This document shows, piece after piece, positions 1-64,000 of a DNA stretch of 64,000 bases (positions are counted from its first letter, which is position 1; each line of letters starts with the position of its first letter). This DNA comes from Podarcis muralis (Eukaryota), in NCBI RefSeq assembly GCF_964188315.1, contig NC_135668.1:23808001-23872000 (forward strand), given 5' to 3'. The position numbers and the translations under genes were made by a program. The notes below the pieces were generated by a model. It was not told where the DNA came from, did not search any database, and was given only the letters and a program-made list of their open reading frames with translations.

Positions 1-159
1 CAGAAATCAGCCAGGATGAAAGCCAGAAGGGCAAATTAACTGACGCTTCCCATCAGACTTTAAGGAATAGCAAGGCAGGTAAGGAAGCACCTGTCTGTTC
101 CCCATGCTTTTCAACATTTACATGAAACCACACGTAGAGGTCATCAGGTTCAAGGTGTG

Positions 160-300
160 CCAGGTTCCATCCTAGGTGTCTCCTGGTAGGTAGTGCTGAA
201 AAAAAAACAACCCTGTCCAAAACCCTGCCAGCCAGTGTGGACAATACTGAGCTAGATGGACCAATGGGTTGACTGCATAAGGTAGCTCCCTATGTTTCTA
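160..300 (+). mobile_element. tRNA-derived SINE (tRNA-Ala-like family), decayed, 5' part eroded
   Basis: gccagtgtggacaatactgagctagatggaccaatg...cctatgtttcta body and tail shared with copies at 4953, 8783 and 23037. Confidence 0.7.
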
Positions 301-389
301 TGGTTTGTATCCAGACACTTGCTTGGTGCAGCACTAAAATAGACTAGACTAGATCAGGGAGGTCCAACGCACAGCCTGAGGGCAACATT

Positions 390-394
<5 letters not shown>

Positions 395-437
<43 letters not shown>
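395..437. repeat. (CA)n microsatellite
   Basis: Direct reading. Confidence 0.95.
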
Positions 438-438
<1 letters not shown>

Positions 439-789
439 CTATCTGTGGTTCAAACTCAGAGTTGATCAGCTCCTCATAGGCACAGCTGATGATCCCCAAA
501 CTGGAGCTCCTGGTGTTGCAGAAACGTCCCTCCAGTGTTAGCGTGCTAATAGAGAGGACTCTTGGTTTAAAGCCAACTAGCACTAGACTGTTCTGAAGTC
601 ATTCTCAGACACCCGTGATGACTTCACAGGCCACTTGTTTGCACCTGTTTTTTTGGTGGGGGTGTGTGATCTAGAATAGGGTGTTCCAACCTCACTGCAG
701 GATGTGACAAGATAGCATTAGGGGCAGGAGAGGAGAAGAGATGGTGAAAAAGTTATGCAGCAGTTTCCTCCCCACTCTTCCGCCCCCAA

Positions 790-909
790 ATCAGAACCCT
801 GGAATTGTAGAGTTCGAAGGAACCCTGAGGGGCATCTAGTCCAACCTCCTGCAATGTGGGGATCTCATGTAGATCATACATGACAGATGACTATCCGGCC
901 TCTGCTTGA
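790..909 (-). mobile_element. CR1 LINE 3' fragment
   Basis: gaattgtagagttcgaaggaaccctgagggggcatctagtccaacc is the reverse complement of a CR1 3' tail. Confidence 0.7.
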
Positions 910-1593
910 GCTGATGAAAGTGATTTCTGGATGTTCAAACATGGGCATTTGGATCATGGCAAGGAATTATTTATTTTTCTGTTTAGAGCAAATTTGATGC
1001 CACTTCTCAGGATCACAGCTCATTCCAAAGCAGCTTGCCTGCAACTTGCAGTAAAAAGCCAGAGAAATACAACACAATTATTAACTGTTAGTGACGAGTG
1101 CCTGGCGATGCCTGGGAATTTGTACAAACAAACAAAATGTATTCTTTTAAATGGATAGTGTAATTTGTGAGTTTGGACCCGCCATGGCAGAAATTGGGTG
1201 AAGTCATGCCAGAGTCACATTTTGGTCTGTCATTTTCAGTAAAAATGACACCTGGCATCCAAATGTTGCTTAACATTGCTGCCTCCACTTAAGCAACCCT
1301 CATGTTGAGTTTGGCGATGATATCTTAAAAGGCAGACAAACTTTTAGACAGCGGATAGACAAACTGCTTTCCAAAACATATAGTAAAGGATCATCATCAT
1401 CATCATGTGCACGAGCATAAATGCTCATGGGTTCTGAAGTGGCCGTGAATGACCAGGAGCAAGACATGGGGTGTGATAGCAAATAGCTTGATGAAGGTCC
1501 AGTGTGTGGCAACTACAAGTAGTAATATTTCTTTCCACTGGCCATAGAGTAACTCGGGGGTTCCCAAATTGTGGATTGCAGACCACCAGTTGT

Positions 1594-1740
1594 TAGAACC
1601 ATAGAATGGTAGAATTGGCAGTGGCCCCAAGGGTCATCTATTCAGACCCTCTGCAAGGCAGTAATCTCTTTGCCCAATGTAGGGCTCGAACCCACAACCC
1701 TGAGATTAAGAGCCACATGCTCTACTGACTGAGCCGTCCC
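1594..1740 (-). mobile_element. tRNA-Lys(CTT)-like head SINE with CR1-type tail
   Basis: Reverse complement gggacggctcagtcagtagagcatgtggctcttaatctcagggttgtgggttcgagccctacattgggc follows vertebrate tRNA-Lys(CTT), then gatgacccttggggcc...attctaccattctatggttcta. Confidence 0.8.
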
Positions 1741-2783
1741 AGCGGTACTGTTCACCAGCTTCATTCAGGTGGTCTTTGGTCTGCTGGTGAAAAATGGTGG
1801 GAGCAGCAGCCATGCATGATGGCTTCTCTTAGAACCTGGCAGTCTACCCATAAGGTGAGCAGGAAAGGCCAGAAGTAACAGAATTGAACATAATCTGAGG
1901 AGCCATCCCTGCTATAGGGGGTGTACACATGGTAGCAAAACAGGGTCTGTCTGCTTTTAATTGATTGGCCTGTTTTCAGCATGAGAAAAGTGCAGGCAAG
2001 CATCTCTGCTGTCTTCCACCTTGTGGTAACTAGTGGCCTTTAAACTTTTTGTCACTAACAGAATTAAACACACACATATACACAAAGACACACATGCTAA
2101 TATAATCCTGGTTCTTCATGACTGGCAGTCTGGAAAGGCATTTTGTAAGGGGAGGAGAAGGGGTTAAACCTGCCTCCCAGCCGGATGCAATAAATATGCT
2201 GTTTGCATAGGAACCCAAAAGGCTCCCAAAGCAAAGACTGTAAATGGCTGCTCTTCAGATGGCCCTGCCCGTCAGGGGGACCTGGTAAAGGGAGTAACTG
2301 TGCATGGGGCTTCCTGCTCTGCAGCTGTTTTAGTTTCCAAGTGGATGCACGTTCTAGGAAATAATAATAAAAATGGAGGGGAGGAGGAGAATGTCTTGAA
2401 GTGGCAGTGCTTGGACAAAGGTGGCCAAGAGGTTATGATGGTGAAAAACAACCAGTGGAGGTGAAGAATAGATGGGCTGTTTTGTGTGGCAGGAACTGGA
2501 ATTTAAGAGAACTAGCTTTAAAGTTGTGGAAGTGACCATCTATGCCTGTGTTCAGGGTGGTAATTGGAGTCCGCTATAAACTGTCAAATGTTTTATGAGC
2601 TGTTTCCGTCTCTTTTCCTTTAACATGCTTTTTTTTTTTTTAAAAAAAAAGGCCCCCACTCCCTAGCTTTTGTGAAGAAAATGTAGAGTTCTTTGCAGGA
2701 ATGTGACAGTGTTTCTATGTAGTGCATACTCTTGTCACTCTTTTTTTGCTGCAAAGAAATTTACATTGTGCTGTTTAGTGTTC

Positions 2784-2942
2784 AAGAACATAAGGCGAGC
2801 CCTGCTGGATCAGGCCAAGGGACCATGTAGTTCAGCATTTTATTCTCGCAGTGGCCAACCAGATGCCAATGGGAAGCCCACCAGCGGAACGTGAGCACAA
2901 CTGCATTTTCCCGACTTGTGGTTCCCAGCAACTGATACTCAT
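2784..2942 (-). mobile_element. CR1 LINE 3' end fragment
   Basis: aagaacataaggcgagccctgctggatcaggcc...gtggccaaccagatgcc signature, shared with copies at 12245, 21062, 21465, 48340 and 50508. Confidence 0.8.
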
Positions 2943-3864
2943 AGATGGGGGAATGGCTTGGGAGAAGTTCTGGATTAGCGTAGGTAAACACGGGAGGAAA
3001 GTCTAATTGGAACAGCCATGTAAAGTAGCATAGAGAATTGCGAAGTTTAGGGAAAATATTTGTCTTGGAGGCTTAGGAGATGTTGGGGAGAAAGCAACAG
3101 AAGAGCAACTGCAGATAAGAATCTGAACATTCACATTGCTTATCTAAAGCTTTTAAGTCCAGAAATTGGATTGTGGAAAAAGGGAAAGAGTGACAGTTCT
3201 CAGACCAAGACTACACAGTAACTGCGATTTAACAGATGTGCTTTGACGACTACTGGTTGCTTAGTAGGTGAACGAGGGTGATGTTTGTTTGTTTGTTTGT
3301 TTGTTTTCCCTATACCCCACCATTTAATCTAGTTATCAGGGCAGCTTGCAGCAAAATACAAAACACAGTAAAATAACTAATATAAAGAAAAGGCAGAAAG
3401 TCAGCTATAACTTAAAAAATAATGTGAAATGGAATAAAACAGTTGTGAAGCCGCGGGGGGGGGGGTGCACTTGCACCTCTGGCATTAAATACTCTGCAGG
3501 AGAGTCTCTCTTCCTCATTTAAATTTATCTGCAACAGGGATGGGGAAGGAACATGTGACTCTTGCCAGACTCCAGCTCCCATCATCCCTGGCTGTTGGCC
3601 ATGCTGACTAGGGCAGATGGGGGTGAAGGGTCTTGAGATGAAGGGGCTCCAAAGCCCTTTCCCTTTGGGCAGGCATCTGTTTCGGGGGCCTAATCTGGCT
3701 TGCCGGTCGGTTTAATCTGTCCCCTGTTATAAACAACTTCAACCCTAAAAAAACCCCTTAACTTCAATCCTAAAAAAGGTCACAACAACTTTGGTTGGCC
3801 CTCACAGCCCTTCACTTCATCAAATCTGGCCCTCTTTGAAAAAAGTTTGGACACCACTGCCCTT

Positions 3865-4010
3865 GGGGAAGGAACATGGCTCAGTGGTAGAGCACCTGCT
3901 CTGCATGCAGAATGTCTCCAAGAAGGGCTGGAAGAGCCTTCCTGTCTGGAATTCTGGAGAGCCACTGCCAGCCTGCATAGACAATGGACTGGCAGATCTA
4001 ACTTACTGAG
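3865..4010 (+). mobile_element. tRNA-Ala-like SINE, internally deleted
   Basis: ggctcagtggtagagcacctgctctgcatgcagaa head, then gagagccactgccagc body. Confidence 0.7.
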
Positions 4011-4952
4011 ATTCCTGAGTCCAGCAACATCCGGAGGGGCACAGATTGTCTCCATCCCTGATCTGGTAGGCAGGACTTCCTTCCCTTCACCTTCTGATTC
4101 ACAAGCATAGACCTTGTTGGTGCTTGAGTGCTTTGCTTTCCCCCCTTTTTCCTGACAGCTTAGTCTTGTGGAGGCTGTTGCTTTAGTGCAGAATGCAATG
4201 AATTTATCAGATGGCCAAGCCGGGCTGCGAGCAGCGGCAGTAGGAGGGAAGGGTGCTGTGCGGTTACAGTATCAGCTACGCAATAATAATAATGATAATA
4301 ATAGCAAAGTGATCCTGGGCTTGTTTTCCAAGGGGAAAAGTCCTCTTTTGGCCAAACTTTTTTTTTTTTTTTTAAAGCAAAGCCAACTATATGAGGACTT
4401 CTTTTTAAAGTGATCTTTTAAAAGAGAAAAGAGTTCTTATGCAAACCTTTCACTTTTGCTTGTTTCCAAGAAGGAGGGGGGTGGAAGTTACAGCTGGAGA
4501 TGGGGAGTGGGAGTAGACTCTTGAAGGGGCATTGGAGGGGGGAAATTTCAGTCGTAAGGTCCCAAGTTCTGAAAGCAACCCTTTGTGTGTCCCCCTCCCT
4601 CTTCTCTCTGCACCCCCCTCCCTGCTTTGCCCATGGCAAAACATTGCACAATCAAGCTATTGTTTGTTTGGGGAAAGCTACAACATCCTATTGCAATTAT
4701 TTATGGAATAAAATATTTGATGTTTTTCTAGGGGGTGGGAGGGGGTAGGAAAGCTCGGTTTCCCTTTTATCCTTTTTAAAAAAACCCAACCAACCACTTA
4801 TTAACTCCTTTTATGGGTTCCTCAAGGAACTTCCATACCCTTTGTAAGCTCAGTTAAATGTAGGTACCTCTTTGGTATAGGGCAGCCTTGCAAACAATTC
4901 TGTTCAGGGGACTAGTCTTACACTTGTTGCAGCCAGACTGTCAACCCACACA

Positions 4953-5137
4953 GGGGTTAGCTCAGTGGTAAAGCATCTGCTTTGCATGCAGAAAGGTCCC
5001 AAGTTCAATCCCTGGCATGCCTAGGTAGGGCTGAGAGAGGTCCCTCTGCCTAAAACCCTGGAGAGCTGCTGCCAGTCAGGGTGGACTAAGCTAGCTGGAT
5101 CATTGGCTTGGTTTACTGCATAAGACACCTTCCTTTG
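4953..5137 (+). mobile_element. tRNA-Ala-like SINE, near full length
   Basis: ggggttagctcagtggtaaagcatctgctttgcatgcagaaaggtcccaagttcaatccctggc carries A and B boxes. Confidence 0.8.
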
Positions 5138-5624
5138 TGGTAGGCAAAGGTATGTGGTAGATAAATATATGCAGCAGTGGCATGGAAAGACTGGGGAGAA
5201 CCTAGTATTTCCTTGCCTGCCCAGTCATTTTTCTACAGCCTTGTTATATTTCTTAATGGCTGGAAGTACCTTGCACTGAGCAGTGACTTCCTGTTTTAAA
5301 GTCTCCTAGTGCAGTATTTCATGCAGTCTTTTGGAACTTTTGCGATTGGGGCCAAGTGTCTTGACTTCACAGTCACTCCGTACAAGTGCAAAACTTCATA
5401 CAGCGCGCAAAAAGTTCAACATCCTGAGATTTTAGAAGGAAAAGAGAAGGGCCTAGTCCCTAAGGTTAAATGCACAGGTTTGAAAACGTAGCATCAGGAG
5501 TTGGGCAAGGAGGGATAGTGAACAGGATTTCCCAGTGTACCTCTGAGTGTCATTTTCTGGGAATTGCAAGTCGGGAGAGTATTGCTGAAGCGCCCAGGTC
5601 CTCCTTGCAGGCTACCCAGAGAGC

Positions 5625-5700
5625 ATCTTTTTGGTCACTGTGAAAACAGGATGCTGGACTAGATGGGACATTGGCCCGATCCAGCAGGAACTCGTTTCTG
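5625..5700 (+). mobile_element. CR1 3' tail fragment
   Basis: ggtcactgtgaaaacaggatgctggactagatggg...gatccagcagg, sense orientation of the CR1 tail. Confidence 0.65.
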
Positions 5701-6839
5701 TTTTTTGACACTTCTCAGAATGATAACAGGAAAAAATATATACACAAACGGGTAAATACATGCAAGTTGTCCCCTCTTCTAAAATGCAGGATATCCACAG
5801 CACTTGCAGCGATTGCTCAAATGCATTGCTTATTGGACAACATTTCAAAGAGTCAAAAGAAGCTAGTTGGCAACATGACTGACCTCTCCTTCATGCTGGT
5901 GTGGACATTTTCAAATTCCAGTAGTGGAAGGATCTTGCGAAAGATAGAAACGAAGGCAGATCCCAACCAGGAGAAAGTGCCAAAGGAAAGGATTAGCAGT
6001 GAAAACATTCAGCGCTTGATTTCTGTTCCAATTCTCTCTCTCTCCTCCCCCCCTTGCCCCCAGCCCTTTGACTTAACTGTAGATTCCAGAAAGCATATTC
6101 TGTGTGCTGGCAACAGGTTAATGTGAAATAGGCTTACAGTAGGAACGTCATCGTGATTGATCTCTCCCCTTAAAGAAGATGGTTCACTTGCTTCTATGTT
6201 AGAAACATCTTTCCACTACGGCTGTGTCAGATCTTACTCTTTTAAAATGTATGTGTTGTGTCTGATTCCCAGTCAAACAAGCCTCTTAGGATATTTTCTG
6301 TTTGGCAAATGAGTCTGGAAACTTGTCCAACATAGTTGTCATCCCTAATCCATCTAAGTGATCCTGGGCAGGAGAACAGCCATAGGTCTCCAGGCTCTTG
6401 TTCAACGTTCCCAGCCATCTATGAGTTTCTTCAGCATAATAGAAAATTGTTCATTACCTTCACCTACCCTTTTTTTAGATCAACTTTGCTAATAATAATA
6501 ATCTACAACAATGGTTCCCAAACTCCCCGCCTCCCGACCAGTGTTAGAAACTGGGATAGAAAAGCTGGGAGCCAAATGGCTTCTGGGACCTGGGTTGTAG
6601 GCGCCAAAACAGAATGTCTAGTTGCCAAAATGACGGTTCCATTGTATATGCCATAAAAGAATGTCAAATCTCATAAAAAGTGACATATTGCCATTTCTGA
6701 TGTCAGATTTCAGTCAATGATCACCTGTTTGTCCTACATGGAAAACAAAAATGGCATCACTGGGAGTTTATTGCTACTTACTGTATTGGAAGATGACCTG
6801 GCAACCATTGCAGCCATTTTACATTTATTTGTTTGTTTG

Positions 6840-6990
6840 TTGCATTTAGACCCCACTTTTTTCTCCAAGGAGCTCACGGTTGCCTACATGGTTCTCTCCC
6901 CACCTTCCCCCCTAATACATAATCCCAACAATAACACTGTGAGTTGCGATGTTCTAATCTGACACTCTTACCATGACACACCACACTGGC
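6840..6990 (-). mobile_element. Old Squam3/MIR-like SINE fragment
   Basis: tttttctccaaggagctcacggttgcctacatggttctctcccc...acaccacactggc is the reverse complement of the SINE at 16452. Confidence 0.65.
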
Positions 6991-7721
6991 ATAAGGTGAG
7001 TGTAGCCTCATGGTATTGGGTATATGTGACTTAAGCTTGTTTGTCTTCTTCCAGTCTCGTATGGATTTCTGCTTCTACCATCCAAATGTCCAATTTTGTA
7101 CTCCACAGTTCTCTTCCCCACCCCCAATTTTTCCATTTTTGCAGGACCAACAATGCGGGGGGGGGGGGGGGGAATGAGTTCAAGACACAGAGTGGTTGGT
7201 TGGGGGGGGTTGGAGGGGGAGTAGTTATGGTGTGCTCTCAGCCCCATCAGCTCCCCCCCCCCTCTCTGAAAATACAAGCGCCTTAAAGAGTGGCAAAAAA
7301 TCCTATAGGCAAACATTATTGGCATGTGACTTAAAGGCACTGGTTAAAGGAGTATCAACAACATCTGGCAGTATTAGAGTAACAAGGGAAAGTATTTTAA
7401 AGGGAAAAAGTAGAAACTGTCGGATCATATGTTAAATCTATTTTCAGCTTCCCCAGCAAAAACACAGCTATTCTTGGTGATTTGGCATGATGCATGGGGT
7501 GGAAGAATGTGCACCTCCTTTGGGCACTGTTAGCCTTGTGTGTAGATCCCTGCAAAGAGAATGTGTGCAAAACACACACTTCGCAGTCGCACACAAAACA
7601 AATTTTGCTAAGGGGATCACTGTTGTAGGCGTGCTTACAGTGTCTGGTTGCACACTCCTGCCCCATAATCCGTTCTGCCCTGGGCTCTGCAGATCTGCAT
7701 GTTTACCTTCTTGGGTTATAT

Positions 7722-7723
7722 TA

Positions 7724-7767
<44 letters not shown>
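7722..7767. repeat. (TAT)n microsatellite
   Basis: Direct reading. Explains the poly-Y and poly-I ORFs in the track. Confidence 0.95.
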
Positions 7768-7768
<1 letters not shown>

Positions 7769-8782
7769 ACTTTTTGGGGAAATGAAACATTTCAGCTGCC
7801 TTGACTTTGCTCCTGCGGATAAAGATTCCAGTCTAGCGGGTAAGGGAAGCCCCCCAGCACATGTTGTTGAGAAACTGTGGCCTCTGAGCGGCCTGGGCTG
7901 ATCTGTGTGAGGTCTTAGAGAGCTGCGGGACAAGGAGGAGGGGATCTCAAGTGCAACTGGGAGAAAAGGCTTAATAGTAAAGTGATGTCATGGCTAACCA
8001 ATCCGGAAAGCCCGTGTTAACTTCCCTGCTGAGACGTGATTCACAGGCGCTCAAAAGAGAGGCTAAGTTGTCTTGCCTTTTGCCCACTAAGTTTGCTGCT
8101 GGGAATCGGATATTTTGATGTTGCTGCTAGGATATTTTGAAGCTGTTCAGACTTTTTTTCTTTTTAAGGGCCAGTCAGTTATTTTGTGGCTTCCAGAAAG
8201 TGTGCAACAACAGAAGAGACAGGTTACTAGTGTGGTATGAGGTAGAAATTTGTTACTACAAGATAATTACAGAATGTGTATGAATGCACACACTTTCATC
8301 TTAGAATAGCCTCAGTCAACCGGGTGCCCTCCACCTGCTTTGGGCTAAAGCTCTTGTCAGCAGGGAATGTTGGGAGTTGTAGTCCGAAATTTCGGGAGGG
8401 CACCCAGTCAGCAAAGGCTGTATTAGAACATAGACTGTTTGCATAATGGCTTGTCACAAATAACTTGCAACGTTTTGCTTTAATATTTTATCACAATATA
8501 TTTTAAATAGTAAACTGCTGTGGGTGTCTTGGCGAGAAGGAAGTACAGAAGCAAAATAAAACGGAACAAAATACTTCATAGATTTTAACCAAAAAAAAAG
8601 TGTACAGCCTATTTTCATTAAGCATGTGTTAATGCTACACTTTGTGCTTTTAAAGGCTTATCATTCTTCCCCATCCCCATGATAGACCTGTGCATATTTA
8701 CTCCAGTTGTGTTACAACACGATAATGTCGTAGTCGACAGAGATCTTGCCAAAATGCAGCCTGCTTTTCCACTGTTCTCTTT

Positions 8783-8963
8783 AAATAGGAACCTGCCTTT
8801 TACTGAGTCAGACTGTCCTACCCATCTAGCTCAGGATTCTTGCATTGTCTGGCAGCTGTTCTCCAGGATTTCAGACAGTGGTCTTTCCCTGCCCCACTTG
8901 GAGATGCCAGGGATTGAACCTGGCAACTTCTGGTATGCAAAGTGGATGCTTTACCACTGAGCC
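8783..8963 (-). mobile_element. tRNA-Ala-like SINE
   Basis: ataggaacctgccttttactgagtcagac...ggagatgccagggattgaacctgg...tttaccactgagcc. Confidence 0.8.
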
Positions 8964-9303
8964 CTTCCCCCCAGTTCCCTACTCCTGATACAGGTCAGTC
9001 CCATTTTGTCCTTGCAACAACCCTGTGAGGTAGCTTAGGCAAATGGCCTAAGGGAATCCCCGTGAGCTTCGTGACTCAATAGTCACTTGATCCCTGGTCT
9101 TCAGGGCCCTACTCTGGCACTGTAACCACTTTACAACACCATTTCAAGCTGAATCGTTGTATCCATTACTTTGGCTGAGTGGACTGTCGGTTTGAAACCC
9201 CTTGCATTCTCTGTATATTGGTGTTTGTGAGTGTTTGTCTGCAGGTTCTGCTTGGGATACATGTCTTGTGCACCTGGATTTTGTTTTTTGAACTTTTCTA
9301 GTA

Positions 9304-9529
9304 CAGTGGTACCCCGGGTTCCATATGCTTCAGGTTACAGACTCCGCTAACCCAGAAATAGTGCTTCAGGTTAAGAACTTTGCTTCAGGATAAGAACAGA
9401 AATCGGGCTCCGGCGGCGCGGCGGCAGCAGGAGGCCCCATTAGCTAAAGTGGTGCTTCAGGTTAAGAACAGTTTCAGGTTAAAAACGCACCTCCAGAACG
9501 AATTAAGTACTTAACCTGAGGTACCACTG
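9304..9529. mobile_element. Tc1/mariner (pogo/Tigger-like) MITE, 226 bp
   Basis: Terminal inverted repeats (TIRs) CAGTGGTACCCCGGGTT and AACCTGAGGTACCACTG, flanked by TA at 9302-9303 and 9530-9531. Confidence 0.9.
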
Positions 9530-10189
9530 TAATCTTTAGGGTGGGGGTGGGCAAAGAAGGAAGGGAAGTACCATTCATCAACCAAAAACTGTATGTTCTG
9601 TGGCTAAATCAAAGACCTCAGCTTTAATGTCCTCAACAGACACCTGCGCAGAACTTTGATCCCCTTGTTAGAATACACAAAAAAATGTAGCTAGATAAAG
9701 TTTAAAAGTTCATCCTGACTCCAAAGAGATTGTTGTCCTCATTGCTCCTCTGAACATCCTGTGACTTCTTAATGCAGCTCTTTTTTAATATGTAATAGTT
9801 CTGACCTTCAAGGAACACAGCGGTATTGACATTTACTCTTATAACTTCTTAAACTATTCCTTAAACTATTTCCCACATGACCATGGGAATTATGCAAGAG
9901 CTCTTGCGTACTGCAAGGTCTCCTGACTTGGAAAGTGGAGGTGTACAGTGCATCTCTTTGTGCTCTGTGCATATACAAATGGTGTGTGTGCACGCACACA
10001 CCCAGTGGGAACTGGTCGATATCAGTATGCAGATTTTCTTGGTGCTCTTAAGTGCAGTGATTTTCAGTGCAAGCCATCCTCTTAAGACATGGAACATCAG
10101 AAGCTGCCTGTTCTAGCTCCCACTCAATGAAGAACTCAGACTCAGGTTGCAGTTTCCACCAAAATATTTAATGCTAACTAGCTCCATAT

Positions 10190-10233
10190 TGTCTACACTG
10201 ACTGGAAGCAGCTCTTCAGGATTTTAGGCAGGG

Positions 10234-10281
<48 letters not shown>

Positions 10282-10342
10282 CCATTCTACCTGGAGATGC
10301 TGGAGATTGAACCTGGTGGGCTTTCTGCATGCAAAGCAAATT
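10190..10342 (-). mobile_element. tRNA-Ala-like SINE containing an expanded (CTTT)n tract at about 10237-10280
   Basis: tattgtctacactgactggaagcagctc...ctggagatgctggagattgaacctgg...ttctgcatgcaaagca. Confidence 0.75.
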
Positions 10343-12244
10343 GATGAGGGGTTTAATGAGATAATAAAATTTCAATTTTAAAACAGACCCTTAAGGTTTG
10401 TTATTCCAGGCAGCATCTCTGTGTTCCACATCTGCCCTTACAAGTGGGATTATTGTCAGTTCTATAACCATTAACTATTAGGCCGTCATAGTTTCTTGGC
10501 GTAACTTTGGCATGCTCACTGGTTGACCTTGAGCAAGTCCTTCAGATGTACAAGGTGCCTTGGAAGCTGGCTAGCTGCACATTTACTACCCCCCCCCCCC
10601 TTAAAGTCCCCAGATTTTTAAAGTTGCAACAGGACTGTTCACATCGGATTGTCAAAGCTTTGAAGAGAGGGAGCAGGGAAGTTAGTTGTAGCAAGGGAAT
10701 GTGGAACTCTCTTCATTCTGAGGGCCACATTCCCTTCTGGGCAACCTTCTGAGGGCCAGAGGCAAAAGTGGGCGGTGCTACTAATGTAAATTTCGAATAT
10801 GTTGCAATACAATTGGCTAGTTTCTACCTGCCCTTTCTGTGCTCCCATCAAGCAAGCATGAGAAATCGCCAGAGTTCAAGGACACATTCTAGCTAGGCAA
10901 AAGCATTTGGCGTATATAGCAGGGAGGTGAGAGATGTGGTCTGGGCAGAGTTTCAAGGGCCAAGTAGAGAGATCCGGAGGGCCTCATTCAGCCCCTAGGC
11001 ATGGGGGTCCCCAGCACTGAACTTCAGGAATAACACGCTCCCCATTGCCACATTTTCCTCTTACTTACCTGTGAGCATATCCTTAGAGTTGGGCTTCCGC
11101 TATCTATTCAAATCACACCTGTTCAGGTATTGCTAAGGACCACTTTGCTCTTTCCTCTGATTATAAAAGCATCACAATCAGAGAGGTGCTGGCAAGGGTT
11201 GGCCCAGTGTGTCTGTGGCGTGGGGTCCGCGAAGAGAAGATGCAGTGCCTCAAGGTAGAAAAACATTTTCCAAAAAGGGCATGGTTTCAAAGGCTGAGGT
11301 TCTGCAGAAGGAACTTGGTGCCAAAAACGTAACCTGTTTTCCATAAACATGGTGGGCAGTTGCAGCCAAAACAAACAACGAAGGTCCTTAAATGAACCTG
11401 AGTGAAAAATGGGTTGCTGTAGCGGATGGATAATGCTAGTTAAATGTGCTCTCTTTTTTTATAATGCTAGTTAAATATGCTGTTTATTTAAGGTGGGGGC
11501 GGGGGGGGAGTGAAAAACAACCTGGATAACGTACAGTCTCTTGAAGCTATACAAGTTGGGTGGTGCTTTAAGAGTTAAGGAGCTGTGCAAAGAGGCACAG
11601 ACTCTGGAATGCATCATAGCTGATGTATTGGTACTCTTTCTTTATGTCCAGGGTGGCAAACTTTTTTTCTGGGAGTCATATGCTTGTAATGCGTGAAGCC
11701 ATAACACCAGTGGGTGGAGCCAGTGGTGCGGTGCACTCTTACCTTTGGACAGTAGGCTATATTTCAGTCAGAGGTTTTTACATAGATTCGCACACATCTC
11801 CCCATCCTTCTTCAGGCAAGTAGGAGGCATTATCACAGTTCAGTGAGACATTCCGGTGAGGCAGAAGAACTTGAAGAGAGTTCAAAGCAGGGCTGCTGGG
11901 GGCGGGGCCTAGGGAGTTGTGGGTGTGGCCTGGGATAAGCCTCAGGGGCCAGCTTGAGAGGCCTGGAGGCTGAATCCAGTCGCCGGGACCGAGGTTCCTC
12001 ACCACTGTCCTATGTGATTAGACCACTTCCTTGTATTTGGGTTCGGTGTGTCTTAAGAATGACAAAGTCAGTATGTGCAAGGTCTGTTGGATCTGGCCAC
12101 ACGCGCGTAAAGGCCAGTGTCGCTTCTTCCAGAACAGTCACCTTTCCTCAGGGTGGCTACACAGTGCAATGCATCCATCCTCCTTCCTAAAAGTTACTTT
12201 AGCAATATGTTTTCATTATGCAAGCACCATGCATAAGCAGACAT

Positions 12245-12630
12245 ACATAATAAGAGCTGCTGGATCAGGCCAATGGCCCATCTAGACCAGCATCCTGTTC
12301 TCACAGTGACAAAGCAGATGCCTGTGGGAACCCCACAAGCAGGACCTGATTACAAGAATACTCTCCCTTCCTGTGGTTTCCAGCAACTGGTATTCAGACG
12401 CATTACTAACTCCAACTATGGGGGCAGAACGTAGGCATTATGGCTAGTATCCTCTTTAAAAGCTATCCAAGTTGGTGACCATCATTGCCTCCTGTGGGAG
12501 GGAGTTCCATAGTTCCATATTGCTGTGTAAAGAAGGGCTTTCTTTAGTCTTGAATTGTCCAACGTTGAGCTTTGTTGGGTGTCCCTGAGTTCTACTGTTA
12601 TGAGAGAGGGAGAAATCGTATCTCTGTCCA
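12245..12630 (-). mobile_element. CR1 LINE 3' fragment including the ORF2 C-terminus
   Basis: ORF 12456-12641(-) reads FSLSHNSRTQGHPTKLNVGQFKT...ELWNSLPQEAMMVTNLDSF, typical of the CR1 ORF2 end. Confidence 0.9.
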
Positions 12631-13981
12631 CAGAGATGCATTTAACATCAGGGAAAAGAGCAGACACACAAGAAGAATGTCTTTTTTTATTTTACTTTAT
12701 TTTTTAAAATCAAGCTTAATGTACTTTTTTTTTTTTTTTACTTTAAATAATGGTGTTCATCCACAAAGCAAGACTGTATGCCTGGTTTGGACCCACAGAT
12801 GCTAGGAAAAGTGATTTTAAGTGTGTGTGAAGAAACAAACACCACACTTGAGATTTTTTATGAGCTGTTGCCGATATTGGGCTCCTACATGATGGCTTCA
12901 TCTCATAAATGCTTCATCAAGGAAGTAGAAATGGTTGGCTTCCTTGAAATTTACCACGGCTTTTGGGATTCCTACAGATGTGCTCTGTTTATCTAACTTT
13001 CCTGTGAAGCATCTCTTTGGCAGCCCAAAGAGAGAACCTCTCTTCCGTCGTGCAAATCTGGGAAACTTTGCAAAGCTTCACCACCTTTGGCTTGAGTGTC
13101 CGTTTGACATAAAGAAAACAAATCCAAACACTGTAAGTGTGTAGTAAAAGAAAATTCAGGGAAAGAGAGGAGATGACAACTTTATTTTCAAAAGGCACCA
13201 GGGTGTCAATCGAGCTGGTGGTCTGGTTCTTTCAAAAACGCTGACCTTGTGCTCCTTCTTTCCTTAGGGATGGTGATTGTCTCTTCGTATCTTGATGCCT
13301 CTTGACTCTTAAAATTGCAGATTATTTCCCATCTTTTTTTTTTGAAAAGCATTTAACCTTTTGTCATAATTACTGAAACCACTTTTCCTGAAATTAAGTA
13401 ACTGGCAATTTCTGTGCTTTGTTTGTGAACTCTCATGCAGACTCTGATTCAGAGATGACAAATTGAGAGCAATTTTCAGGGGCTTTGAGTTTTGCTGCTT
13501 AGGAAAACATACGGAGAGACTTGGGAATCTGAACTGAGCCTTAGTTCTGCCCTTTGCCTTTGCAGGGTGGTGATTGTGGAATTGCACAGGCACCTTTAAA
13601 GACATATTACCTGCCGCTTGTACCATTGTTTGGAAAAGCGTAGCAAGATGGCAGCCACTTAGTACGTTTCCCTCGAGTGCTACACATGCATTGAATGGCA
13701 AAAAAACTGGCATTGAACTGACATTAATGAATCCTGTGTGATCTAGCAAGCAGAGACATATTCCTTTTTAAACAGATAGAGTAATGAATGTTTTGGTGGC
13801 AGTGTGCGTGCGTATGCGATCGCACTGCTTGTAAACAAACAATTCTTTTTGCTTTGAATGCTCCAATCTCTGTGCATAGATGTCTGTTGCCCCTTAGTTA
13901 TTCTGTTTTTGCTTCTTTAAATGTGGGTGGGTGTCGTGCCCTAGTTAATGTTCCTTGCTTGGGTTATATCGCAGAATGAGC

Positions 13982-13985
<4 letters not shown>

Positions 13986-14019
<34 letters not shown>
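13986..14019. repeat. (GT)n microsatellite
   Basis: Direct reading. Confidence 0.95.
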
Positions 14020-14022
<3 letters not shown>

Positions 14023-14699
14023 AATTTCAGTACATGCATAAAATCGGCTTTTGGGTTATTCTCATTTGGCCTACACATCTGCAGTTTTGCAGGGTAGGTG
14101 AGACTTCTTAAATAGGAAGAACCCCAGTGTAGTGGCTAAAATGACTTCTCGAGGGAAATGCCTGACGTGCCAGCATGCATACCTTTGTGGTGATATCTTC
14201 CTTGGCAGTGGGGAGGAGGAGGCTGTGAGGGCTGAGAGTAGCCTTTTGGAAAAACCTTAAGCTCAAGTCCTCCCAGAGCAAGCTCAAACTCTATGGTTGG
14301 TGGAGGGAGGGGGAAGCTTAAGTGAAAGCATTTTGTTTCCGCTTGAAATGCAAGAAATAGGGGTTGGGGGGGGGGGACACTTTTACTGTTTTTAATTTTG
14401 CTTTGGGTGGAAGGAAGGGAAACAGAAGATCATTGTTTTCGTGGTTGCCAAGCCCTTAGACAACAATTGAGCCTATTGTTGTTGGTCTGCGATTCCAATT
14501 GCTAGAAAGTAACTCGATAGTGAAATATGCACACCAGATTTCAACGAAAACAGCCTTTCTTTACCTGCAAAATGTTCTGTATTAGCAAGAGAAGAGTGGT
14601 CACTTGGAGGGGAGTGGGCAGATGAGCCATAACCCCCAGATTGCTAGCTTTCGTTTTAAAAAGAATTTGTAGAACCTGAGGATCAAACTGCACTGTGAA

Positions 14700-14927
14700 T
14701 TTAAATCAGCACCATACCACTTATAGAGCTACACTTTACAGAGTGGTTTAACAGTCTGTCTTCCCAGGGAATTGTAGTTCTGTGAGGGGAATAAGGGTCT
14801 CCTAACAACTCTCTGCATCCTCAGCTAACTACAGTTCCCAGGATTTGGGTTTTTTTTGGGGGGGGGGGAGCCATGACTGTTTAAAGTGGTATGACACTGC
14901 TTTTAACAGTATAGTAGAGATGAGGCC
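14700..14927. mobile_element. Fold-back MITE (Harbinger-like family), partial
   Basis: aactacagttcccaggatt...gccatgactgtttaaagtggtatgacactgc...gaggcc end shared with copies at 30060, 32027, 45180, 45893 and 57802. Confidence 0.65.
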
Positions 14928-14971
14928 TGAGATATAAAGCAAAATGTACATTCTATATTCTTGACATACAT

Positions 14972-14982
14972 ACACACGCGCG

Positions 14983-15017
<35 letters not shown>

Positions 15018-15056
15018 CGTGTGTGTGTGTGTGTGGGAGAGAGAGAGAGAGAGAAA
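14972..15056. repeat. Compound (CA)(CG)(CT)n(GT)n(GA)n microsatellite
   Basis: Direct reading. Confidence 0.9.
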
Positions 15057-16451
15057 GCCTGATCTTCCCTTTCAGTGTTTTACTTTGTCTCTCTTCCTAC
15101 TGCCCCCCCCCCTACAAAAAAATAAATAAATCCTGTGGTTGCCCATGAGTGTGGCATGTAATCGCATAAATGGAAAGGTCAGTCCTTGCACACATTTTTG
15201 AACAGCATGAACTTCTCGGAAGAAAGGTAGAGTAGAAGTACAGGTGAAAAATCAAGTACAGGACTCAAAGCTCTTGGTAGACATTGTTTCAGCCCTATAA
15301 TTGAGGCAAGGGTTGCTCTCATATCACAGGTTCAGGGCCTAAGACAGAGCGGGTAGTACCACTGCTGGTTCCAAGAGTAGACCCATTGGATTTAATGGGT
15401 GCAACTGGATAAAGCCTAAAGGCCACCTGGCTGCTGCAAGATTTGAACTGGAAAGATCATGGCTCTCACTTGAAGCCACTACATTGCACTGGCCCTCTGT
15501 GCATGCTCCACTAATTGGTACCTAGAATGGTGCCTTTCTCAAGATGTGTGCATGGGATAGATAGAACTACTGCAAATAATTCCACAAAAGTTGCATGCCC
15601 AGATTTTTATTTTATTTTACCAGTACTGTGTGAATTTGTATGAGCTCCTGCCTGGGCAAACAAACCTTTTTTTTTTGTGGTGGGGGTCATAATCCCATAC
15701 TTGGCTTCCTGGATTTGATGATTGCTTACAACAGGTGAGCAGGTGAGTGGCTGTTTATAAGCTTGAGAGAGAAGCTTGCAGTTTCCCAAGGAACTGTTTG
15801 TCCTCCCATGCTGCCAAGATGTTTCCAGGTGCTGCTGTAGAGGCCATTCAGGCTTAATGCAAAAAAGTTGGGCTGTCTTTTTATGGAGGGGGCATATGGT
15901 TAAGCCTTCAAAAGTTTGCTCATCCGTAAATTGGTATCCATATGATTTAAAAGCAAATAAACTCATGTTCAATTAGTGGTTCGCCTAGAAAAATTACAAT
16001 TCTGTTAAGTGCTGCACTGTCAGCAGCATTGTGTCTTCATTGGGGTGGGGCAGAAGAGGTCTATTGCTTATAACGCCAGCATCACTTTAGAAATTCCCAT
16101 GAACTTTATGCCAAGTGGCCCATTTTTCTTTGCCACAGATGGCTCTGTTTGTTTTCTGGTTAAACATTAATTTAACAAAATCAATTTAGGACTCTGCGTT
16201 AAGTGGAGATCAGGTAATTCTCCCTTTTATCTGCTGTAAATAAGAAAACATTTCTCAAGTGTGAACAAGCAAGCAATCCCTGGCAGAGGATTTCATTCGC
16301 AAACAAATGTCTCCTGGTTGATCTACCTTTTGCCTGTTATGATATCGTCTCTGTTAATCATTCATCTATAGTAATGTATACAGGCATATGAGGACAGACA
16401 ACTGTGTTTGCTGCCATTGCTGATTTTTAACATGAAGAGCCGGGGTGGTGG

Positions 16452-16935
16452 GGTGGTGTATTGGTTAGAGCATTGGACTAGGACAGGGGTCTGCAACCTT
16501 TAAGACAAAAAGAGCCACTTGGACCCGTTTCCGAAGGAAAAAAAACCTGGGAGCCGCAAAACCGGGAAGGTGACGTCGGGACGGTGCGTGACTAAGGCAC
16601 GCACCGCCCCCATGTGACGTCACAGCCAGTACAGTGCCCGCCACAGTGGTGAGTGTTGGGGCGCACAATGCGCCTCCTCCTCTCGCTAGTATCTGCCCCG
16701 GAGCCGCGGCAAAGGTGTAAAAGAGCCGCGGGTTGCAGACCCCTGGACTAGGACTTGGGAGCCCAAGGTTCAAATCCCTGCTCAGCCATGAAGCATCCTG
16801 GGTGACCTTCGGCCAGCCACTCTCCCTCCCAGCCTAGTTTACCTCACAAGGTTGTTGTGAGGATTAAATGAGGTGGAAGAGAACCATGTACACCATCTTG
16901 AACTCCTTGGAGAAAAAAATGATATATAAATGCAA
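16452..16935 (+). mobile_element. Old Squam3-like SINE interrupted by a hAT MITE
   Basis: ggtgtattggttagagcattggactagga | cttgggagcccaaggttcaaatccc...ctgggtgaccttcggcc...cctcacaaggttgttgtgagg. Confidence 0.75.
16484..16745. mobile_element. hAT (Charlie/Buster-type) non-autonomous element, 262 bp
   Basis: Perfect 15-bp TIR CAGGGGTCTGCAACC/GGTTGCAGACCCCTG. Perfect 8-bp TSD GACTAGGA (16476-16483, 16746-16753) with central TA. Confidence 0.95.
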
Positions 16936-16959
16936 TGAGTTAACATAAAATAGCCACAA

Positions 16960-17258
16960 TGGTTGCCAGTTCATTTCCGAGCTGAATTCAAGGTGCTCAT
17001 GTTTATGTTTAAAGCCCTAGACAACTTAGGCCCAAAATGTCTGAAAGACCACCTCCTTCCTTACAGATGGGCTCAGGTTTTAAGATTAACATAGGGGGCC
17101 CTATTTGTAGTTCTACTTCCCTCAGAAACTCCGAGGGTTGGCCAAGGAGGGCATTCTCTGTGGCAGCCTCTAAGCTGTGGAGCTTCTTCCTCACAGAGGT
17201 ATATCTGTTACCCTCACTATGCAGTTTTATGTGTCTGCTGAAAACGCACCTCTTGTAA
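16960..17258 (+). mobile_element. L2 LINE ORF2 3' fragment, decayed
   Basis: Reads WLPVHFRAEFKVLMFMFKAL..., then in another frame RRAFSVAASKLWS...FMCLLKTHLL, an L2 C-terminal motif. Confidence 0.8.
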
Positions 17259-18778
17259 TTTTTTTAAACAGCTTTTCATGTATTTTATATTGTTGTGACC
17301 TTCGGATGAAGGGCTGATAATAGATGAAATTAGATGGTGATGATGATAATCCTTATACCACTGAAAACCTCATTACCGAACCAAATACCTCTCCTAACAT
17401 GAATGTACCCAGACCATACAAGTGTCATTTGGGGCCCTTCGTGGTTTACCCCTCCTTTTCCAGAGGTGCCCCCCCCAAGCTAACATATACAAAATGCAAT
17501 AACCAAAACATTGCAATTTAAAGATTTAATAAAATCAATTGAAGCGCAGTAAATCATCTGAGGCCCTTATTTGTGTGCCCCGCCCTCCAAGAGGCAGTCA
17601 GAAGGTGGGAACAAGGGGAAAAGCCTTCTTTAGATTGGAAGTGGAATGCTCTCTCCATTGAAGTCCGCCTTAGGCCAAAACTGATTTCTTTCCAGCACCA
17701 GGTGAAAGGCTCATCACCCGGCATTAGATTGGATTTGAAAAGTTTTTGTTAAAGCCGTCTAAAGCATGGACTCCCATGTGTTAGGCGACCCACTAATTAA
17801 TTAATTGAATAAATAATATATTGTCTATTGCACTTCTGTCATGATCTGTGGCCAGTGCAAAAATAAAACTGAAAATGTATGTTGGCAGCAGGGGAACAGG
17901 GTGTAATGTTGTCTTAATGCAAGGTGGAAGGGTGTAAAGGAAATGGCTTAATTGCGTGACTTTTTGCATATGAAGGAAGAAATTAAGAATTCACGAGGAG
18001 TTCAGAATGCCTTGGGTCAATGAGATTCATTGGAAATTTTTTTGTTAAGACCTTAAAAAGGAACACGAGTAGGCTGTTGGCTTTTCAGTAGTTATTTTTA
18101 TAACCCCATGAAGGGGGTTGTGAAATTCACATGGCCAGCAGAATTTAAGGCAGTGTTTTTCAAACTGTTCTGGGGAAATTGGAAGTTCCTTAGAAGCTCA
18201 TCTGGGAATCCTCAGTGAGAAGGTCAGTCTGGTGAGCGAGTTTCCTTGACAGATGGTTTGCCCCGTGTTACCAACAACACACAGCTGTGAGGAAGTGTTT
18301 GTCTGCAGTGTGTGGAAGAGGCCCAGCAGGCCAGTGCGAGCTGCAGGCCTCCTAAGACACTCTCCAGAAACCTAAGGCATTCACATGTGTATGAATGCAT
18401 GAAGTGGGAGTAGGAGCTTCCCCCCTGCACACTGAAGCACTTGCTGGCTGTGTGTTAGTGCACCTGCTTTGTGTGCCGAAGTTTCCAGGTTCAATTCCCG
18501 GCATCACCAAGTAGGACCGGGGAAATGAATTTTTGTGTAATGGGACTGTGGGAGCTCAGTTCTGGTACTGAAATCCAGTTCCTGGGCTAAGAGCATGTAC
18601 TCAGAAGTATCTTGCCTCTTAACTCTTAAAGAGTATGTTTGCACCTGACTCCCGTGTGTGGATCTGGGGTTTGGGGGTGTTGAGTGAACATTAAACAGAG
18701 CCTGGAAACCTGAAGTAGAAATAGGAGCATCAAACTGGTAAAGCATCTAGAAACCAGGTTTTGCCCATGTGTTTAGAA

Positions 18779-18847
18779 CAGTGGTTTTCAACCACTGTGC
18801 TGTGGCACCCTGGGGTGCCTTGAATGATGGTCAGGGGTGCTGCGGGC
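18779..18847. mobile_element. Left end of a hAT-type element running into the assembly gap
   Basis: TIR-like CAGTGGTTTTCAACC preceded by GTTTAGAA (NNNTANNN). Right end not visible. Confidence 0.55.
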
Positions 18848-19018
18848 NNNNNNNNNNNNNNNNNNNNNNNNNNNNNNNNNNNNNNNNNNNNNNNNNNNNN
18901 NNNNNNNNNNNNNNNNNNNNNNNNNNNNNNNNNNNNNNNNNNNNNNNNNNNNNNNNNNNNNNNNNNNNNNNNNNNNNNNNNNNNNNNNNNNNNNNNNNNN
19001 NNNNNNNNNNNNNNNNNN
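18848..19018. other. Assembly gap (171 N)
   Basis: Direct reading. Confidence 1.
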
Positions 19019-19120
19019 CTCTGCCTCCCAAATGCTTGCACAGATGTTTGTTGCAGCAGCCCTAGCTACAAGCTCCCCAGGTGAATGCTGCCTCTGGGGC
19101 TGGTCAGGGGGTGCTTCTCA

Positions 19121-19310
19121 GGAGAGCCAGTGTGGTGTAGTGGTTAAGAACAGTGGACTCATAATCTGGTGACCAGGAGTGGCAGCTGTGGCTAGTCCAG
19201 CACCTGCTTTGCATACAGAGGACCCCTGGTTCAGTCCAGGTAGGGCTGGACGAAACCTCTCTCTGAATTCCTGGAGACCCACTGCCAGTGTAGGCAAGAC
19301 TGAGCTGACT
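19121..19310 (+). mobile_element. Squam3-like SINE head (about 50 bp) joined to a tRNA-Ala-like SINE
   Basis: ggagagccagtgtggtgtagtggttaagaacagtggactcataatctggtgacc, then gcacctgctttgcatacagagg...ctggagacccactgccagtgtaggcaagactgagct. Confidence 0.65.
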
Positions 19311-20769
19311 CTGTTCAAGGCAGCAAATGAATCTTTCATTCAGAATCATCCAGTTCAGCGACAGCAGTGAACTCGAGGAGGTGTTTACATCTTGCTTGGT
19401 TTTTACTTGCTTGGGACAGAGTTTACCAGCCGCTCTGGGTTGTCGTAGATTCCTATTTTGGATGTATAACGACAGTGAAAAGGCTCTCAAGTGGATTGTG
19501 GTTTCTTGCTCAGAGCAGTATGATAAAGGCATGTGGCCATTGTGCAGCAGCCAGACAATTCCCTTTCCAAGATTAGTAAGTGGGGAGTGTCAAGTGTGAT
19601 TTCATAAGCATTTCCAGATAATGGTGGCAGGAGCATGCTTGGTTCACATGAATTTCCATTGAATTTGCGTAGTTAACCCTACTTCACAAGAAAGCGAAAT
19701 GTCTTTTTTAAAAAAGTGATTTATATAATAATTTTCCTTTGTCTGATGTTTTGCACAAGTACATTTCCGGTGTGAGCAGAGATTTCTTTAACCCCCTTGT
19801 CCAGGGTAAAATGTTTGATGAACTTACAATTTGTCTTTCCTGTTGCTTGGAGACGCTTGAGAACTGTAGAACGGGATTGGGAAACCTTGGGCCTGTGGCC
19901 CCCCAGGTCTCACTATCTGGCCCTTGGGACTCTTCCTTGGACATCCTAGCCTATCTCTGTGCCATCCTTGTGTACTTTTCCCAGCTGGAATGTGATGATG
20001 CTTCTTACTTGCCTAGATGGTAAGATACCTGTGTTAGATGGGGTGGGGGATGGTTGTGTAAAATCCTCTTGGTTGGTTGGAATGTAGCCCTTGCCATAGA
20101 AAGGGTTGTACTCACTGTTCTTCCCACTTTTGATAGGCAGGAAGCACGTTTTGAGATGGCAGCAACAAGAGTGGAAGGCACGAGGGATGGGGAAGAGCTT
20201 TGCCTACAATTCTGGGCTGCTGCTTCTAGCCAAAGAACGTAATAGTAGACTAGCTTAGGGGTTGCAAACTTATCTCCCCCACGATCCCTGTGGGCATGTG
20301 GGTTGGCATGGTCAACCAAACTGAGCAGGATTTAATGCTTCCTCCCTCATCAGCTTAAATAAATAAAATAAATTTGTACTCCTATTAAGGCTTCATGCAT
20401 TCGTGCTGCAGCTACTGAAAATTTGAGATAACCCAGTGGCTAATACTACCAAAACCTTTCTCCCTGGTTTGCTAATGTGACCATTTTTGAATTACACATG
20501 TTATTTGGAATGATGTTTCAGATTGCCTCGATAGATAAGCAGCATTAAAAACAAGACAGTCAGTTTCACCTCTGTTTGTAGGCTTCCTAGAAATTCTCTG
20601 GTATTTGAATGTTCAGCCCTATGGTTAACAATAAACTTTTGTCTTTTGGGGAGACAGAACATGATGTCCTATGTTTTAGTTTTGCGTTTTATGAAAAACA
20701 ACTCGTAAGAAACAGTGCCTTCAGAATACAAACAAACTTGTTTGACTTAATTTGTTAAATGTAGGTGGG

Positions 20770-20772
<3 letters not shown>

Positions 20773-20808
<36 letters not shown>
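20773..20808. repeat. (GT)n microsatellite
   Basis: Direct reading. Confidence 0.95.
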
Positions 20809-20811
<3 letters not shown>

Positions 20812-21061
20812 CTGCATACGTATATCAGGAAGGGGAACAAAAACCCTTTGTTCTTCCCTCCCAAGTCTCAAAGATGAGCTTTGTATATAAGTTGGGTGCC
20901 TCTTGCTAATCTTTCCATTGTTTTAGAGTTGGCTTTATCATTCTGATCAAGGTGTGTGCTGAGTGCACTGGGTGCTACAGTGACATGCCTCTTGTTTACA
21001 CAGCCCTCTTTACCTTGTTGCTCCTTTTATCCTGTATGTAGACTCCTGGTCTCTACTGAAC

Positions 21062-21395
21062 TGATAAGAATGCAAGAAGAGCCCTGCAGAATTGGGTGGC
21101 GTTAGGCTCATCTAGTCCAGCATTCTGTTCTCACAGTGGCCAACCAGGTGCCCCCAAAGCCCACTAGAAGGACCTTTACTGACCAGCACTTTCCCCACTT
21201 GCAGTTCGCAGCAACTGGCATTCACAGAGAATACTGCTCCCAACAGTGGAGGGAGAACATAGTAGCCATTGACAGCAGCCTCCATGACTTTTGGCTAAAC
21301 CCCATTTGAAGCTACCTAGGTTGGCAGCTGTTACTTGATCTTGTGGGAGCGGATCCCATAGTTTCACTAGGCACTGTGCGAAGTAGTGCACCTTG
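21062..21395 (-). mobile_element. CR1 3' fragment
   Basis: ORF 21176-21391(-) HYFAQCLVKLWDPLPQDQVTAANLGSFKWGLAK plus the tail signature. Confidence 0.85.
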
Positions 21396-21464
21396 GGGTG
21401 GCCCAGTAATACGGGTTGCCAGAAGATTCAGGACAGCCAAAATGAAATACGTCGCTTCCTACAG

Positions 21465-21785
21465 TAAGAACATAGATAGAGCTCTGCTGGATCAGACTAA
21501 AGGCCAATCTAGCCCAGCATCCTGGACAACCAGAGCAGGACACCAGCACAGCAACATTTCCTTGTGATTCTCAGCAACTGGTATTCAGAAGCATGCTGCC
21601 ACCAGCAGCAGAGATAGAACATAGCCTCAGTGGTTAGTAGCCGCAGTGTGGTAGCCTTACAGTCCATGAATTTGCCCAATGCTCTTTTATAGCGGTCCAG
21701 GTTGGTGACCTTCACTACATCTTGTAAGAGCAAACCCCATCATTTAACTATGTGCTGTGAATTTTCATCTGTCCTGTCCTGGTTA
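21465..21785 (-). mobile_element. Second tandem CR1 3' fragment
   Basis: aagaacatagatagagctctgctggatcagac tail. ORF 21509-21733(-) LLQDVVKVTNLDRYKRALGKFMD. Confidence 0.85.
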
Positions 21786-21798
21786 GAAAGCCAATTTA

Positions 21799-22136
21799 CA
21801 GTGGTGCCCCGCAAGACGAATGCCTCGCAAGACGGAAAACCCGCTAGACGAAAGGGTTTTCCATTTGCGATGCACTTCGCAAGACGAATTTCCCTATGGG
21901 CTTGCTTCGCAAGACGAAAATGTCTTGCGAGTCTTGCCATTTTTCCCCCGCTTCCCCCCCTTTTTCTAAGCCGCTAATAGCCTTTTAGCAGCTAAGCCGC
22001 TAAGCCTTTAATAGCCGCTAAACCGCTAATAGCGCTAATCCGCTTAGCCGCTAATGGGGTTGCTTCACAAGACGAAAAAACCGCTAGACGAAGAGAATCG
22101 TGGAACGGATTCTTTTCGTCTTGCGAGGCACCACTG
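21799..22136. mobile_element. Tc1/mariner (Tigger-like) MITE, 338 bp, CpG-rich
   Basis: 22-bp TIR CAGTGGTGCC(C/T)CGCAAGACGAA with one mismatch. TA TSD at 21797-21798 and 22137-22138. Confidence 0.92.
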
Positions 22137-23036
22137 TATTTAGTTAGGGGGGAAAGTTCTCCAGGCCGTGCCCAACTGCAAAGGTGTACCTGAAACGTAG
22201 CTAAAGTCCCCAAACCAATTAAAATCCAATATGCACACAAACTTTATCATTAAAAACCAAAGATAGAATCGGTAAATCTTTGAGAACTTGCCTGTGTCTT
22301 GTGTTGGAGGCAGGAAACTACTTGATGGCATAAATGATGTCTGTATGTGGTATCTGGGGTTTGGGTGGAAAGTCAAACTGTGGGCCAGATTGAGCCTATT
22401 TTTCGCCTTCCAATCTATCACTCTGAACAGCTGTTCCGTTTTGCACACAGTTGTGAGGTTTTATTTTCAGGCGGGGGCAGGAGAACAGCAGCTGCCCCAT
22501 GGCACTTCATCTGGGTAGCAAAACTGCAGGTGCCTTTCCCATCCAGTTTCTCCTGCCACCTGCTCCTATATCGCTGGGATGGCAGCACCCACAGATCATA
22601 TTTGTTTCCCACCCCCCTCCAGGCATTTCAGGCCTGCAGAAAGTCCCAGGTTCACTCTCCAGAGTCTCTAGGAAAGACTTGGAAAAATTGGACCCTGGGC
22701 CTTTCCGTATGCAAAGCAGATACTCTGCCCCTCTGCTGTGACTCTTGCCCAGACAATTCCTGCTGCCAGTGCGCTGCTTGGCGGTGGAGCATCACATTTC
22801 AGATCGGCAAAATGTAAATATTGAAGTGCGGCAAAGAGCCCACATTTAAAACGCCTGTGCAGCATTTAAAATGCATTTATTGTGCCGATTTGCTTATATG
22901 GAGTGCAGAAATGTAACTTGCTTGGGTGCAGGATTATTGTGACGTTCAATCCTTTAAGCATATGTTACAGATATCCAAAATGCCACCATGGAAAGGGCGC
23001 AGGACACATTTAAGAAGATCAGTCCAATGGAGGAGC

Positions 23037-23229
23037 CAATACTCAGCTGTAGGGCATCTGCCTTGCATGCAGAAGGCCCCAGGCTCCATCCCTGGTGTCT
23101 CCAGGTAGGGTTGGGAAAAGCCTTTCTGGCTGAAATCCTGGACAGCTGCTGCCGTTCAGTGTGGACAGTACTGAGCTGGATGCACCAGGGGTTTGACTCC
23201 GCGTAAGAGCAACTTCCTGTGTTGTTCCT
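23037..23229 (+). mobile_element. tRNA-Ala-like SINE
   Basis: ctcagctgtagggcatctgccttgcatgcagaaggccccaggctccatccctgg...gtactgagctggatgcacc. Confidence 0.8.
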
Positions 23230-26200
23230 ATATAAACAGTTAAAGGCATTAAATGAATAAAATATTTCTTGGTGGAGGACATAGTAAACCTGCTTGTTTT
23301 GGAGTAGAGGATGCGGCTTTGAAAGGGCTCTTAGAAGGCTCTTTGCTGTGTGGAACGGCATATCCCACCCTCATCCTCTCTCTGGCTACGTGTGACTTTG
23401 ACTCCACCTCGGAATGGCTCTTGCGTGTCCTCTTTTGTCTTAGAGCACGCCACTGGGTGGGAGAGATTAAAGGGTGGAGCACGGCATCTTTTGTGCTTAC
23501 CTCTGCTCCCAGCCAGCGGAAGAGAGAGCGAGGGGGGTTGTTTACTACTTTCTACTCTGAATAACATGCCAATCATCTGGATCCGCCCTCCGTGCCATCC
23601 AATTGGTTCCTTCGGAAATTCCACCTTTTATGGCTGGGCTCTGCAAAGCTGGCTGACTTGTCGGCATTTTTCTTTTTTTGGGGGGGGGGGGCAAATGATC
23701 CAACTGGGCATCGCGCAGAGCAATGCTGCTGCAATAGAACCGAGGAGACTTGCTTCTAGCTGGGATGTAGTAAAATAATTGCTTCCTGTAAACAGGAGAG
23801 TGTCTGTGCATGCAACAGAGCAAGGGGGCGGGGGGAGGTGATTCCAGGGAAGGAATATGCAATCTTGGCTTTAAATTGGTAGAGGCAACCCCTGCCTTGC
23901 ATTTTTTTATTTTTAAAGAGGGAAAGACCATGAAGCAATTTCCAGAGCTCAGTCCTCCTTTATATCTCTCCTAATTTTATCGTGCTCATTTCTAAATGCA
24001 GGGTTTTCTTACTGATATGTAAGCTGCTACTGTAGGAGAAACGGCATGCTGAACTCAAAGGTGGTTTGTTTCGGCTGGGGGAGGAAAGGCTTTTGTCCCA
24101 CTTCCTTTGCATCTTCCTATCTGTTCATCTCCCACTTTTATGCTCTTGAGAAAAGGCTTAGACGCCTCGTCTGTTTATTAATAATGGCACTGAAAGGAGC
24201 ATGGCGGCGGAACACGCGCATGGAACCATTTTGGGATGCAGGCAGCCAGGGGGAAACAAAGCACTGGGCGACTCACATTCACTCCACCCCCACCCACCCC
24301 AATCCAGTATTAGGTTTCCCTGCCTTCCACAACAGTTTCGAATTAGCGGTTGGGTGTAGGAAAAGTAGGGTTGTATTGTGTGAAGATCAATGTTGTGGTG
24401 TGAGTGGGGGGTGGGGGGCAGGAGGGGGGGAAAGCTTTTTGCTATGACCTGAATTAGGTTTCCTATTTCCACACAGTACAATGTGCCTGTATTCAGTATG
24501 ACAGAGGAGTAGTGGACATGAATTATTTGTGACAGGGTTGCTTGGAACATGTGGAGTGGAGTCCTCCTGCAAAATGCAACAGCTTCAATATTAACATGGA
24601 TAGCTTGGGTAGTGAATGCGTACACATGTCCCCTTTTCCTGGCCAGAAGTGCGTTGGAAAGGTGGTGCTTCAGGTTAGGTGCTTGAAGCATTTTGATTTT
24701 GCTTTATCTTGTCAGCCAGAATTGTTGCTTTTTCATCTCTCAGAGTATTAAATGTGGGAGTCATGCTAAGAGAAGCTCTAGAAACTCTTTGCACGGGAAT
24801 TTGCCCTTTTTATTATTATAATAGAAGCCGGCAGATTTGATTCAGTCTGTTGTGAGGGATCAATGAAACATCAACAGAAAGGGCTCCATGAGGTTTTATT
24901 TTACAAATTCCCCTTATTGTACAACGTTAGTCTTAAACAGCACAGTACTTGCATCACAAAGGGCACATGCAGCCCCATTGGTCCAATAGAACAGAATCCA
25001 TAGGTCACAGTTTGGCAATATCTTGATTTGAACCAGCTCAAAATGTCACAAAATAATGAGAAAACTTCCGGATTGTTCAGAATTCTTCATCGGAGTGGCG
25101 GGAAGCAGGAGAGACAAAAGGTGGGGAGTGGTGCATCCAACATGATGACAGCAGGAGGTTATGGTTTTGAGGCAATGAGATAGGTTCTCGGGGGTGGGGG
25201 ATAGAAAAGGGAAATTTTCCTATGCAAAATAGGATAATTTGTATTGGGGGCTGTTCAGTTTGCTTCAGAAAAACTTAGGGTGCCCCCAAGAGTGATCTAA
25301 TTGCAGCTTGTTTGCTTTACTTACGTTTAGTAAACACAGTAGAAAACATTGAAACTGCCCAGCTCACCTGATACTGTATTTGCAATTGGTGCCACACCCC
25401 ATAGTCACCATTGCCTGGACTTAATTGTCCAGGCGTCCTTTACCTTTTTTACCTATTTGTAATTGGCACCCATTCCTTCTAACTAACATATTTATAACTG
25501 GAAATCTGCTCATTTTGGAAGATTTTCTGCTTCGCTTGAATCGGTTTGGGACATCCCAAGTTCATGGTCCATCCTTGCCCTGAAACTTGTTTGGCTTTTT
25601 GCAAACCGCAAAATCTTAGCCTCAGTTCCTTGTCTCTTGCAAGGTGGTTGTGAGCATTATTCAGTATCTGTGGTTTTGTCCTCCAATGCGCGTTTATCAC
25701 ATCAGTCAGTTCCCCACCCCCCTTGTGTACAGCATCAAAACACTGAATTTTTACAGTAGTCTGCAAAGAATATGTTAAAGTGTCCTAAAGCATGTCTGAA
25801 TGGTGTCTGATTTTTCCAAATTGAAGTGCAGGACAGAACACTGTTTCTCTGGAACACTGTCATTCTGTCGGAATTGAACTGAGCAGGTTTGGTTCTGATT
25901 CATGTGGTCAAACTTCTGGATGCAAAGTAGTAAGTGGCACAACCGATGGTGTATTAAATAAGAAGGGAAATGGTTAGTACTGGTTGATCCAGTGTACATA
26001 AAATAATGTTAATGGTTTAAAGAACACCATCTCCTTTTTTAAGTTTAATGCCTAGATGTAGTAGAAGCATGGAAGATTTGTAAGTATTACTAGGATGGAA
26101 ATTTAGTATTTTGTCCACTACTTGGTAGATCTTGCTTTGAAAATCACTACAGCCTCCCCAGGAGTAGAGTGAAGCATTGCCACTGATTTCTTGTGTATGT

Positions 26201-26389
26201 TTGTAAAAACATGATGTTTGAGTGGAGGGGACAGATAAAAGGAGATACTTTGTTCCTAGGCTTCAGCATGAAAAATCTTGGTTCAGTACCTAAGTCTCAG
26301 GTGTGAATGTTGGCCATGACTCATGGTTGAATAGATTTGGCAGTGGCAAACTTGGGTTTACCCTGGTATAATATATGAAATGGCCAGAC

Positions 26390-26391
<2 letters not shown>

Positions 26392-26441
<50 letters not shown>
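26392..26441. repeat. (GT)n microsatellite
   Basis: Direct reading. Confidence 0.95.
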
Positions 26442-26442
<1 letters not shown>

Positions 26443-28206
26443 TGCCTGCTTTTACGTGGATATATTTATAAGGGATTGTAAAAGACATGATCAGTCATTC
26501 GTACATTAATGGTGCAGGAGTGAGGATCCTATATCTTCTCACCCAACCCGTTAGAGTTGGTGATTTGAGAGCCTGGGCTGTGTGTGTTTTTCAGCAAGCC
26601 ACTCTTCTTGGTCTTTTCCCCATATGAAATGTAGGGATGTTGCTGGTCTGGCCTACCTTACAGGTCCATTGCAGGCGTTACTGAGAATCTGCAGCTCTCT
26701 GAGTGCAGTGATAATAATAAATAATAATGCTCTGTAATAATAAACAGGGTGAATTAATTTGCTTGGGTCAGCACATTGCCAAGATATAAAAATCACAAGA
26801 CAATTAAAATAAAATGCAAAGCCACTCCCCCCCCCCCCAGCTTTTCAAAAGCCCTTGCTTATCTTCATTTAAGTTCTAGCTTCTCTTTCCTCTTTCCCTT
26901 CCCTCCCCACCCCACCCTACCCTACCCTTGCAGGGTTTGGCTTTGACCAGACGTAGGGATGTGCGTGGCAAAAGCAAGCTAATGGAACTTTTTGTTCCGT
27001 CTAGACGTTTTAGGAGCAATGTTGACAATAAACGAGGCAAAGAAAATCCGGCAGATTAAGTAAGAAGGCAAGTCTGATAACCACATGCAGCAATAGGAGG
27101 TGTGGGAGAGAGACTGTAGTATTTCTCTGTGTTCCAGGCTGCTTTAATGGGCCTGCCTCTGTCTTCTGTTCCCTGTCATTGACGATTTTTATGAATATGA
27201 AACAAATGTTGGCTGGAAAACAACCTTTCTGGAATCTGTAGTACAATATGTGTTGAATGGATTATGGAGGCATCTTTAAAAAAATCCAGAAGGATTTCCT
27301 TTCTATACACGATTTATCTCTGAGTGGCTGGGATTCTTTGGTGTTTGGTTTTTTAAATAAAAAAAAGTGATGAAAGAACATAGAGACTGAAAACCCTGCA
27401 TTTAACTTGGCATTTAATTATTTTTACTCATCCCAGTAAGGCTTCCAGGGCACACCAATTGAAGAAAAGCAGGCCATCACTTCAAATGAATAGTTAGAAA
27501 TTGTTTGTGTTTTCTCTATAGCATTGAAGAGATGGAAGGTACATCTCAAGAATAATTTTATATGATGACAAAATAATAATGCTGCTACCTTTACCTATAG
27601 CTTTCAGATGTTCAAGCGTTCCACATTCTTTATCTAGTTATTCAGGGGTAGACACTGGCCATGTGCACACATGTTTTTCTAGAATCAATTGGCATGAAGT
27701 ACTTGGTTATATATAAAATTTCTATGCTGCCCTTCATCCGAAGATTACATGGCAGTTTAGAGTTTGTAGTGTACACACAATGTAGATCTTCTACGTATAT
27801 TTTGCCCCTGAAAAACACATCTTGAGAAACTAGTTTGATTCCAAAAATGAAAGCACGTTGCAGATTAATTCTGCGTTGACCTGCAGTGTATCCAGTTGAA
27901 AACAATTGTAGCGGTTTCAGCAATAGTTTGTGTGTGTCTCCGTACCTTCCCAATGGCGTTGTGGGTGGGTGTATATCAGTATTGCAGTCGCCACATCCTT
28001 CGTCATTTATCTGGAGGAAAAGTTGTGGATCACCAAATCAAGGGGAGGATTTGCAAATGTATGTCAAGTGGCCAAATCCACCCTTGTAGATGGCAGTGTG
28101 TTCATGTAGAGTAGAGATTTGAACTGGGTACTTATCACCTACTGTGCTATGCTAGTTCTCACGTCTATAATGGAAATCTGTTTAATATTAAAGCATATTC
28201 TCTCCC

Positions 28207-28290
28207 CCCTCCCCACATAACCCATCAGCCATAGTAAACTTGGCTGGTGGTCAGGGATGATGGGAGTTGTAGTCCAACAACATTTGGATG
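28207..28290. mobile_element. Short palindromic hAT-like MITE fragment; further copies near 3537, 8308, 29558, 31410, 31695, 31918, 33349, 44690 and 57540
   Basis: cccatcagcc...gatgatgggagttgtagtccaacaacatttgga motif recurs in both orientations. Confidence 0.6.
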
Positions 28291-28628
28291 CCATCATGTT
28301 GACTACCTCTTCCTCATGGCAGAAGTTGTTCTCTCCCACCTCATGAGTCCTCCTGTCATAATCAGCAATAGGCAAAATTACTTCCTTTCTCCTTTTGCTA
28401 CCCTGCTACATGCAAACAGATTAAAGAACATTCCTTGACCCAGTTACTGTTGTATTTTTGAAAATAGGCACAGTGCATGTCAGTTGATGGATTTATGCAG
28501 TGGATTTGTATGTGAGTCTTGTGTGATAATGCACGGAAACAGCTATGGTATATCCTACTAACACATTTTTTGCAAACGCTTTTCTAAAAGATAATGCAAG
28601 CTTTAAATATAGTGCAAATATATTTATG

Positions 28629-28633
<5 letters not shown>

Positions 28634-28673
<40 letters not shown>

Positions 28674-28700
28674 TCTCCCTCCCTCCCTCCCTCCCCCCCC
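28634..28700. repeat. (CT)n/(CCCT)n polypyrimidine microsatellite
   Basis: Direct reading. Confidence 0.9.
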
Positions 28701-30059
28701 CCTTTTTGAAGTGTGTCTGAATCTAAGATTCAAAGTTTTGTTGAAATGGATAGACATGATGCACGTTTGTGGGAGAGTTGAGCTGTGCGTGAAAAGCTTC
28801 CAATTCTCTGAATTTCATTGTCCTTGGATTGCAGTGGAAGTTCCCTGCAATGCATCCTGGTTGATGTGTTGAGACAGCATCACTGCCCCGAGATTTCCTA
28901 CCCGCCTCCTTATAAGCAGGTCATTGCTGTTTGTGTTGGCAAAGCTGTAAAGCCTTGTGTAAGGCAGGAGGAGGCAGGAGGAGGAGGTGTTGGCAGCGTA
29001 TCATGTGACTCTGCTCCAGACTCATAAACAACCATGTCATGTGGCCTGTCCAGGGCTTCAGCGTAAAAGAATATGAAGGGACCTGCGTCTTTTATCTCTT
29101 CCCTTTCAGCCATTAGGATGATGCTTATATGTACATATTACGAGACTGATTGATTAGTAGATTAACCAGGTCTCTTCCCCCAACTTCTTCCAGTTATGGC
29201 TGTTTCTTTTCCTGGTGTGTTTTGTTGCAAAGACTCGCATGCTAGTGTTTTTTGGTCTTTAAATGCAAGTTTTAAATCACCAGCCCCAGTTTGTGCCTCT
29301 CTCCCCCAGCCCCTTTTGGTAAGTTGTCTGTCTAGATTCTAGAATATTGGGGAAGAAGGCATTCTTCATATTTCAAGGGTTTCTGGTTTTCTTTTCAATT
29401 CTTGCTCAAATAATGCAAGTCACAGTACTACTTGTAACACTACCTGTATGTTGTTATGTACAATCGGGGCGAACTTATTTGCATAAGCACAGTTAATAAT
29501 GCAAATGAAGAAAATTCAGTTTGGCTTCAAACAGTTTGTTATAGTTGAGTTTCTAAACAAAAGCAGATGCCCCATCAGTGAGCTACAGCCTTCTACGAAT
29601 ATTGAGAGGGGGCAAAGAGGTATGGGTGGATTTCACCAACCAAGTGCCTACAAATCCCTTGTCCACCAGCCCCCAGTCAGCATGGCCCAATGCCAAAGAT
29701 AATGGTTCAGCAAAATCTGGAAAGCCAAAGGTTCACAACTCCTGCTTTAGACTGTTTTGGATCAGTGGGCTGCCATTTAGAGCATTAAGTTTAAAGTTTC
29801 ATTATTTTTGAACATTTACAGTTTGAAAAGCTTTTTGCAGGAGGGTTTTTGTTTTTTTAAGTTCAACCCTCTTAACTCATCTATAAAAATGCTTTGCTTG
29901 AATTTGGTGGCTTATGTCCAGCTAAATGTTTTTTGAAGTGGGCCTATTAAAATTAACCAACCCACATTAAGTCACATTTATACTGTACATTTAAAGTGCT
30001 ATACTGTAACTACATTTTAAACAGTCAGGACTATCTCTCTTCCCCACCCCCACCCCCCG

Positions 30060-30325
30060 ATAATTCTGGGAGTAGTAGTTTGTTAAAGGTGCTGAAAATT
30101 GTGGGGAGGCCCCTATTCCCTTCAGAGGCTACAATTTCCAGAGTGGTTTAACAGGCAGTCCTCCTTCCCAGGAAATTCTAGGAATTGTAGCTTGGGAAGG
30201 GAACAGGAGTTTCCTAGCAACTATCAGCAACCTTATCAAACTACAGTTCCCATAATTCTGTGGGAGATGCCATGGTTGTTTAAAGCGGTATCATAGTGCT
30301 TTAAATGTATGGTGTGAATGTGGCC
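30060..30325. mobile_element. Fold-back Harbinger-like MITE
   Basis: Ends tttaaatgtatggtgtgaatgtggcc|taa. Internal inverted arms. Confidence 0.7.
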
Positions 30326-32026
30326 TAAGTCATCCATGAATTGCAGTAGGTCTCCCCTGTGGAGTATGACTAACATTTGATGCAACCCTATATCTCAGCC
30401 TACGTCCCCATCACTAATCATTACATTATACCCTGGCATATGTTTTTTGTGGGTTTTTTTAAACCCAGCAAGGGAACAGTCCATGTTTTTACATCTAATG
30501 AATTACCTCTTTTGGAGCCTCCAGCACAGTCTCGCTTGCATAACGGGTGCTGCTGCTGCTTGATTGCTACCCAGCCCTCACACATGGGTATCTGCAATAC
30601 TCATCTCTACTTGGGAACAGTTGCCTTAATCCAGGGATGAAAGAGAGGGTGGGATGGCTGTTTTTCAGCTCTTTCTTTTATAATGGGAGCTGAATTTACA
30701 AGCAAAATAGGACTGGTATGACTCTATTGCTAATTATCCCCGTAATGACTTCAGCCTATGGCTCTTTTTGTTTTGTTTCAGGGGTTCCTAATTGTTTGCA
30801 AAACATGTTCTGAGGTTGGCATCGCTTGCCAGAACTTGCTCTGGAAGCTTTCCTTTCTTTTCAAAACTTGCAGATGAGTTCACTTGAACTTGGGGGTTTT
30901 TTTTGGGAGGGGGTGCGGCTTAGTACAGAGCTGCATGTATGTGGGGCCGCCTGCATTTTGAAGAAGGAAGCATTCTAGGATTTTGGTAAGGGGACCAAGT
31001 GTGGACTTGGTCACCATCACAGCTTAATTGCAAATGAGGTGGTAAAACTGTTTCAGGAATGCATTGCTTGAGACTATAGGTGGAGGAATTTCACATTATT
31101 ATTTTTTAAAAAAGAAAAACAACACTTCTTTGCGTGAGAAGGAGGTACCGTTTATTGGTGACTAGAGCAGTTGTTTTGCATGCAGAACGTTCCAACCTCT
31201 TCAGTTAAAAGGCTTTCATGAAGCACTTAATGGGAAGCGTCTGCCTCTCCTACTCTCTCATTGCCTGAGACCCTGGAAAGTTGCTGCCAGTCAGTGTTGG
31301 CCTAGATCAGGAATGGGGAGGTGCCCTGGCCCGTCCCCTCACTGGCCCTGCTCCCTGCTCTACAGGAGTGCTTTTGCATGACTGGAAAATCCCCTTGAAC
31401 CCTGATTCTGTCTTATCCCAACTTGCGGTCCTCCAGATGTTGCTGATCTACAGCTCCCAACAGTGCCAGCAAACATGGCCAATGGCCTGTTAATGGTATT
31501 GTCATTTAGCAACATCTGGATGGCCAACGGGTTGCCCACACTTGCCCTTTGCTTGCCTGGGAGGGATGCCTGTGTGTGGAAACCTCTGCCTTTTGTGTGG
31601 TTGGAATATAGTCCTCTGTAGAAGTCATATGCATTGTTCCACCTTCTGCTACCCGTGGCCCTAGTCTGTGAGGCTGAAATGGGCCAGAAAGACAAATAAT
31701 TAGCCCCATGCAGCACGGAAGGCTGAGTTAGAAGCTGGAGGTGTTTGGAGTTGTAGTCCAAAGCACATTGAGGTTATCAGATTGGGGGAAGGCTGAATTA
31801 GAAGCTCCTGGTGGCCAAATGCATCTTCTTGGTTGCATTTCTTGCCTATTCCTAATGTTGTATTGAATAGAGTTGGGCAAAATGTTTTAGTACTTCTATC
31901 AGTATTATATGTTGATAAGCAGGGATTGAAAACTTTTGGCCCCTCCAGAAGTTGATGAACTACAACTCCCACCAGCCCTAGTCAGCATGGCCAATGGTTA
32001 TGAGTGTTGTAGTTCACATAAAAAAA

Positions 32027-32286
32027 TTTAAAGCGCTACGGTACCACTTTAAATGGTAATGGCTTTCCCCCATAGAATTCTGGGAGCTGTAGTTTTAAGA
32101 GTACTGTTGTTGGGGGACACAGAGCTATAATACTCAGAGAAGGAACTATAACTCTGTGAAGGGGAGTGAGGATCTCCCAATAGTTCTCAACAGCCTTAAC
32201 AAACTACAGTTCCAGAATTCTTTGGGGGGAATCCATAACTATTTAAAGCGACTTTATAGTACTTCAGATGTATAGTGAATGTGGCC
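32027..32286. mobile_element. Fold-back Harbinger-like MITE
   Basis: Arms tttaaagcgctacggtaccactttaaa...gaattctgggagctgtagttt and aaactacagttccagaattctttgg...atttaaagcg are inverted relative to each other. Confidence 0.7.
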
Positions 32287-34818
32287 CTGGAGGGTTAGAG
32301 ATTCCCTCATGACTTACAGCTTGACACAGTACAGAAGATTTAAAAATGTCTCCTACCCCAAATTGTACACTTTCAGCCCAAACCATTTTAAATTAACAGA
32401 ACTATACAGAGAAACAAAAAGTAGAAAAGGAATTATCTTTCAGACATTTTGATGTGGAGCTGTATATGAGGCATGTAATTTACACATAAACGGTCTCTGG
32501 TACCAGCTCTGAAATGTACTGCCAAAACCCACTTTGTGTGTTTGAGTTAGGAGACGCTGCCTCAGTTAGGCTTCTCTTTTGCAAAAAAACAAAAACAGCC
32601 CCGGGTTTGTTTCTCCCTGGGACACAAACCTGCCTTGTTAGGAAATCAGCAAAGTTTGGGAGCCCACAATACCTCGCATAGCTCTGCACACAGCAACAAA
32701 GTGTAAAAATGGGGCCCTCGGCACAAACAAGCAGTGGAGCGATAAATATAGAATACCGTCTCAATTCCACTTTCATTAGTCATGGCCGGACAGTTGAGAG
32801 TTTAATAAACTTATAAGGAATATTGAAACAGCTTTGCATTTAAAGCAACTCATCAAGTTTTTAAAGTGGGGCTTTTAAATTCATATGAGGATCTCCTTCC
32901 TTTTTTAGAGCATCGCCACGAGAAACGTGGATTAACGGAGATTATAAAATATAGATAAAATATATGTTCTGTACAAGAGCGTGCTTTCTTTGCTTTCTCT
33001 CACACACATATACACACTGTCCTTTTCCCTTCCCAATCTCTTCTGGTAAACACCAAATGATATGTCAGCCTTGTAGCAATGTTAAACGTTCCACCTGGTG
33101 GAATAATTTTTCTGTCGCACATTTCAAGTTGTTAACCTCGGCGGTCCTCAGAGGCCTTCAGTCTCCTTAGCTCAGTCCCATAAGGAAAGGGCCCAGTATC
33201 TTTTCCTTCGTCAGGGAGAAGTCTGCTGATAGCTAGGGGTCCGCTTTTGAGAATCATTTGCCACGTGGCCTGCTGCTGAAATGTTTTGGGTGGGCGACAG
33301 CATAGCTGTAGGCTCTAGCCATGTGGCTGACTGAGAGTTAGCATAGCTTGGGTGTGATGAACCTTTGGCCCTCTAGATGTTGCTGGACTACCACTCCCAT
33401 TAGTCCCAGCAAGTATGGCCAATGGCAAGGGATGATGGGAATTGCTATTTCACTTAAAGCTCACTTCCCACAAGACATCCGGAAGCAATGTACAATACAA
33501 AGACCTATATAAAACAGCTGAAAATATAAAAAACAACTTTCAAATATTCAAAATACAGAAACATTTGGAATGTCACCTCCTACCCCATCCAAGGATCTGT
33601 CACTTGCCCCAACAAAAGTTGAATTTTTGTAACTTGTTTTTTTTAAAAACACCCCAATAATACTGCATTTATGCAAGACTGTGACTTACTTGATCAGTAT
33701 GAGATTTCTTAACTCTGTAAGGAATTTGTCAGTGCAAATATCTATAGTGACTTTATTATTCCCTCCCCCCCCCCCAATATTTGAAGTGTTGCTTTAGGTT
33801 AGGTTCTTAACTTGATTATTTTAAGCTTTATAAAATAAAGCGTTGTGACATTCTGAAATACTTTGTCTCCAGGAACTTTGGGTTCCATTTAATGATAGTG
33901 TTATATTTTTGAATTACAGTAATGTTGCTGATGCAATGCTCCTCCAGGCTTGTGAACTGCTTGCTGATGTCCAGTTCTAAGACGTTCGATACTTCATTGT
34001 TCTTTTTTCAGATTTCATTTTAATATTAATATTTTTATTGTTCTTGTTAAATCCTCAGTAGGTTGGTATTTCAACCAGTCACCCCAGTCAACCAATTGAA
34101 AGCAAGGCAATTAACTGGCAAGTTTTGTAAAGCTTAATTCGATTAGGGTCTGTATGTATTAGTACAAGTCTCAAATGTAACTCCCCCAACCAGATGTTGT
34201 TAATTCTGGAAATGTAAGTGGTAGCAGGAGGGAGGAACTGCTATGTGGGAAGATCCTCAGAATATCTTGGAAGCCTCCGTTGGATAAGAGTGGCTCTGGT
34301 AGGATGTAAACAGGGAACATATGGTGGTTCCTGAAATGAATTTGGGTCAAATGTAATTCTTGGATGGTAGACAGCATGCCCTGAGTTTGCTGTTGGGACT
34401 CTCTCGGGTTCAGCAGAATCTTTCTATGCTCTTTGCAAGTGCAAGCAGTTGTGTGCAAACTCTGGAGTTTAAAGCAAGAGCAGATAATTGCTTGCAGTTC
34501 TTAGCACCCGTGACAGTGAGAATAAAAAGCTATAAATAAGGGCCTAGCAGGCGAGTACTCCTTCCCCACCCTGTTCTCCCCTGACCACCACCTTCTTCAA
34601 GAAATCTTCTAATTGTGGTTTAATTATCAGGAAGCAAAAGGAAGCCATTCAGTGTTCTCAGGTTTGGTGTTATGACACTTTCCTCCTGTGAGTTCCTCCT
34701 CACAGAAATGTCATGGCTTTTATCCCACCCACCCCCTCTCTTTCTTTATTAAGCTGTTCTGGTGAAGAAGAGGATTTACCCAGTGAGGCAGGAGGACGTC
34801 AGGGAGTATGCAAAGTTA

Positions 34819-35010
34819 GGCCACATTCAGAGCATTCATTTAAAGCCCTATGGTACCACTTCAAACCATCATGGCATCCCCAAAAGAATTTTGGGAAATG
34901 TAGTCTGTTAAGAGTACTGAGATTTAGTAGGAGACACGATTTCCCTCACAGAACTACGCTTCCCACAATTCCCTGTGAAGAGGGATTGATTGTTAAACCA
35001 CTCTGGGAAA
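34819..35010. mobile_element. Harbinger-like MITE, left half
   Basis: tta|GGCCACATTC...catttaaagccctatggtaccacttc start. Confidence 0.6.
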
Positions 35011-35547
35011 TGTAGCTCTCAGGGTGGTATGATAGTAACTTTGTATGTTTGATGTGTGACTGTTGTTTAGAACTAGAGGAGGATCTTGGAAAACTCCTCA
35101 AGAAAGCAATGGCTATTGCTTTGCTCCACGTTGGGACATGCTGCTACTTGCAACTGAATGAATATGTATAATTTCACAAGCTCGATTTGCATTTCAACTA
35201 GGTCCATGAATCATCAGAAATGGGTGTGGGCATGTGAGGGAGGGAAAGAAAGAGAGAGATGTCCCACTTTTCTTCCTACCCCTTCACTCTACACGCCCAC
35301 CCTGCATTCCTCTTTCTCTTAGCAAGCCAATGTAGGACAGAGTCATTGGGCTTGGTCCACAGAGACACTGGTTCAAAATCGGGCTAAGCCACAAATCAAT
35401 AGCCTTAGGGCAGAATTGTTTTATGGCATGCAGTCCAACCCTGTGTGCATTACCCCAAAATGCCTGCCATTTCCCCACTTGCTGTTCTGTCTTGCAGGGT
35501 GGTTATACACATTCCTAAGGTCGTGTACATCAAGCAATTAAGACGGG

Positions 35548-35615
35548 TCATAGAATCATAGAGTTGGAATAGACCACAAGGGCCATCGAGCCAACCCCCT
35601 GCCAAGCAGGAAACA
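35548..35615 (-). mobile_element. Young CR1 subfamily, about 68-bp 5'-truncated 3' end
   Basis: tcatagaatcatagagttggaatagaccacaagggccatcgag is the exact reverse complement of the tail at about 58870-58912. Confidence 0.85.
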
Positions 35616-37009
35616 GGTTGGGTCGCCAACCTTTTTGAGCTAATAGGAACATTTGGAATTTCCTCCTCCATCCCTACATTGGGAATTTTGAGACGGTGCT
35701 GTGGATGCCAGTCAAAATGGCTGTCCCTGGGGGGGCATGGCATAGCACAAAATGGCTGCCCTGAAGACGTGGCATAATCGATACCACATCTAAAAGAGCA
35801 GAAAAAGTAACAAGGCCACAAATGGTGTGGGAATTCCTGCCCCTCAGTCAGCTATCCCATGAATGGTGGGATGGGGAGGCTTTTTCCATCTGTCCTTTGT
35901 TCAGAAGAGGGTAGGCATCCAAACCTGGCATCCAGTTAAATGTGGACATATTTAAGGGTTGTGTGTGTTCAGTGTAGGAGAGGCCCATTCAGTACAAACA
36001 GGAACTGTGTAGGAAGAGCAGATAGCCTCTCATATATTGTGGATTTTTGAAGGGATATTTAACAGACCTTCGACTGGGCACTATAGTGGTACTATTGGGC
36101 ATCCTGGCACCCATAGGTGCCATGTTGATAACCTCTGACTTAAGACGTTTAAAATGCACTGAATGAATACAATAATATGTTCTGAAGGGCAATTTCTGTA
36201 GGATGATGTCAAGCAGGTAGTTAGAAAACACATTTTAAAAGCCTCTTCCAAGATTTAATACGAGTTACTATTTCCAAATTCCCCTGTTTGTGAGCGAAAT
36301 CAGGCATGTTCATATACACAGCTCATATACAAATGCATAGTCATATACAAATGCTAGTCACCTCCTGAATTCCCTTCTTGAGACAAAAGTTTTGCTGAAT
36401 TACTCAATTGGATGGGGATTTGTTTTAATTTGGGGGTTTGTGGGAAGGATAGGGCTTGGCGAGAGCAAAGGGAAGACTTGACTATCATTTTACAAGAAAG
36501 GGAAGAATATTTCTTTTAAAAACTAAAAAGAAAAAAGAAAAAAAACCACCACACTTGGCAACTCTGTGTCTGCCCGCGTGCGACTGGCGCCCTGCCAATC
36601 TTGGCGGAGGCTGTGGCCTTCGCTTGCCAGGCGTCTTACGCTGCTGGCTACGTTTCTTCATTCCCTCCAACTGACTGTTTATTCACCTGATTGTTCCGTT
36701 TCAGCCTTGGTGAAGTCATGGCGACCTTTTGAGGCATTCCAGAAAACTTGGTGTATTTGCTCTGTTATGCTTCAACAAATAATTTATGGAGAGGTCTTCC
36801 CACGACACAGTCGTAGTAGTATGGTCCCCCTAATACTGAAACTGCCCCCCTTTTTTATTTTAATGAATTTCCTTTTTTTAGGAAAATGAGAAATTGCTTC
36901 ATTTGTATGTTTGCCCTTCTCTCTCTCCTCAGAGTCTCAAGGCAGAGAGGACTCTCTTTATAAACAAAGCAAAACTATATACAACAATAAAAGAGGAAAA
37001 GCATCCCAT

Positions 37010-37230
37010 TTATTTATTTATTTATAATGTATTTATAGCCAAATATTGCTCAAGGCGCTGTACATGGACCTCTCTCCCCCCTCCCCCTCCATTTAATCTC
37101 CACAACAATCCTCTCAGGTAGGTTAGATGGAGAGGCCGTGACTAACCTTAGGTCACCCAGAGAGCTACATGGCCAGGTGAACCTTGGTCTCTTACATCCT
37201 AGTCCAAAAACGAACCAATACAATAAGTTA
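37010..37230 (-). mobile_element. Old Squam3/MIR-like SINE
   Basis: tttatttatttat tail, ctccacaacaatcctctcaggtaggttag...ggtcacccagagagct core. Confidence 0.6.
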
Positions 37231-37679
37231 ATCTCACATACATTTCAAAATAACTTTTTTTCCCTTTTGCATTTTCCATTCCTAGCTATGCTTTCTCTGA
37301 ACTATTTTTTTTATAACACGAGTAGCCTACTCCCAACATCTGAAGTATTAAATTGTCTTTTTTACACAAGCTGTTAACTGACTCTTCTTGATAATTATCA
37401 CCGCTGGCAATTAATCAAGCTCAGTTCCCAGATTTTTCTGCTCTGTCGGTTTGCAGGTACTTTCCCATGCTTTGCCATATAATAGCCTTGTGATGTTCCA
37501 AAGTTGCAGAGTCTGGATCTTATTCCTATTAGGGGGACTTTCAAATCACCTGTTACTTGAGCCTTCTAACTAGAGACAGAATGGCTTCACAATAAAATAA
37601 ATATTTCAAGGCACATGTTAAAAAGCATATTTTCGAAGAGAGTGTTAAGACGAAGACTTAGTGGTCTAAAGTTAACACA

Positions 37680-37905
37680 AATGGGCTTCAGTTCCACTGA
37701 AGAGCTGTGTGCAGACGGTCCCAGGTTCATTCCCTGGGAGGGGCTGGGAATGTTCACTCTCTGAAATGCTGGGGAAAGTTGCAGGAGATTGCTCATTTCC
37801 TGCTTGTAGTCTTTCCACAAAGATCTGGTTCGCCATTGTGGAAAGCAGGACGCTGTGCTATATGGGCTTTTGGTCTGATCTAGTAGGGACTCTCTCATGT
37901 ACTTA
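37680..37905 (+). mobile_element. tRNA-SINE fragment followed by a CR1 3' tail
   Basis: gcagacggtcccaggttcattccctgg, then gatctggttcgccattgtgg...ggtctgatctagtagggactctctcatgtactt. Confidence 0.6.
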
Positions 37906-38774
37906 AAATGATAAAAGGACAAAAATCGAGGCCAGGAAACCAGAGGGGCTCGGTATAAACGCAGCTTGTGTTAGAAACAGCCCGTTCTAGTTGTATTGTA
38001 GCTTTTTATGCTTTCTGAAACATGAGCGATGCAAGAGAACCTTGTGTAACTGTGCTGTTCAGCTCATTGATGCCAGATTAGTTTGGTGTAGATGGTGTGG
38101 ATGACCCATGCAGTGTTGTAGGTTTTTGTTTTTATTTGTAAATCACCCTAAATAAGTGTGCATCAAGGTACATAATATTTTAGGTACCACAAGCTGAGCT
38201 CTAAAGGCATGGTATATATCCATGTATCTGCGGCTTTGCTTGATATCCTTGTGTAAACGGGAAATCTTGTTACCATACTAAATCTTACGTTTTGGCACTC
38301 GTGGGGAGCAGCAATCCATCTGCTTGCAAGACGCGCTGTCTGGAGCTGCTAATGAAATCCCTTAATAGCCTTGGAGACTTCTAATATTTACGTACACTGA
38401 GCTGAGGCGCAGCCCACTGCAGGCTAGCAAATCTGGCATCCAAGCAGAGAGCCTTTATGATGTCAGGTTAACACCGGTTGACTTATTTAAACTACTCGTT
38501 CAAAGTAATACTTCGAATGGTCATTTACTATCTTTAGCTGAAGACAAAAATAAGAAAACTCGCAGCCGCCTGTGGCTAAGGCCGCTGTGATGTCACGCAG
38601 TGTTCGCTAACAACTCTGAACTGCTTGAGCGGGGAAATGTCAGCAAAGGAATGTTGATAGGCTGTGTAACTTCTGTGAGGCAAGTGAAAGGGTAGGAACT
38701 GTAGCGCAGCGTTCAGACTCCTGCTTTGCAAGCCGAAGGTTCCTAGGTTCTTTCCTCGACAAGTCTAGCCAAAA

Positions 38775-38930
38775 GGACATGGGGACACAGGGAGCTGCCT
38801 TAACACCACATCAGACTGTTGGTCCATCTACCTCAGCCTGTCCATGTGGACTTGTAGGGGGTCTCTAGGGTTTCAGAGAGAGGTCTGGGGCCTTCTGCAT
38901 GCAAAGCAGATGCTCTGTCATTGAACTATA
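38775..38930 (-). mobile_element. tRNA-Ala-like SINE
   Basis: agggagctgccttaacaccacatcagactgttggtccatctacctcag...ttctgcatgcaaagcagatgctct. Confidence 0.7.
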
Positions 38931-39546
38931 AAACATTTGTGATTGTAACTTTGTTTTAAAACTCTTTTAAAGTATTTGCTGTTGTACACATGTCTTGTAA
39001 TACTTTTTCTAAAAAAAATTCTAGCCATTCTGTCTCTAGGAGTAGAAGAATGGACTATGATTCAATCAATAAATACGTCTGATAATGCAGAATTTAAACT
39101 GATAATTTGGGGGTTGTGCTTCACCAGTGGTGGGGAACCCTTTGCCGCCTAAGGGCTGCATTTCCTCCTGGGCAGCCTTCCACGGGCCATGTACCAGTGG
39201 TGGGCAGGGACAAAGGTTATAGTCATAGATGTAATTTCTTTTACCTTTGTACAGTAGACTAGCTTCTACACTCACACACTGCTCTCTAGCCCTTGTCCAG
39301 ATAAGCAAGAGGCGTTATCAGAATTCAAGCCAGGCAAAAATTACTCTAGGTGTGAAACTTGTCCCATGCGGGGGGATGTGGACTGGGGAGAGCTGGGGGG
39401 GGGGGCAGTTAGAGAGCCCCAGAGGACTGCATTCAGCTCCTGGGCCTGAGATTCCCCGCCCCTGTGCTGTGCCATTGTTTGGGTTGCGTTTATGCCTTAT
39501 AATGTGCCCATTATTTATGCTGCTTTGCTCTTTTTCCTCCTTGCAG

Positions 39547-39856
39547 TGTGTCCCAGCTCATGTGGCAAACATGCTTGTACTGACCAAAATGAATGTTGCC
39601 ACCCGGAGTGCTTGGGAAGCTGTACGGCCCCAAACAACAACTCGGCATGTGTGGCTTGTCGCAACTACTACCACGATGGGACCTGCGTCGCCACCTGCCC
39701 GCTCAACACGTACAAGTTTGAGGGTTGGCGCTGCATCACGAAGGAGGCCTGCTCCAAAGTGGCCTTGGAACACTTCGAATATGACAGCTTTGTGATTCAT
39801 GACGACGCGTGTGTGTCCGACTGTCCTCCTGGATTTGTGCGCAATGATACTCAAAG
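39547..39856 (+). CDS. IGF1R: IGF1R exon 3 (cysteine-rich region), 310 bp, phase 1 to phase 2
   Basis: cag|TGTGTCCC...CAAAG|gtaac. Translates [102 protein letters not shown]. Matches human IGF1R ([25 protein letters not shown]...) better than INSR or INSRR. One codon shorter than the 313-bp human exon. Confidence 0.97.
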
Positions 39857-40035
39857 GTAACACACACACAAACATTGCAAGTTGCTGTACTCTTTGGGAA
39901 ACAGAGTTGGAGAAAGGCTATTCAGACATGAAGGATATTGCAGTAGAGCATCGGTCCCATTTTCTAATATTCCATTAACAATGCAGTACCTCTTTTATTA
40001 TGGAAGTGTGGCTTTTTGACCAATGTACCAACTAT

Positions 40036-40189
40036 GGGACGCGGGTGGCGCTGTGGGTTAAACCACAGAGCCTAGGACTTGCCGATCAGAAGGTCGGCGG
40101 TTCGAATCCCCGTGACGGGGTGAGCTCCCGTTGCTCGGTCCCTGCTCCTGCCAACCTAGCAGTTTGAAAGCACGTCAAAGTGCAAGTAG

Positions 40190-40246
<57 letters not shown>

Positions 40247-40852
40247 TTTATTTATATCCCGCCCTCCCCAGCCGAAGCCGGGCTCAGGGTGGCTAACAAC
40301 AGTCAAATAGTCAAACAGTCAAATTCTAAAAACATTCTAAAAACATTTCATTATAAAAATTAATTAAAATCAAATTGTTGGCAACCGATTAGGCAAAATT
40401 CTGTGCAGGTTGCCAGAGGAGGGAGTCAGGCTGCGCCCTGACCAAAGGCCTGGTGGAACAACTCTGTCTTGCAGGCCCTGCGGAAAGATGTCAGGTCCCG
40501 CAGGGCCCTAGTCTCTTGTGACAGAGCATTCCACCAGATTGGAGCCGCAGCCGAGAAGGCCCTGGCTCTAGTTGAGGCCAGCCTAACCTCTCTGAGGCCT
40601 GGGACCTTAAGGATGTTTTTATTTAAAAAATAATAAATAGATAATAATAGATAAATAGGTACCGCTCCGGTGGGAAGGTAAACGGCGTTTCCGTGCACTG
40701 CTCTGGTTCGCCAGAAGCGGCTTAGTCATGCTGGCCACATGACCCGGAAGCTGTACGCCAGCTCCCTCGGCCAGTAATACGAGATGAGGATGAGCGCCAG
40801 AACCCCAGAGTCGTTCGTGACTGGACCTAATGGTCAGGGGTCCCTTTACCTT
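40036..40852 (+). mobile_element. Full-length Sauria-type SINE interrupted by an L2 insertion
   Basis: gggacgcgggtggcgctgtgggttaaacc...ggttcgaatcc head and ...gtccctttaccttt tail. 10-bp TSD TACCAACTAT at 40026-40035 and 40853-40862. Confidence 0.92.
40194..40647 (-). mobile_element. Young 5'-truncated L2 LINE with (ATT)n tail
   Basis: Open frame VPGLREVRLASTRARAFSAAAPIWWNALSQETRALRDLTSFRRACKTELFHQAFGQGAA* then 3' UTR and tail. TAGATAA is duplicated at 40187-40193 and 40648-40654. Confidence 0.88.
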
Positions 40853-41284
40853 TACCAACTATTTATGTGCGGACCAGGGGTGGCCCATCCCGTTTAGCTG
40901 CCTGAGGCGAAACAGAAAGGTGTCACCCTGTGCTTGCACTGCACACCCACACCCCTTGCCACCCCTCTCGAAGCCTCGCTTACTGGGGTTGCGCAGCTAC
41001 TGCTTCTGGGTTCTGACGAGGTCACATGACAGATTTTTGTCACAGACCTCTGAAGGTCTCTGTGATTTTGCAGGATTCTTGCGAGATCTCTCTGGGAGCC
41101 ACTGCAACCACTTGGGCAGTGGAGGTGGGCCTGGAGACACCACTTGAATTCTGCCACCTGAGACGGCTGTGTCAGCCCTCGTTGATGGGCAGGTGTGTGC
41201 ACAGAAACCAAACTTTTTTATTGCAGGAACATAACAGGGTTGGAGTAAGATGAGGGTATTTTGATATTTCCCTGGGAAAGAGGG

Positions 41285-41455
41285 TTTGACTGTTAAACCG
41301 CCTTAACGAACTTCAGCTCTCTGAGGAGGAGAAGGGGAGGGGACTCCTAACAACTATCAGCACCCTTAAAAACACTACAACTCCCAGGATTCTTTGGAGG
41401 AATCTATGACTGTTAAAAGCAATATAGTAGTGCTTTAAGTGTGTTGTGCCCATGA
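41285..41455. mobile_element. Harbinger-like MITE, right half
   Basis: ctcctaacaactatcagcacccttaa...actacaactcccaggattctttgg...tgactgttaaaagc. Confidence 0.6.
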
Positions 41456-42344
41456 GGCAAGTTGAACAATCCATGGACAGGTATGACATGGATCAACTTA
41501 CTGTGTGCAGACTACTTCCTCTGCATTGCAGTCAATGAGTAATGGAAATCTGTGTGAACTTGCCCCTAAATCCCTTTAGCATTGTAGCATCTGTTTCGTT
41601 TTTAAACCTTTGGCCAAAGAGCTTGGGTGACAGATTCCGGAGGGATGACCATGTTAGTCCGTTGCAGCAAAAAGAGACAGACTAACTTAATGGGTCAGAA
41701 GTGGGCCCAGAATCTTACTTTGTTGGGTGCAAGACAGATAAAACTTTGGCATTCTCATGAGTGGATGGTTACATAAATAAAGACAATCATTCCTCTTGAA
41801 CTTTTTTTTTTTTAAAAAAAAAGTTCTGTAGAGTGTTTGCCTTTATTTGTTCAGCGATTTCATTTTCTGTTGACATCTGACTTCTCATGTTTTTTATGTT
41901 AATTTATCCAAACAAACCTTCCTCTGACCCCCCTAGGAGTTCCTAGTTTATATACAGGTGCAAAGTACTGCTCTTTGCCCCTAATTTAGAAACCCAGTGT
42001 TTACTGGGAAAAGTTTTTTCCTTGCTGCCTCTGACTACTTGAGTTTTCAGGCGATTAAAAACACTCATAAAAAGCATATGCCTCTTTATCTGAGCCTCTG
42101 TGTGGTAATGGAGAAGATGGGAAGTGGTGAATTGAAAGCCAATGAAATTTGTAGTGTCCCCTCCTCCCTTCACCACTTGCCTTCCCATGATTAGCACTGA
42201 TAGCTGCAAAGGAAGGGGTGGTAATGATTGGTGTGTTTACTTTTAATGGTTTCTGGCATGCACCAACAGAGCCACGTACTGAGAGCGCTTGAAATAAGTG
42301 TGAGGATCAATCAATCATTGGGTTGTTGTTGTTTTTGATTATGT

Positions 42345-42500
42345 ATTCTGTGTTTCTATGTTATAACCTCCCTGAGACCTGCAGGTATAGGGTGGTATAC
42401 AAATTTAATAAATAAATAAATTTGTATGCTGCTTTTCCAAAGTTCAAACCATGCTCAAGGTGGCTTACAACATATAAAACATTACACAATTCCAAATGTA
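42345..42500. mobile_element. Tail-to-tail L2 3' ends
   Basis: cctgagacctgcaggtatagggtggtatacaaatttaataaataaataaa (+), then tttgtatgctgcttttcc...ctcaaggtggcttacaa (-). Confidence 0.5.
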
Positions 42501-43138
42501 GCAATAGTAGTCAGAAACAATAAACAAAACATCAAGTACACAACCAAATTGGACAGTTTCCACATAAACCATAAGATCTGAAATAAAAGTTACAAAAAAT
42601 TAACAGCAACAACACACCCACACCCCGCCACCCAGCAACGCTGCATCCTAAACAATGCCCCAGCCCAAGATTCTGTTCAGCAGCCTCAGCTTTTGTAGCT
42701 GGAGTCAGTCAGGGCCCCACCCTTCCAGGCCAGGTGGGAAAAGGCCTGCAAGGCAGGGAGCAGTTCTTCCAGGACTTACAGGCAGTGACTGGAAAAGTGC
42801 ATCTTATAGCCATGATAGCTATATTACCTTCATGACTAAAAACTGGCGGCTTACGAGAAGGTGACCCTCTATAAAGAGGAGAAAGATTGGAAGTTCTCAA
42901 ATATATGGACTTCTTGCCATATATTTGAATGTCCCACCACTTCCTCCTCCCCTTCCTCTCTCCTCCCTCATTAAAAGTGCACACAGAACATAATTGTTTT
43001 GATTTATTATGGTTTAACTTGTGTTGTTTGACTATTGTTTTGTTTTTCCGTCTTCTTGGGGAAGTTTAATTTAAAAAACCTATTGATTGAAAAATGGCAG
43101 GTTTTTGCTGATTGTTTGTTGCCCTTCTCTCCTGACAG

Positions 43139-43284
43139 CATGTTCTGCAGCCCTTGCGAAGGACCCTGCCCCAAGGTGTGCTCCTTTGAAAAGACGATAA
43201 CCATTGACTCTGTCACGTCGGCAGAGTTGTTACAAGGATGCACAGAAATCAAAGGGAGCCTCGTTATCAACATCCGCCGTGGAA
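43139..43284 (+). CDS. IGF1R: IGF1R exon 4 (end of CR, start of L2), 146 bp
   Basis: cctgacag|CATGTTC...CGTGGAA|gtaag. Translates [48 protein letters not shown]. Phases 2/1 fit exons 3 and 5. Confidence 0.97.
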
Positions 43285-43980
43285 GTAAGAAACAGTTTCT
43301 GTTCACTTGCTTGCTTGCTCATGTTTGTGTGTGTGTGTGTTTAATCACCATCACTCCTATTTTTCTAGAAAATGTAGGTGCGGGAACTCACCACGAGCTT
43401 CTCCCTTGCTCTCTTAGAATGGCAGTGGTGCCTACCTGAGAGGTGCCGGAACTGAGCTCCTGTGAGCTCTGGCTGAAAAAACACTACTATTGTTTGAGAA
43501 ACGTCTCCATTTTGGATACGTTACAAATAATGCAAGCTTCTTTTTTAAAAAAAGTTCCCTTTTTAATGGTTTATTTTTATTTTGTCCTGTTTCTTTATAA
43601 AAAGCAACAAGCTATGCAGAAGGATGGTAAAGTAGTCTTTTAAAAGAAATGGAATAATGCTTGCTTGGTAGAATGCAGGCCATTTGGGAGAGGTACTTGC
43701 TAAAGCAGGTATAGGGAGGGAGGGAGGAAAGGAAGCATCCTTTGCCTTCAAACAGTCAGCAGACCGCAGGCAAGTTGAGTCTTCTGTCCTCTCCATTGAC
43801 ATGGATTTCCCCCTTTCATCTCTGCATTACAACACCTCCTGCCTCACCAGCAGAGTTTCTCTAATAATTACAGGGACTTCCCGCCTTCCTCCATTGCATC
43901 AGTAAGGAAAATGAGAAGATTCCACTTGCCTGGAGTGCCTTAGCCAAATGGCCAGGGAGAATATTTAGCATTTCCATTTG

Positions 43981-44237
43981 GAGAGCCAGTGTGGTGTAGT
44001 GGTTAAGAGCGATAGTCTCGTAATCTGGGGAACCGGGTTCGCGTCTCTGCTCCTCCACATGCAGCTGCTGGGTGACCGTGGGCTAGTCAAACTTCTCTGA
44101 AGTCTCTCAGCCCCACTCACCTCACAGAGTGTTTGTTGTGGGGGAGGAAGGGAAAGGAGAATGTTAGCCGCTTTGAGACTCCTGAAGGGGAGTGAAAGGC
44201 GGGATATCAAATCCAAACTCTTCTTCTTCTTCTTCTT
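43981..44237 (+). mobile_element. Full-length young Squam3-type SINE with (CTT)n tail
   Basis: gagagccagtgtggtgtagtggttaagagc...gggttcgcgtctc...gttagccgctttgagactcc...atccaaactcttcttctt. Confidence 0.9.
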
Positions 44238-44575
44238 TTGGATGGTTATTGGGAGCCCGAAATCTGCAAGATTGCTTATGGGCAACTTTTCAGCTTGTAA
44301 CAAAGTTTCTAGCTCTCATGAGTGGTAGAATGGTTTGGTAATCTTATGAATCGTATTGTATTTTAACTTTTAATGTATTGCTTATATATTCAAAGCTTAC
44401 GTACTTTCGTTTATTTTTAAAATTGTCTAGGCCAGTGCAGTAAATTTGATGATGATGAAAAACTACATTGTGCTTATCTTTCCTGGTCCACCTCTCAGTT
44501 TATTTGGCTTCCCACCATGAATATAAGTATTTGGAAGTTTGATTGTTGGAACAGAATAAAATGTGTATGGGAAGC

Positions 44576-44577
<2 letters not shown>

Positions 44578-44618
<41 letters not shown>
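44578..44618. repeat. (AC)n microsatellite
   Basis: Direct reading. Confidence 0.95.
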
Positions 44619-44621
<3 letters not shown>

Positions 44622-45179
44622 ATGCCAATAGGCTAAATCCACATACTTCTTACAGTTGAATTTTGTATTAGTTTGATCTGGGTAGAATGGCCTTCACCAA
44701 ACTACTCTATAGGTGCCTACAAATCCCATACATCCCAGCCACCATTAGAACTCAGTGGTTTCTGACAATGGAAATTTTAGCCCAAAACATCCAGAGGGCA
44801 CCAGATTGGGGAAGGCTGGAGTAGAATATACACAGTGTGGAGGGGGAACTCTTTTGTTCCACAAAACAGACAATTACTGCCTCTTCTTAGATAAGGGAAA
44901 TGAATTCACAATATGACCTTGAAGGTGGGGATACTGTTGCACGTGGAGAGGCAAGGGGCGCAAGTGCGCTTTGGGTCTCCCAAGTAAGGGGAGATATTCT
45001 TTCCATTGCTCAGTGGGGGGACGACCCAGAAATAAAGTCAAGGTTGCCATATGTAAGGGAAATTCCAGACATCTCTTAAAATTCAATCCCCCCCCCCCCC
45101 GTGGACATCATTTTAGGCATCAAATTTCATGGCATGCCTGGAATTTTCTGGACGTATTGCGAGCCTAGAACCGATTCTC

Positions 45180-45392
45180 ATCCCAGAGCTGCAATTCCCA
45201 GAGTTCTCTGTGAAAATTGGATTGATTGGTAAACCACGCTGGGAATTGCATAACTGGGAGGGGAATAAGAATCTCCTACCAACTCTCAGCACCCTTAACA
45301 AACTATAGCTCCCAGAATTCTTTGGGTGGGGGAAGCCATGACTGTTTAAAAGCGGTATCATAGTACTTTGAATGTCGGGTTTAAATGTGGCC
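45180..45392. mobile_element. Harbinger-like MITE, right part
   Basis: gggaataagaatctcctaccaactctcagcacccttaacaaactatagctcccagaattc...tttaaatgtggcc. Confidence 0.65.
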
Positions 45393-45892
45393 TATGTCTT
45401 CAAATCAAATATGGGAACAAAGAGCTGCTGCTGTTTAGAAGCTTGTGGTGTTTCTTTTCCCCCCTTGTTTCTTTTTTAGTGTTTTTTTTTAAAAGTAAGG
45501 GTGCATTTTAATGTTGGCACCTCCTTTCGTAGAGACGTTGGGTGGCACGTCTGTGGATTAAGGTATTTGCCCACTGGCAAAGTTTTTCCTGCAGTGTACA
45601 TGATGCCCTCTTTAAATACTGGCGCCGAAGCTTCCATTCCTGCCCTCCCTGGTGCCATGAGCTGGCCTCACCAAGTACATGTCTTAACAGAATACAAGTG
45701 CTTAGTTAACGATTCGTCGGGGTAGTGAATCATACTCTGGGAAGATTCCAACCAATGCTAAACTTTAAAAAGTGTTACTCTTCTTCTCTTTCTTGAAATG
45801 TGTGCTTTGTCTTTATTATAAACAAGCAAGGAAGAATCCAGAGAGGAACACTATAATTTTGTCTGTTGCATTGAGCCACATTTCTGCTAGAT

Positions 45893-46475
45893 ATTTAAAG
45901 GCACCACGATACCACTATAAAGTGGTGGATTCTCCCAAAGAATGATGGGAGCTGCAGTTTGTTAAAACTGCTGAGAATTGTTAGAAGATTGCAGCTTCCC
46001 TCACAGAACTACACTTCCCAGAGTTCCCTGGGAAGTACGAATGGTTGTTAAACCACTCTGGGAACTGTAGTTCTGGGAGGGGAATAAAGGTAAAGGGACC
46101 CCTGACCATTAGGTCCACTCGTGACCGACTGGGGTTGCGGCGCTCATCTCGCTTTATTGGCCGAGGGAGCCGGCGTACAGCTTCTGGGTCATGTGGCCAG
46201 CATGACTAAGCTGCTTCTGGCGAACCAGAGCAGCGCATGGAAACGCCGTTTACCTTCCTGCCGGAGCAGTACCTATTGATCTACTTGCACTTTGACGTGC
46301 TTTCAAACTGCTAGGTTGGCAGGAGCAGGAACTGAGCAACGGGAGCTCACCCAGTTGCGGAGATTCGAACCGCTGACCTGATCCTAACAATTCTCAGCAC
46401 CCTTAGCAAATGGCACTTCCCATAATTCTTTGGGGGAGCCATGACTGATTTTAAATATATGGTGTGGATGTAGCC
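45893..46475. mobile_element. Harbinger-like MITE interrupted by a Sauria SINE
   Basis: Left arm runs to gggaataa at 46088. Right arm resumes at atcctaacaattctcagcacc (46381) and ends ggtgtggatgtagcc. Confidence 0.7.
46086..46380 (-). mobile_element. Sauria-type SINE missing its 5' end (about 50 bp)
   Basis: aaaggtaaagggacccctgaccattaggtcc...ctacttgcactttgacgtgctttc...gattcgaaccgctgacc is the reverse complement of the copies at 40036 and 54300. Confidence 0.92.
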
Positions 46476-47559
46476 TGAGTTCAGCAAGGAACTGTTTTGT
46501 AGCTAGTGGAGACAGTTCAATGAGGGTGAATAAGGGTATTGTCCCACTAAACTCATTGTGCTCTCAGTCCAACTCTACAATTCTATGATACTGTGGCCTG
46601 CCTGTCTTTTTAATTGCCACCACCAGTTCAAGGGTTGACCTTAGTCTCAGGGTTGCCCTTGTAGAACTCAGTAGGGTGGAGTGTGGGGAGAAAACAAGAA
46701 TTGGTCGATTCTGACCATCATTGGCTCTGGCTCCACCTACTGCTTGGCTCCCTGCCTTCTGCCCTACCAGCCCAATGGGATCCAGCCTCCACTGATTACA
46801 ACTATGTTTCCCTCTGATAGCATTTTCACACCTTTCGAAACAGAACTTTAATTCTGCCTCATGTTGACTGTTAAGTTAGCTCATCGTTTGTCTTAACTGG
46901 ATCTGCAAGAACAAAATGTCCAAGATAAGAGAGGCAGTTAAAAGCTATAATTTTGGGGGGGAGGGGGGTGACATTCCTTTTGGCCTGAGTCATGATACAG
47001 CCCCAGAAATACCATAATTCTTTCCCTCTATTTATTTCCCTAAAGCAAAACTTGTGGGAAACCTAAACCTTGCGCTCAAGGAAGTGATAAGCAGCTTTCT
47101 TAAAAGTGCTGTAGAGAATCTGTACTCCATTCAGTCTCCTGTTATAAACATGGGCCGACTATCCTCCTTATCCTAATGGTACAGGAATAGGGAGGGCTAG
47201 TCTGGATGTCAGCTTTGAGTCCAGGCCTATGGTTTTATGCCTGTATGATGGAATTCTGTAGAAAGAGAGGCTACTAAAGCGGTCCAACCAGTCTCTTTGT
47301 TAAATTAATAGCTGTAGGATATCTCTTTGCATGACTTAAGAGTACAGTCAACTAGTTGCCATAGAAACTACTGTGCTGGAGATGTATCCAGAAGGCAGGC
47401 CTTGCCCTGCCTCTTGCCCTGGCTGGAGGTGGTATCCCTGGTATGTGTAGGAGAACAATAAACCTGGGCTAGTCTGATGTGGGCCTGGAGGTGGGCAGAC
47501 ACAGCATCCACAGCTTTGGCTTTCAGGGGCCTAGAAACCTAATGAGGAAACAAATACTA

Positions 47560-47761
47560 CAGTCATACCTCGGGTTAAAGTAGCTGCGGGTTGAGCGTTT
47601 TCCGGTTGTGCTCCGCAGCGACCCGGAAGTAATGGAACGCATTACTTCCGGGTTTCGCCGCATGCACAGACGCTCAAAATGACATCATGCGCGGAAGCAG
47701 CGAATCGCAACCTGCAGATGTGGGTCGGAACAGATCCCGTTCACATCCAAAGGTACCACTG
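47560..47761. mobile_element. Tc1/mariner (Tigger-like) MITE, 202 bp
   Basis: ta|CAGTCATACCTCGG...CCAAAGGTACCACTG|ta. Imperfect TIRs with TA TSD. Confidence 0.8.
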
Positions 47762-48339
47762 TATTGGCAAATTAATGACCTGAAGCGTCTTTTGTTCTGC
47801 TTGCATGTACTGTATGTGTAAATAAAACCATATCTCACAAAGAGAGCACAGTCTCCAGTGAACTTTATTTCAAGGAAACAAAACCTGGAGTATGCTCTGG
47901 CACCCCTGAAATCTCTCGTTTCTCAGAGATTTTTGGGGTGTGGGTGTGTGAGGGTGACACTAATTTATTTGGAAATCCAAACACTCCTTTGGAGAGTTAT
48001 CTAGGTGAAGCTTTCTTAGCACAGGGAGTCTGTTGGGGCTTTATCAGAAGGGTTGAGACAGTGGAAATCCTACTATTCCAAATTACCCAATGAAGCTAAG
48101 TTGTTCTGGCAGTCCTGGACCTACTTCCAAAGGAAGTATTACTTCTCACCATGCGTAACTAACTTAAAAGAGTCCACCACTACAGAATGGGATGATGGTC
48201 ATAAGCTTAGAGGCCATTAAACACAGATTAGACAAATTAATGAAGACCATGAGAGCCAACCTCCAAGAGTAGCAAACCTCTGGATAACTAAAGTTTCTGA
48301 CCAAATCGGTGATGGGCATTGACCACTATGTCCTGTGTT

Positions 48340-48582
48340 TGAGAAGAGCCTTACTGGATCAGGCCAGTGGTCCATCTAGTCCAGCATGCTGTTCTCACAG
48401 TGGCCAACCAGATGCCTATGAGAAGCACACAAGCAGGACCTGAGTGCAACAGCAATTCTCCATGCTTGCTATTTCCAACAACTGGTATTCAGAGGCATGC
48501 AGCGTCTGACAGTGGAAGTAGAACAATAGCCATTATGGCTATCGGCTGTTGAGAGTTGTATCCTCCCTGAATTTGTCTAATC
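48340..48582 (-). mobile_element. CR1 3' fragment (an opposite-strand CR1 remnant lies at about 48165-48250)
   Basis: gagaagagccttactggatcaggccagtggtccatctagtccagcatgctg...gaatttgtctaatcct. Confidence 0.85.
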
Positions 48583-59597: not shown

Positions 59598-61263
59598 GTA
59601 AAACAAAAACCCAAAATATTATGTCCAGTATTAGTCATATTCAGACATTTTCAAAATTCATGGAGGTGTCTTAACTCCATTAACTTTCAGAGGGTTTATT
59701 GTGAGTAAAACTCTGTTGAATACAACTGCGTGACAGCACTTGGTCCTGATAAATTATTTGCGCTTTCGAAGGATGGTATTGCTTTGACAGAGAGGGCTGT
59801 GTGCTTGGAAAACCAATCCACGATGCCTTCAGTGGGTAATATAAACTAACAATAAATCTCAAGTGTTTCGGCTTAATTAGGCTTTGGCTGCAAAACATAG
59901 ATACTAGGATGCAACTCAGATTTTGTCCTGCTGTGTCCCAGTGGGATTTGCTTATGAGTAAATGTGCATAGTAGCATCAGGCTATTAGTCAGTACTCTGC
60001 AATTTATATTGGAAGGGGAGGTGTTGCACAGGTTTTCCAGCAGATGGCCAGAAGATACGGTTTGTTGGTTTTTGCAACATCTCATCCAAGCTTTGTTTAA
60101 TTCAAAGATCCAGGGATTTTTGATATGAAAATGCAAAAACAAGGAGCAAAAATAGTCACTGTTGAATTTTAGAATCAGTTGCTTTAATGTGGCTTACCAG
60201 TACGAAGGCTGAATGCTACCAGGGCTGCAGTTTTTTCAGAAGTAAATACATTGCAGAATCAAAAGCTCTGGCCAGTTCATTCACACATATGCATAATTTG
60301 GTGCCCTTCTGTTGAACCTACATTGAAGTTTTGTAGAAGTTTGACCTGTGATGGCCAAGTCAGGACTTGGTGCTACAGTCAATGGGTGATGAATGAGCCT
60401 TCTCAGATTGTTATTTTTTATTTTATTAATTAATTCTTTTCAATACTTGGTATAGATATGGCATCCAACATCACAAACTCTCATAACTGACACTGAATAC
60501 ACAACATAAGGTAAAATAAAGGAGGCATAGGTTATATTATTATCAAACCAGTGACTAGAAATGCTTAGGAATTACATCTGAGCACGAGGGCCTTTGCAAA
60601 ATTGGAGTAAATAATTGACCCTCTTGCTTATTAACATAAACAATGAGAGGTGTTGCAGGTAGTGGGGGAAGATTTCTGCATTTTGGCTTCTCTGGCCTGT
60701 CTGTTGCGCTCTCTCAATTTCTCTGTCACAGCCAATCTGCAGATTCTGCTCCAGCAACCTCTTAGACTAATAAAATGTCTGTGGTACGTCCAGTGCTGAG
60801 CAGCTTCCGTAAGTGCAGTTACAACTAAGAAAACAATTCACTCTTTATATTGCACGTTTCACATTGTATCAGGCAATATTGACAGTAAAGCTAGTCCAGG
60901 GTGCATTGAAAAAAGTTGCACTATAGCTGAGACTTGCTGAAGAACTCCTCACAACACTTGTATGACTGGACATTCCCACCACATGTGGAAATAACCAACC
61001 AACCTTTGCAACCCTCGATATTGTTCAACTTGGCCAGTGTAAAATACCATTAGGTTAACTCATCATAGCTTCCCTAGTTTGGGATGATACATTTTTTAAG
61101 GAGATATATGCCATATATCATTCCACACATTCTATGCTATCAGGCCCAAGCTTCCCTAAGACTTGTCGGTGTGGTCCTTAGATTTCTGATGCCTCTGTGC
61201 TTCCTGAATTCTGGTTGAGAGAGGATAGAGGTTGTGTTGGCTAGGTGATGGGAAAGTGCTACA

Positions 61264-61472
61264 CAGCTGTACTTTGGAAGTCGAATGGAATCCATGCTGG
61301 AAGTCCGTTTGACTTCCAAAACATTCAAAAACCAAAGTGCAGCTTTGGAAGCTGTGAAAGCCCTGTCGGACGCTCAGCTTCCAAAAATAGTTCACAAACC
61401 GGAACAGGGTTTGCGGTGTTTGGGAGCCAAAACGTTCGAGAACTAAGCCGTTTGAAAACCAAGGTACGACTG
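61264..61472. mobile_element. Tc1/mariner (Tigger-like) MITE, decayed
   Basis: Right end CCAAGGTACGACTG|ta. Left end cagctgtactttgg is an imperfect TIR. Confidence 0.7.
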
Positions 61473-63055
61473 TATTTGTGGGACCAGCTATGGTGAGGTT
61501 GGGGAAAGTTTAGTGCTGAAAGAGGGAAGCAAGGAGTCATCCTAGCTGCCCCATGCAGGTAGGTCTCCAGTGACAACAGATTTTGATGTTTCGTGCGCAG
61601 GGGCTGTTTTGCTTGTTAGCACATCAGGCAGCTCCTGCAGACCAGTGATGGCTTTAACTATACAACGCTTCTCCACCTTGGCCTTGCCAGAACTTAATTG
61701 TATCCAATACAGGGCTGTGTGTGGAGAGGTGATAATTGTCCGATTAATCAAACACAGATAAATGCCCAACAGCATTTAATCATCTTGAACGAAGTCTCTC
61801 TTAATTGAAAATGGAAATTGTATCTGATTCAGTGCGGAAACGGGATTGATTCTGGTTCTGCTGCACACAGGGATCTTTGTGGGGGGGGGTATGCATGCCA
61901 TTCTCTGCTGCATACACTTTTTGTGATAAAAATAAGTCTCATTTCTCCTGAAACAGGGTGTCTGATGCTTTGAAGTTCTGTGCTGTTCCTCTTTAAACTC
62001 CCCATCCCCTCCCAGGCTAGCCGGAATTAAATATGTTACAGTTATTTGCATTACTAGAGTCCTGAATGTGTTTATTTTTAGCTCAGAATCTCATGTATTA
62101 AGAACGAGAGTATGCACATCCCTGGCCATATTTAAAGTAGCACAAATTATTATATTTGTTGTAAATTCCCTAATTTCCATTTTTCCTTGGAAAGCTAAGA
62201 GTGTGCACAAGGATTTCCCAGTGGTCTCCAATCCAGGTACAGAGCTTCACCAATTCTGTAGCGCTGGGTACACCTAGACCATTTCCTGGGCTAATCTGCT
62301 TAGTTGGCTATGCCTTGATGCCATTGGTTTTTTTAAACGTCCCTCCTTCAAAGAACCCTTTGCACGTCAGGAATTCCTGTGCGTTGCAGAGGGAATGGCG
62401 TAGCATTCTGGGGAGCTTCCTAAGATGCATGCTGTGTTCATATGGGGCACTGATTAGACCTCTCGGGCCCTCCCCATTGTCCCATGTGAACCGAGAGTGC
62501 ATCCCAGTGCATAGTCAAGCCCCTTTTGTGGGCTGCATGTTGCTGGAGGGGGCAGTTGTGACAGGGAGAGAAGCCAGAGGCTGCCTTTCAGAGAAGCTTC
62601 TCTGACACAACCAATCTTCTAATTAAGGAACATTGATTATGCTCCCGAGAAACCACAGGTTCCTTTAACGAGTGTCAGGTTCATTTGGGGGCATATGAAC
62701 CTGTGTTGCTTTGGAACAGCCTTTGCTGACCTTTTTAGGCATAGGAGCACAACTGCCACAGGAACCTACAAATATCCATTTCATGGGGGGTGGGGATTGG
62801 TTATGCTCAGAACTACCTCCACCCCACAAAAAAGAGGCAACCCACCCCATAAAATAGATAAAAGCAGGATTACCCCCCTCCTCAAGCAGGCAACCCCTAC
62901 CTAGTAAGAAAAAAAGGCTAAACCCCTCAATTTTAAACAGAAGCTTAAAATTACTGGGCAGGAGGTGTTGGCAGGCATTTCCATTCCATTGTTTTGCATT
63001 CATTGTACACCACTTAGAGACTATTGTAGTGGACCAGTACATTAATAGTCTAAAC

Positions 63056-63389
63056 CAGGGGTCTGCAACCCGCGGCTCCGGAGCCGCATGTGGCTCTTTT
63101 ACATCTTTGCCGCGGCTCTGGGGCGGATACTAACGAGGGGAGGAGGCGCATTGTGCGCCCCGACACTCCTCACTGTGGCGGGCGCTGTACTGGCTGTGAT
63201 GTCGCATGGGGGCGGTGCGTGCGTTAGTCACGCACCGTCCCGACGTCACCTTCCCGCCCGCTGTCAGATCGCGGCTCCAGAGATATATTTGTTTTAAATG
63301 TCGCAATGGTTTTGCGGCTCCCAGTTGTTGTTTTTTCTTCGGAAACGGGTCCAAGTGGCTCTTTTTGTCTTAAAGGTTGCAGACCCCTG
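63056..63389. mobile_element. hAT (Charlie/Buster-type) non-autonomous element, 334 bp, opposite orientation to the copy at 16484
   Basis: Perfect TIR CAGGGGTCTGCAACC. Perfect 8-bp TSD GTCTAAAC (63048-63055, 63390-63397). Confidence 0.95.
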
Positions 63390-63670
63390 GTCTAAACCCA
63401 TAATAAATAAATAAGAATGTGCATGTTGGGTGCCATGTTGCCCTACATTTGTACTTTAGCTCTGGTGAATGAGCAAGGATATTATTTTATTATTATTTAT
63501 TAAATTTGTAGATCTGAGAGCGGTTCACAACATATCCTGCATGGAGAACGTTAACAATGGTTTTCTTCTCTGTAAATATAATCTCGTTCTGTTTCTGACT
63601 TTAGGAGGTGATAATCACCTTGCAGGAATTCTAATTTTCTTCTTTTCTTATGTCCCCCCGCCCCCCTTAG

Positions 63671-63838
63671 TACCATCTGTTCCTCTGGACGTCATTTCAG
63701 CTTCCAATTCTTCCTCTCAGCTGATTGTGAAATGGAACCCACCCACTTTCCCCAATGGCAACCTCTCCTACTACATTGTGCGGTGGCAACAGCAGCCTCA
63801 GGATAGTTACCTTTATAGGCACAACTACTGCTCCAAAG
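63671..63838 (+). CDS. IGF1R: IGF1R exon 9 (FnIII-2a, start of insert domain), 168 bp
   Basis: cccccttag|TACCATC...TCCAAAG|gtgag. Translates [55 protein letters not shown]. Confidence 0.98.
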
Positions 63839-64000
63839 GTGAGACCAAGGTTGAAATGCCCTTACACAATTTCAGGGTGCCTCCTCATCTTATCACTTTG
63901 AAAATTCCTAAGATTGCAAAGAGCAAGGATAGGGAAATCTTTTGCCACCGCCCCCCCTCCCCAAGTTGTGGGGTTACAACTCTCAACAGTCTTGAATGTT

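Follow-up and report, generated by a model that had tools for sequence, protein, structure and literature searches.

Among the closest described systems to the locus reported here are the human type 1 IGF receptor (IGF1R) and its alanine mutants. Alanine scanning of human IGF1R identified four residues in the cysteine-rich (CR) region, R240, F241, E242 and F251, and the associated losses in affinity for IGF-I are 2-fold for R240A, 6-fold for F241A, 4-fold for E242A and 2-fold for F251A, as compiled from Whittaker (2001) by Rentería et al. (2008; PMC2577065; Table 3). The earlier note on this DNA had named the same four residues as the outcome of alanine scanning, and the tabulated values bear this out. 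The effect of the F251A replacement is itself small, at approximately 2-fold. In the complex described by Li (2019; PMC6783537), Tyr31 of IGF-I is sandwiched between Pro5 in L1 and Pro256 in the CR region, and is ringed by Phe241, Phe251 and Ile255. When IGF-II is the bound ligand, both its C-domain and CR residues 258-265 are disordered (PMC7601145). The CR region of the insulin receptor has a homologous fold and places Phe at the equivalent of residue 251 (in …CVNFSFC… or …ISFSFC…) but takes no part in ligand binding (PMC12796670). In addition, a 2025 survey from the Chrudinová laboratory counts residue 251 as one of the ligand contacts "showing the highest variability", and reports that residue 240 is Lys in birds, reptiles, marsupials and platypus and Arg in placentals (PMC12796670).

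We analysed a 64-kb stretch of DNA from the wall lizard, referred to here as the window, in which the 310-nt segment at 39547-39856 on the forward strand is exon 3 of the orthologue of IGF1R, a class II receptor tyrosine kinase of the insulin receptor family. Splice sites, translation, a PDB match, Pfam and RNA reads all bear on this identification. A polypyrimidine tract with AG at 39545-39546 forms the acceptor and GT at 39857-39858 the donor, and the in-frame codons (39549-39854) specify 102 residues without a stop, corresponding to CR residues from approximately 184/185 to 287/288 of the mature human protein. When searched against all PDB chains with phmmer, residues 1-102 of the exon 3 peptide have their best match in residues 185-287 of mature human IGF1R (E 8e-41), whereas the paralogues IRR and IR are matched at 1.5e-24 and at about 1e-21 to 2.8e-22, respectively. 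The exon is therefore far closer to IGF1R than to the insulin receptor, the IGF1R match being better than that to IRR or IR by ~16 or more orders of magnitude. Moreover, the peptide carries the IGF1R-type motif TY[KR]FEGWRC rather than the IR motif YYHFQDWRC, the Furin-like cysteine-rich region of Pfam (PF00757) is found in it with an E-value of 5.4e-28, and 14 of 14 cysteine columns are invariant in an exon alignment of 25 sequences (A1).

Exon 4, which encodes the end of the CR region and the start of L2, lies at 43139-43284 on the same strand between AG at 43137-43138 and GT at 43285-43286; it is supported by tblastn and by RNA depth, and with its first base it finishes the AG|C Ser codon that is opened in exon 3. 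Searches of the window by tblastn with frog and capuchin IGF1R as queries place further colinear exons, covering L2 and parts of FnIII-1 and FnIII-2, between 49060 and 63852 on the forward strand (approximate bounds 49060-49203, 52639-52857, 55434-55571, 59360-59629 and 63577-63852), which brings the ordered IGF1R exons between 39547 and 63852 to seven. The L1, transmembrane and tyrosine-kinase parts of the receptor fall outside the 64-kb window, together with exon 2 and the exons that follow approximately exon 9. Exon 3 is the most diverged of the IGF1R exons in the window, showing 63% identity to the primate sequence versus 85-92% for the L2 exons. A Pro-to-Lys change relative to primate is also present in an FnIII-1 loop encoded by exon 7 (55434-55571).

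Alignment with the PDB sequence places Lys (AAG, 39714-39716) at the position of human Arg240 (query residue 56) and Ala (GCC, 39747-39749) at that of human Phe251 (query residue 67). The latter is the fifth residue inside the bracket Cys246-x5-Cys252, and this bracket occurs throughout the 25 aligned exon sequences and in approximately 300 full-length IGF1Rs. Because the bracket is invariant and fixes the alignment, the homology of position 251 is unambiguous. The intervening codons TTT GAG (39717-39722) preserve Phe241 and Glu242, which are invariant in 185 of 185 IGF1R sequences, with zero changes on the tree described below, and in alignment A1. The four-residue IGF-I-specific CR epitope is only half kept in the lizard, Phe241 and Glu242 being the same, residue 240 being a conservative and ancestral Lys, and residue 251 being Ala. 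The two replacements that the earlier note had read from the sequence are thus real, given the phmmer/PDB alignment, the invariant cysteines and the same-species reads.

These reads come from 24 sequencing runs, all of the same species as the window, that were compared with positions 39400-43400. Positions 39428-40058 are covered by DNA contigs of two independent studies, and the exon 3 differences among those listed number two, both of them synonymous: 39725 T>C (Gly243), seen in one DNA study and in 4 of 4 RNA reads, and 39806 C>T (Asp), seen in one DNA study. No change at codon 240 or codon 251 is among the differences listed in the same-species DNA or RNA. In a stranded RNA run, exons 3 and 4 are covered at low depth, and depth is zero in unique intron bins. 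Two parts of intron 3 (39936-40873 and 42348-42883) contain repeats of very high copy number, at which contig word depth reaches the millions and RNA reads are abundant. A tRNA-like head lies at approximately 40020-40100 and a simple repeat at approximately 40182-40257, and the repeats are probably SINE-type elements.

A codon alignment of four sauropsid sequences (lizard, cobra, the unlabelled squamate-like sequence P0005 and a bird), for which dS is saturated (>1.2), gives pairwise dN/dS values of 0.06-0.14. Exon 3 is expressed and under purifying selection, and so is not a pseudogene. Values of dN to the bird are similar for the lizard (0.168), the cobra (0.157) and P0005 (0.173), so that the lizard lineage shows no special acceleration. 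Codon 251 is GCC in the lizard, AAC in both the cobra and P0005, and TTC in the bird; every pair of distinct codons is two nucleotides apart, implying several successive replacements at this position within sauropsids.

The closest sequences that were found for the lizard exon are those of the cobra Naja naja (P0001, 82% identity) and P0005 from Logan run SRR31508491 (75%). Both resemble the lizard in lacking Phe251 and in having Lys240. They differ from it in that Asn251 (AAC) forms part of an Asn-Cys-Ser sequon and Pro256 is kept, whereas the lizard has Ala251 (GCC) and neither the sequon nor Pro256. This N-x-S glycosylation sequon, located on the contact surface for the IGF-I C-domain, occurs in L002:13745-14056 (Naja naja) and L001:1655-1966 (SRR31508491), with the window reading Ala-Cys-Ser at the same place. 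Two conserved non-coding intronic elements are also shared with these relatives. That at 41943-42073 is 77% identical over 132 nt to a segment of L001 downstream of its exon 3, and the one at 38232-38451 matches the Naja intron that precedes exon 3, with 76% identity over 231 nt. The 132-nt element suggests that the source of P0005 may be a lepidosaur.

The CR loop that corresponds approximately to human residues 253-265 is encoded at 39753-39788 on the forward strand. After Cys252 the birds have SKVPATETSEYER and the cobra has SRIPSSDLLGEYES; in these alignments the lizard loop is one residue shorter than that of the birds and is without Pro256, although it keeps three acidic residues and has Val at position 255. 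The absence of Pro256 in combination with Ala251, and perhaps with Val255, implies that the Tyr31 pocket is remodelled at two or three positions rather than at one. The human F251A mutant carries the same replacement at the homologous position of the same Cys246-x5-Cys252 module. Its 2-fold loss of IGF-I affinity results from that replacement alone, the rest of the receptor being human with Pro/Leu256 and Ile255, whereas the lizard protein combines Ala251 with Val255, the missing Pro256 and the shorter loop in an exon 3 sequence of which ~37% of residues differ from primate.

We collected 24 exon-sized relatives by a word-index search with the exon peptide, and labelled full-length receptors, almost all of them teleost, by two further searches. 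Full-length IGF1Rs from one frog, one capuchin and gar were added, and an exhaustive search of representatives places vertebrate full-length IGF1Rs in one 50% cluster (P0031). Naja is the only labelled squamate in this taxon sample, which is without labelled turtles, crocodilians or tuatara, and the lizard's own IGF1 lies outside the window. Among the exon-sized relatives, Asn251 is confined to Naja naja and P0005; Phe251 is present in one labelled bird, in two unlabelled bird-like sequences and in ten mammal-type sequences (only Saguinus being labelled), and in the other unlabelled sequences the residue is Phe, Met, Val, Thr or Leu. The 193 teleost sequences, which are counts of sequences rather than species and include many isoforms of one gene, have Leu (120), Met (27), Phe (23), Val (15), Thr (3), Glu (2) and His, Tyr or Ile (1 each). 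The earlier note had proposed that a non-aromatic residue 251 in most non-mammalian vertebrates would speak against a special meaning for the lizard change, and this is largely the pattern that is seen: ~88% of the teleost sequences lack an aromatic residue at 251, the frog Pelodytes has Glu there, and the cobra and P0005 have Asn. Birds and gar nevertheless keep Phe, as do mammals, the capuchin among them. Because insulin-receptor-type sequences also carry Phe at the equivalent place, Phe251 is probably ancestral to the family.

The lability of residue 251 is also evident from a FastTree phylogeny of 185 distinct IGF1R fragments in which the trait residue was masked. Counting the minimum number of changes for 103 exon-3 positions gives at least 29 for residue 251 (rank 13 of 103), 18 for residue 240, and 0 for residues 241 and 242. 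In our sample Lys240 is found not only in the lizard but in birds, the cobra, P0005 and most teleosts, so that, together with the published survey, Lys240 is the ancestral non-placental state and Arg240 is a placental novelty. The suggestion in the earlier note that R240K is a change in the lizard can be set aside on these grounds. Of the four, Phe241 and Glu242 alone are fixed across vertebrates, whereas residues 240 and 251 drift freely. Teleost IGF1Ra and IGF1Rb in which residue 251 is Leu, Met or Val are natural, functional receptors that lack an aromatic residue at this position and, like the lizard protein, keep Phe241 and Glu242. They differ from it in having large hydrophobic side chains at 251 and a loop of the type …VHLP…, rather than the small Ala and the different loop of the lizard. 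In substance, the variability of residue 251 and the presence of Lys240 were already known, and our results on these two points repeat those of the 2025 survey (PMC12796670).

We consider it probable, at roughly 70%, that the gene in the window is an ordinary, functional IGF1R, ligand binding itself being predicted, and that Ala251 is a tolerated, lineage-specific substitution at a weakly constrained, peripheral ligand contact in the CR region, which has already been reported to be more variable in reptiles. In mammals, Phe251 and the residues Phe241, Ile255 and Pro256 together make up the hydrophobic surroundings of Tyr31, a residue of the IGF-I C-domain. The lizard receptor, with Phe241, Glu242 and the three acidic loop residues in place but with Ala251, Val255 and no Pro256, would be expected to show at most a modest weakening of the contact between the CR region and the C-domain at Tyr31, of the order of the 2-fold loss in human F251A, with IGF-II little affected. 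Several observations count against a merely tolerated substitution. Compared with the Leu, Met, Val or Phe of nearly all other taxa, Ala, and likewise the Asn of the two other squamate-type sequences, is smaller or more polar, perhaps implying that squamates exceed the mere swapping of one hydrophobic residue for another. Pro256, the partner of Pro5 in sandwiching Tyr31, is absent from the lizard as well. Moreover, Li (2019; PMC6783537) describes IGF-I binding as "dramatically" lowered by F241A and F251A, and Passow (2019; PMC6406535), in a statement that cites McGaugh (2015), reports that positive selection in the insulin/TOR signalling network is greatest in squamates.

These points might be taken to favor an adaptive retuning of the receptor, as the earlier note had envisaged, in which loss of Phe251 and Pro256 lowers affinity for IGF-I relative to IGF-II and moves preference towards IGF2 where this ligand is expressed after birth. 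IGF-I makes use of the CR epitope whereas IGF-II does not; the C-domain and CR residues 258-265 are disordered in the IGF-II complex (PMC7601145); Phe251 is missing from three of three squamate-type sequences, and Pro256 from that of the lizard; and postnatal IGF2 expression has been reported in lizards and snakes (PMC9362763). We nevertheless regard such retuning as unlikely, given that the effect in the human receptor is only 2-fold, that residue 251 varies readily in many lineages for which no shift in ligand preference is known, and that the lizard lineage shows no acceleration in rate. Postnatal IGF2 is, in addition, reported for humans and other vertebrates (PMC9362763), with Phe251 kept in the present sample. 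Were Ala251 to have altered ligand preference, it would offer a natural handle on the partitioning of IGF1 and IGF2 in reptiles and on the evolution of growth and life history. A broader proposal, for which we see only a slim chance, is that the squamate clade has dismantled the aromatic/proline cradle for IGF-I Tyr31, by Asn251 and a sequon in the cobra and the squamate-like sequence, and by Ala251 and loss of Pro256 in the wall lizard. If so, IGF1R in these animals would discriminate less between IGF1 and IGF2, which would agree with the postnatal expression reported for IGF2 and with the rapid evolution of extracellular components of insulin/IGF signalling in squamates.

The other possibility raised in the earlier note is compensatory co-evolution, with Ala251 and the shortened 253-265 loop fitting a changed C-domain in the lizard's own IGF1. 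The variation reported for reptile IGF-I concerns only Arg37, which some reptiles replace by Ser or Pro, and position 40, where reptiles have His (PMC12796670). Tyr31, which packs against residue 251, and Arg36 are reported to be fully conserved across vertebrates, however (PMC12796670), and teleosts with Leu, Met or Val at 251 retain Tyr31 as well. The full conservation of Tyr31 means that there is no known change in the ligand for which Ala251 might compensate, and we judge co-evolution of this kind to be very improbable. That the Ala codon is an artefact, arising from an error in assembly or sequencing, from a pseudogene or from an exon of the paralogues INSR or INSRR, can be rejected with near certainty: the contigs from two independent DNA studies show synonymous differences alone among those listed, RNA reads cover the exon, the splice sites are intact in a series of seven colinear exons, dN/dS is ~0.1, and the phmmer margin over IRR and IR is ~16 or more orders of magnitude.

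Viewed as a tolerated substitution, Ala251 indicates that residues 240 and 251, which are "IGF-I-specific" in the human CR region, are not conserved determinants across vertebrates, whereas Phe241 and Glu242 are. The comparison also provides a calibration for reading receptor variants against human alanine-scan data. Several other replacements are seen in exon 3 at CR positions that are usually conserved, including Ala for Pro232 and Leu for Pro236. In addition, GCG (Ala) at 39807-39809 takes the place of Glu272 in the segment …FVIHxxEC…, Glu being at least 90% conserved at this position in the 25-sequence exon alignment.
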